DNA of 64,000 nucleotides, from NCBI GenBank assembly GCA_002269645.1, contig NIVC01001205.1, positions 186,001 to 250,000 of the forward strand, read 5' to 3'. The position numbers were made by a program, and so were the translations under genes. Below the pieces are notes generated by a model. The model was not told where the DNA came from. It made no database searches and worked only from the letters and a program-made list of their open reading frames with translations. The stretch is from Macrostomum lignano. Taxonomy: Eukaryota. Numbering within the stretch: the stretch's first letter is position 1; each line of letters opens with the position of its first letter. Of the stretch, positions 1-64,000 are shown piece after piece.

Positions 1-235
<235 letters not shown>

Positions 236-249
236 TATTTTTTTTGCAG

Positions 250-1661
250 CATCAAACGTCAACCATGCATATGACGGGTCAACTTCGCGGCCTTCAACGG
301 ACCTGATCCCAGCTTTTCGCAGCTGCTGCTACCCCGGCTTGCAACTTCCGGTGCCTGGCAGATCTCAGATTCATGCAGATGTGATCTCAAAGATACATGA
401 AGCTATGAAGATTTACCCACCGCATCTGGTAGCCTCAGCCGAACCGAATCACGAAGGCCAGCAGCTCAGGTTCAGCACGTCTTTTCTCGAGCGGCCGCTG
501 ATCCGAAACCTGAGCAGCTTGCAGGGCCAGGTCTTCGTCATTGTCAAGCACCTCATCAAGCAAGTGCTGGCAAAGAGATCAGTGAGAGGTCTGAAGACTT
601 ATCACGTGAAGACTGTGTTTTTCTATCTGCTGGATGAAACGCCAGAGCGGGAGTGGCAACCGGACAATCTGGTGAAGCTGGTCAGGAGGGCTCTGACAAA
701 GCTGCTGGAGAGCCTGCAGTCCGGCACAGCTCAGGACTCCTGCATGATGCACTTCTTCATGCCGGACTGCCCGCTGTTTTTAAAGAAGAATCACGATCCG
801 AAACGGGAACTCGCGTCCGCTGTTGACGAACTGATTCAGGACCTGCCGTACCTGCTTCATCGCTTCATGAAGAAGAGGCTGCGACTGAACGGAACCAACG
901 AAGGAAAGTTCTGCTTCAACCCGTTCCTCATCTTGCCGGACCCGAATCCCCGGCCGGACCATCTGTGGCGCTCGGCTGTTGGCCAGATCGACAGTTGCGA
1001 CATCTACAATGCTGTCCGGAGCCTCTGGGTCCGGCTGTCGCGGGAAGCGGACGACTCAGTTGAAGCCGATGGTCAGTCGGCGCTGATGAAGGAAGCTTCG
1101 AGGCTGCCAGACTGCGCCAGCACGGTCAGATGCTGCTTAAAGGCGTTGATTTGCTTGAAGTACGGCAGGACTGACGAGGCCAGAAGCATTTTGAGCAGTT
1201 TTAAAGCAACAGACTCGAGATTCGTTCGTCACGAGGACCTTGACAGTGTCAGCGACGTGGACGCGTTCGTGCTGAACAAACTCGACACGTGCGATTGGGC
1301 AAAGAAGTTCTGCTTTGTTTTCTCTGGCCGGCCTCAGCTGGAGTTTCTTCCCAAGGAGATTAATCGGCACTTCCCAATCTGCATCCTGTATGTCAATGTG
1401 TTCTCCATCAACTTCCAGGCTCTGTACCGGTGCCTCTGTCTTCATCTGCACGTTGCGAACGAAAGCCAGGCTAAGTCTTGGTTTAAAGAGATTCTGGAAC
1501 AGGATGAAGCTCAGCTACAGGAGATCCTGGTGATGCTGCAGTTCTGCAAGGATCGCGAAATGCTGGTCTCGCTGATCCACAAGCACAGGAAGGCTATCTA
1601 TGAGCAGAAGCACACATTTGACATGGCTTTGAACTCAATGCTGGCCGATGTAAGTCGATAA
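250..1661 (+). CDS. Mab-21/cGAS-like receptor (cGLR) paralog 1, terminal exon; 5' exons lie outside the window
   Basis: The frame is open from the acceptor at 249 to TAA at 1661. Mab-21 motifs: TDLIPAFR (third catalytic Asp position), GLKTYHVKTVFFY and CMMHFFMPDCPLF. It is colinear with the 10745-12165 exon. Confidence 0.88.
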
Positions 1662-1689
1662 GTTACTTTTATCGTATAAAATCTCCCTG

Positions 1690-2105
1690 TACAGAAGTTA
1701 GGGACTCCTAGAACTTCCACAGGACTGGGAGCCAGGGACTCTTAAAACTCCCACAGGACTGGGAGCCAGGGACTCTTAAAACTCCCACTGGACTGGGAGC
1801 CAGGGACTCTTAGAACTCACACTGGACTAGGAGCCAGGGACACCTAGAACTTCCACTGGACTGGGAGCTAAGGGACTCCTAGAAACTTTCTGAGATTCTC
1901 ATAGATTCCCAAAGATTCCCAACTGACCCCCCATAGATTCCCATGGATCCCCATTGATTATTCCCATAGATTGTTATTGATTATTTCCATAGATTCCAAT
2001 TGATTATTCCCATAGATTCTCAGTGATTATTCCCATAGATTCCCAGTAATTTTTCCCATAGATTCCCATTGATTATTCCCATAGATTCAAATAGATTCAT
2101 ATAGT
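1690..2105. repeat. Two short degenerate minisatellites (GGACTGGGAGCCAGGGACTC-type and GATTATTCCCATAGATTCC-type)
   Basis: Tandem copies are visible at about 1690-1885 and 1900-2105. Confidence 0.85.
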
Positions 2106-2379
2106 CTCCTTGTCCTTGGCTATCAGATGCTGAGCCAGGTAAAAACTTAAAAAAAGTTTATCTTATCTTTAGTAAAAAAACTGCGTATATCTTATTTCCA
2201 ACTTCCAGCAGCAGCTCATGGGGTTGAGTACTACAAGGTCGCTTGAAGAAACTGTTCACCGACTGCAACAGTGCAACACCAGCTTCAGCGAAGATCTGAC
2301 AAATTAAAGGCGAAACGAAGAAGTCGAGCGATTCGCGTTGTCGACCATTGAAGGCCGTTCAACATTAAAAAAACGTTCT

Positions 2380-2780
2380 GGCGCCCCTGGTGCTGGCGCC
2401 CCTGGTGCTAAAGCCCCTGGTGCTGGCGCCCCTGGTGCTAAAGCCCCTGGTGCTAAAGCCCCTGGTGGTAAGCCCCTGGTGCTAAAGCCCCTGGTGCTAA
2501 AGCCTCTGGTGCTAAAGCCCCTGGTGGTAAGCCCCTGGTGCTAAATCCTCTGGTGCTAAATCCCCTGGTGCTAAATCCCCTGGTGCTAAAGCCCCTGGTG
2601 CTAAAGCCCCTGGTGCTAAAGCCCCTGGTGCTAAAGCCCCTGGTGCTAAAGCCCCTGGTGCTAAAGCCCCTGGTGCTAAATCCCCTGGTGCTAAATCCCC
2701 TGGTGCTAAAGCCCCTGGTGCTAAAGCCCCTGGTGCTAAAGCCCCTGGTGCTAAAGCCCCTGGTCCTAAAGCCCCTGGTG
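2380..2780. repeat. ~15-bp minisatellite GCCCCTGGTGCTAAA
   Basis: About 26 tandem units; these generate the spurious APGAL/LKPLV ORFs. Confidence 0.95.
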
Positions 2781-3159
2781 CAGACTCATTGAAGATAAAA
2801 ATCGTTGTTTCACTCCTGCAAGCTTTTTGAAATCTGAACATTACAGTACACTGTATTGCCGTGCTGTACATACTGTACTGTTAATATTGTAATTTGAATA
2901 TTAAATATTCTGCGTTTTTTACTTTTAATTTACAATGAATTATTCTTTTTAGTTTGGTTTATCGTTCTCTGAGTTAAACTAAAAATAGAGTTTCAAAATT
3001 TCCAGGCGAGACGAGGAGGCTGCCTTAGCTGCACCAATTCAGCTGAGCACGCGCTCACAAAGGGTAGACAACGTCTCTGACATTACATGTAACATACATC
3101 TGCAGTGGTTCACGCAGCTTTTTGATTGGAGGGACAGCAACCCGATGGGGTGCCAATAT

Positions 3160-3290
3160 TTGGTCTCTTGGTAGTTTCCATTGTCTTTTGGTGGTCTTCC
3201 CTGTCTCATGGTGGGCGCCCCTGTCTCTTGATGGTCGCCCCTGTCTCTTGATGGTCGCCCCTGTCTCTTGGTGGTCGCCCCTGTCTCTCG
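3160..3290. repeat. GTCGCCCCTGTCTCTTGGTG minisatellite family, copy 1
   Basis: The same core recurs at 7140-7835 and 10340-10650. Confidence 0.85.
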
Positions 3291-3721
3291 AATTGTCGAG
3301 TGCTAGGTTACAAGTGGAATATTTTTCATTTAGTAAAGACTGTAAAATCAATATTTGACTACTAAGTTAATTCCTGAAAAGATCATTAAAAAGTGGCGCA
3401 TTGTCAGGCAGCAGTAGCTTACCTTAAAGAAAATCTTCCACTTAGCATAGGAACTTCCTGGATCGATTTTAAGAATAATAAAAAAACTACGCTCGTAAAA
3501 GGCTACATGAGTCAAGCACCAGCTCAATCAATTTTATTGTCATCGGTCATGAACTGTGTTCGTCGTAGATAATTACAATTTTATTGATCTCTTAGACCGA
3601 TTGCATCCGGTCACAGACGGCCTACAAATAGCCAGAAAGCTGCGCAGACCCAGAAGCAAGTCTAACCGACATCAAAGCAGTCTCAAAGCCGAACTCGAAC
3701 ACTCCAAAGAAGCCGGTCGCC

Positions 3722-3952
3722 ATGCTCCGCACAGCCGCCCTCTCCCTGCTGCTGCTCGCCCTGCTGCTCTGCTCGACTCCCTCCGTCATGGCCGCCCAGC
3801 GGGGCGCCCGCAACGCCGAAGAGCTCAGCCAGGACCTCGACAAGGTGATCCAGATGGGCCTCGGGCTGCTGTGCGACTCCATGAGCCTCCTGGACCAGTC
3901 CGACCCCAGGACCGCCCGGCTCTCCATCCTGTGCCAGGCCAGGAGTCAGTGA
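3722..3952 (+). CDS. Small secreted protein of unknown family, copy A (76 aa)
   Basis: ATG in a GTCGCCATG context, a hydrophobic signal peptide (MLRTAALSLLLLALLLCSTPSVMA), two Cys in the mature part, GC3-rich codons, and AATAAA at about 4102. A near-identical second copy is present. Confidence 0.8.
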   Translation: MLRTAALSLLLLALLLCSTPSVMAAQRGARNAEELSQDLDKVIQMGLGLLCDSMSLLDQSDPRTARLSILCQARSQ

Positions 3953-4244
3953 GCTGACTCAGTGACCGGGACCGCTGTTGACTCCCTTTGGAACTAATAC
4001 AGTTGTTTCTGCTGCATAAATGAAACCAGCTTGTTGTTAACACTTTTTAACGCCTTAAAAGTCGACAGTTAAAACTGTTTTTGACCTGTTATTACCATAT
4101 GAATAAACTGTTCGCGTTAGTACCAGGATTTTGGCCCTCGTTACGTTGGTCTACAAATTTTGCCCCTTTGGCCCTTTCATTTGCAGTCTAATCGACAAAC
4201 TGTAGTTGTTTAGTGTAGCTTTAATAGAGATTTTCTTGTATATG

Positions 4245-5020
4245 AGATGCCAGTACTTAATGGGGGAGTTGCTGAGATGCCATGGCTCAATGGGGGAGTT
4301 GCTGAGATGCCATGTCTCAATGGGGGAGTTGCTGAGATGCCATAGACTCAATGAGGGAGTTGCTGAGATGCCATAGACTCAATGAGGGAGTTGCTGAGAT
4401 GCCATAGACTCAATGAAGGAGTTGCTGAGATGCCATAGACTCAATGAAGGAGTTGCTGAGATGCCATAGACTCAATGAAGGAGTTGCTGAGATGCCATAG
4501 ACTCAATGAGGGAGTTGCTGAGATGTTATAGACTCAATGAAGGAGTTGCTGAGATGCCATAGACTCAATGAAGGAGTTGCTGAGATGCCATAGACTCAAT
4601 GAAGGAGTTTCTGAGATCCCATAGACTCAATGAGGGAGTTCTGAGATGCCATAGACTCAATGAGGGAGTTCTGAGATGCCATATACTCAATGAAGGAGTT
4701 GCTGAGATGCCATAGACTCAATGAGGGAGTTCTGAGATGCCATAGACTCAATGAAGGAGTTGCTGAGATCCCATAGACTCAATGAGGGAGTTCTAAGATG
4801 CCATGGCTCAATGTGGGAGTTCTTAGATGCCATGGCTCAATGGAGAGTTTCTGAGATGCCATATACTCAATGAAGGAGTTGCTGAGATGCCATAGACTCA
4901 ATGAGGGAGTTCTGAGATGCCATAGACTCAATGAAGGAGTTGCTGAGATCCCATAGACTCAATGAGGGAGTTCTAAGATGCCATGGCTCAATGTGGGAGT
5001 TCTTAGATGCCATGGCTCAA
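4245..5020. repeat. ~31-bp minisatellite (GGAGTTGCTGAGATGCCATAGACTCAATGA core) between the two convergent peptide genes
   Basis: About 24 tandem units. Confidence 0.95.
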
Positions 5021-5311
5021 AGGAAATTTCTTATGTACAAAAGGATTATTACGAATGTTTGCATGTACGATTCGATTGGTATAGCTGTCTATTCAAATCT
5101 GTTTCCACCAGAGTGGCACGCATTCCTCTCTTATCTGATGAATTCCTGGCTCTCTAGCATAAAAAGTTTCAGCTACAGTAGTGAGGACATTTGAACTAAA
5201 AACTGAAAATTGCAACGTTAGCTATGGCATCAGAGCATCAGAGGAAACCAGTGCTCAATAGCTACTTGTATATTTGATTGCAGCATTAAAGATTTGCATT
5301 ATTCCAATAGG

Positions 5312-5539
5312 CTAGCTCCTGGCCTGGCACAGGATGGAGAGGCGGGCGGTCCTGGGGTCGGACTGGTCCAGGAGGCTCATGGAGTCGCACAGCAGCCCGA
5401 GGCCCATCTGGATCACCTTGTCGAGGTCCTGGCTGAGCTCTTCGGCGTTGCGCGCGCCCCGCTGGGCGGCTATGACGGAGGGAGTCGAGCAGAGCAGCAG
5501 GGCGAGCAGCAGCAGGGAGAGGGCGGCTGTGCGGAGCAT
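5312..5539 (-). CDS. Small secreted protein of unknown family, copy B (75 aa)
   Basis: Reverse complement of copy A. By eye it has 3 substitutions in the shared CDS (2 synonymous, 1 Met>Ile) plus a different last codon and stop. Confidence 0.8.
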   Translation of the reverse strand: MLRTAALSLLLLALLLCSTPSVIAAQRGARNAEELSQDLDKVIQMGLGLLCDSMSLLDQSDPRTARLSILCQARS

Positions 5540-6157
5540 GGCGACCGGCTTCTTTGGAGTGTTCGAGTTCGGCTTTGAGACTGCTTTGATGTCGGTTAGA
5601 CTTGCTTCTGGGTCTGCGCAGCTTTCTGGCTATTTGTAGACTGACTGCCACCGGAAGCAATTGATTTTTTACGATCAGAAAAATAATTATTTAGAATCAT
5701 TTTTACTGCCTGTAATTGCTGTTGTCAGGTGGAGCAGCTCGGGTTAGGGCAGTTAATAGACACAAATTTGTTGCTACGAGTTGCATTCAGGTTGGTAGTT
5801 TTAAGTACACGTTTAATAGCCACGTTGCAATGTTTTTAAGTTTCAACCAAATGAGTTAGGTGGGTATTGCAATGGGGGAGGGGCACAGGAAACCTCCTTT
5901 GCATGGAAAGATGATCTTCTATGAGAGAAAAGAAACTGCAAAATTTATTGCTGCTTGAAAACTGATAAGCAAGCCCGACTGAATAACAAATATTCATGGG
6001 TAGGGTCTTTTAGTTTCTACTAGCGTATTTTTAAACATTGCGCTAGTCAGATAAAATCCTGAGCTTTGAGTTGGTAAAAATGTCACGTGATCGGCAGAAG
6101 CTGAGAGTTGAATAAATAACAATAAATAGCTGGACTTTAGTTAGCTTGGCTTACGGA

Positions 6158-6807
6158 GGTAATTCCGCGGAAATTCCTTCCGAGATAGACCTGTAGACAC
6201 ATTTGGCTACAAAAAGCTAAACTGTTTTTGCTTTTTTATTTCGAGGGTAGTCGGCGACCGGTGCTTATCTTTGGCCTCAAGGTGTGCGTGTAAGTAGCGC
6301 GTTGCAATGTTGGTTAAAATCTAAATGTATTTTTTACTCTGATTTTTTTCCTTTCGTTTGAACTTATAGGAATTTTATAATGTAGTGAGTGTCACACTAT
6401 AGACGTGACACTATAATGCGGTAGTGGCGCTTCCTTTTAGAACTGGCAGGGGTCAGTGACATTTTCTATGGTAGGACAGGCAGCGGTCAGTGACATTTTC
6501 TATGGTAGGACAGGCAGCGGTCAGTGACATTTTCTATGGTAGGACAGGCAGCGGTCAGTGACATTTTCTATGGTAGGACAGGCAGGGGTCAAGTGGCATT
6601 GTATGGAAGAACTGGCAGGGGACAGTTGAGAGACTACTGTATGTAGGACGTAAATTTGTTTACAATACTATAAACGCATGTTAAACAAGATAATCATCAT
6701 TTTTTTCCAAAACACTAAAGTGTACTAACTAATAAGGAACATCATTAGTGCGTGTTATAAAAATAACATTATTTCCATGAATTCCGCGGAAATTCCACAG
6801 AATTACC
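6158..6807. mobile_element. Putative MITE-like element with ~20-bp imperfect TIRs (GGTAATTCCGCGGAAATTCC) and an internal short minisatellite
   Basis: Left end GGTAATTCCGCGGAAATTCC; right end reverse complement GGTAATTCTGTGGAATTTCC. No TSD found. Confidence 0.45.
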
Positions 6808-7139
6808 ATGCTCCACCATTGCCGCCCTGTTATGCTGGGTCAGCTGATCATGTACTAAAATAGCTACAAGAGTACAGACACTCAGATGCTCATTGTTCAG
6901 CTCTCAGCTCCTCAGCTCTCTTTCTCTCTCTCTCTCTCCGCTCTAACCATTGTGAGGCTATTCCGTAATGGCTCAAATTACATTGAAATCCCCCCCAGTA
7001 CACTCGTACTAGTTTTGCCAGTTGCAGAATAGCGATACAGAGAGTCGCGGAGTTAAGGACAAAATCAGCCTTCTTGTCTCTGCCAGTACTAGGTGTTTCA
7101 AATAGCATGAATTTTTCAGTAGCTCGAATGCTTGACTGT

Positions 7140-7835
7140 CTGTCTCTTGGTGGTTGCCCCTGCCTCTTGGTGGGTATCATGTCTCTTGGTGGGCGTCATG
7201 TCTCTTGGTGGATGTCAATGTCTCGTGGTGGGCGTCATGTCTCTTGGTGGGCGTCATGTCTCTTGGTGGATGTCATGTCTCTTGGTGGATGTCATGTCTC
7301 TTGGTGGATGTCATGTCTCTTGGTGGGCGTCAATGTCTCTTGGTGGGCGTCATGTCTCTTGGTGGATGTCATGTCTCTTGCTGGATGTCATGTCTCTTGG
7401 TGGATGTCATGTCTCTTGGTGGATGTCATGTCTCTTGGTGGATATCATGACTCTTGGTGGGCGTCAATGTCTCTTGGTGGGCGTCATGTCTCTTGGTGGG
7501 CGTCATGTCTCTTGGTGGATGTCATGTCTCTTGGTGGATGTCATGTCTCTTGGTGGATGTCATGTCTCTTGGTGGATGTCATGTCTCTTGGTGGATGTCA
7601 TGTCTCTTGGTCGGCGTCATGTCTCTTGGTGGGCGTCATGTCTTTTGGTGGGTGTCAGTGTCATGCCTCTTGGTGGGTGTCATGCCTCTTAGTGGGCGTC
7701 ATGTCTCTAGGTGGGTGTCATGTCTCTTGTTGGGTGTCATGTCTCTTGATGGGTGTCATGTCTCTAGGTGGGCGTCATGTCTCTTGGTGAGTGCCATGTC
7801 TCTTGGTGGACGTCATGTCTCTTGGTGGTCGCCCC
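7140..7835. repeat. GTCATGTCTCTTGGTGG minisatellite (family copy 2)
   Basis: Tandem ~19-bp units; source of the SCLLV/CHVSWW ORFs. Confidence 0.95.
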
Positions 7836-8147
7836 TACCCCTAACTCTTCCAAGCTTTGGCTTTTGGAGGAGCGCAATTTATGTAGACCCTATCAGTAGG
7901 GGACACCAAGGGAAAACATTTTTAATTTCAAATTGCTTGCATTTCCAGCCTAGGAAGGAAGATTCACAGTTGCCCCAAGTTGTCATGCGGAATGTTGGGT
8001 CTAAATTCAAGCATTTAAGAAACGCATCTTGCTGAAATCGTAAGTAAATCCTCATGAGTCATTTGCTCCAAACCTGATTTTATTGACAAGACCTAATTAA
8101 ACCAGTTTCAGGTCCTCTGATTCCTGAGAATTCTAGTCAAAGTCAAA

Positions 8148-9083
8148 ATGTCCACGACAGATTCTGAACAGCTGATTTTTCGAGACAATGTTAGGAATTT
8201 TAAAATTTGGGATGTCAATTGGCAACTGAAAAATGGCAATTTGAAAGTAAACAGTCCGGATGCCAGAGGCAGGACGGCACTGACAGACTCTGCTTGGCTT
8301 GGCTACGCCGCAATGTCCGAACTGCTTATTCGCCACAGCGCCGAGGTAAACGCGATTGACGCAATTCAAACATCACCACTCCATCGAGCGGCCTGGAACG
8401 GACACGCGGCAACAGTTTGGATCCTTCTGAAGAACGGTGCGAACCCGAATCTGCCCAATGGCATTGGCAGGACACCGTTGCATGCCTCAGCTGGCAATGG
8501 TCACGTGGATTGCGTGAAGCTGCTGCTTGACTATCGTGCCGATAGCAACTATCAGGATGCGGATGGCTGGTCGCCTCTGCATGAAGCAGCAATGCGAAAT
8601 CGGAGCAGTAAAGCATTGAATATGCTAATAAGGCATCAAGGCGCACAAGCCAACATTGATCTCCAAACTCTAGTAGGACAGACACCGCTCCACATCGCTG
8701 CCAGGTGTGGCGCCAAGCTAGCTGTCTGTGATCTTATTAGTGCAGGCGCCAACGTCATTGCTCTGGACAATAGCGGGTCGAGTCCGCTGCACTATGCGGT
8801 GACCGCTGGAAATCAGGATGTGGTGTCTCATCTTTTGAAGTCCGGATGCAATCCAAATCAATGCAATGTATTCGGCTTTACGCCGGTGCGCCTGGCGGTA
8901 TTTTTTGGCCTTACAAACATCTTGGCTCAGTTGGTGTCCTATAAGGAGCCATACTTGGGTACGGAAACTGTCAGTTTTATAGCATTTTGTGAAATATTTA
9001 TACCGCATTAACATCACACTTATGGACTTTTCAGCCTTTTTATTGACCAAGACAAGAGATCGCGAGTTGGACTGGTCCCAAAA
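8148..9083 (+). CDS. Ankyrin-repeat region (7 clear repeats plus a possible degenerate one); exons 8148-8958 and 9035-9083; predicted N-terminus of cGLR paralog 2
   Basis: Ankyrin motifs GRTAL, TSPLH, GRTPLH, GWSPLH, GQTPLH, GSSPLH and GFTPV. A 5'UTR intron runs 8040(GTAAGT)-8111(TTTCAG). Coding donor GTACGG at 8959, acceptor TTTTCAG at 9034, donor GTACGT at 9084. Confidence 0.9.
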
Positions 9084-9139
9084 GTACGTTTGGTTCCTTT
9101 TACAATTAGTGGTACATCTAGTGCCATTGTGCTTTGTCA

Positions 9140-9770
9140 TGGTCTGTGATTGGAATTAGTCATGGTATATGATTGGAATTAGTCATGTTGTGTGATTGGA
9201 ATTAGTCATAGTGTGTGATTGGAATTAGTCATGGTGTGTGATTGGAATTAGTCATGGTGTGTGATTGGAATTAGTCATGGTGTGTGATTGGAATTAGTCA
9301 TGTTGTGTGATTAGAATTAGTCATGTTGTGTGATTGGAATTAGTCATGTTGTGTGATTGGAATTAGTCATAGTGTGTGATTGGAATTAGTCATAGTGTGT
9401 GATTGGAATTAGTCATGGTGTGTGATTGGAATTAGTCATGTTGTGTGATTGGAATTAGTCATAGTGTGTGATTGGAATTAGTCATGGTGTGTGATTGGAA
9501 TTAGTCATGGTGTGTGATTGGAATTAGTCATAGTGTGTGATTGGAATTAGTCATAGTGTGTGATTGGAATTAGTCATAGTGTGTGATTGGAATTAGTCAT
9601 GGTGTGTGATTGGAATTAGTCATGTTGTGTGATTGGAATTAGTCATGTTGTGTGATTGGAATTAGTCATGGTGTGTGATTGGAATTAGTCATACTGTGTG
9701 ATTGGAATTAGTCATGTTGTGTGATTGGAATTAGTCATGGTGTGTGATTGGAATTAGTCATGGTGTGATT
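9140..9770. repeat. 23-bp intronic minisatellite TGGAATTAGTCATGGTGTGTGAT
   Basis: About 27 tandem units. Confidence 0.97.
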
Positions 9771-9815
9771 GCATGCTTTTTAAGACACATTTATTTTACT
9801 GTCGCACTGTTAGAG

Positions 9816-12165
9816 TTACTATAGTAGGACTTTTTGTAAATCCATCTCATTGAAAAATTTCAGTTCTGACGAAAGAGCCTTCAGCCAAGAGCTGCACGAA
9901 GCCATGAATGCAGCAGGGTTCGTGACGGACAGAGCCCGCGTGATGGCAGCGGTTGTAAATTGTGAGCAGGACATCCTACGAGCCAGGTGGAAAAGTGAAA
10001 GCATCTATATAGTGGGAAGTTATGCCGAGTGTTGGGGCAACAACCGCTCAAGAATGAATGGCACCACGGATTTGAAATCAGATGTGGACATAGTTGATTT
10101 GAACCGCACGGCATTATTCCACGTCAAAGAACAATGTCAGTGCACAATCGATGCCCAACATTCATTGGTTGCAGCTGCTATGCGTAAACACGATGCACGG
10201 AACACTTTTGAGTATTTCCAAGGTCATTTATGCATCTCTGGAATAAGTAAGTCGCATGCCGATTTTGAGTACTCCAGTGGGATACGCGGAAATTTTAATT
10301 GGAGGAGCTGCAACCCTAAGGGTACCGATGTTTGGTGTCTTAGTGGGCGCCACTATCTCTTGGTGGTTGCCCCTGTTTCTTAGTGGTTGCCCCTGTCTCT
10401 TGGTGGTCACCCCTGTCTCTTGGTGGTCGCCCCTGTCTCTTGGTGGTCACCCCTGTCTCTTCGTGGTCGCCCCTGTCTCTTGGTGTGCGCCACTGTCTCT
10501 TCGGCGCTCCTGTCTCTTGGTGGTCACCCCTGTCTCTTGGTGTGCGCCCCTGTCTCTTGGTAGTCGCTCCTGTCTCTTGGTGGTCACCCCTGTATCTTGG
10601 TGGTCACCCCTGTCTCTTGGTGGTCACCCCTGTCTCTTGGTGGTCAAACAGGGTGAGATCGGTGGATGTCATGTTCAAGAGGTTGTGAAGGTAAATCCTG
10701 TTATTAGTTTATCTTAGTTTCCTATTACCTATCATATCCCACAGCTTCCAAGCCAGCTCAGTCGTGGGACGGATTTTCTATTCTGAGGCCTGCAACTGAC
10801 CTTGTGCAGGCATTCAAGCTATGCACCTATCCTCGAATCCAACTACTCGAGCCGGGATACACTACCCAGATTCCTGAAGACATCATCGAGCAGCTCAAAT
10901 GCGACTTGAAGAACTATCCGTATCACGTCGTTAAGGCAGCTCCGCCAGGTGAGGAAGGTAAAAAATGTAGAGGAAGTGCAGCATTTCTTGAGAATCGGCT
11001 TCTGCGTAGCATGACTACTGTTCAGGGACAGGTGTACAGCGTGATTAAAGACCTGGTGAAAGAAGAGATTAGCAAAAGAGCCATAGGCCTGAGGTCTTAC
11101 CACGCGAAGACATTGATGTTTCAACTGCTTGACAAGATACCGCGCGATGACTGGAAGGTTGAAAATTTCATCAAGATAGTCCGGATCGCTCTTGAAATGC
11201 TGCGAACGGCCTTACTGCAAGAGCCTCAGTCCTCAAAGTGCATGAGCCACTTCTTCTTTCGTGACGCGCCGCTTTATTTAAAAATTGATCACAACGAGAA
11301 AAGCCAAATTGCGGAGGCTGTGGCGGCGATTGAGGCAAACCTCATTGGCTTTTTGAGACAGTTCAAGGATCAGCTGCAACCTCTGGTTGGTGGAGGCAAT
11401 TTGGTGTTTCACCCGTTCATGCTGGTACCAGATCCTTCGCCGCCATCTCTGAACTACTCACGGGACACCCCGCTGTACTACTACGAAGTGTACACGGCAG
11501 TGCGGGATGCCCTACTCAGTTTATCCAGTGCCGAGAGTCGAGATGTTGGCCATCGCGACCTGCTGCGCAATCTCTCCAAGATTCCTGACTTTGCTCGCAT
11601 CGCGCGGGAAACGCTGAAAGCGCTGGCTTTATTGGATCTCGGGAAAAATGATGAAGCCAAGAAGATCTTGCGCGCTTGTCTCGGACACCAGGTTTCCAAG
11701 GGAGTACCAATATCCGTGAACGATCCATCGTCAGACCCCGAGTTGTTGAAGGAAAGCGTCAAAAGGCACCTAGAAAGTGTTGACTCCGCTTGGATGTTCT
11801 GCTTTGTCTTCAACAAGCCTCTGCAACTTTCCATGCTTCCCGAATATGCAAGACAGCTCTTCCCCAAGTGCATACTCTACGTCAACGTGTACTACTTGAA
11901 CTTCAACGCCCTGTTCAAGTTTCTCTGCCTTGATCAAAGTATTGTCAACACTTCAACATCGGCTGTATGGTTCGAAGACTCTTTGCAGAGTCACGATTCT
12001 CAGGAGGTTTTGACAACGCTGGAATTCTGTCGGGACACGCAACTGAAAGCCAAACTAATCCGCAGAGCTGCTGGGACCATGGCCGATCAGATTAACGACT
12101 TTCAAGCGATTTGGGCCCTGCTGGCGAAGGACGTGAGTAGCATTGCCGTCTTTCATGCACTGTAG
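9816..12165 (+). CDS. Mab-21/cGAS-like nucleotidyltransferase (cGLR) paralog 2; exons ~9816-10246 and 10745-12165
   Basis: NTase motifs IVGSYAE and SDVDIV, third Asp in TDLVQAF, GLRSYHAKTLMF and CMSHFFF. Donor GTAAGT at 10247 and acceptor CCCACAG at 10744 join in phase 1 (ISGI-T-SKPAQ). AATAAA follows at 12169. Confidence 0.9.
10340..10650. repeat. GTCGCCCCTGTCTCTTGGTG minisatellite (family copy 3) in a cGLR2 intron
   Basis: Tandem ~20-bp units inside the 10247-10744 intron. Confidence 0.9.
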
Positions 12166-13482
12166 CGAAATAAATAAACTATTTAATTAGAATTAAAAAT
12201 GAACAAAACGGCCAGTGCGGCGCCGGGCCCAAATGAGTATGTCTAAGGCATTTAATTAGGGAGGTTAAGTGTAGATAAGACAAGGAGGGGTGGATTGCCC
12301 GACAAAGAAAGAGGCGAGGTCAAAGAGCCAATCAGAGAGCTGCGAGGGAGAGAGAGAGAGAAAAATATCGAGACTGAACTAAGACAGAGAGGGGAGAGCA
12401 AACAGAGACAAGTGAAGGTGAACTAAGAAATGACTAAGAAGGTCGCGTCGTGTACGCTGTGATGTTATCAAAAAATAATAATAAAGTGTAAATTGAATGT
12501 TGTTTCAAGAAATTGTCTGAAAATGAAAGAAACCGCTAACGGGAATCTGAATATTATGAATCTTAATCGTAAAAGAAACACTCCAAAAGTTCCGTTTGAG
12601 TTTTTGGGTCATGCGAATGTATCAGCAGCAACCATGGTGATCAACTGCAGCCCGAGCTGATCCGAGTGTGCACCCAGCTCACCATCGACGAGGCAGTGGC
12701 CAGGGTTCGACGCACCAGCCCGGAGGCCGTGCAGGCAGGTGGAGAGCAGCGGTTTCGAGATTGTCAGCAACCAGCAGTTCGGCCGCCCCTGTTGGTGCAA
12801 TGATCGACTCGTGTCCGAGTGAGCTAGACTCAACTGGCTGATTTGTTGGCCACAGTCAAAGGATGACGTCATGTTTTAGAGTACTTACTTTAGGCTTTCT
12901 CTAGATCGAACTCGTGTAGGCCACTACGGGGTCGTGTCGAAGTTGATTCCAAGCGCATTAGTAGCCCTCTGTCAGCACCTGTACATGTACACATTCTCCT
13001 TACTCATTTGTAACATAATATATCATAAACATATATAATCTTTTCAGGCAGTCATGACTGTCTAACATAATCGAATTACAGTCATTAAGTTTTGTCAATT
13101 TCTATTGTACTAAAAGCTACTCTAAGTAGAGTACAAAAACACACCCAGAAATTGCCAGAATTCGACAATCCATTCGAACAGTGGGACAGCGTTGAACTAA
13201 AAATATTATAAATTAAAGCAACAATTTCTAGTGAGAAGTTTCCAGATTGAGCTCTTATCGGCTCTGAGATTCAAGCTGCTGCTACTACTGAAGACTTTGG
13301 TTCGCGGGCGGCCCTGCGGCCTAACTCTGGCGGCCTCAGCAACTCGGCTGCTGTCACGATCGCAGCTCCACAGTGAGACGTGACTCGGACAGCCACATCG
13401 GACCTGCAACTGCAGCAGAACCTCAGCTGAGGCCGCGCCACTCAATCTGGCGAGATTCCACGCCCTCCACGCATTCCAGCAG

Positions 13483-13625
13483 CAGCTCGAGTGGATAAAT
13501 GCCGACTTGCAAGGCCTGCCCAAATTTGCAACTCAAAGTGGCCGCTCCAATCAGAGACTCCCATTGGCGACTCAGCAAATGCAGCACCGCCAGCTACTCG
13601 CTGCCTGCCTCGCCGCAGCCACTGC
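13483..13625 (+). pseudogene. Truncated duplicate of the promoter, 5'UTR and first ~15 codons of the C-type lectin gene at 62540
   Basis: A 143-bp block highly similar to 62444-62586. ATG at 13579 gives MQHRQLLAACLAAAT, then the sequence runs into a 35-bp minisatellite. Confidence 0.8.
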
Positions 13626-13857
13626 CAGTCTCTGGCATTGGACATCTGGCTCAGTGCTGCCAGCCTCTGGCATTGGACATCTGGCTCAGTGCTGCCAGCC
13701 TCTGGCATTGGACATCTGGCTCAGTGCTGCCAGCCTCTGGCATTGGACAGCTGGCTCAGTGCTGCCAGTCTCTGGCATTGGACATCTGGCTCACTGCTGC
13801 CAGTCTCTGGCATTGGACAGCTGGCTCACTGCTGCCAGTCTCTGGCATTGGACAGCT
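13626..13857. repeat. 35-bp minisatellite CAGTCTCTGGCATTGGACATCTGGCTCAGTGCTGC
   Basis: About 6.5 tandem units. Confidence 0.95.
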
Positions 13858-13940
13858 TGATTATTTTCATTTTCAGTATCGACCGCCTCATCTGGCGGCT
13901 GTCCTCGCACTGCAGCAAAATGTTTCAGCTTGCACAAATT

Positions 13941-15223
13941 TCAGGAAATATCAAAAAGTTGCTTCGAAGCCGACTGAGCGCTCGAACTCGCGGTTGCAGC
14001 AGCGGCAGCTTCTCTGCCGTCACGCTGGTGCTGCTTCAGAAGCAGCATTTCCATCTCCTTCAGCGAGTAGGAGAAGCCAAAGTTGTGACTCCAAATAACT
14101 CCCTCATCATGAGCACCTCCGATGGCAGCAGATGAGTTTTTGTACTCTCCGTTCGGGTGGGTGTGGAAACAGACTTTGAACCACCAGGCACCTTTAAACC
14201 TTGTTGCGCAGTTGCCAGAGCTGGTGTCGTGATCGGCGTCCTTCGTGGTGAACTGCATGCCGCTGCTGTAGGTGAGGCTGACGCCGATGCCGGCGCTGCC
14301 GGAGAAGCCGGAGACGCTCAGCCGGTAGTTGTCAGACTCGGGACCCACGGAGAAGCTGGAGTACTCGGCCCAGTGCTCAGAGTCGTTCCACGCCTTCATC
14401 AGGATCCTCAGCTTCCGAGGACCAGAAGCAGTGAGAGCGTGGAGAGAGTTCAGGCCTGGGAAGATGCGGGCGTCATGGCGCTGTTTGTCATTGAAATCCG
14501 AACTGGAAAAGCAAGCGAATGCAGCAGATCCGGGATGCACTCACCGATCCAGTAGTTTCTGTCGGGTCCCTCGCCGAACTCGCTCTGGTACTGAGTCCAG
14601 TTGTGGTAAAAGTCCACTGAGCCGGACAGCCTGTGCTGCACGGTGGTCCAGCAGTCACTGCCGGCTGTCTGCAAGGTGACAGGCGCACAGGTGTGCCAGC
14701 TCCAGCAGTCACTGCCGGCTGTCTGCAAGGTGACAGGCGCACAGGTGTGCCAGCTCCAGCAGTCACTGCCGGCTGTCTGCAAGGTGACAGGCGCACAGGT
14801 GTGCCAGCTCCAGCAGTCACTGCCGGCTGTCTGCAAGATGACAGGTGCACAGGTGCGCCAGCTCTTCTACTCTGCGTTAACGCTGACATGTCCAACTGAG
14901 TGACTCACCCGCACCCGCTGAGCTCCCTTGTTCGCATTGCGGCACTTGCTGCAGTGGCTCAGGCCCAGGCGGCACCTGAAGTGAGCGCACAGGCCGGAGC
15001 TGGCGCTGAACGACATCAGCTGCACAGCGGAGTCGCTGCTGGCACCCACCGCGCATTCAAACTCGCCTCGGGCTGGCAGCGACTTCACGGCCTCGTAGTC
15101 GGAGAGGCTCTCGCGGCTCGACTGCCACGTCTGCCCGGAGTCGGCGGCGGCTTCGGTCACGTGATGCAGCACTGCAGCCAGCAGCAGCAGCAGAGCGACT
15201 TGACGAGCGACTTGGAGCTGCAT
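13941..15223 (-). CDS. Secreted fibrinogen-related domain (FReD) protein with a degenerate PAN/Apple-like N-domain; exons 15223-14909, 14830(or 14776/14722/14668)-14545, 14455-13941
   Basis: Signal peptide [22 protein letters not shown] motifs [18 protein letters not shown]|LNSLH (restored by the 14544-14456 intron), FTTKDADHD and [27 protein letters not shown] donors at 14908 and 14544; a 5'UTR-exon donor at 16205. Confidence 0.9.
14650..14850. repeat. 54-bp tandem repeat (about 3.7 copies), each unit containing the FReD exon-2 acceptor
   Basis: On the minus strand each unit reads ...CTTGCAG|ACAGCCGGCAGTGACTGCTGG. Confidence 0.95.
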
Positions 15224-15825
15224 TGGTCTGAGTGTGGAATGTCGGGTTGGAGCTGCATTTGGTCTGAGTGTGGAATGTCGGGTTGGAGCTGCATTTGGTC
15301 TGAGTGTGGAATGTCGGGTTGGAGCTGCATTTGGTCTGAGTGTGGAATGTCGGGTTGGAGCTGCATTTGGTCTGAGTGTGGAATGTCGGGTTGGAGCTTC
15401 ATTTGCTCTGAGTGTGGAATGTCGGGTTGGAGCTGCATTTGGTCTGAGTGTGGAATGTCGGGTTGGAGCTGCATTTGGTCTGAGTGTGGAATGTCGGGTT
15501 GGAGCTGCATTGGTCTGAGTGTGGAATGTCGGGTTGGAGCTGCATTTGGTCTGAGTGTGGAATGTCGGGTTTGGCGCTGCATTTGGTCTGAGTGTGGAAT
15601 GTCGGGTTGGAGCTGCATTTGGTCTGAGTGTGGAATGTCGGGTTAGAGCTGCATTTGGTCTGAGTGTGGAATGTCGGGTTGGAGCTGCATTTGGTCTGAG
15701 TGTGGAATGTCGGGTTGGAGCTGCATTTGGTCTGAGTGTGGAATGTCGGGTTGGAGCTGCATTTGGTCTGAGTGTGGAATGGCGGGTTGGAGCTGCATTG
15801 GTCTGAGTGTGGAATGTCGGGTTTT
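15212..15825. repeat. 36-bp minisatellite (35-bp variants) whose last unit supplies the FReD acceptor and ATG
   Basis: About 17 units of TTGGAGCTGCATTTGGTCTGAGTGTGGAATGTCGGG. Confidence 0.95.
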
Positions 15826-15899
15826 GCGCCAGAAGAAGGCGGAGACAGAGGGCGGAAGAAGAGGGCGGAAGGAGAGGGAGGAGGGAGAGGGTGGAGGGA

Positions 15900-16155
15900 G
15901 GGCGGATGTAGAGGGCGGATGTAGAGGGCGGATGTAGAGGGAGGATGTAGAGGGCGGATGTAGAGGGCGGATGTAGAGGGCGGATGTAGAGGGCGGATGT
16001 AGAGGATGTAGAGGGCGGATGTAGAGGGCGGATGTAGAGGGCGGATGTAGAGGATGTAGAGGGCGGATGTAGAGGGCGGATGTAGAGGGCGGATGTAGAG
16101 GGCGGATGTAGAGGGCGGATGTAGAGGGCGGATGCAGAGGGCGGATGTAGAGGGT
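15900..16155. repeat. 13-bp minisatellite GTAGAGGGCGGAT
   Basis: About 19 tandem units in the FReD 5'UTR intron. Confidence 0.95.
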
Positions 16156-16326
16156 GGAAGAAGAGGGCCGAATCCCAGCTCATGCCCCGTGCTCAACAGA
16201 CTCACCAGTTCAGCTGACTCTGCCGTGGTCTCTCAGAATTTCACAAGTCAGTCCGCAGTCCCTCAGCACGAGCCATGATGCGAGCCCAATATAAAAGCTC
16301 CGAGTCTGAATTATGCAGCAGTTGCG

Positions 16327-16340
16327 GTCGCCATGGCAAC
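16327..16340. promoter_or_regulatory. RFX X-box-like site GTCGCCATGGCAAC upstream of the FReD 5'UTR exon
   Basis: One mismatch from the palindrome GTTGCCATGGCAAC, about 120 bp upstream of the donor at 16205. Confidence 0.35.
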
Positions 16341-17430
16341 CAGGCAGCTCTGGCTTTCAGCAGGGAATGCCTCTCTCAGAGGCGGTAGGGGGGCCTTGCA
16401 GCTGACTGCAGCTCACTGCATGCACAGCGGGGCTGCATTCGAAGGCTCTGCTGGCCCGGCTTGGAGGCTGAGGCGCAGCTGATGGCGGCAGAGCCGCTGC
16501 AGTTGCTGCGGGCGGCCGCACGGCCTCCCTGCCTGACTTTGCATGCGGGCTGCGGGAGCGCCGGCCCGGAGCTGCGACTGCCGCCCGCATCGGCCTCTGG
16601 CGGCAGGGGCTGCCCGTGGGACGGCCGTCGGACTGGGGCTTGAGAGTAGAGAGAAGGGATGCGGAAGGGAAACTGGGTCCGATCCGGACCAATTCATTTG
16701 TCAAAATCACTCAGCAAATGCAACAGTATAACTCATAATTCAATGAGAAGAGAAATTTATCCCAGTCTCTCGTCCCCATCAGGCTCTTCTCCATGCGGGA
16801 TGCGCAGTATGCTGGGGCCGCCCGCAGCACCGGGATATGGAAGTGACGTCAAGAGTGGGGCCCAGGCAGACCAGCTCCAGCAGGAAAATTCAATTGTCTC
16901 TCCATTCCTTGATCTTCTAATTCCCTAGATAATTCCTCCATTTCATAGGCCTCAAACACTGTTAGACCCACATATATGAATTGAACTATCTACCTGTAGC
17001 AATGGCCGTGGATGGTTCATTAGATATAATTTGTTAAATCTTGGATTATCATATTAAGTTGATGATAATCCATTCAAGCTTCCTACAATTTTTTTAAATT
17101 CCTAAAGCAACTCAATGAAGTGCTTAATTGGAGCTCTCTTTTTCTATCGACATCGATTCTAGGTATGTTTTTCCATTGTATCAACGTTTAGCCAATGAAA
17201 ATGTGTCGTATGAGTATGACTTGGTCATCCATCCATTGATGGAATGTAAAAAAGCATATTTTCCATTGGCATTGATAGCTGATGTAGATCGATACAGCTG
17301 CACTGTCAGATTGCTAGGGCCTATACATGGATAGAACAGGAAGGAGAGCTACAACGATGAAACTCTGGAGACTGGAGTATTTTGGAAGAAAACATATCAG
17401 TTTACCACCACATCCTCTATCGCAGATCAA

Positions 17431-17772
17431 AAGGGGGGCCGTAGCCCAGCGGTAGCGCAGCTGCTCTGGTGTGCCAGCGACCCAGGCTCGATTCCAAGTG
17501 CAGTCACATTAATTTGGAGCTGAATTGGAATCTCGGCTTGGCTCTGCTCGTGCAATTAATTGCCTTGAGAGCCAACCCCCAAGGCGCAGTGAAGTGTACA
17601 TGCCTAACGATAATATAAAGTTAGGGCCACTGTACACTCCTGTGTGAGTGTGTGCCTGCGTACGTATCCGCGCGCTTGTATGCCTGCGCAGTAATGCCTC
17701 TCGCCGGTTGTGTGCCTATGTCGCTTAAAGTGCGCCAGTGTGCACACAAAACCCCCCTGCCTCTAATAAAAA
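17431..17772 (+). mobile_element. tRNA-derived SINE, full length, with a 12-bp TSD
   Basis: A-box TAGCCCAGCGG, B-box-like GGCTCGATTCC and an AATAAAAAA tail. ATCGCAGATCAA is duplicated at 17419-17430 and 17773-17784. Confidence 0.88.
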
Positions 17773-19633
17773 ATCGCAGATCAATGTGCAGAGAAAGATA
17801 GACAAGTGCATTTCGACCCAAGGATTCTTCAGTCCTAGAACTGTTCTGACATACTTTGTAAATGTATTTTTGTTTGATTTTTTGTATTAAGCAGTGGTTC
17901 AAGAATGCATGAGTATTAATGCCCATGGAAAATTTATCAACAATGGTCAAACAAATGTCTGCTTGAGGATGTAAGGTCATGGTTAGTTGCTCATACATAT
18001 ACATTTACATGTATAACCTTACAACTTTATTATACTATGTTACACTAACCAAAGCCAGGTTAAAGTTTACATGTACATGTACACATGACTGGTTTAAATA
18101 ATAACACACTGCACTAGCTCGTAGTGTTAGTAATAAAATTAAAATGCTTAAATTCTGCCTTGCCAATTGCCCCTATTTGACCCCGACTTAAGTCCAAACC
18201 TGATGTCCTGAGTCCTAACCTAGACCTACCCAACCTTCTAGTTCTACTGAGGAATGGAGTCGAGCCAATATAAATACCTTGCGCTAAATTCATATTTTTC
18301 TATTAATATAATGCTGTAAAATTAAAAATTGGAAGGTCGAGGATTAGTAATTTTAAATTTTGAGGACTTAAGCCTAGTAATCATATAACAAGCAAATAAA
18401 AATTCCTTTCTAGGGGACATTTCGTCAAAGACATTTTCGTCAAAGCCTTTTCGTCAAATAGTCATTTCGTCATTTCGTCAAACGCAGTAGATTGAATAAA
18501 GCCGTAAAAATAGTTTTATAAACTTTTAGTAACTAGGTTTAGTTTATCGCCCTGTTAGAATGAGTTAACTTATTATCTTAAAGGGACTTAAATTTATCAA
18601 AATTTTGTTTAAGCGAATGGTTTCTAAAAAAGAATCATGCGTATTCAAAAAGTAATTGTGGTAGTCGGATACCACCAATTGCTCAATTTGAAATTTGATT
18701 TTTAATCACATTACATTTTCTGGACTTTAAAATTATGCTTGCCCCCATTCTGGTCCCCGTTTGTCCACCCCCTGGCGCAAGTTGTGACGTATCCTGCCCC
18801 TTTTCTGTTCCCCTCGCCCCATTTTCTGGCGTTGTTCGTCCAATTTATGTTTTAAATTTGTTTTTCTATGTGTTTCTGCGGCAATTTTTGCTGAATCCTT
18901 TTTGGCCTTTGCGTTTTCGCCCTTCCCCAGTTTCTGGGCCTCGCAAGCCTTTTTGTGTCCTGTTTCCTGGGTATTTATTCCCGCCCCTTGCGCCTGTCCT
19001 CTCCTCTGACGTCCCTTTAACTCCCTTTTCCGCCTCGCCCTTAACTTAATAACGTTTATTTAACGCAAACGACTACTTGAAGGAAAATCTAACTTTAATT
19101 TTATTTGAGTAAAGCCCGCACCGCGGCACCCCTGAACATTAACGTCTGTCGCAGCTCGTTCAAGTAATATTACTTTAACCATAATAACTTGATTTACCGA
19201 ATAATAAATAATCAAGCCAACAGTTACAGCATCTTATTACTTCATCTCTGGAATAAAAGCCATAGCTTATCTTAAGTCATTTGCCTGTGGGGCGTAAAAT
19301 ATAACCCCGTCTCATCTCGAAGCAAGCTCTGAGACTTCAACGTTCCGCGTAATACGTAAATTACGGTGGTGGCAGCGCTACTCTACTAACAGTAATCAGT
19401 CAAGCAATCGAAGTGCATTAACTACGGTGTCTGAGGACCCTCTCTGAACGCTCGCGCCTAACGAAGACCGCTCGTCTACGACCGAAACTACCCTCCCCCC
19501 GGAATTGAGGACCCCGGCAGTCGGAGTAAAACAGGAGGCAAACTTCCGTTGTGATTCATCTGCGCGATCTTCCGGCTTCAATTCGTGCGAACGCAACGAC
19601 GACCGGTTTCGAAGAAACCCCGAGTTCAAAATC

Positions 19634-22600
19634 GGGTGATTCTCATCGAGAGGTTTCGGAGGTTTTGAGGTTTTTCAGAGGTTTCATTTCGAACAAATAT
19701 TTTTGCACAAAAATTTTAATACTGTACAAAAATTAAAATCTTACTGTAATTTACTAATGAATACAAATTTTCTTTAGAATATAGCTCGGAGGTTTTGGAT
19801 TCTTTTTAATTTTGCTTCTGATAGGCACGCGCGAAAATTATTTAACTGTTTTTGTGCGAAGTGGTAGGGACTTCCATGACACATTTCATTTCATAAGCGC
19901 AAAGTTGCGAATCGTCACAAGTGTGTGTTGTTCCCTTTCAATGCATATTCGTAACTATCCTAATTTCTACTAGACCTGTCTATGTAATTAAATACAGACA
20001 CTATTTACCAATGCGAATTTCATATTGTTTTTTACTTGGTCTTAAGAAAGCTATCAATTTTTAAGCCAGACTTAAATTATGACTAACACTAACAAGACCA
20101 AGTCAGTATTTTTTTCATCAAATCAGTATCAGTCGCTATTTAATATAGATTGTTAGTCTAACTAACTAAAGGCCCTAAGTATTTTACTAGGCATATTTAA
20201 TGTAAAATATATTATTTTTATTTCACTTATTTGATATTCTTTTTTTATTTTATATCCAATTTACTAAAAAATTATTTTTATTTTATATTATTTTACTATT
20301 TTTACATCATCATCCTAAATCCTAACACACTATGCACAGGATAAAAATATTTATTACCTAAGACTAAGTCTCTAATCCTAGTGAATAATTCTCTTCACCA
20401 GGCTTTAAAAATGGCAATTTTTTATTTGATTGCTCTACCTCTACGTATAAATTTGAAAGCTCTAATGAACTGAAATTTTTACTTTTTAATTTTAATTATA
20501 ATTTATTAATAGCTATTTATATTCAGTTATAATTTAAGTTGATATGGGTGAGTACAATTTCTATTACTCTTATACATTAGTAACTTGCTTTAGTTTTTGT
20601 CTTTTTATGCAAATATTCAAAGTAAATAGTAGCTTGTACTTATGTATGCCTAGTTATCACATTTTTATTCAGTTTTTAATTTACTTTATAAGTGAATTGT
20701 TTTAATATTAAACCAATATACTCTCTTATCATCCACAGTAGTTGTCATGCCAATGAAATGCATGGTGCCAACCATGTTGGGGAGAAGGTTATAAATCTTT
20801 AGATTTTCTTATGATGTTAAGTACTTACACGACATCCATATACTAAAATGTAAGACTAACATTGTATTCCTTTATCAATCATGCCATCTTGCATGAGCCC
20901 ATCAAACTATGGGAATTCGTGCAAAGCAATGACCTACTAAAATACCTTTGCACAAGATGATATGCTTCTAGAAGTCGATTAAATTAATCCACCAAGTGTC
21001 TTTCTTGACACCCCAAGGTCTTCACTACATTTGACTACAACAAGTGAGTAAATTTTCTAAATGCTGTCTTTCCAATATACATGTTATGAGGATCAAGGGT
21101 AGCTGAAAGCAAAGGCCAATGGTTGGGGCAAGAGATGACATTCATACATGTTACATGGCTAGTGTCCCTAAATTCCTAATGGCGCGATTTTCAGCAAAAG
21201 TTATGGCATGACCTTTCAGGGAAATTCATTCCAATGATTAGACAGATAAAATTCCTCATTTCACTATTACCCATTACAGGACATTTTGGTGCAGCTCGAC
21301 TTCAGCGTTGTTGCTCATCATTGCAGCACTCGAGTCCCATTGTCGCATTTTTGGGCTTCCAGCATCAACTGGTTCGATTAGTCTCAATTGGAGGCCATGA
21401 AAACCAATGTCAGGCATGCTGGTGCCAATCTTGGAGAGGAATTTGCAGCCCACCTGATTGCCCTGCGGGAATTGTGTCAAGGGAACTCACACCAAGCATT
21501 TTTGTCCAGCAGCAGCAGCAGCCGAGTGCTGATCCAAATGGAACTCACTACAACTGACATAATGCGACTGCCCAATTGCACTTTGCTGGCCGTAGCGGAA
21601 ACCGCGCACTGGAGAAGCATCGCCCATGTTCCTCACCCTACAATATTGAGGTCTCGATCACCTCGGTGGTCTTGACGATGTAGGATGCATCTTCATAGAC
21701 ATGTCATTGAACCTGGAATGCTATGCTGCATCTCAAAAGGCTGGCTAACGTTTTTTCAAGGGTTTAGTGCGGCGAGACTCCAAGTCTGATAGATAACTAA
21801 TGTCAGCCAGCGTACGCCAACTTGATACAAGCAAACGAGCTTCACGGTAGTTGCCAATTGGTCTTGCCTTATTTTTTTAGGCCTTACATTTTTAAAACAT
21901 CGAACATTGCAAGAATGCATTTCAAAAACAAAGAAGGAACGTTTTGTATTTTCTCTATCAGTATGTATATTTATCTATACATTGCTGTTACATTACCTAA
22001 ATACGCTATATTATAAATATTCTTTGAGAGTCAAATCAAAACAGTTTAAAAGTTCACATTTCAGATCTTTACATGAGAGAATATAAGTCTTTTCTTGTTA
22101 TTTACTCAGATGAAAGTGAAGTTCTTAACTTTAGGAGTTAATGCGCATATTAAAGACGATGCCCGCAAAAACGAAGGCTGTAGCGCGTCAGCCAGCAAGC
22201 AGTTGAAGAACTTCAGTCACTCATCTCGAAGGCAGTGCGCAGTAGATTAGCCCTAGGCTGTCGGTTGATGTCATCTGGTTAGTAGCTAGAGCACAGCCAT
22301 CTTCTGTATGCTGACAACCAAACCAATTGCCACCACAAAAGCAACCAGCCTGCCAAAGCTCTAAGGGTGGCGAGCTAGGTTGCACTGAGACGCAACATAA
22401 GTGGGTATAGGACATGGAATGCCATAATGCCTGTTATTAGATTAGACAAACATGAAGCATTGTTGGCCTGTACAGGCTCAGAATGCAGGCAGGAGACCAG
22501 GCAAGCGGTAGTTCAGGCATGGTATTGGCAGCTGAAACAAAGTATGTTGAAATAAAAGGCATTGATTATGATTACTTTTATCTATAACTTTTCATAAACA

Positions 22601-23577
22601 ATCAATTTCAAAAGTCAATAAACATATTGATTTTCCTATACATTTGTTCTTGCAATCTTTAAAGATGCCAATAATACATTTATATTGAAGAAATTATGAT
22701 ATTTTTAAATAAACAATGTCAAAAATGTGTCCAATGACTTTTTAGTTTTAACTCTAGTAAAAATATTGGTATCGGCTATCTAGCTTATTGCTCAACATAG
22801 ATTTTTAGCATCAAACAAAGGTGGTGCAATACATGTACAAAGTCTTACTGCAAGCATTTTGTTTGTATAAGAACTAAATCTAAGGTGTTAGAGAGCTTTT
22901 GTCAGCAGTAGCAGTTGTGCAACTAGCGTTATTTTTTGAGAGAAAAGCTAATAGCTTTTAGTAATTAAAATAAATTTTATGATTAAAAGTTAAATGCTCT
23001 GCTTTAAGTAATAAAAATGCATACTTGTAATTCTAGGCCATCATATATTTATAAAAAACATTGAGACAAGAATAATTCTTCTATTTACTTCTCTGAGGCA
23101 GTATGCATGCAGGTCGTCAATGTCATTACATAGTTCGAATGCAAAATGGTATGCAGCACTCAAAAGTAAAAACAGGAAATGGATGAAACAGCTGTCTATA
23201 TGTTTTCAGTATATTTCAAGCAGCGCCTTTAAGTCGAATATTTTTTATTTTGTTTTTGCACCTTGAATGTAAATGCCAATGGCAACGATGACATTACCAG
23301 TGTGTTGTGTTGCGTGCAGTGTTTTTAAAAAACCACTTTCTTTAAGCATAAAATAGTTGCCTAAGTTAAATAATTTCCGCGCGTGCCTATCAGAAGAAAA
23401 ATTAAAAAGAATCCAAAACCTCCGAGCTATATTCTAAATAAAATTTGTATTCATTAGTAAATTTCAGTAAGATTTCAATTTTTGTACAGTATTAAAATTT
23501 TTGTGCAAAAATATTTGTTCGAAATGAAACCTCTGAAAAACCTCAAAACCTCCGAAACCTCTCGATGAGAATCACCC
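19634..23577. mobile_element. Mutator-like (MULE) non-autonomous DNA transposon, 3.9 kb
   Basis: ~214-bp TIRs (19634-19847 and 23364-23577) starting GGGTGATTCTC, with about 5 mismatches by eye. Perfect 9-bp TSD TTCAAAATC at 19625-19633 and 23578-23586. No intact transposase ORF. Confidence 0.92.
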
Positions 23578-23712
23578 TTCAAAATCCGCAATCGCCAAGT
23601 CTACCATATCGTAACTCGCATCGTAACTCGTGTAAAAATTTAACCTTTTGAACAAATACTAAATACATCGGATCATACTGGCAAAACAGGCTCCTTAAGC
23701 CTGAGCCAAATT

Positions 23713-23778
<66 letters not shown>
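23713..23778. repeat. (TAC)n microsatellite
   Basis: Perfect trinucleotide run. Confidence 0.97.
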
Positions 23779-24223
23779 CATAAATTTTCTTCCTCCGCCC
23801 CCACCTCATAATCTAACATGGACTTAGTTAGAGCTAGCTCGCATACATTGAAATTGAAAAAAATTAAATAATTAATGAAAAAAGTAGATTCTATAATTTT
23901 AAGTTGCTAGGCCTATTCGCTAACTAGATCAGGAGATTCTAATATACACAGTATACAATATTTGGTCAATTACAGGATGTCTCGGGTGTGTGTATCTGAC
24001 TCATCTGGAAATCAAAATAAATTGGTTAAAACACTTTAGTTAGTTTTAAACAAGTTAAACACATATGCCGGTACACACAAATGTGTTTTGTTGTTCTTTC
24101 TTCGAAGTTTGTTTGCATATTCTTTTGGAGCATATTAATTAATACATATTATATTAATCACTTGTTACCAAAGTGGCTGTTATTGAAATGGCTGTTACTG
24201 AAGTGGTCATTTTTTGTTACCGA

Positions 24224-25050
24224 TGTCACGTTATTGGCGTAGCGGCCAGCTATGCGGTGACCCTTAAAAGGGCCGTTTTAGTCCCAAAATAAGTTGAAGT
24301 CAATTCTTGTAAAGCGGATTTTGTAGCGGAGCACTTGGCGATAAAGGCAGGAACTGCCGTAGTTGTCTTTATTGTTAATATCAGTATTAAGTTTGGTTGT
24401 TACTGGCAATAAACAGACTATAGCTTTCTGGGCACTGGCGGCTGCAGCAATGGGTTGAATATAATTTGGATATGAAGTCAAGTGGCAGGCGAATGACACA
24501 ATGGCGACGTGACGTGAGCAGTGGCTATGATCACAGTGAATGCAGTGAAACGTAGTGGTGAGTTGGCGTCGGTCGTGGCGTGAAACAGTCAAGTAAGTGT
24601 GTGAGCAGGCTGGCCCAGACAGAAGGGCCGTGGTGAGAAATAAGGAGGCTCGAGGCAGCCAGACAAACAGATAAGACAGCTAAGAGGCCGCAGGGAAGGA
24701 AACAAGGAACAAGCGGGGAGAGAGAAGAGGCGTGAGGGGTGCCCGCCGCCAGGCGGGGGGTTTAATAAAAGAGCGCAGAGGGGGGTAGCGCGAGCACGAG
24801 TGATTTCATTGGCTGGCGAGAGAACTTAAAATTATCGATCGTGCCAATTTTATACGGTTGCGAGAGAGGATAGCAAAATATACAATGAATTATAAATTGC
24901 CACAAAATCGTTGGGCACTACTACAAGTAAACGTCGCAATAAACGAATGGAAAAGTTTAGTTGAAACGGTGAAACTGAAGGGTTGAATGACTATGGAGAA
25001 CAGCAGTCCAACGGCCCTTTTCGGGACCACCTTAAACTGACAACGTCACA
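24224..25050. mobile_element. Solo LTR (827 bp)
   Basis: Begins TGTCACG and ends CGTCACA. 4-bp TSD CCGA at 24220-24223 and 25051-25054, with an internal AATAAA at about 24764. Removing it restores the local GTTACCGAAGTGGCT motif. Confidence 0.75.
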
Positions 25051-25070
25051 CCGAAGTGGCTATTACTAAA

Positions 25071-25468
25071 CAAAGAGCTTGCGTGCACGGCAGCCGTTCA
25101 CGTAAGCTCAGAATTGCGTGCACGGTGGCTATCTACCTAGTGCTTTATTTGCATGTATGCAGCCGTTCACCTAGTGTTGTAATTGCGTGCACGGCAGCCG
25201 GCAATTGGCCGGGACTGGGGCCCTTAAATCCACGCATTGGCATTGGCAAACCTAATTCAGAAATTCTTTTTACTATATTGTTTTATAATGTTTTATCCCC
25301 CGTACACCATGGACTGCAAATGTAATCTTAATTCATTGCTTTTTTGTTAATTTGAATATTAATTCGAATAGTATATGACTTACTGTATATAAGCCTATAA
25401 GATATAGCTCTGCCGTGCACGCAATTCTGAAGCTTACGTGAACGGCGGCCGTGCACGCAAGCTCTTCG
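25071..25468. mobile_element. MITE with ~55-bp TIRs and a 9-bp TSD (Mutator-type)
   Basis: TIR core AAGAGCTTGCGTGCACGGC.GCCGTTCACGTAAGCT; TSD ATTACTAAA at 25062-25070 and 25469-25477. Confidence 0.85.
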
Positions 25469-25639
25469 ATTACTAAAATGGCTAGGCCTATTATCGAAAT
25501 GGACTGTTACCCTTAATATTAGATGAATTATTTACAATTAATAGGCTTGCTAAAGCCAAATTGTCACTCTAAAAGGATTAATAAAAAGTCTTTTTTTGAG
25601 AGCATTTTCAGTCTAGTTCATAAAAAAAGCATTTTAATT

Positions 25640-25934
25640 GGTAATGTAATGGCTAGAGTTCTGGCACTAGAACCCGTTTTCTAACAGCTAGGGATCCAGC
25701 AGTGCAGTATAGAAGCATATAAAGACTACTAAGAACATATCTTAAGAAGTATGGATATTAGAAGCATCTCGTCCTGAATCTTATCATATTGTCTTAAATT
25801 TTAATCTAGAACAAAATCTCAATATCAGCCATATTTAGAAAGAAAAATATAATGTTCCATCTATATTATAATGGCATTGCTGGATCCATAGCCATTAGAA
25901 AATGGGTTCCAGTGCCTGAACTCTAGCCATTACC
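25640..25934. mobile_element. MITE with ~60-bp TIRs and a 9-bp TSD (Mutator-type)
   Basis: TIR GTAATGGCTAGAGTTC.GGCACT.GAACCC...GGATCCAGCA; TSD ATTTTAATT at 25631-25639 and 25935-25943. Confidence 0.8.
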
Positions 25935-26167
25935 ATTTTAATTATTGCCCTATTGTAGTAGTTCAAATAGGCCTACACCTTGAAAATTTAGTTTTACCAC
26001 TGATATTGTGATAGGCCTAGCAAGCAAAAAGCTAATAGGCCTACTTGATATAACTAATAATAAATGCATTTTTAAAGTTTAAAAACTTTTTAAAGTTTAG
26101 TTAACCATAGTCATAGACAGAATCTAGTTTTATTTCAAATTCTTGACTTTTCTATTAAGGCATAAAT

Positions 26168-27225
26168 CAGCATTGGCAAACTGTGGCCAGTGGCCCATAG
26201 GCCAAATCTGGCCTGCAACATCTTCAAGTCCAGCCTGCAGCACTCTTACTATCTATCAAAGTGGCCTATCAATCAACTTTGTTATTATATCTTTGCACAA
26301 ATCACATAGTCAGTCACTAAGTCTAAGTAAAGCAACTTAGAAATTTAGTCAGCTCAAGGCTCTGGCTTTTATGCCATGTTTTTTTTGCACATTAGTGTCT
26401 AACTTAGCAAACTGTCTCTCTTTTAATCCAGCTTAACTTCAGCTCGCAGGCTTGCCCATAGACATAGTTTGTACTAAAGGCATACATATCATTTGTGTTA
26501 AAACATTTAACTTTACAATCAAAATTAGCTTTTATCCCATGGCATAATTCCTATATCAATTTTAATGGTGGTATAGTAATGTTGGTTATATTTGATCTAT
26601 CATCTAAAATTGTTGCAAGCATGGATATCTCTAAGTCTATCCTATAGAATTGTTTGTTAAAATATTTTTTGTTTGAATTCAATTCAATTGTATAACTAGA
26701 TAATTTTATCCAAGACACATCTCTCTACTATATTTGAATTTATATATTGCTATGTTAGGAATTCTTATTAAAATAGTATCAGTTTAGTGCACACAAAGTA
26801 TAAAAATATGTTTATAGTCAAAAGGCTGTGACACTGTGGGAGACCTTCAAAGGGAGATGTGTTTTAGATTGAAAATTAGCTATTGAGCTACCAATACTAG
26901 TACTGGGATTCAAGTCAAGCCAATGCTTTACTTTTCTAATTTTGGACTATTTCTCTCTTGATATCTTGACAATTAGCAGCTTCAAGTTAGATTGTACCAC
27001 TGTTTAACTTTCAAATACTCGTAGTACCCTTATGTTGTGATGTGGTGATTGACTGTAACAAAAAATTTAGCTGCTAGTACATGTTAGAAGCAAAAATAAT
27101 TTAACAAATGATTGTTTAAGATACCAAATTATCATTTATAGCTTCAATTTTTTTCATTTTTTCTGGCTTGCCACCTCAGTCAGTCTTTCAATCTAGCCTG
27201 CATTGAAAAAGTTTGCCAATCCCTG
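26168..27225. mobile_element. Old hAT-like non-autonomous element
   Basis: Ends CAGCATTGGCAAAC... and ...GTTTGCCAATCCCTG, similar to the hAT TIR at 51751-51765. No TSD preserved. Confidence 0.55.
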
Positions 27226-27714
27226 TATTATATATATAGCCATATAGGCTGAAAAAGTTAAAACTGAACTAAATATATTAAATATATTTTTCAAAGTTGT
27301 AAAATTAAAGATGTTAATTAAAATTGTAATTAATTTAATTGTTGAATAAGTTTTAAATTATTATGCTTATCTATTCAAAAGATTTTATAGAACATTTTTT
27401 CTTCTAAAATATCCCTTTTTAATTAGATAGGCCTTAATATAATACCATTGATATCAATCTATCAAAGTTCTATTATAACCAACATTTTTGCATATATTTG
27501 TGGCCATAGCTTTTTTATAGCTTATTTATATATTATAGCAAATAATTTTTTATAACTTGCCATAACTTTTAGTGATAATAAATGTAATGGTAAGTCTTAT
27601 AATTCACTATCATATAATTAAACAGTAACAGAAATTAACAAATGATGGCAATAGTTTCCCTTGCAGCAATAGTAGCCAGGGAATCTTCTCCCTTTAACAA
27701 CTAAGAAATTCCAT

Positions 27715-28330
27715 CTCTATGAGGAATTCCCCCCCTTTAAGGAAGTGAGGAAAACCCTTTTAGCAACTGAGGAATCCCCCCTTAGCAACTGCGGAATTCC
27801 CCCTTAGCAACTGAGGAATTCCCCCTTAGCAACTGCGGAATTCCCCCTTAGCAACTGAGGAATTCCCCCTTAGCAACTGCGGAATTCTCCTTTAGCAACT
27901 GAGGAATTCCCCCTTAGCAACTGAGGAATTCCCCCTTAGCAACTGCGGAATTCCCCTTTAGCAACTGAGGAATTCCCCCTTAGCAACTGAGGAATTCCCC
28001 TTTAGCAACTGAGGAATTCCCCCTTAGCAACTGCGGAATTCCCCTTTAGCAACTGAGGAATGCCCCCTTAGCAACTGAGGAATTCCCCTTTAGCAATTGA
28101 GGAATTCCCCCTTAGCAACTGTGGAATTCCCCTTTAGCAACTGATAAATTCCCCCTTAGCAACTGCAGAATTCCCCTTTAGCAACTGTGGGATTTACCCT
28201 TGGCAACTGGGGAATTTCTCCTTTAGCAACCAAGGGATTCCCTCTTCGGCAACTGAGGAACCCCCTTTATTTACTGAGGAAGTCCCTCTTTGGTACCTGA
28301 GTAATTTCTCCTTTGGTAACTGAGAAAGTC
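27715..28330. repeat. 22-bp minisatellite CTGAGGAATTCCCCCTTAGCAA
   Basis: About 25 units ending just before the acceptor at 28360. Confidence 0.95.
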
Positions 28331-28422
28331 CCATTTTACCAACCAATTTCCATTTTTCAGCTTTCAAAAATCATTGCAACTTTCAATTTCAACAGCAGAC
28401 TTCCTGTCTAGCAACACTCTAG

Positions 28423-31400
28423 ATGTCCCAGTCAATGCACCAGCTGCCAGATAAGCTGTTTCTATTGCGGCCAATACTGCACTGCTACAATTCGGATAAT
28501 GACGGACACCAGGTTGATTGGCAGTTCGAAGAGGGTTGGCCTGCAGATGAGTTTGATGGTTAGAAATTTTGCATGGTTTTTGTTCACATGAGATTCGTGT
28601 TAGACCCAGTTTCCTAATCCAAAACACATCCCAGATCCCTAATCCTAAACACATCCCAGATCCCTAATCCTAAACACATCCCAGATCCCTAATCCTAAAC
28701 ACATCCCAGTTCCCTAATCCTAAACACATCCCAGATCCCTAATCCTAAACACATCCCAGATCCCTAATCCTAAACACACCCCAGATCCCTAATCCTAAAC
28801 ACAGATCCCGATTACCAAAACCCTAATCAAAATCCCAATTCTCAGATCCCTAATCCAAATTCCAATTCCCAGATCCTTAATCCCAATTCCCAGATCCCTA
28901 GTCCCAATTCCCAGATCCCTAATCCCAATTCCCAGATCCCTAGTCCCAATTCCCAGATCCATTACCCTAACGCAGATCCCAGATCTCTAATCCAACACCA
29001 ACAAAAACCCGCACCCAGAGGGCGACTTTGATGTCTCGGATCTGACGGCCTACATAGACAGACGCGCAGGCAGTCAGGGGTCGGGCTTGAATGCGGCCGC
29101 CGTTGATGTGGATACGAAAAGTCCCGAGTCTGCTTCTCAGTCTGCTGCCGTTTCTCCTCCCGCTGTGGACACCGACTGCTCTAACTCTGACTTGGCGCGC
29201 ACCCCGCTGTCTGTACGGAACTGTTCGGCCGATGCGGTGTGCACTGACTCGCTTCTTGATGTTGACTTTACAGCGGTGGCATCAAGGGTGACCCCTTCGA
29301 CCGCTGCGCCAGTAGTGGTGACGCCAACCGCGAAAGCTGCAGCTACAGCGCCATCTGCTGCGGCGCCATCTGCTGCGGTGCCATCTGCTGCGGCGCCATC
29401 TGCTGCGGCGCCATCTGCTGCAGCTAAGGCGCCATCTGCTGCGGCTAAGGCGCCATCTGCTGCAGCTAAGGCGCCATCTGCTACGGCGCCATCTGCTGCA
29501 GCTAAGGCGCCATCTGCGGCGGCGCCATCTGCTGCAGCACCATCTGCTTCAGCTAAGGCGCCATCTGTTACAACGCCATCTTCTGCGGCGCCATCTGCTG
29601 CGGTGCCATCTGCTGCAGCTAAGGCGCCATCTGTTACGGCGCCTTCTGTTACGACGCCATCTGCTGCGGTGCCATCTGGTACGGCGCCATCTGCTGCAGC
29701 GCCATCTGCTGCGGCGCCATATGCTGCGGCGCCATCTGCTGCAGCTAAGGCGCCATCTGCTACGGCGCCACCTGCTGCAGCTAAGGCGCCATCTGCTACG
29801 ACGCCATGTAGTACGAAGCTATGTGGTACGGCGCCATCTGTTACGGCGCCACCTACTACGGCGCCACCTGCTGCAGCTAAGGCGCCATCTGCTGCAGCTA
29901 AGGCGCCATCTGTTACGGCGCCATCTGCTGCGGCGCCATCTGTTACGGCGCCACCTGCTGCGGTGCCATCTGCTGCGGCGCCATCTACTGCAGCTAAGGC
30001 GCCACCTGCTGCGCCGCCATCTGCCGTGGAGCCATCTGCTGCAGCTAAGGCGCCATCTGCTGAAGCTAAGGCACCATCTGTTACGGCGCCTTCTGTTACG
30101 GTGCCTTCTGTTACGACGCCATCTGCTGCGGCGCCATCTGGTACGGCGCGATCTGCTGCGGTGCCATCTGCTGCAGCTAAGGCGCCATCTGTTACGGCGC
30201 CTTCTGTTACGACGCCATCTGCTGCGGTGCCATCTGGTACGGCGCCATCTGCTGCAGCGCCATCTGCTGCGGCGCCATATGCTGCGGCGCCATCTGCTGC
30301 AGCTAAGGCGCCATCTGCTACGGCGCCACCTGCTGCAGCTAAGGCGCCATCTGCTACGACGCCATGTAGTACGAAGCTATGTGGTACGGCGCCATCTGTT
30401 ACGGCGCCACCTACTACGGCGCCACCTGCTGCAGCTAAGGCGCCATCTGCTGCAGCTAAGGCGCCATCTGTTACGGCGCCATCTGCTGCGGCGCCATCTG
30501 TTACGGCGCCACCTGCTGCGGTGCCATCTGCTGCGGCGCCATCTACTGCAGCTAAGGCGCCACCTGCTGCGCCGCCATCTGCCGTGGAGCCATCTGCTGC
30601 AGCTAAGGCGCCATCTGCTGAAGCTAAGGCACCATCTGTTACGGCGCCTTCTGTTACGGTGCCTTCTGTTACGACGCCATCTGCTGCGGCGCCATCTGGT
30701 ACGGCGCGATCTGCTGCGGCGCCATCTGCTACGGCGCCATCTGCTACGGCGCCATCTGCTGCGGCGCCATCTCCTGCGGCGCCATCTGTTGCAGCTAAGG
30801 CGCCATCTGCTACGGCGCCATCTGCAGCTAAGGCGCCATCTGCTACGGCGCCATCTGCAGCTAAGGCGCCATCTGCTACGGCGCCATCTGCTGCAGCTAA
30901 GGCGCCATCTGCTACGACGCCATGTAGTACGAAGCTATGTGGTACGGCGCCATCTGCTGCGGCGCCATCTGCTACGGCGCCACCTGCTGCGGTGCCATCT
31001 GCTCCGGCGCCATCTGCTGCAGCTAAGGCGCCACCTGCTGCGCCGCCATCTGCCGTGGCGCCATCTGCTGCAGCTAAGGCGCCATCGGCTGCAGCTAAGG
31101 CGCCATCTGCTGCGGCGCCATCTGCTACGGCGCCATCTGCTGCAGCTAAGGCGCCATCTGCTACGACGCCATGTAGTACGAAGCTATGTGGTACGGCGCC
31201 ATCTGCTGCGGCGCCATCTGCTGCGGCGCCATCTGCTACGGGGCCACCTGCTGCGGTGCCATCTGCTCCGGCGCCATCTGCTGCAGCTAAGGCGCCACCT
31301 GCTGCGCCGCCATCTGCCGTGGCGCCATCTGCTGCAGCTAAGGCGCCATCGGCTGCAGCTAAGGCGCCATCTGCTGCGGCGCCATCTGCTGCGGCGCCAT

Positions 31401-34400
31401 CTGCTACGGCGCCACCTGCTGCGGTGCCATCTGCTCCGGCGCCATCTGCTGCAGCTAAGGCGCCACCTGCTGCGCCGCCATCTGCCGTGGCGCCATCTGC
31501 TGCAGCTAAGGCGCCATCTGCTACGGCGCCATCTGCTGCAGCTAAGGTGCCATCGGCTGCAGCTAAGGTGCCATCGGCTGCAGCTAAGGCGCCATCTGTT
31601 TCGGCGCCTTCTGTTACGACGCCATCTGCTGCACATAAGGCGCCATATGCTACGGCGCCATCTGCTGTAGCTAAGGCGCCATCTGCTGCAGCTAAGGCGC
31701 CATCTGCTACGGCGTCATTTGTTTCGGCGCCATCCGCTACGGCGCTATCTGCGACGGCGCCATCCACTGCGGCTACGGCGCCATCCACTGCGGCTACGGC
31801 GCCATCCACTGCGGCTACGGCGCCATCCACTGCGTCAAGATCAAATGATTGCAGCGGCACTTTAGTCAGGCCGGGAATCGAACCGATGGAGCCAGTATCA
31901 GACAACACTCAGCCTCGACAGCAATCGAACTTGACTTCCAAAAGGTGTGCAAAAAGTTTGAAGCGGCCTAGCGGCAGTGCTGCTCATCCGGAGCTGCCAG
32001 ATAAGAGGCACTGCCCAAGCTCGAGTAGTGCTAGCCGGAGTTCGTCGGATTTGTCAGTTGAAGAAGAATTCACCTCGGAGGAGACAAACTCGCCTGCATG
32101 CCAAGAAGAGCATCGACTGACAGCCAATGGCACGCTAGAACTGGAGTTTAATCAGGTCCTCAGGCAAATGCAGTTCGTGTATTTGACTGCCAATGCACAG
32201 TTCGAGTCGCTGAGGCAGTTGGACTTTCAATCGGTGAGCTTGCGTATTTGATTGATCAATTTTGAGGTTTGTGTGATGTGTTGAGTTCAGGGATCTAAGA
32301 TCATGATTCGGGATCTGGGATCAAGATTCGGGGTCTGGGATCAAGATTCGGGGTCTGGGATCAAGATTCGGGATCTGGGATCATGATTCGGGATCTGGGA
32401 TCAAGATTCGGGGTCTGGGATCAAGATTCGGGATCTGGGATCATGATTCGGGATCTGGGATCATGATTCGGGATCTGGGATCAAGATTCGGGGTCTGGGA
32501 TCAAGATTCGGGATCTGGGATCATGATTCGGGATCTGGGATCATGATTCGGGATCTGGGATCAAGATTCAGAATCTGAATCAAGATTCGGGGTCTGGGAT
32601 CAAAATTCAGAATCTGAATCAAGATTCGGGGGTCTGGGATCAATATTAGGGATCTGGGATCAAGATTTGTGATCTGGGATCAATATCTGGGATCAAGATT
32701 TGTGATCTGGGATCAAGATTTGTGATCTGGGATCAATATCTGGGATCAAGATTTGTGATCTGGGATCAAGATTTGTGATCTGGGATCAAGATTTGTGATC
32801 TGGGATCAAGATTTGTGATCTGGGATCAAGATTTGTGATCTGGGATCAAGATTCGGGGTCTGGGATCAAGATTTGTGATCTGGGATCAAGATTTGTGATC
32901 TGGGATCAAGATTTGTGATCTGGGATCAAGATTTGTGATCTGGGATCAAGATTGGTGATCTGGGATCAAGATTTGTGATCTGGGATCAAGATTTGTGATC
33001 TGGGATCAAGATTCGGGACATGGGATCAAAATTCGGGATCTGGGATCAATATTCGGAGTCTGGGATCAAGTTTTGGGGTCTGGGATCAAGATTTGTGATA
33101 TGGGATCAAAATCTGAGATTTGGGATTAAGAATCAAAATTCGGGATTTGGGATCAATATTCGGGACGTGGGATCAAAATTCGGGATTTGGGATCAATATT
33201 CGGGACGTGAAATCAAAATTCGGGATCTGGGATCAATATTCGGGACGTGAAATCAAAATTCGGGATCTGGGATCAATATTCGGGATGTGGGATCAAAATT
33301 CGGGATCTGGGATCAATATTCGGGATGTAGAATCAAAATTCGGGATATGGGATCAAGATTTTGGATATGGGGTCAAGATTTGTGATCTGGGATCAATATT
33401 CGTAATCGGGGATTGATATAAAATAAACTACTGTGATAATGCTGGAGATTTACAAAAATCAATTAATAATTCTCCCCTTCCTGTACAGTGCCTCAGACTC
33501 GGCAATCGGCAGTCAGCCACAGTCCAGGTTAATTATCTCTCACTGCCGTCAGACTTTATTGCTTGGCGTAGCAACACTTTGGCCTTATCTCCTCAACAGC
33601 AGCATAGCGAATCTGTTGACGACAATCAACAAATGGACGATGATGGCGAAGATGATCAAGATGATGAGGAACTTGAAGGCACGATGTACGTCAATAGCGG
33701 GGAAGACGCAAGCGAACCGGAGCAGCCGGTGGTGCAGCAAGCCGAATATGAAGACACCGAAGATGACATTGTGATGTGCTTTCCAGACAGGCGTGATACT
33801 CACTTCAACCTGAGCTCATTCATATCTTATCCCATGGCTGTCAAAACTGAGCACTCAACAACAACTGACGAGTCGCGGGTTGTTTCTCAAGCTGAGCCAA
33901 TCGAACCGGAGCTCAACTCGCATCGCAGGATATTTGCTGATAAAATTCGATTAGTCCTGATTGCAGACCAGCCAGCCCTAGTAGTTGATGCCGTCTATTT
34001 CTGTTTGGATTGCTGCGAACTGGCTAACTCGATTGAGCAGGCGGCTGATCACTGGCAGTCCAGTGACAGGCTGCACCTGCTACTGCCTATACCGATTCTG
34101 CGCTCCGAGACTGGCAAATACAGTTTCTTGAGAAATAACCGAGAATATCTGACTATTGATCAACTGAAATTCTGCGCTAAGTACTGCCTTCCTAAGTTTA
34201 TTTCGATTAAATGTTCGTTCCAAGGCTGTTCCGGCATGTCCCGGCTGCCTCTGCAGGCCACTGATCAGATGAGCCCTCTTAGTGTCTTTATTAGGTTTGT
34301 TGCTGTTTTAACTTCACTGATTATTTGGTAGTATCATATCCCATCCCAAAAAGTTACCCAGACTCTTGAATTCCATTCCACATTTCTAATTTAAACCCAG

Positions 34401-37400
34401 ATCCTATTTTAAAATCTCAGATCCCCACCTTAAATCCCCAAGCCTCGAATTGCAAATCCCAGATCCCCTTTTTCAAATCGCTCAGATCCCCTTATTAGAA
34501 TCCCAAATCTCAGATCCCCTTTTTCAAATCGCTCAGATCCTCTTATTCAAATCCCAAATCTCAGATCCCCCTTTTCAAATCACAAATATATCTCAGATCC
34601 CCTTTTCGAATCGCAAATATATCTCAGATCCCCTTATTCGAATCCTAAATCCCAGATCCCCTTATTCGAATCGCAAATTTCAGTTCCTCTTATTCGAATC
34701 GCAAATCCCAGATCTCCTATTCGAATCCGAAATCCCAGATCTCCTATTCGAATCCGAAATCCCAGATCTCCTATTCGAATCCGAAATCCCAGATCTCCTA
34801 TTCGAATCCGAAATCCCAGATCCCTTGTCTAAATTTGAAATCTCAGATTCACCTATTCGAATCCCAAATCTCAGATCCCCATATTCGAATCCAAAACCCC
34901 AGATCCCCTATTCGAATCCCAAATCTGAGATCCCCTATACGAATCCCAAATCCCAAATCCATAATTCTAATCACAAGTTCCGAATCTGAGATCCCCAGCC
35001 ATAAATGCAGCTAAGAGTACCCACACTTCCAATTTGTTATAAACATTTATTCAAAGACTGCAAACCGTGAGTGAACCGTCAACCAATCCGCAGACAATTA
35101 AATCACGTGATGAGCACCCACCCGCCGTGCACTGATGTGAACAGTGCCGCATCGGTGACCATCTGCGCGTCCAGCCTAGCATTCAAAGTCGTTCCCGCCA
35201 GTCCAGACAGTGTCACCTATCTGCTCAACCGAATCTACTCTCTACACCAGCTGGGTAGCATCTTGCCGATGTCCAGCATCTCCATGAAGGCGCTGGCCCC
35301 GGCTGAGTCATTAACTTTGCATCCGACGGCTGCCACTCATCTAGCTAACGTGTTCGTGTTTGTCTGCCGCTCTTGCGATAAGCTGAAGGAGACACCATCT
35401 ATTGACTGTTTGGAGCAGTTGTGCTGCTCTTCGCGAAATGACCTCTGCATTGTGCCGGTTACTATGCAGGTGAGTGAGATCCTAGATCTCAGATCCTAGA
35501 TCTCAGATCCTAGATCTCAGATCCTAGATCCCAGATAGTTTCATACTTCGAAGTAGATCCTAGATCCCAGATCTCAGATCCTAGATCTCAGATTCTAGAT
35601 CCTAGATCTCAGATCCCAGATCTCACATCTCAGATCCTAGATCATAAGATCCCAAATCCTCGATACTAGATCCCAGATCCCAGATCCCAGATCCCAGATC
35701 CTAGATCCTAGATTCCAGATTCTACTCGTAGATCCCAGGTCCCAGATCCTCGGTCCTAGATCCCAGATCCCAGATCCCCGATCCTAGATCCCAGGTCCCA
35801 GATCCTCGGTCCCAGAACTTAGATCCCAGATCCTAGATCCCAGGCCCCATATCCTCGGTCTTAGATCCCAGATCCTAGATCCCAGATCCTAGATCCCAGA
35901 TCCTAGATCCCAGATCCTAGATCCCAGATCCTAGATCCCAGATCCTAGATCCCAGATCCTAGATCCCAGATCCTAGATCCCAGATCCTAGATCCCAGATC
36001 CTAGATCCCAGATCCTAGATCCCAGATCCTAGATCCCAGATCCTAGATCCCAGATCCTAGATCCCAGATCCTAGATCCCAGATCCTAGATCCCAGATCCT
36101 AGATCCCAGATCCTAGATCCCAGATCCTAGATCCCAGATCCTAGATCCCAGATCCTAGATCCCAGATCCTAGATCCCAGATCCTAGATCCCAGATCCTAG
36201 ATCCCAGATCCTAGATCCCAGATCCTAGATCCCAGATCCTAGATCCCAGATCCTAGATCCCAGATCCTAGATCCCAGATCCTAGATCCCAGATCCTAGAT
36301 CCTAGATCCCAGATCCTAGATCCCAGATCCTAGATCCCAGATCCTAGATCCCAGATCCTAGATCCCAGATCCTAGATCCCAGATCCTAGATCCCAGATCC
36401 TAGATCCCAGATCCTAGATCCCAGATCCTAGATCCCAGATCCTAGATCCCAGATCCTAGATCCCAGATCCTAGATCCCAGATCCTAGATCCCAGATCCTA
36501 GATCCCAGATCCTAGATCCCAGATCCTAGATCCCAGATCCTAGATCCCAGATCCTAGATCCCAGATCCTAGATCCCAGATCCTAGATCCCAGATCCTAGA
36601 TCCCAGATCCTAGATCCCAGATCCTAGATCCCAGATCCTAGATCCCAGATCCTAGATCCCAGATCCTAGATCCCAGATCCTAGATCCCAGATCCTAGATC
36701 CCAGATCCTAGATCCCAGATCCTAGATCCCAGATCCTAGATCCCAGATCCCAGATCCCAGATCCTACTGGTAGATCCCAGATCCTAGATTCCAGATCCTC
36801 GATCCCAGATCCTAGATCCCAGATCCCAGATCCTATGTCTTAGATTGATCTGTGTCATAAATCGCTTCTAATGTTTTCTAAAGCTTCTAAATCGCTTCTA
36901 GATTTCGCTTCTAAACCCCAGATCCTATATCCCGTCTCAATATTAATATTTTATAATCCATCCTAATTTTTAGATTCGCCAATTGCGCCACTTTCGCTGC
37001 GCCCTGTGCCCGCACAATCCGACAGCCAAGCCGTTCAAGAAAACAATCGAAGGATGCGTGAAGCACACTATTAAATCTCATAGTAATTTTCACTGCAAAC
37101 TCACCTGCCTCCTTTGTTATGGCGCTACAGGAGGCTACAGCTCGTTTCACCTTCAAGAGTTCTTGCATCACGTGCGGCTGCGTCACGCCCAAGTTCTTAG
37201 CGACGCAAATAGCGCTAAAAGAGATCAGCCACTGGCCCTTGTGAAATTCCTGCTGGGCAATGGCAACTTGCCCGCCTTCCCTAAGTGAGTGAGAGCCGGG
37301 AGAGTGAATAAGGGTAGGGTGAGAGTGAATTGGGCTAGGGTGAGAGTGATTTGGGCTAGGGTGAGTGAATTGGGCTAGGGTGAGAGTGAATTGGGCTAGG

Positions 37401-38626
37401 GTGAGAGTGAATTGGGGGAGGCTGAGAATGAATATGGGGAGGGTGAGAGTGAATTGGGCTAGGGTGAGAGTGAATTGGGCTAGGGTGAGAGTGAATTGGG
37501 CTAGGGTGAGAGTGAATTGGGCTAGGGTGAGAGTGAATTGGGCTAGGGTGAGAGTGAATTGGGCTAGGGTGAGAGTGAATTGGGCTAGGGTGAGAGTGAA
37601 TTGGGCTAGGGTGAGAGTGAATTGGGCTAGGGTGAGAGTGAATTGGGCTAGGGTGAGAGTGAATTGGGCTAGGGTGAGAGTGAATTGGGCTAGGGTGAGA
37701 GTGAATTGGGCTAGGGTGAGAGTGAATTGGGCTAGGGTGAGAGTGAATTGGGCTAGGGTGAGAGTGAATTGGGCTAGGGTGAGAGTGAATTGGGCTAGGG
37801 TGAGAGTGAATTGGGCTAGGGTGAGAGTGAATTGGGCTAGGGTGAGAGTGAATTGGGCTAGGGTGAGAGTGAATTGGGCTAGGGTGAGAGTGAATTGGGC
37901 TAGGGTGAGAGTGAATTGGGCTAGGGTGAGAGTGAATTGGGCTAGGGTGAGAGTGAATAAGGGGAGGCTGAGAATGAATATGGGGAGGGTGAGAATGAAT
38001 CGGGGGGGGGAGCTAAGAGTAAATAGGGGGGCTGAGAGTGAATAGGAGGTGAGAGTGAATAGGGGGGCTGAGAGTGAATAGGGGGGCTGAGAGTGAATAG
38101 GGGGGCTGAGAGTGAATAGGGGGTGAGAGTGAATAAGGGGGTGAGAGTGAATAGGGGGTGAGAGTGAATAGGGGGTGAGAGTGAATAGGGGGTGAGAGTG
38201 AATAGGGGGTGAGAGTGAATCGGAGGGGGAGGGCTAAGAGTGACTAGGGGGGGGGCTGAGAGTGACTAGGGGGGGGGGCTGAGAGTGATTTGGAGGGAAG
38301 TTGCTATGCAAATCAATGCGATTGCTTAGGAAAAAAACAGCTCTAATAGAGTGGTGCAGATGGCCAACTATCAAATCCTTTCGGTTGTTTAATGTTAAAG
38401 CTGGTAAAACCTGAAAAAAAAATTCGCATTAATTCGGTTCAACAGATCGCAAGGTCGCGTGGTGCTGGTGTACAAAGGCTGCAGCACCCTGTTCATCTCG
38501 CTGATTCTGCCTCAGTATCCTATCAGTGTGGCTGCAGCCAGCCGCTGTGCTGCCAGCTCAGGAGCTCGTCAGCCGCTACAGGGATCCAATGATGAAGCAC
38601 TCAGGAATCTGCTCAACTCAAGCTGA
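28423..38626 (+). CDS. Unknown ~1674-aa protein: Ala/Pro/Ser/Thr repeat region, acidic stretch and several divergent C2H2-like zinc fingers; exons 28423-28558, 29019-32233, 33489-34294, 35094-35469, 36974-37284, 38446-38626
   Basis: All five GT-AG junctions are phase-compatible (total 5025 nt). The exon 3-4 junction completes CSFQGC...FIR|QLNHVMSTH. Other motifs include CLDC, CRSC, CALC...HTIKSH and CLLC...HVRLRH. Exons 1 and 6 are less certain. Confidence 0.7.
28620..28990. repeat. CCCAGATCCCTAAT-core intronic minisatellite (C-rich orientation)
   Basis: Tandem units in intron 1 of the zinc-finger gene. Confidence 0.9.
29340..31830 (+). repeat. Probably coding tandem repeat (15- and 21-bp units; [12 protein letters not shown]) with a 558-bp higher-order duplication
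   Basis: Unit lengths are multiples of 3 and the frame stays open. Anchor GTACGAAGCT occurs at 29811 and 30369. Confidence 0.9.
32290..33410. repeat. GGGATCTGGGATCAAGATT-core intronic minisatellite (G-rich orientation)
   Basis: Tandem ~20-bp units in intron 2; the core is the reverse complement of the arrays in introns 1, 3 and 4. Confidence 0.93.
34400..34990. repeat. CAGATCCCC..ATTCGAATCC degenerate intronic minisatellite (C-rich orientation)
   Basis: Tandem units in intron 3. Confidence 0.88.
35480..36845. repeat. 14-bp satellite CCCAGATCCTAGAT
   Basis: Near-perfect array filling intron 4. Confidence 0.97.
37300..38290. repeat. 21-bp G-rich minisatellite GGGCTAGGGTGAGAGTGAATT and variants
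   Basis: About 30 near-perfect units plus degenerate ones, in intron 5. Confidence 0.96.
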
Positions 38627-38744
38627 ACGATTGATGAATCTTCATTGATATTGATTGGACATTTTTATTAATTATATTGAGCCATTTTTTCATGTGTGAG
38701 GAGCTTATAGTCTCGAACCTTTGTTGAAAATTGTCGTTTCAAAT

Positions 38745-39480
38745 CCTCAGATATTCTTCCCAGATCCTCAGATATTCTTCCCAGATCATCGGATAGTCTT
38801 CCCAGATCCTCAGATATTCTTCCCAGATCCTCAGATATTCTTCCCAGATCCTCAGATATTCTTCCCAGATCCTCAGATATTCTTCCCAGATCCTCAGATA
38901 GTCTTCCCAGATCCTCAGATATTCTTCCCAGATCCTCAGATATTCTTCCCAGATCACCAGATATTCTTCCCAGATCCTCAGATATTCTTCCCAGATCCCC
39001 AGATATTCTTCCCAGATCCTCAGATATTCTTCCCAGATCCTCAGATATTCTTCCCAGATCCTCAGATATTCTTCCCAGATCCTCAGATATTCTTCCCAGA
39101 TCCTCAGATATTCTTCCCAGATCCTCAGATATTCTTCCCAGATCCTCAGACATTCTTCCCAGATCACCAGATATTCTTCCCAGATCCTCAGATAGTCTTC
39201 CCAGATCACCAGATATTCTTCCCACATCACCAGATATTCTTCCCAGATCACCAGATATTCTTCCCAGATGACCAGATAGTCTTCCCAGATCACCAGATAT
39301 TCTTCCCAGATCCCCAGATAGTCTTCCCAGATCACCAGATATTCTTTCCAGATCACCAGATATTCTTCCCAGATCACCAGATATTCTTTCCAGATCAGCA
39401 GATATTCTTCCCAGATCCTCAGATAGTCTTCCCAGATCACCAGATATTCTTCCCAGATCAGCAGATAGTCTTCCCAGATC
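38745..39480. repeat. 21-bp minisatellite CCCAGATCCTCAGATATTCTT
   Basis: About 35 units; source of the EDLGRIS/FFPDPQI ORFs. Confidence 0.96.
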
Positions 39481-40128
39481 CTTTGTCATTCTAAGCCTAG
39501 TTTCTCAGTCATTATATTCCCAAAATCGTAACTCCTTGTACTTACTACTGACGAACTTTACTACTGACCAAACTTTTATTTTTTTCTACTAAGTGTACCA
39601 ATTTCGAAGTTTTTTGTACGATTTTTTATTTTTATAAACTGAATTCACTATTAATACTATTAGTAGCTTCGTCAGTACCGGGTATCTAATTAAATAACTT
39701 TGAGTTTGCAATGAAACTAATTTTTGCAATTATTTTGTTTAATTATGTTCTAGGTCTCTATTATTCGCTTTTTATATTCACAAGCCTAAATATACGTACA
39801 TGGGGTATCAGTGCATTGATTGATTTATTGACTATTGATGAACATTTTGGGTTTGTTTAAATTCTTTTCTAACAGGTTTACCATTTTATTCGAGTCTTAA
39901 ATTACCCCTGTTAAAATACTGGTCTTTTTAGATACTGAAGTATTCAGGATTCTCCAGAATCTCCCAGATCCTCAGGATTATCAATTCCAATCTCTCAGAT
40001 CCTCAGGATTATCAACCTAAATCTCCCAGATCCTCAGGATTATCACCTTAATCTCCCAAATCCTCAGGATCTGGCACGCAATATGTGCAAACCATCATCT
40101 GTATGCATGCCTCACGCAGTCCCTGACA

Positions 40129-41139
40129 ATGGGCACACCCAAAGAGAAGTTCGATGCAGCAGTTGGCGTCATTCGCAGCCTGCCAAAGGAGGGCGCCTTC
40201 AAGCCGTCAAACGAACTGTTATTAAGACTGTATTCTTTATATAAACAGGCGACTGAGGGTCCGTGCAGGCAGCCTCGGCCCGGCTTCTGGGATCCGGTCA
40301 GTCGTTACAAGTGGGACGCATGGAACTCCTTGGGCGACATGCAGCAGGAGACGGCCATGCTCGAATACGTTGAAGAATTGAAAAAAGTAATCGAGACAAT
40401 GCCTCACACGCCGGATGTGGAGAAATTCTTGGGAACTCTAGGCAGCTTCTATGAGGTTGTGTATGATCGCGGCGGGGAGGAGGGGCAGCATGAGGCTGCT
40501 GAAAGTGCCGCCGCCCCTGTAGCCACTTTTGCCATCGATGAACCGATTGAGGTGGAGGAATCCTCACCTTCGGAACTGTCTTCAGAGGACAATGATGAAG
40601 ACAACAGCGGTGCTGCTGCTTTGCTGCCGAATGGCGTCAGCGGTGGCGGAGTTGAAGAACGAAGCGAAGCCGATGAAGGTGAGGAGTTCTGTGACAGTCT
40701 GGACAGACCGTCGGCTGCTGCGCCTGGAGGACCCGTGGACAGTCTAGTTGGTGCTGCCGCTGCTGCTGCTACAACTTCCGCTACGTTGCAGTCTCCTATG
40801 CAGAATCCTTCCTCCTTGAAGCAGCAACAGCAGCAACCGCCTCCAAAGCAGACTTCCACTGCTCAGCTAACCGAAGCCCTGCGTCAGACCCGACTAATTC
40901 GCGATAGTCTCGCCCAACTCCAAGCCGATTTAGATCGAGTCCATACTAGATTGGATGGATTAGAAGTTACTACTAATAGAAGTAGCAGTAGCAGCGTTTG
41001 GCAAGCGGTATTTGGTAATGTGTCTCCTGCAACTATTGCTTTGGTGGTGCTGTGGCCTCTGCTGTTGCAGTTGCTGTTTAGAAGCGGTCGTCTGCCCGGT
41101 TTCTGGTGGCTTTGGCGGTCGAGACCCAAACGGAGATGA
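40129..41139 (+). CDS. ACBD5: Acyl-CoA-binding domain protein, ACBD4/ACBD5-like (336 aa, single coding exon)
   Basis: N-terminal ACBP domain (EKFDAAV..IRSLP, LLRLYSLYKQATEGPC, KWDAWNSLG, AMLEYV), an acidic linker, a coiled coil and a C-terminal hydrophobic TM segment followed by basic residues. ACBD4 versus ACBD5 cannot be resolved. Confidence 0.85.
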   Translation: MGTPKEKFDAAVGVIRSLPKEGAFKPSNELLLRLYSLYKQATEGPCRQPRPGFWDPVSRYKWDAWNSLGDMQQETAMLEYVEELKKVIETMPHTPDVEKFLGTLGSFYEVVYDRGGEEGQHEAAESAAAPVATFAIDEPIEVEESSPSELSSEDNDEDNSGAAALLPNGVSGGGVEERSEADEGEEFCDSLDRPSAAAPGGPVDSLVGAAAAAATTSATLQSPMQNPSSLKQQQQQPPPKQTSTAQLTEALRQTRLIRDSLAQLQADLDRVHTRLDGLEVTTNRSSSSSVWQAVFGNVSPATIALVVLWPLLLQLLFRSGRLPGFWWLWRSRPKRR

Positions 41140-41617
41140 TCAAATCGTGCAGTTCTTGTGTTTGTAGGCAGGTGGGGCACTGACCCCCTGGTATATGAAA
41201 TTCCCCGGAGCGACGCCTTTGACCCTATGGAAGGGTTTCCTGGAAAAAATCCTACCTGCGGCACTAAATTGAAACTGCTAAAATCTTATGATCCCTTGCT
41301 CCCCTCCCAACTTAGGTTTTTGCGTTGTTTGTTTTGATTTATTTTAAAATAATTATTTGATTTCCGTGCTTTAAAACTAACTGCTCATTCCATTCGTTGT
41401 TGAGTATTGCTTTGCAGTTTAGCGTGTGACGTTTATGTCTTATATAGTGATATTTTCTAAATATATTATATGCAAATGCATAGCATTACCCATTTTTTAA
41501 AGACATTTATGACCCCGCACTTGATTTGCCGTTTTCATTTGCTAATTTGTACTTAATTTGCACACATTTTAAATTCTTTTTATATCAATTGCGATGTCTA
41601 TTTCAACTCACGCCATC

Positions 41618-42825
41618 CCAGAGTGTACTTTCTTACCCCTGTCCTGCCCCCCACCTCACTCCACCCCAGAGTGTACTTTCTCCAGAGTGTACTTTCTTAC
41701 CCCTGTCCTGCCGCCCCACCTCACTCCACCCCAGAGTTTACTTTCTTACCCCTGTCCTGCCCCCACCTCACTCCACCCCAGAGTGTACTTTCTTACCCCT
41801 GTCCTGCCCCCCACCTCACTCTACCCCAGAGTGTACTTTCTTACCCCTGTCCTGCCCCCACCTCACTCCACCCTAGAGTGTACTTTCTCCAGAGTGTACT
41901 TTCTTACCCCTGTCCTGCCCCCCACCTCACTCCACCCCTGAGTGTACTTTCTTACCCCTGTCCTGCCCCCCACCTCACTCCACCCCAGAGTGTACTTTCT
42001 TACCCCTGTCCTGCCCCCCACCTCACTCCACCCTAGAGTGTATTTTCTCCAGAGTGTACTTTCTTACCCCTGTCCTGCCCCCCACCTCACTCCACCCCTG
42101 AGTGTACTTTCTTACCCCTGTCCTGCCCCCACCTCACTCCACCCCAGAGTGTACTTTCTCCAGAGTGTACTTTCTTACCCCTGTCCTGCCCCCCACCTCA
42201 CTCCACCCCAGAGTGTACTTTCTTACCCCTGTCCTGCCCCCCACCTCACTCTACCCCAGAGTTTACTTTCTTACCCCTGTCCTGCCCCCCACCTCACTCC
42301 ACCCCAGAGTGTACTTTCTTACCCCTGTCCTGCCCCCACCTCACTCTACCCCAGAGTGTACTTTCTTACCCCTGTCCTGCCCCCCACCTCACTCCACCCC
42401 AGAGTGTACTTTCTCCAGAGTGTACTTTCTTACCCCTGTCCTGCCCCCCACCTCACTCCACCCCAGAGTGTACTTTCTCCAGAGTGTACTTTCTTACCCC
42501 TGTCCTGCCCCCCACCTCACTCTACCCCAGAGTGTACTTTCTTACCCCTGTCCTGCCCCCACCTCACTCCACCCTAGAGTGTACTTTCTCCAGAGTGTAC
42601 TTTCTTACCCCTGTCCTGCCCCCACCGGGCCACCTCACTCCACCCCAGAGTGTACTTTCTCCAGAGTGTACTTTCTTACCCCTGTCCTGCCGCCCCACCT
42701 CACTCCACCCCAGAGTGTACTTTCTCCAGAGTGTACTTTCTTACCCCTGTCCTGCCCCCCACCTCACTCCACCCCAGAGTGTACTTTCTTACCCCTGCCC
42801 TGCACCACCTCACTCCATCCTAAGG
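41618..42825. repeat. ~48-bp minisatellite (CCAGAGTGTACTTTCTTACCCCTGTCCTGCCCCCCACCTCACTCCACC)
   Basis: About 23 units between ACBD5 and DYNLT. Confidence 0.96.
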
Positions 42826-43107
42826 TGTACTTTTACAGTAACATATAGTTTACAGTTATATAGTTACTATATAACACAGTAACATTTTAACACACAAATG
42901 TTAAAATTGTAAAATTAAATATATGAAATGAATAAATTTGAGTAGATACATACAAAAATGAAGAAATCAATATGCAACTATTTAATTTATTATTTAGTGT
43001 CTTTGACTTTTTAGTTTCAAACGAGTTTATGCTTATTTTGTATGCAGTTTCACAAAATAAATAATATTCTTCCAATTCTGCTGCATGTTGTCAGTCGCAG
43101 ATTCCAG

Positions 43108-44584
43108 ATGGAGGACAATTCACCAGCAGCTTTGCAAAACTCATTCAATGTTGAAGAAGTATCGCAAATTATCAAGGAAGGCATTGAGTCCAGCATTGGC
43201 ACTAGTCAGTATCAACAGAACAAGGTTAATCAGTGGACTTCCGCAATTATTGAGCACTGCTTGAATCATCTCACTAGGCTTGGTAAGTAGGTTGGTTACT
43301 CCACTAATTCCCCGTTAATCTGCTTAGAGTGATGCACATTCCCCATTAATCTGCAGAGATGTACATTCCCCATTGATCTACAGAGATGCACATTCCCCAA
43401 TGATCTACAGAGATGCACATTCCCCATTGATCTACAGAGATGCACATTCCCCATTGATCTACAGAGATGTACATTCCCCATTGATCTACAGAGATGCACA
43501 TTCCCGATTGATCTACAGAGATGTACATTCCCCATTGATCTACAGAGATGTACATTCCCCATTGATCTACAGAGATGCACATTCCCATTGATCTACAGAG
43601 ATGTACATTCCCCATTGATCTACAGAGATGTACATTCCCCATTGATCTACAGAGATGTACATTCCCCATTGATCTACAGAGATGTACATTCCCGATTGAT
43701 CTACAGAGATGTACATTCCCCATTGATCTACAGAGATGTACATTCCCCATTGATCTACAGAGATGTACATTCCCGATTGATCTACAGAGATGTACATTCC
43801 CCATTGATCTACAGAGATGTACATTCCCCATTGATCTACAGAGATGTACATTCCCCATTGATCTACAGAGATGTACATTCCCCATTGTTCTACAGAGATG
43901 TACATTCCCCATTGATCTGCAGAGATGTACATTCCCCATTGATCTGCAGAGATGTACATTCCCCATTGATCTACAGAGATGTACATTCCCCATTGATCTA
44001 CAGAGATGTACATTCCCCATTGATCTACAGAGATGTACATTCCCCATTGATCTACAGAGATGTACATTCCCCATTGATCTACAGAGATGTACATTCCCCA
44101 TTGTTCTACAGAGATGTACATTCCCCATTGATCTGCAGAGATGTACATTCCCCATTGATCTGCAGAGATGTACATTCCCCATTGATCTACAGAGATGTAC
44201 ATTCCCCATTGATCTACAGAGATGTACATTCCCCATTGATCTACAGAGATGTACATTCCCCATTGATCTACAGAGATGTACATTCCCCATTGATCTACAG
44301 AGATGTACATTCCCCATTGATCTACAGAGATGTACATTCCCCATTGATCTGCAGAGATGCACATTCCCCATTGATCTACAGAGATGTACATTCCCCATTG
44401 ATCTCACCCCACAGAGAAGCCATTCAAATACGTGGTCAACTGCGTCATCATGCAGAAAAACGGTGCTGGACTGCACACAGCCTCCTCGTGTTTCTGGGAC
44501 AGCCAGACTGACGGATCCTGCACCATCAAGTGGGAGAGCAAAACTATGCACGCTATTGTGAATGTGTTCGCGCTGGCTATTTGA
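43108..44584 (+). CDS. DYNLT1: Dynein light chain Tctex-type (DYNLT1/3-like), 114 aa; exons 43108-43282 and 44415-44584
   Basis: [19 protein letters not shown]...YQQNKVNQW, and [44 protein letters not shown]. Donor GTAAGT at 43283 and acceptor CCACAG at 44414, phase 1. Confidence 0.95.
43330..44405. repeat. 27-bp intronic minisatellite GATCTACAGAGATGTACATTCCCCATT
   Basis: About 39 units filling the DYNLT intron. Confidence 0.97.
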
Positions 44585-45129
44585 GGTGCAAGAATTTTTT
44601 TATTAAAGTCAAATCGTTAGTTTTTATCAATCGACAAAGAGTAGAATGTGTAGACGTCATTCATTATTGACTGAGCATTCTGTCTATCGAATTACAAGTA
44701 CTTCTCAAGCAGTTCTGGGTCTTTTTTTTTAAATTTTGTCAAAAGAAACAATACTTGCCATTAATATTTTGATTCCACAGTCGCTACTTTTGTCAGTAGT
44801 ATTAATACAAGTAGAGAGTCAGGCGTCATCACTGAATAAATGTATATATACATATGCTTATATTAATTTTTATGCTAATTATAAAATCTCTGTTAATTGG
44901 TTTGCGGGCATCTAGCCTAGTCTTAACTGTTATCTTATAGCCTACAATGTATCAATCAAATGTGATTATAAATTTCACTGTTAACATTACATTTATGGTC
45001 AGCTTGTTTTTAATCTTCCACGAGTTAATTGTTTTAAACTGCAAACCGATTTTATATGCTAATCAATAATTACTAAAAATGTTATCAGTCAGCTTAAATC
45101 GTATTTTTGACTTCAGCGTTTGTTTTTTT

Positions 45130-46670
45130 CCAGGAAATATATTAAAATCTCCTATGAGAATCGCCCTCCCTACACTGCAATCTCCCATGAGAATCGCCCC
45201 ATCCCACACTTCAATCTCCCATGAGAATCGCCCCACCCCACACTGCAATCTCCCATGAGAAATCGCCCCACCCCACACTGCAATCTCCCGTGAGAATCGC
45301 CCCACCCCACACTTCAATCTTTCATGAGAATCGCCCCAATTAAAATCTCCCATGATAATCGCCCCAATTTAAATCTCCCATGATAATCGCCCCAATTTAA
45401 ATCTCCCATGAGAATCGCCCCAATTTAAATCTCCTATGAAAATCGCCCCAATTAAAATCTCCCATGATAATCGCCCCAATTTAAATCTCCCATGAGAATC
45501 GCCCCAATTTAAATCTCCTATGAAAATCGCCCCAATGTAAATCTCACATGAGAATCGCTCCAATGTAAATCTCACATGAGAATCGCTCCAATGTAAATCT
45601 CACATGAGAATCGCTCCAATGTAAATCTCACATGAGAATCGCTCCAATGTAAATCTCACATGAGAATCGCTCCAATGTAAATCTCCCATGAGAATCGCTC
45701 CAATGTAAATCTCCTATGAGAATCGCTTCAATGTAAATCTCACATGAGAATCGCTCCAATGTAAATCTCCCATGAGAATCGCTTCAATGTAAATCTCCCA
45801 TGAGAATCGCTTCAATGTAAATCTCCCATGAGAATCGCTTCAATGTAAATCTCCCATGAGAATCGCCCCCCCCCACAATTCAATCTCCTATGAGAATCGC
45901 TTCAATGTAAATCTCCTATGAGAATCGCTTCAATGTAAATCTCCCATGAGAATCGCCCCCAACAAGTCAATCTCCTATGAGAATCGCTTCAATGTAAATC
46001 TCCCATGAGAATCGCCCCCCACAATTCAATCTCCTATGAGAATCGCTTCAATGTAAATCTCCTATGAGAATCGCTTCAATGTAAATCTCCCATGAGAATC
46101 GCCCCCAACAAGTCAATCTCCTATGAGAATCGCTTCAATGTAAATCTCCCATGAGAATCGCCCCCAACAAGTCAATCTCCTATGAGAATCGCTTCAATGT
46201 AAATCTCCCATGAGAATCGCCCCCAACAAGTCAATCTCCTATGAGAATCGCTTCAATGTAAATCTCCCATGAGAATCGCCCCCCACAATTCAATCTCCTA
46301 TGAGAATCGCTTCAATGTAAATCTCCCATGAGAATCGCCCCCCACAATTCAATCTCCTATGAGAATCGCTTCAATGTAAATCTCCCATGAGAATCGCCCC
46401 CCACAATTCAATCTCCTATGAGAATCGCTTCAATGTAAATCTCCCATGAGAATCGCCCCCACAATTCAATCTCCTATGAGAATCGCTTCAATGTAAATCT
46501 CCCATGAGAATCGCCCCCCACAATTCAATCTCCTATGAGAATCGCTTCAATGTAAATCTCCCATGAGAATCGCCCCCCACAATTCAATCTCCTATGAGAA
46601 TCGCTTCAATGTAAATCTCCCATGAGAATCGCCCCCCACAATTCAATCTCCTATGAGAATCGCTCCAGTT
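45130..46670. repeat. 28-31-bp minisatellite (TGAGAATCGC..AATGTAAATCTCCCA) evolving into an alternating dimer
   Basis: Monomers on the left; alternating two-unit pattern from about 45850. Confidence 0.95.
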
Positions 46671-46745
46671 TAAACCTTCTATGAAAATGGCTATCTACTG
46701 TAACCTAATTTTGCTGAACAGCGTTAAAACTCTCAGAAATGCTCA

Positions 46746-49700
46746 ATGGATTACTCAGATGAGCTGTCAAATCTTCACAAACTTCGCAGTCAGGTATGCG
46801 ATCGAATCACAGCTCACCTCGGCCCTGGTGGTGTTGTCACTCCAGACAACAAACAGCGAGTGTCCGGTTGGGATAAACTATTCGACTTTGTCTGCCACCA
46901 ATCTCCTTGCGTCTCCGTGCCCGCCTGTCAAAGCTGCATTGGATTGGTTGCTAACGGCAAATTCTCTTCAAGCTTTCTGCTGCAAGCTCTGCTCAGCTGT
47001 TCTGCTTATAAAACTGACTTCTTCGGTCTGGCTCTCTTAGCTGCTGAGTTGGATAATTTAAAGGGACTTGATGGAGCAGCTGTGGAGTCTGGGGAGTCTG
47101 CACTTCTACAATTGGCCAGGTATAGGAGCTGTGTGCACCCTGGTGCACTCTAATTAGCGACATTATCACCAGGGGCGTCGCTATGGATTTTATGGTGGGG
47201 GACTAAGTCAAGCATTCTACATAACTAAATTTCTACATTATTTTTTTTGGTAATCGGCCTTGTTAGCACTCATTTTGGCGCCGCAGGCACTCATTTTGGC
47301 GCCTAGGGTGAGATTGTATATGAGATTCCCTACCGCCTAGAGTGAGATTGTCTGTGAGATTCCCTATCGCCTAGGGTGAGATTGTGAGATTCCCTACTGC
47401 CTAGGCGGAGATTTTGCGATTTCCTACCGCCTAGGGTGAGATTGTGAGATTTCCTACTGCCTAGGGTAAGATTGTGAGATTCCTCACCGCCTAGGGTGAG
47501 ATTGTGAGATTCCCTTCTGCCTAGGGTAAGATTGTGAGATTCCTCACCGCCTAGGGTGAGATTGTCTATGAGATTCCCTACTGCTTAGGGTAAGATTGTG
47601 AGATTCCTTACCGCCTAGGGTGAGATTGTCTATGAGATTCCCTACTGCCTAGGGTAAGATTGTGAGATTCCTCACTGCCTAGGGTGAGATTGTCTATGAG
47701 ATTCCCTACTGCTTAGGGTAAGATTGTGAGATTCCTTACCGCCTAGGGTGAGATTGTGAGATTCTCTACTGCCTTTTCGATTTCAATAAAATTTAAAGTA
47801 CATGTCATCGGCAGAACCTCTCTGAACCACCCTCTGCCCACCAGGCGAGACCGCTGCAACCTCGATCAGGTGGTCCAAGCCGTCGCTTGCTGTTGCCATG
47901 GCAACCCGGCCAATCTCGAACAGTTCCTAGCAACAGGATCCTCATTCTTCACCGACTGTCTTACCGAGCTCAATCGACCAGGAAATACCTTAGCCATCCG
48001 TCTGAGCATTCTCGACCTGTTAGAATCGTTTTATAACAATTCACTGATTGTTTACGATTTGCTTAGCAACGCCTTAGCAACGGTCGTTGAGCGTCAAGCG
48101 TCGGACGCCGAGACTCTGGCCTACGCTTGGCTACTGATAGAGCGACTCAGCGAGCGGTGGCAGGCGGGAGAGCTTACTCTGTGCAAGCGATTCACCCTGC
48201 TAATCTCATGTGTTCACTGCCTCTGCTCCAGTCTGTCTGTCGGTTGTCGAATTCCAAAGTACGCGTTGGACTTTTTAATTAGACAACTAAAACCGGACGA
48301 TAAAGATTGCGTAGTTGCTAGGCGGTTTCTAGGGGCGTATTTGTTAATATCGGCGGCTAGTTTATTGTTGCCAGGCTGGTGGGCCGCCTGTCCGGACCTG
48401 TGGAAGTTGATGGAGTTGGCTATCGAGAGCGCGCCCAGGGCCTGGATGGCTGGGCACGTCTACCTGCCCTTGATTGCCTGCCTGTCCATTCGAGGAATCG
48501 GTTGCTTGGACTCTGATAGCGAGGGTAAATCTCCCTTGAATGCGAACACGAAAGGTCATAGTCACTGACAGCGAAAGACAAGAAAGGTCACAGCTAGTAC
48601 CACTGACAAGGAAGGTCAAATAAGGACACAGCTATTATCACTGACATGGAAGGACAAGAAAGGGTCACATAGTCACTGATCACTGACAGGGAATGATAAG
48701 AAAGGGTCACATAGTCACTGATCACTGACAAAGAAGGACAAGAAAGGGTCACATAGTCACTGATCACTGACAGGGAATGATAAGAAAGGGTCACATAGTC
48801 ACTGATCACTGACAGGGAAGGACAAGAAAGGGTCACATAGTCACTGATCACTGACAGGAAAGGACAAGAAAGGTCACAGCTATTGTCACTGACAGGGAAG
48901 GACAAGAAAGGGTCACAGCTATTGTCACTGACAGGGAAGGACAAAATAAGTCACAGCTAATCACTGACAGGGAAGGACAAAAAGGTCACAGCTATTGTCA
49001 CTGACAGGGAAGGACAAAATAAGTCACAGCTAATCACTGACAGGGAAGGACAAAAAGGTCACAGCTATTGTCACTGACAGGGAAGGACAAAAAAGGTCAC
49101 AGCTATTGTCACTGACAGAGAATGACAAGAAAGGTCACAGCTATTGTCACTGACAGGGAAGGACAAGAAAGGTCACAGCTATTGTCACTGACAGCGAAGG
49201 ACAAGAAAGGTCACAGCTATTGTCACTGACAGGGAAGGACAAGAAAGGTCACAGCTATTGTCACTGACAGCGAAGGACAAGAAAGGTCACAGCTATTGTC
49301 ACTGACAGGGAAGGACAAGAAAGGTCACCATCTCCCCCTCCCCTCCCAGCCTCGGCGGCCAGTGCTAGCAGCTGCTCAGCCATAGCAACCCGCCTACTCG
49401 AGAGCCGCCTGGGCCAGCCGGACTCGCCGCTGCCAGACCCCCCTCCAGCAGACGATATGCCCGACTTGCTAATCTCCGTGCTCACTAATCCGGACAGTTT
49501 TCCAACAGCATCTCAGCTGTCAGTAGTGAAGTTAATCTGTGGTTTAGCCAAGCTGGACAATAAGTCGGAGGCTGAGTTCAACCGTCGATGCGAGCGCGTT
49601 TGGCTGGACGCGGAGGTCGATTTGGCTACGTCGTTGCAGCACCGATTGACCCGATTGGCTCCGCTGGCTAGCCAGTTGCTATGGCCATGTCGTTCGGTTG

Positions 49701-52513
49701 CCAGCTACCGGCTGGCTCTGAGCTCTATGCTCACCCAGCTGACCAGATTATCTGCTGGCGGCAGTGACAATAGGCTGGCGCAGTCGCTGCCGTTGGCTCT
49801 GCTGTTGCACCAGATGCGATGGCATCGGCAGCCGCGACTGCTGGCTGTGGCTCTGGACTGTTTAGGCGATCTGGCTGGCACAGCCGCCGCCAGCAGAGCC
49901 ATGCAAGCTGCTGTGAGACTGGCTGCTACCTGTTCGGCTGCCTGTTATCCCAGGTAACTTGATTGACCTTTGTTGGCATTGTTGATAGTGTACTTAAATG
50001 ACCCTCGATTACTAGAAATGTACCTAAATGACCTTGAATTACTTAATGTACTTTAATGGCCTTCGATTACTTAAAATGTACTTTATTGGCCCTCGATTAC
50101 TTGAAATGTTCTTTAATGTCCCACGAGTACCTAAAATGTACTTTAATGTCCCACGAGTACCTAAAATGTACTTTAATAGCCATCGATTACTTAAAATGTA
50201 CTTTAATAGCCCTCGATTACCTAAATGTACTTTAATAGCCCTCGATTACCTAAATGTACTTTAATAGCCCTCGATTACTTAAAATGTACCTTAATGGCCC
50301 TCGATTACTAGAAATGTTCTTAAATTACCCCCGATGACTAGAAATGCCCTTAATGACCCCCAATTACTAGAAATGTGCTTGAAGTACTTTCGATACTAGA
50401 AATGTACCCTAATGGCCTTTAATAACTTGATGCACTTTAATGGCCCTGGATTACTTAAGTGTACTTTAATAGAAATCGATTAATTAAAATGTACTTTATT
50501 AGCCAACAATTGCTTGAAGTGTACTTTCATGACCCTCGATTACTAGAAATGTCCTGAAATAACCCTAACGACGTATAATGTACTCTAACGACCTTCGATT
50601 ATTAGAAGTGTACTTAAATTACGCTTAAATATCGCTGATTGTCCTTAATTGACCCCTCCATCCCCGACGCCCCAATCCTCAGCCTTCTTCACTCGGCAGT
50701 GCGGCTCTGGTCCAGAGACGACCGGCTGTTCTCCCAGCTGGAACGGCTGCTGTCCACCTGGCCCAGAGCAGCCGATTCCACCGATAGCAGACGCCTCGAA
50801 CTCGCCCGCTACCGAGCCTACATTCGACTAGCCGAACTGGCACCGAGCCAACGAGCCATTGTCTACTTAGACCGAGTATTTCGCCTAGCAACGGATCCGA
50901 ATTCTCCAGACGAATTAATCGTATTAGCTATTGAATTTATCAGACTGCTGGTGCTAGCTAAGGAGCTGGAGCTGCAGTCTACACTGAGCAGACTGGCTCC
51001 GAATGTCACGGACTCTGGACAGCGGGCCAGTCAGCATTTGCACCGCCGACCGAAACTTCTTGCCGCAATGTGCCGCCTGACTGGCACTGCTGGCTGCGTT
51101 AGACTCGAGACTGAGCAGTATCAGGTAAGCTTTGAATATATGTCTTTTCGATACATATCGGTATACAGATCGCTTGGGCTAGAATGTGCAACCGACGGCT
51201 CAGCCGTAGCTATTAAGCCCATTTTACAGCTGGGTGAACTGAAGCAATGCAGAGAGTTAAAAGCAGGGGTCCGGCCCACAAAGCATCTCTATAGCCCCTC
51301 CATGACTCCCATATTTATCTCCATTTCCAATTTCTTCCTCTATCCGGCCCTCGGGTCTTTTGAAACTTCTCAGTAGCAATCCGGCCCGCTCAAAGTTTGT
51401 CTCTTCTCAGCTCTCTTCTCTCGCCTCTCTATTCTCCTCTCCTTTCCTCTCCTCTCCTTTCCTCTCCTCTCCTCTCCTCTCCTCTCCTCTCCTCTCCTTT
51501 CCTCTCCTCTCCTTTCCTCTCCTCTCCTCTCCTCTCCTTTCCTCTCCTCTCCTCTCCTCTCCTCTCCTCTCCTCTCCTCTCCTCTCCTCTCCTCTCCTCT
51601 CCTCTCCCTTTTCCTCTCCCTTCCCTCCTCTCCTCTCGTCTTTTCTCTTCTATATTTCTTCGCCTCTCCTTATTCCTACTTCTTTTCTCTATTCCCTCCT
51701 CTGGCCCACAGTCATGCATTGGGTTGTCTATCTGGCCCTAGAGGTAAAAAGTTTGCCGACCCCTGGTTAAAAGTGTCTTGCTTAAGGACACAAATTGTTC
51801 CGAGTGGGTGTCGGGAATCGAACCCCCGACCTTCAAGTCGTAAGTTCAACGCTCTGACCACTGAGCTACAACCCCCTTTTTGTAGCTTCACCTTAACCTT
51901 TTTAGCCCCCCCCCCCAAGCACTCATACTCACGCTCACACAAGGTGTACAGAGGCCGTTAATTTTCACCAATCGCAGTCTTTCATCGCCGACCAAGTCAC
52001 CTGGCTGTGGCACCTGGTTGCCGACTCTCCTAAACGGTCGGTGAGCTGCGCCGCCCTGGCTGCGCTTGGCAACTTCCGGTTGGAGGACTTCCGGCCTAGC
52101 AGAGAGGTGCTGGCTCTGTGCGGCTCTCAGCTGCCGCCCGGTTGCTCCGTGGCGCTGCTCACCGACTCTGATGGCACCGCGGATGAGCAGGCCAGCGATA
52201 GGGAGGGGCTGGGCGAGAGACTGCAGCTGCTGCCAGGTGAGGGCTTGGTTCTGTCTGTCTGTCTGTGTGTCTGTCTGTCTGTCTGTCTGTGTGTCTGTCT
52301 GTGTGTCTGTCTGTCTGCCTGTCTGTCTGTCTGTTTGTCTATCTGTCTGCCTGTCTGTCTGTCTGTTTGTCTGTCTGTCTTAGTGTCTGTCTGTCTGTCT
52401 ATCTGTCTGCCTGTCTGTCTGTCTGTCTGTCTATCTGTCTGCCTGCCTGTCTGTCTGTCTGTCTGTCTGTCTGTCTGCCTGTCTGTCTGTGTCTCTGTCT
52501 ATCTGTCTGCTTG

Positions 52514-52585
<72 letters not shown>

Positions 52586-52620
52586 GTCTGCCTGTCTGTC
52601 TGTCTGTCTATCTGTCTGCC

Positions 52621-52681
<61 letters not shown>

Positions 52682-52688
52682 GCCTGCC

Positions 52689-52725
<37 letters not shown>

Positions 52726-52735
52726 GTCTGCCTGC

Positions 52736-52797
<62 letters not shown>

Positions 52798-52892
52798 GCC
52801 TGTCTGTCTGTGTCTCTGTCTATCTGTCTGCCTGTCTGTCTGTCTGTCTGTCTGTCTATCTGTCTGCCTGTCTGTCTGTCTATCTGTCTGCC

Positions 52893-52953
<61 letters not shown>

Positions 52954-55900
52954 GCCTAAGTCCCTCTCTCCCCGCCACCACGCAGGCTCCGTGTGGCCGC
53001 AGATCGCATCCCAGTTCCTGCATGACGAGCTGGATCGGTCCAGCGCCCTCGCCTTCTTATCTGGCCTGGCAACCAAGGAGCTGGCCAGCCTGCCCCATCG
53101 GCACCAGTCCCTGACCAGCCGGTCAGCAGAGCCGGGGCCGCCCAGCCAGTCCAGCAGCCCTCTAGTGAGACACCTGGCATCTCAGGTGCAGTCCCGGCTC
53201 CAGCAGCCCGGAGCGGAGCCGGAGACCGTGTCTCACCTGTGCGACGCCCACCTGCGCGTGTGCCGAAGTCCCATCCTGACCGATCTTCGCCTGCTGGTCA
53301 TCGAGAGCCGCCGGCTGCCGTTCGAGGGGAGCCGCCACTGCCTGCTTGGCATTGTGGAGTCTTGGACAGACTTTGCTGCCAGATTGTTGCAGACTCTGAA
53401 ATCAGCTGACCTGACGGCTGGTCAGGGACCGAAAAAGCAGCAGAGGCCACAGAAGCAGAGCACTGAAGCAGACTGGATGCAATTCGTTGATACCGTGGTG
53501 TCGGCAGCGACCAAAGCGGCACATTGCACCGCGTTTCCTCTGGCCCTGACCGGCCTGGCTGGCGCTCTGACCGCTGCGGCTGGGGAGGCTGCGGGGGGAA
53601 ATCCCAGCTCTGATGGTGAGTGGGGGCGGGAGGAGAGGGCGGGTTCTGGAGTCAGAGGGCGGGCGGATTCTGGGAGGAGAGGGCGGATTCTGGGGGAGAG
53701 GGTGGATTCTGGAGGGAGAGGGCGCATTCTGGAGGGAGAGGGCGGATTCTGGGGGAGAGGGTGGATTCTGGAGGGGAGAGGGCGGATTCTGGGGGAGAGG
53801 GCGGATTCTGGGGAGAGGGCGGATTCTGAAGGAGAGGGCGGATTCTGGAGGGAGAGGGCGGATTCTGGGGAGAGGGCGGATTCTGAGGGAGAGGGCGGAT
53901 TCTGGGGAGAGGGCGGATTCTGAGGGAGAGGGCGGATTCTGGAGGGACAGGGCGGATTCTGGGGAAGAGGGCGGATTCTGGAGGGAAACGGCGGATTCTG
54001 AAGGGTGATAGAGTTTTAAGTAGGGGGCAGATTCCGGGGGAGAAGGCGGATTCTGGGTAGAGGGCGGATCCAAGGACACAGCGGCGGATCCAAGGACACA
54101 GGCGGATCCAAGGACACAGGGGCGGATTCAAGGACACAGGGGCGGATCCAAGGACACAGGGGCGGATTCAAGGACACGGGCGGATTCAAGGACACAGGGG
54201 CGGATTCAAGGACACAAGGGCGGATCCAAGGACACAGGGGCGGATTGAAGGACACAGGTGCGGATCCAAGGACACAGGGGCGGAGTCAAGGACACAGGGG
54301 GCGGAGTCAAGTATTCGACATCACCAGAAAGCCATTCAACCACCTCGCCAGCAGCCGCAGCCAGCTGGTGTCGCAGCCTCTTCAACTCAATCTCAGCCGC
54401 CGCCTTTGGCGATCGACCCGCCGCCCTCGCTACCGGCACCGCGGCCGCCCCCGCCGATGCGGTCCTGTGGCGTCGCGCTGGAGGCGACTCGGTGCTCCGC
54501 TGCGCCGCCCTGCTGTGTCTGCCAGCCGCCTCTGCCGCCGCTGCGGCTGCCGCTGCTGCCACGGCAACCACAGAAGAGCCACCGGACCTGCTAAGCCTGG
54601 CCAGCCGCCTTGTAGCCAGCTTGGAGCAGCAACAGCAACAGCAACATCAGCAATCCCAGCTCTTAGCCGCTACTGGCCTGGCCTGCGGTGACCTGCTCTC
54701 CCGCTGCATATCCAGCTGCCCAGCCTCCGCCGTGGCCCCACTGTGCAGCCGGTTCTCTCGCTGCGCCTTGGCGGGTCCTCCCGGCTCCGGAGGGTCGCTG
54801 CTGGGCCTGGCGAAGCTGGCACCGGCTCTGCTGCTGTCTGGCAGTGCCGACCTGACATCACAATTCAGCCTGACCGCCTCCGAGCTGCTGAAGCATGCTA
54901 ATTATGATAATGAGGATCTCTGCTTAGCTGTCTCCGCTCATCTGGCTTTGGCTTTAGTGTCGGGGCGCGAACTCCGGACCTCATCATCGTCTGAGCAGTC
55001 GTCGGTAAGGGATATTGTAGAGTCTCTGCTGCTGGCTCAGCGGGGGGACACTGCAGGTACTGTTGAGGCGATTTGCGGCACCTCTCGCGGCCTGCTCATC
55101 AGAGCTCTGCTGGCTTTGAGAGACGCTCGGCAGAGCGCTGTGGAGCAGCTGAGGGCTGCCTACCTGCAGCTGCAGCGGGCTGTCAATCACCAGTCTGGGG
55201 ATGGCGGCTTCCACTCAGCTGTTGCTGCACTGGCGGCTGCGCTGGGCTCCGAGTACCAGTGGTGCCGCCTGCCGCTGCCGCCTGCGGCTGTGCGCAGGGC
55301 TGGCCTGTCCGAGGACCGTTACCATGGCGACCTGGCTGCAGCATGGAACGGCACCACGCCTGCTACCGGAGCTGGAGTGGCCTGGATTCTGGGTGAGCTG
55401 CTTAGTGCGTCTGACACCCTGTGACCTGACACCCTGACATCTGACACCCTGACATCTGACACCCTGACATCTGACACCCTGTCACCTGACACCCTGTCAC
55501 CTGACACCCTGACATCTGACACCCTGACATCTGACACCCTGTCATCTGACACCCTGTCATCTGACACCCTGACATCTGACACCCTGACATCTGACACCCT
55601 GTCACCTGACACCCTGTCACCTGACACCCTGACATCTGACACCCTGACATCTGACACCCTGACATCTGACACCATGACATCTGACACCCTGTCACCTGAC
55701 ACCCTGACACCTGACACCCTGACATCTGAAACCCTGACATCTGACACCCTGTCACCTGACACCCTGACATGTGACACCCTGTCACCTGACACCCTGACAT
55801 CTGATACCCTGACATCTGACACCCTGTCACCTGACACCCTGACACCTGATAACATATTACCTGACACCTTGTCACCTGACACCCTATCAACTGGCAACCC

Positions 55901-56874
55901 TTCCTGATACTGTCAGCTGACACCCCTGTCTGTGATCTTTTTTCGGTTATCTGACAACTAGCCACAAGACAACATTGTCACTGTTACCAGATACCTCGAT
56001 CCGTTCGCGACCTCCGTCAGAATACCTGACTCCTAGATATCCAGTCACAACCTTACCTTACACCCCCGGCCCCAACCCCGCTTAAAACCCGCGACAACCA
56101 CCCTAAACCTCACCAAACCAAATCAGAAGACCCCAACCCCAACCCCCAGGCAACCTCACCAACTGGTACTCAGTCGCCAGCCTCAAGACCGACGCTCACC
56201 TGTGGCACCGACTCAGCGACAGTCTCGACTATCTGCCCGACACCAGCCTGCTCAGAGCAATCGTTGCTACCCTGGTTGCTAAGGACTCAAGTCCAGAATT
56301 GCGCCATCTCTGTTTAGACTGCCTTCTCAGCTGCACAGAGCAGGGCCCCAACACCTCTGCACGGCCACTGCCACCCATGGACTGGGCGCCCGCGGTCCGT
56401 CAGCTGCTGCTGGGACCTGCCAGACGGGAGCAGGCGGTCCAGTGCAGCCTGGCGAAGTTGCTGACACGGCTGCTCCAGTTCGAGCCTCTGCCACCGGGTC
56501 TGCTGCCTCTGCTGCAGGACTGTCTGCAGCTGCCACTGCTGTCCTGCTGGTGCGTCAGCGCTGCCGGCCGTCTGCTGCAAGCCAGCGTGTCCAGTGCCGC
56601 TGTACACTCGAAACTGGACTCTGCATGCCGCAGCTTCTTGGCCCAGCAGCTGCTGCCATCGCTGCTGCATCAGGCAGCGCTGGGTAGAAGGCCCGGCTTG
56701 GCGAGATGCTTAGTCAGGGCTTATTGCAGACTGGCTGACTGCGGTCAGTTGGACTGTCAGACTGCTGGCTGGGTGAGGGAGGTCGCTGACTCACTGCTGC
56801 AGAGTGCTGACTCATTGCCCGATGGTGCTAGGGCACTTGCTGACCGACTTCTCCAGGCTGTGGGCTGCGAGTGA
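46746..56874 (+). CDS. FOCAD: Focadhesin (FOCAD/KIAA1797)-like ARM/HEAT protein, ~1602 aa; exons 46746-47119, 47815-48524, 49350-49953, 50683-51124, 51978-52236, 52986-53615, 54328-55392, 56150-56874
   Basis: Seven phase-compatible GT-AG junctions (4809 nt). Segments recall vertebrate FOCAD from memory: LWSRDDRLFSQLERLL, QSTLSRLAP, EQYQSF..LW, AALAALGNF, YLPDTS and LPPMDWA. Confidence 0.82.
47290..47770. repeat. ~30-bp minisatellite CTAGGGT(G/A)AGATTGTGAGATTCCCTACTGC in FOCAD intron 1
   Basis: About 15 units. Confidence 0.93.
48570..49330. repeat. ~38-bp minisatellite GTCACTGACAGGGAAGGACAAGAAAGGTCACAGCTATT in FOCAD intron 2
   Basis: About 19 units. Confidence 0.93.
50000..50620. repeat. Degenerate ~30-bp minisatellite CCTCGATTAC..AAATGTACTTTAAT in FOCAD intron 3
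   Basis: Tandem degenerate units. Confidence 0.85.
51150..51876 (-). mobile_element. tRNA-derived SINE with a Meta/V-type central domain, split by a hAT MITE (3' end approximate)
   Basis: Minus strand: GGTTGTAGCTCAGTGG (A box), GGTTCGATTCC (B box), GTGTCCTTAAGCAAGACACTTTTAAC, then the insertion, then TCTCTGCATTGCTTCAGTTCACCCAGCTGTAAAATGGG. Confidence 0.82.
51264..51765. mobile_element. hAT-type MITE containing a (CTCTC)n microsatellite
   Basis: CAGGGGTC...GACCCCTG termini; perfect 8-bp TSD GTTAAAAG at 51256-51263 and 51766-51773. Confidence 0.85.
52250..52955. repeat. (TCTG)n microsatellite in FOCAD intron 5
   Basis: Source of the LSVC/QTDR ORFs. Confidence 0.97.
53635..54310. repeat. Two adjacent GGGCGGAT-core minisatellites in FOCAD intron 6
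   Basis: GAGAGGGCGGATTCTGG units to about 54060, then GGGGCGGATCCAAGGACACA units. Confidence 0.92.
55410..55890. repeat. 15-bp minisatellite CTGACACCCTGACAT in FOCAD intron 7
   Basis: About 31 units. Confidence 0.95.
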
Positions 56875-57340
56875 TTTCTGAGTGACTTCTGAGTGACTTC
56901 TGAGTGACTTCTGAGTGACTTCTGAGTGACTTCTGAGTGATTTCTGGGTGACTTTTTAGTGACTTCTGAGTGATTTCTGGGTGACTTCTGAGTGACTTCT
57001 TGGGTGACTTCTGGGTGCCTTCTGAGTGACTTCTGGGTGACTTCTGAGTGACTTCTGAGTGACTTCTGAGTGACTTTTGAGTGACTTCTGAGTGACTTCT
57101 GAGTGACTTTTGAGTGACTTCTGAGTGATTTCTGGGTGACTTCTGAGTGACTTCTTGGGTGACTTCTGGGTGCCTTCTGAGTGACTTCTGGGTGACTTCT
57201 GAGTGACTTCTGAGTGATTTCTGAGTGATTTCTGAGTGATTTTTGAGTGACTTCTGAGTGATTTCTGAGTGATTTCTCGGATATTTTTGAGTGATTTCTG
57301 GGTGACTTTTGAGTGACTTCTGAGTGACTTCTGAGTGATT
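56868..57340. repeat. 11-bp minisatellite GAGTGACTTCT starting at the FOCAD stop codon
   Basis: About 40 units; the first is GAG TGA. Confidence 0.95.
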
Positions 57341-57714
57341 AATGTGTGATTTCTGATTTGCGAGTACCTCTAAGTGACTACATGTTACATTTGTATTCAA
57401 TTTTTCTTTCAAGCTCTCAGGACAGGCAGAAGCTGAACTTGTCTGTCCTGCTGACTTTCAGGGACATTTCTGCATTGCTTAAAGTAAAGTAGCCATTGCC
57501 AAGTATGCTGAATTCTGTTATAATTCTGATCAAACTGTAAATTCTAATTGCTTTCTTATCAGTGATGTTGATTTCGACGATAAACATTCGGTGCCAAATT
57601 TTAACATCGTTTCTTAAATTTTCATTGATTTTATTTTTTTATTTTTAATTCTTTTCCCTCAGAGATTAAACCTCAAATACACCACTCACAAATCTATAGG
57701 CCCACTACTCATAA

Positions 57715-58640
57715 CACGCCTGACACCCACTCTGAGCGCCAACTGACACCCACTCTGAGCACCACCTGACACCCACACTGAGCGCCAACTGACACCCACT
57801 CTGAGCACCACCTGACACCCACACTGAGCGCCAACTGACACCCACTCTGAGCACCACCTGACACCCACACTGAGCACCACCTGACACCCACACTGAGCGC
57901 CAACTGACACCCACACTGAGCCTCATCTTACACCCACACTGAGCACCACCTGACACCCACACTGAGCACCACCTGACACCCACTCTGAGCCCCACCTGAC
58001 ACCCAACCCTCAGCCCCATCTGACACCCAACCCTCAGCCCCATCTGACACCCAACTCTCAGCCCCATCTGACACCCAACCCTCAGCCCCATCTGACACCC
58101 AACCCTCAGCCCCACCTGACACCCAACCCTCAGCCCACCTGACACCCAACCCTCAGCCCCATCTGACACCCAACCCTCAGCCCCATCTGATACCCAACCC
58201 TCAGCCCCACCTGACACCCAACCCTCAGCCCACCTGACACCCAACCCTCAGCCCCATCTGACACCCAACCCTCAGCCCCACCTGACACCCAACCCTCAGC
58301 CCCACCTGACACCTAACCCTCAGCCCCATCTGACACCCAACCCTAAGCACCACCTGACACCCACACTGAGCCTCATCTGACACCCACACTGAGCACCACC
58401 TGACACCCACACTGAGCCTCATCTTACACCCACACTGAGCCCCACCTGACACCCAACCCTAAGCATCACCTGACACCCACCTGAGCCCCACCTGACACCC
58501 AACCCTAAGCACCACCTGACACCCAACCCTAAGCATCACCTGACACCCAACCCTAAGCATCACCTGACACCCAACCCTAAGCCTCACCTGACAACCAACC
58601 CTAAGCATCACTTGACACCCAACCCTAAGCCTCACCTGAC
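57715..58640. repeat. ~23-bp CTGACACCC-core minisatellite upstream of CPLANE2
   Basis: About 40 units in three sub-variants. Confidence 0.93.
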
Positions 58641-58720
58641 ACAGCATTGTCCGCAGATCCCGCAGCTGCCAGCAGCAACCGCAGTCTCCCCAGCGCATTG
58701 AAGGCATTCGGTGCAGCAGC

Positions 58721-60895
58721 ATGTACCACTGCGACAGAGGCTCGCACTTTCAATTCAACTGGCTGGCCTCGCAAGAGGGGGCGCCGCACCTGCAGGCCGT
58801 GTGGCCGCGGGGTCAGCCGAGGCCTCTGCAGTTCGCTTTGCTGGAGTCACCGCCTCAGCCTCAGCAGCTGGCAGCCGCTTGGCAACCCGCTGGGCCTTTC
58901 AAAGTGGCGGTGACTGGCCGGGCAGGTGTCGGCAAATCCGCTTTGATCAGCGCGCTGACAGGTGACAGAAATTTGATTGATTGGCGTTTGGGTGTTGGAC
59001 TGTTGGTTGGAGTAGCTGAGGTGTAGCTGAGGTGCAGCTGAGGTGTAGCTGAGTTGTAGCTGAGGTGCAGCTGAGTTGTAGCTGAGGTGCAGCTGAGGTG
59101 TAGCTGTGTAGCTGAGTTGTAGCTGAGTTGTAGCTGAGGTGCAGCTGAGGTGTAGCTGAGGTGCAGCTGAGGTGTAGCTGAGGTGTAGCTGAGTTGTAGC
59201 TGAGGTGTAGCTGAGGTGTAGCTGTGTAGCTGAGGTGTAGCTGAGGTGTAGCTCAGGTGCAGCTGAGGTGTAGCTCAGGTGTAGCTCAGGTGCAGCTGAG
59301 GTGTAGCTGAGGTGCACCTGAGGTGCAGCTGAGGTGTAGCTGAGGTGCAGCTGAGGTGCAGCTGAGGTGTAGCTGACGTGCAGCTGAGGTGTAGCTGAGG
59401 TGCAGCTGAGGTGTAGCTGAGGTGTAGCTGAGGTGTAGCTCAGGTGCAGCTGAGGTGTAGCTCAGGTGTAGCTCAGGTGCAGCTGAGGTGTAGCTGAGGT
59501 GCACCTGAGGTGCAGCTGAGGTGTAGCTGAGGTGCAGCTGAGGTGCAGCTGAGGTGTAGCTGACGTGCAGCTGAGGTGTAGCTGAGGTGCAGCTGAGGTG
59601 TAGCTGAGGTGCAGCTGAGGTGTAGCTGAGGTGCAGCTGAGGTGTAGCTGAGTTGTAGCTGAGGTGCAGCTGAGGTGTAGCTGAGGTGTAGCTCAGGTGC
59701 AGCTGAGGTGTAGCTGAGGTGTAGCTCAGGTGCAGCTGAGGTGTAGCTGAGGTGCACCTGAGGTGCAGCTGAGGTGTAGCTAAGGTGCAGCTGAGGTGCA
59801 GCTGAGGTGCAGCTGAGGTGCAGCTGAGGTGTAGCTGAGGTGCAGCTGAGGTGCAGCTGAGGTGTAGCTGAGGTGCAGCTGAGGTGCAGCTGAGGTGTAG
59901 CTGAGGTGCAGCTGAGGTGTAGCTGAGGTGCAGCTGAGGTGTAGCTGAGGTGCAGCTGAGGTACAGCTGAGGTGTAGCTGAGGTGCAGCTGAGGTGCAGC
60001 TGAGGTGTAGCTGAGGTGTAGCTGAGGTGTAGCTCAGGTGCAGCTGAGGTGTAGCTCAGGTGTAGCTCAGGTGCAGCTGAGGTGTAGCTGAGGTGCACCT
60101 GAGGTGCAGCTGAGGTGTAGCTGAGGTGTAGCTGAGGTGCAGCTGAGGTGCAGCTGAGGTGTAGCTGAGGTGTAGCTGAGTTGTAGCTGAGGTGTAGCTG
60201 AGGTGCAGCTGAGGTGCAGCTGAGGTGCAGCTGAGGTGTAGCTGAGGTGTAGCTGAGGTGTAGCTCAGGTGCAGCTGAGGTGTAGCTGAGGTGCAGCTGA
60301 GGTGCAGCTGAGGTGTCAATCTCAGCTAAGCCCCCACGCCCTTTCTCTCCCAGGCCGGTCCCCCAGCCCCAGCTGGCGGGAGACCCCCGGTCTCGCGGTG
60401 CACCGTCAGTTCTGGCCGTGCCGCCTTCGCCGAGCTGCCACCGCCGCCACAGCACCGGAGGAGCCGCCGCTGCTCTGCCACCTGCAGTTCTGGGAGGCCG
60501 GCGATGCGGCAAGCCGCAGTTTCGAGCACCTGCGGAACGAGCTTCGACTCGCCTGCGACTGCGTGCTGTTCGTGTTCAGCGTGGCGGACCGAGCTTCGGT
60601 CGCTGAGCTGCCGGCAGTTGTCCGCCGAACTCTTGACGGCGGCTCCGAAGGCGCCCCGCCGTGCGGCCTGCTGGTGGCGACCCGGCTGGACCAGCCCGAG
60701 GCTCAGGTGGTGAGCCGCGCTGAGCTGCTTCAGCTGGAGCGGGACTGCCGGCTGCCGTTGGTTCGATTCTCGCCGGACATGCCGTCCGAGTCCGCATGGC
60801 AACTGCTGACTCGGCTGTGCGAGTGCCTGTGGCACCGGCGGCTGGTGCTGCGGGGCTCCATTGAGACCTCTGTGCCAGGAGCTAGGGGGAAGTGA
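58721..60895 (+). CDS. CPLANE2: Ciliogenesis small GTPase CPLANE2/RSG1-like, 260 aa; exons 58721-58961 and 60354-60895
   Basis: P-loop FKVAVTGRAGVGKSALI, ETPG..FWP, FWEAGD, FVFSVADRAS, TRLDQ and LCECLWH. The N-terminal NW..SQEG..L..V resembles RSG1. Phase-1 junction. Confidence 0.88.
59010..60315. repeat. 11-bp minisatellite AGCTGAGGTG(T/C) in the CPLANE2 intron
   Basis: More than 100 units. Confidence 0.97.
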
Positions 60896-60914
60896 GGGGG
60901 CCTGTGGTCTCCGA

Positions 60915-61510
60915 GGACAGTGTGGGATTGAGGCAGTGTGGGATTGAGACTGTGGGATTGAGACTGTGTGGGATTGAGGCAGTGTGGGATTAAGACAGTG
61001 TGGGATTGAGACTGTGGGATTGAGACTGTGTGGGATTGAGGCAGTGTGGGATTAAGACAGTGTGGGATTGAGACAGTGTGGGATTGAGGCAGTGTGGGAT
61101 TGAGACAGTGTGGGATTGAGACAGTGTGGGACTGAGGCAGTGTTGGATTAAGGCAGTGTGGGATTGAGGCAGTGTGGGACTGAGACAGTGTGGGACTGAG
61201 GCAGTGTGGGATTGAGGCAGTGTGGGATTAAGACAGTGTGGGATTGAGACTGTGGGATTGAGACAGTGTGGGATTGAGACAGTGTGGGATTGAGACAGTG
61301 TGGGATTGAGACAGTGTGGGATTGAGGCAATGTGGGATTGAGACAGTGTGGGATTGAGGTAGTGTGAGATTGAGGCAATGTGGGATTGAGGCAGTGTGGG
61401 ATTGAGACAGTGTGGGACTGAGGCAGTGTGGGATTGAGGCAGTGTGGGATTAAGACAGTGTGGTATTGAGACAGTGTGGGATTGAGGCAGTGTGGGACTG
61501 AGCACTGTGC
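60915..61510. repeat. 16-bp minisatellite GTGTGGGATTGAG(A/G)CA
   Basis: About 37 units downstream of CPLANE2. Confidence 0.95.
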
Positions 61511-62539
61511 TGTATTGATAAAGGCTTGTGACTTTGTACATAATTGTTAGTAAATAATTTTAAACTTGGTTATGTATTAAAATAAAAATATGCTTATGCT
61601 TAACCCATTTGATGTGGAACGAAAGCAACTTGATCGGTTTTTGGCATTAATTGTCTTTATGATTTCTGCATTCGAGCAGCTGTTCCTTATTGCAGAATCC
61701 GTGATTGAGCTGCTGCGCCTCTGCACTGCAATGATAATTAATAAACCACCTGACACCTCCAGAGAGACCTTTGCAGAAGCTTTGGCGACTCGTTGCATTA
61801 CACGTTGCTAGTGTCCCTCAGATGAAATGGCGCCCCACATTAATTGAAATTTGGCCTGTAAGACAGCCTCAGTTATGACAAACCACAAATTCACAGAAAA
61901 ATTGACCTATTTTCAAGCTGCCGAACCATTTGCGCCAAAATGCTTTCTGTAGACCGATTTAGAAAAAGATGATTACGCAATGAATGCGGAACCAACTTCA
62001 GTGGGGAAGCCATTGCCTTGGTGTTTGACTAGGTTTTCACTGCCTTGATTGACTGGGCAACCACGTTGTCAGAATGCTCGACAATTTTAGGCATTGATCA
62101 GCTTGTACTTGTATCTGTAGCCGCTCCAATGCATGTATATTTGAGCTGCTTTTTGGCAGGCGAGTCGCTAATTTAATAATTATCTGCAATATAAAACAGC
62201 CTGTCACATGTGGTTCAAGCTGCCACACCTGCACCCCATTGCTCGTGAGAACTGAGCAGAGGCCGCCCAAATCCTTGTAGAGCTGAGCTTGAATTCTGCG
62301 TCAAGTTTGCGCCACTTTTGACACTGATTTGGCTGATAAAAACAGCAGAAAACAGAAAAAAATGTTTGTCTCTGAGCTGCTTCTGACAGCCCTGCTGCCC
62401 TCGATCTGCGGCAGCTGGCCTGCAGCAGGCGCCGAGTTCCCACCAGCTCGAGTGGATAAATACCGACTCGCGATACCTGCTCAAATCTGCAACTCAAAGT
62501 GGCCGCTCCAATCAGCGACTCCCATTGGCGACTCAGCAA

Positions 62540-64000
62540 ATGCAGCACCGCCAGCTACTCGCTGCCTGCCTCGCCGCAGCCACTGCAGCTCTGCTGCTCA
62601 CCGGCGCCGCCTCTGCTCAGTGTCCCGCACACGGCTGGACACACCGAGCTCACTCATGCTACAAGTGGTTCAGCGAGCCGAACTACTGGTTTCAGGCCGA
62701 GCAGACGTGTCTGTCTCACGGGGCTCAGCTCGCGTCCATCCAAAGTGAGCAAGAGAACCGACTGGTAGGCCGACTGTCTCACTGCAGAGACGCCTGGATC
62801 GGTTTGTTCGGCACCGACCTCGACCGTCTGGCCGACCCTACAAGCTACAGGTGGACGGACGGCGGCGGCGTAGGGAGCTTCGAGAGACACAACTTCTCTC
62901 AGCTGGACAGCGTTCACAAGCCTCTGATCCGAAGTGACGGTGAGTGGTGGCTCAACTCGCTGTATCACGAGCGGCACCCGTTTGTGTGCAAGTTGAGCGC
63001 CAACTCCAGCAGTCTCGTCGACTGGTGGTGGCGGTCGAAGGGCCGATGTCCCAGCGGCTGGTGGCTGCACGACGAGCAGTGCTACGTGATGCCGCAGTTT
63101 GAGGCCAACTTCAACGAGGCCAACTTCTACTGCCAGCGAAACTCGTCGCAGCTGGCGTCGGTGCTCACCCAGTCTGAGCTGGACTTTGTGAACAAGCTCA
63201 GCTTCGGAATCGACAGCTGCGAGTCGGCAGAGCTGCTCGACTCGGTGTGGCTCGGCCTCATCAAGCTGAACCCCTGCTTCCCTGACAGTGCGGGTCGCGA
63301 GCTCTGCTACCAGTGGACGGATTTCTCAGGGAAACACGACAACAAGCTGCCCGCATGGGAGACTGGACACCCGGACAGTGCGGACTGGACTGTGAACTGC
63401 GTCACGCTGTCAGCTGGTCGACTGCGCAGCGACAGGTGCCACAGCAGGCACAGGTTCGTGTGCAAGACGGAGGCGTCGGACGGGACCTCCACACCTGACG
63501 GAGGCGTCACCTCTGCACCTGACGGAGGCGTCACCTCTGCACCTGACGGAGGCGTCACCTCTGCACCTGACGGAGGCGTCACCTCTGCACCTGACGGAGG
63601 CGTCACGTCTGCACCTGACGGAGGCGTCACGTCTGCACCTGACGGAGGCGTCACCTCTGCACCTGACGGAGGCGTCACCTCTGCACCTGACGGAGGCGTC
63701 ACCTCTGCACCTGACGGAGGCGTTACCTCTGCACCTGACGGAGGCGTCACCTCCGCACCTGACGGAGGCGTCACCTCCACACCTGACGGAGGCGTCACCT
63801 CTGCACCTGACGGCGGCGTCACCTCTGCACCTGACGGAGGCGTCACTCCACCTGTGGACGACCTCGTGGCTGCGTTCGACTTCAGGAGGGGCCTCGACAA
63901 CCTGGTGGACCCGCGCACCTTCGCCATCGAGGACCAGTTCGGCGTGGAGAGGTCGGTAGATGACGGGGCCTGCTTCAAGTGGAATTCCAGTGCCAGTTAC
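62540..64000 (+). CDS. Secreted tandem C-type lectin (2 CTLDs, a 15x PDGGVTSA linker and the start of a further domain); 3'-partial
   Basis: Translated by hand: 487 uninterrupted codons. Signal peptide, then CPAHGW..CY..W..AEQTC..LASI..AWIGL..W.DG..FVCK, then CPSGW..CY..A..YC..LASV..VWLGL..W...C..C..FVCK. A TATA-like GATAAATA lies at about 62455. It is absent from the ORF track because there is no stop in the window. Confidence 0.92.
   Translation, partial: MQHRQLLAACLAAATAALLLTGAASAQCPAHGWTHRAHSCYKWFSEPNYWFQAEQTCLSHGAQLASIQSEQENRLVGRLSHCRDAWIGLFGTDLDRLADPTSYRWTDGGGVGSFERHNFSQLDSVHKPLIRSDGEWWLNSLYHERHPFVCKLSANSSSLVDWWWRSKGRCPSGWWLHDEQCYVMPQFEANFNEANFYCQRNSSQLASVLTQSELDFVNKLSFGIDSCESAELLDSVWLGLIKLNPCFPDSAGRELCYQWTDFSGKHDNKLPAWETGHPDSADWTVNCVTLSAGRLRSDRCHSRHRFVCKTEASDGTSTPDGGVTSAPDGGVTSAPDGGVTSAPDGGVTSAPDGGVTSAPDGGVTSAPDGGVTSAPDGGVTSAPDGGVTSAPDGGVTSAPDGGVTSAPDGGVTSTPDGGVTSAPDGGVTSAPDGGVTPPVDDLVAAFDFRRGLDNLVDPRTFAIEDQFGVERSVDDGACFKWNSSASY

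What the first reader, a model, noticed from the sequence alone, without database searches (positions are those of the whole stretch)
8148..12165. Ankyrin-repeat / cGAS-like receptor fusion (ANK-cGLR, ~900 aa) hidden by a micro-exon and minisatellite introns
Seen: the ankyrin ORF has a donor at 8959. A 76-nt intron leads to a 49-nt micro-exon (9035-9083, AFLLTKTRDRELDWSQ), whose phase-2 donor matches phase-2 AG sites at 9815, 9824 or 9827. These open into the NTase exon, which joins the Mab-21 exon in phase 1. The catalytic set (GS, DxD in SDVD, third D in TDLV) is intact. Established: cGAS and animal cGLRs make cyclic dinucleotide second messengers, and Drosophila cGLR1 senses dsRNA. Inference: this is a probably active flatworm-type cGLR whose ligand or partner recognition may involve 7-8 ankyrin repeats. 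The first available AG (9813) is out of frame, so the join is not certain.
Basis: partly seen in the sequence, partly recalled or inferred. Interest (0 to 1): 0.85.

Follow-up and report, generated by a model that had tools for sequence, protein, structure and literature searches.

The report
Annotated flatworm ankyrin–cGAS-like receptor gene
This is a real single gene of the flatworm Macrostomum lignano that joins ankyrin repeats to a cGAS-like immune-sensor enzyme, but the gene is already in GenBank and its family was already catalogued and partly tested in a 2023 survey, so it is a sound but ordinary finding.

Summary
The window is Macrostomum lignano DNA. The ankyrin ORF, the 49-nt micro-exon, the NTase exon and the Mab-21 exon are one gene. 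The five-exon model 8148-8958 / 9035-9083 / 9864-10246 / 10745-12132 / 12651-12806 translates exactly to GenBank PAA70816.1 (BOX15_Mlig021462g1, 927 aa), from an RNA-seq-derived annotation. The annotated CDS also continues past 12132 into a fifth exon.

The AlphaFold2 model of aa 271-877 (pLDDT 90, pTM 0.91) matches only cGAS, cGLR1 and MAB21L1 among the 50 hits listed. G338-S339, D360, D362 and D433 are intact and are conserved in about 90% of paralogs. The family is a large M. lignano expansion: 102 clusters, of which 36 of 56 scanned carry ankyrin repeats. A tandem paralog lies at window 249-1661.

Li et al. 2023 already describe ANK-cGLR fusions. They screened five M. lignano paralogs, and none was among their 15 selected active enzymes. 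Activity, ligand and downstream receptor therefore remain untested. A 220-aa C-terminal helical domain has no significant fold match in the PDB. Verdict: already known, modest interest.

The parts
8148..8958 (+). Exon 1: start codon and ankyrin-repeat domain (aa 1-270; six canonical repeats at about aa 40-240 plus a degenerate capping repeat). Ends in phase 1 before GT at 8959.
   Evidence: Pfam Ank_2 E=7e-49 and Ank E=6.5e-42 with 6 stretches; repeat listing; identical to PAA70816.1.
8959..9034 (+). Intron 1, 76 nt, GTACGG...TTTCAG. If retained, the ORF stops at 9009-9011 (287 aa, ankyrin only).
9035..9083 (+). Exon 2: 49-nt micro-exon (AFLLTKTRDRELDWSQ), the linker between the ankyrin domain and the NTase. 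Ends in phase 2.
   Evidence: Also present in the homeolog P0002 (AFLLTKTGDCELDWFQ).
9084..9863 (+). Intron 2, 780 nt, GTACGT...TTTCAG. Contains a 23-bp minisatellite x27.5 at 9136-9767.
9864..10246 (+). Exon 3: spine helix and N-lobe of the NTase core (aa 287-415). GS at 10015-10020, D360 at 10081-10083, D362 at 10087-10089. Ends in phase 1 before GTAAGT.
10247..10744 (+). Intron 3, 498 nt, GTAAGT...CCACAG, with a 20-bp minisatellite x15.6 at 10338-10645.
10745..12132 (+). Exon 4 (aa 415-877): third catalytic Asp D433 (10798-10800), Mab-21_C helical bundle (aa 510-608 = 11029-11325), and a family-specific C-terminal helical domain (aa 655-877 = 11464-12132).
   Evidence: Pfam Mab-21_C 32.6 bits against a cut-off of 24.1; profile hit to cGLR1 8gjy E=7e-7; AF2 and Foldseek.
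12133..12650 (+). Intron 4 in the annotated model (GTGAGT...CTGCAG, 518 nt). If not spliced, the ORF reads VSSIAVFHAL and stops at TAG 12163-12165, with AATAAA at 12169-12174. This is a possible alternative 3' end.
12651..12806 (+). Exon 5 of the annotated model: the last 50 aa (PELIRVCTQL...PPLLVQ) and stop TGA at 12804-12806.
   Evidence: Identity of the five-exon translation to PAA70816.1.
249..1661 (+). Last coding exon of an upstream tandem paralog, cut by the window start. It carries the third-Asp strand, Mab-21_C and the same C-terminal domain. It is about 37% identical to the gene studied.
   Evidence: tblastn; ORF; 290/299 aa identical to the PAA86972.1 construct of Li et al.; Pfam Mab-21_C E=4e-12.

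Best explanation
Window 8148-12806 (+) is one protein-coding gene of Macrostomum lignano, GenBank PAA70816.1 / BOX15_Mlig021462g1. I put the identification at about 0.95.

The protein has four parts:
- about seven N-terminal ankyrin repeats;
- a short linker encoded by the micro-exon;
- a cGAS/Mab-21-type nucleotidyltransferase (Pol-beta-like N-lobe plus Mab-21_C helical bundle);
- a roughly 220-aa helical C-terminal domain found throughout this family.

It is one member of a large, species-restricted expansion of ANK-cGLR genes. Some of these lie in tandem, and they were further duplicated by the recent genome duplication of this species.

The mechanism is inferred, not shown; I put it at about 0.55. 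Like other cGAS-like receptors, the protein rests inactive. Binding of a ligand, sensed by or gated through the ankyrin and/or C-terminal domains or by the core itself, repositions the GS loop. The triad D360/D362/D433 then coordinates two metal ions and condenses NTPs into a cyclic or linear oligonucleotide second messenger. An unidentified downstream receptor reads that signal.
For: Gene model:
- Frames and GT-AG sites are all compatible.
- The five-exon translation is identical to PAA70816.1.
- That annotation derives from RNA-seq and transcriptome assemblies (Wudarski 2017, PMC5730564).
- The homeolog P0002 has the same junctions.
- dN/dS is 0.27 (dS 0.050, dN 0.013) over 2631 nt against that homeolog. 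Exons are about 98% identical; the collinear stretches that include introns are about 95%.

Architecture:
- 36 of 56 family members have ankyrin repeats and 46 of 56 hit Mab-21_C.
- Li et al. Table S2 lists Ank_2 in several M. lignano cGLRs.

Fold:
- AF2 gives pLDDT 90.2 and pTM 0.91.
- All 50 Foldseek PDB hits listed are cGAS, Cv-cGLR1 or MAB21L1. E is about 5e-7, probability 1.00, TM 0.45-0.54 per target, over about 360-420 alignment columns.
- The family profile hits cGLR1 (8gjy, E=7e-7) and mouse cGAS (E=2e-4) in the PDB.
- Pfam Mab-21_C is above its gathering score.

Active site:
- GS follows strand 1, D-x-D starts strand 2, and D433 lies on the neighbouring strand.
- Family conservation is G 56/58, S 56/58, D360 53/58, D362 54/58 and D433 49/55.
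- Spacings of 20 and 68 residues fall within the ranges in the Li et al. motif.
Against: - No enzymatic data exist for this protein.
- Five paralogous NTase constructs were purified by Li et al. and incubated with nucleic-acid PAMPs. None carries an active-enzyme label in Table S3.
- The N-lobe has no sequence-level match to Pfam Mab-21 PF03281, either in this protein or in any of the 56 paralogs.
- The residue before GS is Val, not the Q/T of the published motif.
- This paralog has Tyr at position 474, where 48 of 58 relatives have Cys within a conserved His/Cys set. It also has Cys for Gly in the EGWG motif.
- TM-scores to cGAS are only about 0.5.
- The platyhelminth rows I saw in Li et al. 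Table S5 show no STING (and no cGLR), and M. lignano is not in that table. No reader for the signal is known.
Confidence: 0.6

Rival explanations
1. Catalytically silent scaffold. The protein keeps the cGAS/Mab-21 fold but, like MAB21L1 or MID49/51, acts as a nucleotide- or protein-binding adaptor and makes no second messenger. The ankyrin and C-terminal domains would recruit partners.
For: None of the five M. lignano paralogs in the Li et al. screen is labelled active. MAB21L1 (5eom, 5eog) is among the top fold hits. The N-lobe is too divergent for PF03281. This paralog carries unusual substitutions (Y474, C343) at family-conserved positions. No STING is recorded in the flatworm rows I saw in Li et al. 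Table S5.
Against: The GS motif and all three acidic residues are kept in about 90% of some 58 paralogs that are only 25-40% identical. That is hard to explain without selection on catalysis. The screen used ANK-less constructs and only nucleic-acid ligands, so a negative result is weak. The profile hits cGLR1 and cGAS far better than MAB21L1 (7e-7 against 0.45).
Confidence: 0.3
2. Two separate genes, an ankyrin gene ending near 9011 and an independent cGLR gene starting near 9850, wrongly merged by gene models.
For: Retention of intron 1 gives a stop at 9009-9011. The ORF list shows an in-frame TTG/ATG-containing ORF from 9850. M. lignano transcriptional units can be polycistronic precursors resolved by trans-splicing.
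Against: All junction phases match. The transcript-derived GenBank model joins them at both homeologous loci. Two independent annotations, WormBase-type UniProt entries and GenBank, both fuse them. ANK plus Mab-21_C on one polypeptide is the family norm, 36 of 56. The micro-exon is conserved and the whole CDS shows dN/dS 0.27.
Confidence: 0.04
3. Decaying duplicate. This copy is one of many redundant paralogs drifting towards pseudogenisation after the recent genome duplication.
For: The Mlig_3_7 assembly holds extensive blocks at least 95% identical. This copy has singular substitutions at conserved positions. Its 3' end is ambiguous.
Against: The reading frame is open through 927 codons with canonical splice sites. 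dN/dS is 0.27 against the homeolog. The catalytic residues are intact.
Confidence: 0.06

Closest known systems
Macrostomum lignano ANK-cGLR paralogs catalogued by Li et al. 2023 (PAA86972.1, PAA45980.1, PAA57558.1, PAA93208.1, PAA68676.1; PMC9980059, Tables S2 and S3)
   Same: Same species, same family and the same conserved motifs (hhGS[FY]xEGWG, SDIDV, RPAxDxV, Mab-21_C, C-terminal helical domain); Table S2 lists Ank_2 hits in three of the five (PAA86972.1, PAA45980.1, PAA68676.1) and in other M. lignano cGLRs. A near-identical copy of PAA86972.1 sits 6.5 kb upstream in this window.
   Different: Only 25-40% identical to the gene studied. This paralog has a longer loop at aa 381-400, Y474 in place of the conserved Cys, and C343 for Gly. 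I could not find PAA70816.1 itself in the stored parts of their tables, which are truncated.
Vertebrate cGAS (e.g. 4o6a, 4k97, 6ct9)
   Same: Bilobed Pol-beta NTase plus helical-bundle fold, GS loop and three acidic residues in the same strand positions. These are the best Foldseek hits and are matched by the family profile at E about 2e-4.
   Different: 11-16% identity. There is no disordered basic N-terminus; about seven ankyrin repeats sit in front instead, and a 220-aa helical domain follows. The conserved His/Cys set lies in a different place from the cGAS zinc thumb (own knowledge of cGAS; not tested structurally). Ligand and product are unknown.
Invertebrate cGLR1 enzymes (Cv-cGLR1 8gjw; cGAS-like receptor 1 8gjy)
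   Same: Best sequence-profile match in the PDB (8gjy, E=7e-7, over the Mab-21_C region) and Foldseek rank 4.
   Different: [quoted passage not shown] The present protein has extra ankyrin and C-terminal domains and no known ligand.
[quoted passage not shown] 2023, Fig. 4C)
   Same: Same idea: a cGLR core with an appended ankyrin module in an expanded cGLR repertoire.
   Different: A cnidarian, not a flatworm. Relationship of the fusions (common origin or convergence) was not tested here. Those are a small minority (3 of 42) of the coral repertoire, whereas ANK fusion is the majority state in M. lignano.
MAB21L1 (5eom, 5eog)
   Same: Same fold, and among the 50 Foldseek hits listed.
   Different: A developmental protein with no demonstrated messenger synthesis (as stated in Li et al.). 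The profile match is much weaker (E=0.45). M. lignano has a separate canonical Mab-21 protein, PAA76228.1, which hits pfam03281 at 4e-91 in Li et al. Table S2.

Membership tests
cGAS-like receptor (cGLR), criteria of Li et al. 2023 | Active-site motif h[QT]GS X8-20 [DE]h[DE]h X50-90 h[DE]h | tested here: met
   I-V-G338-S339, 20 residues, D360-V-D362-I, 68 residues, T-D433-L. One deviation: Val instead of Q/T before GS. This holds for most of the family (V 36/58), including paralogs that Li et al. accepted (VMGS, ILGS, VFGS).
cGAS-like receptor (cGLR), criteria of Li et al. 2023 | Sequence homology across the C-terminal helix bundle | tested here: met
   Pfam Mab-21_C PF20266, aa 510-608, 32.6 bits against a gathering score of 24.1. 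The family profile hits cGLR1 8gjy at E=7e-7 and mouse cGAS at E=2e-4.
cGAS-like receptor (cGLR), criteria of Li et al. 2023 | Sequence homology across the N-terminal NTase core | tested here: inconclusive
   No hit to Pfam Mab-21 PF03281 for this protein or for any of 56 paralogs. phmmer against the PDB found nothing. The profile matches to the PDB cover only the C-lobe. N-lobe similarity is seen only at the fold level.
cGAS-like receptor (cGLR), criteria of Li et al. 2023 | Predicted structural homology to known cGLR/CD-NTase enzymes (AlphaFold2) | tested here: met
   AF2 pLDDT 90.2, pTM 0.91. All 50 Foldseek PDB hits listed are cGAS, Cv-cGLR1 or MAB21L1, with probability 1.00, E about 5e-7 to 5e-6, TM 0.45-0.54 per target, over 359-418 columns.
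cGAS-like receptor (cGLR), functional definition | Ligand-dependent synthesis of a nucleotide second messenger | not testable with these tools
Five paralogs were in the Li et al. screen without an active label.
cGLR-STING pathway | A STING (or other) receptor for the product encoded in the same genome | not tested
   The M. lignano proteome could not be searched by species with these tools. The platyhelminth rows I saw in Li et al. Table S5 show 0 cGLR and 0 STING, and the table does not contain M. lignano.
Ankyrin-repeat proteins | Tandem 33-residue ANK repeats | tested here: met
   Ank_2 E=7e-49, Ank E=6.5e-42 (6 stretches), and Ank_3/4/5 all above their cut-offs, aa 40-270. TPLH-type motifs at aa 43, 76, 109, 142, 179 and 212.
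TPR-cGLR fusions (Li et al. Fig. 1C) | Recognisable tetratricopeptide repeats appended to the cGLR core | tested here: not met
   TPR_8 scores only E=0.06, 14 bits against a cut-off of 25.7. There is no Pfam hit for aa 655-877. Foldseek on the confident domain model gives no hit below E=0.06, TM about 0.2, with only scattered TPR-like helical proteins.

The most novel reading that the evidence does not exclude
The M. lignano ANK-cGLR expansion, including this gene, is a cGLR system that does not sense nucleic acids. The ankyrin repeats and the structurally unmatched C-terminal domain would recognise protein or other non-nucleic-acid ligands. The enzyme would signal through a non-STING receptor, in a phylum otherwise reported to have lost cGLR-STING immunity. 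That would explain why ANK-less constructs given nucleic-acid PAMPs were not scored as active.
Probability: 0.15. Interest if true: 0.75.

Novelty: already known. Interest (0 to 1): 0.25.

Why it matters
As a gene it adds nothing new. The model is in GenBank, and both the ANK-cGLR architecture and the M. lignano family are documented in the 2023 cGLR survey.

What remains open is biological. No ligand, product or downstream receptor is known for any ANK-cGLR. Macrostomum appears to be an exception among flatworms in keeping and massively expanding cGLR-like genes. It is also a transgenic, RNAi-amenable model. The family could therefore be a tractable entry point for asking what appended repeat domains do in cGLR signalling, and whether cGLR signalling can run without STING. 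This particular paralog is not obviously the best representative, because it has atypical substitutions (Y474, C343).

Tried and rejected
The annotated acceptor is 9863/9864.
- phmmer of the cGLR part against PDB sequences found nothing. A family profile was needed.
- Pfam Mab-21 NTase PF03281 gave no match for this protein or for 56 paralogs.
Exon 4 was used as the query instead.
- TPR reading of the C-terminal domain: sub-threshold Pfam hit only and no significant Foldseek match.
- The homeologous locus L001 was fetched to look for an exon/intron conservation contrast. It is collinear at about 95-98%, introns and minisatellites included, so it is too close to define exons. It was useful only for dN/dS.
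- Literature searches for the gene identifiers (Mlig021462, Mlig003219, Mlig012742, PAA70816), and for Macrostomum with cGAS, STING or Mab-21, found no functional or expression study of this gene.
- PAA70816.1 and PAA55751.1 were not found in the stored, truncated supplementary tables of Li et al..
- I considered searching for a STING homolog in M. lignano and dropped it, because the protein-search tools cannot be restricted to one species.
Full report
**Origin of the window.** A search with the non-ankyrin part of the predicted protein returned two clusters, both from the free-living flatworm Macrostomum lignano, at 98% and 96% identity. Cluster look-ups name them as UniProt ANK_REP_REGION / Mab-21-like HhH/H2TH-like domain proteins and as GenBank hypothetical proteins BOX15_Mlig021462g1 (PAA70816.1, 927 aa) and BOX15_Mlig003219g1 (PAA55751.1, 888 aa).

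**Checking the observation.**
- ATG at 8148 and GT donor at 8959.
- A 76-nt intron.
- A 49-nt micro-exon 9035-9083 (AFLLTKTRDRELDWSQ) ending in phase 2.
- The phase-1 join 10246|GTAAGT ... cccacag|10745.

A fourth AG, in aaatttcag|T at 9862-9863, is also in frame. It is the one used in the public models, giving ...DWSQ-N-SDERAF....

The five-exon model 8148-8958 / 9035-9083 / 9864-10246 / 10745-12132 / 12651-12806 translates to exactly PAA70816.1. The annotated CDS therefore does not end at 12165. It uses a GTGAGT donor at 12133 and a last exon at 12651. This may be an alternative 3' end.

Introns 2 and 3 do carry minisatellites: a 23-mer x27.5 at 9136-9767 and a 20-mer x15.6 at 10338-10645.

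**Is it one gene?** Four lines of evidence say yes.
- The GenBank annotation of assembly Mlig_3_7 was built from RNA-seq with StringTie and TACO plus a de novo transcriptome. Gene boundaries were set from trans-splicing and poly(A) reads (Wudarski et al. 2017, PMC5730564). The annotated junctions are therefore transcript-derived. I could not inspect reads myself.
- The homeologous locus (L001, contig NIVC01002712.1) is collinear with the window, at about 95% over stretches that include introns and minisatellites and about 98% in exons. Its annotated protein has the same junctions.
- Over the 2631 nt of the four shared exons, dS = 0.050, dN = 0.013 and dN/dS = 0.27. Both copies, including the ankyrin exon and the micro-exon, are under purifying selection.
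- Among 56 family members scanned, 36 carry ankyrin repeats and 46 carry Mab-21_C. The fusion is the norm in this family. The members without ankyrin repeats may be partial models.

**What the protein is.**
- Pfam finds ankyrin repeats at aa 40-270 (Ank_2 E=7e-49; six Ank stretches) and Mab-21_C at aa 510-608 (32.6 bits, cut-off 24.1). It finds no match to the Mab-21 NTase model PF03281.
- An AlphaFold2 model of aa 271-877, built on a 62-sequence family alignment, is confident: pLDDT 90.2, pTM 0.91.
- All 50 Foldseek PDB hits listed are cGAS, the oyster Cv-cGLR1 or MAB21L1. Probability is 1.00, E is 5e-7 to 5e-6, TM is 0.45-0.54 per target, over about 360-420 alignment columns at 11-16% identity.
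- A 14-sequence family profile of the core hits cGLR1 (8gjy) at E=7e-7 and mouse cGAS at about 2e-4 among PDB sequences. MAB21L1 scores only 0.45.
- In the model, G338-S339 follow the first core strand, D360 and D362 open the next strand, and D433 lies on a neighbouring strand. From my own knowledge, this is the standard Pol-beta NTase arrangement.
- These residues are conserved across paralogs that are only 25-40% identical: G 56/58, S 56/58, D360 53/58, D362 54/58 and D433 49/55.
- The spacings of 20 and 68 residues fit the published motif. The one deviation is Val instead of Q/T before GS, which most of the family shares.

**Extra features.**
- The last roughly 220 aa (655-877) form a separate helical domain with a small beta element. 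It is conserved across the family and confidently modelled on its own (pLDDT 90.3, pTM 0.88).
- That domain has no Pfam match and no significant PDB fold match. The best Foldseek E is 0.06 with TM about 0.2, and the weak hits are scattered TPR-like proteins.
- A set of His and Cys residues in the N-lobe (H373, C378, C380, H408, C441, C474, H475) is conserved in the family and might bind a metal. This paralog alone has Tyr at 474.

**Family and context.**
- An exhaustive HMMER scan with exon 4 found 102 clusters (50% identity level) at E<=1e-3, of which 49 were at E<=1e-30.
- All ten high- and mid-ranking clusters I sampled are M. lignano. Among ten low-ranking clusters sampled, one is a Lingula anatina protein and several are unnamed proteins from ENA eukaryote assemblies. 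This is a lineage-restricted expansion.
- Window 249-1661 holds the last exon of a tandem paralog on the same strand. It is 290/299 aa identical to PAA86972.1.

**Comparison with what is known.**
- Li et al. 2023 (bioRxiv 10.1101/2023.02.22.529553, PMC9980059; published in Cell) catalogued about 3,000 cGLRs.
- They state that 87% are single-domain, but that some carry TPR or ankyrin modules (Fig. 1C, S2A, Table S2). They also note that most platyhelminths have none beyond Mab21-like proteins.
- Their Table S2 lists Ank_2 hits in M. lignano proteins PAA68676.1, PAA86972.1, PAA45980.1, PAA58690.1, PAA67649.1 and PAA68216.1.
- Their Table S3 shows that five M. lignano paralogs (samples 89-93) were purified as constructs that start near the NTase core, without the upstream region where Table S2 places ankyrin repeats, and were screened.
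- The architecture, the family and even the neighbouring paralog are therefore already in the literature. Catalytic activity of this clade has not been demonstrated.
- I did not find PAA70816.1 itself in the stored parts of their tables, which are truncated. No paper mentions the gene identifiers.

**Mechanism.**
- Shown: the gene structure, the domain composition, the cGAS-type fold, conservation of the catalytic residues, and purifying selection.
- Inferred: the protein is a ligand-activated nucleotidyltransferase that makes a nucleotide second messenger, and the ankyrin and/or C-terminal domains provide ligand or partner recognition or autoinhibition.
- Unknown: the ligand, the product and the receptor. 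The flatworm rows I saw in Li et al. Table S5 have no STING, and M. lignano is not in that table.
- The main rival is a catalytically silent scaffold of the MAB21L1 type. The negative screen and the atypical substitutions of this paralog speak for it. The family-wide retention of the triad speaks against it.

**Verdict.** The identification as an ANK-cGLR is right. 'Hidden' and the high novelty are not: the gene is annotated, and the kind is described for this very species. Interest is modest and lies in the untested biology of the family, not in the discovery of the gene.

Noticed in passing
window 1-1661 (+): A (TATC)n microsatellite runs to about 235. It is followed by the acceptor ttttttttgcag| and the last exon (249-1661) of a tandem ANK-cGLR paralog. 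That exon is 290/299 aa identical to PAA86972.1, sample 89 of the Li et al. 2023 biochemical screen. The intron sits at the same position (just before the third-Asp strand) as in the gene studied.
   Followed up: yes
window 7137-7828, 10338-10645, about 3055-3351: Related minisatellites share the core TCTCTTGGTGG (19-mer x36 upstream of the gene; 20-mer x15.6 in intron 3). The intron-3 array matches the upstream array of the homeologous locus at about 72%. The 23-mer array in intron 2 (9136-9767) is unrelated. Copy numbers differ between the two homeologous loci.
   Followed up: partly
window 14.9-16.2 kb, 29-32 kb, 37.4-38.0 kb, 38.7-39.5 kb, 42.1-44.6 kb, 52-54 kb, 59.3-60.5 kb, 63.3-64.0 kb: Many further minisatellite arrays give long repetitive ORFs on both strands. 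These are almost certainly not genes.
   Followed up: no
window 13941-14540 (-): An exon-like ORF encodes a fibrinogen C-terminal globular domain (Pfam Fibrinogen_C E=7.5e-35). It is a fibrinogen-related protein gene next to the cGLR gene on the opposite strand.
   Followed up: partly
window 40129-41139 (+): A 336-aa ORF has an N-terminal acyl-CoA-binding domain (Pfam ACBP E=2e-27) and a hydrophobic C-terminal tail, resembling ACBD4/5.
   Followed up: partly
window 10120-10170, 10225-10230, 10822-10824, 10921-10926 (aa 373-475): A family-conserved His/Cys set (H373, C378, C380, H408, C441, C474, H475) lies in the NTase lobe and may be a metal site. The window protein alone has Tyr at 474, and it has Cys for the conserved Gly in EGWG (aa 343).
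   Followed up: partly
window 11464-12132 (aa 655-877): A family-specific C-terminal helical domain is modelled with high confidence (pLDDT 90). It has no Pfam family and no significant match among PDB folds.
   Followed up: yes
L001 about 10345-15816 against window 12819-12821: The homeologous locus carries about 5.4 kb of extra sequence just downstream of the shared exon 5. Its GenBank model splices from the same AKD| donor into that insertion (the protein ends ...AKDITANKHDKESH). The 3' ends of the two copies therefore differ.
   Followed up: partly
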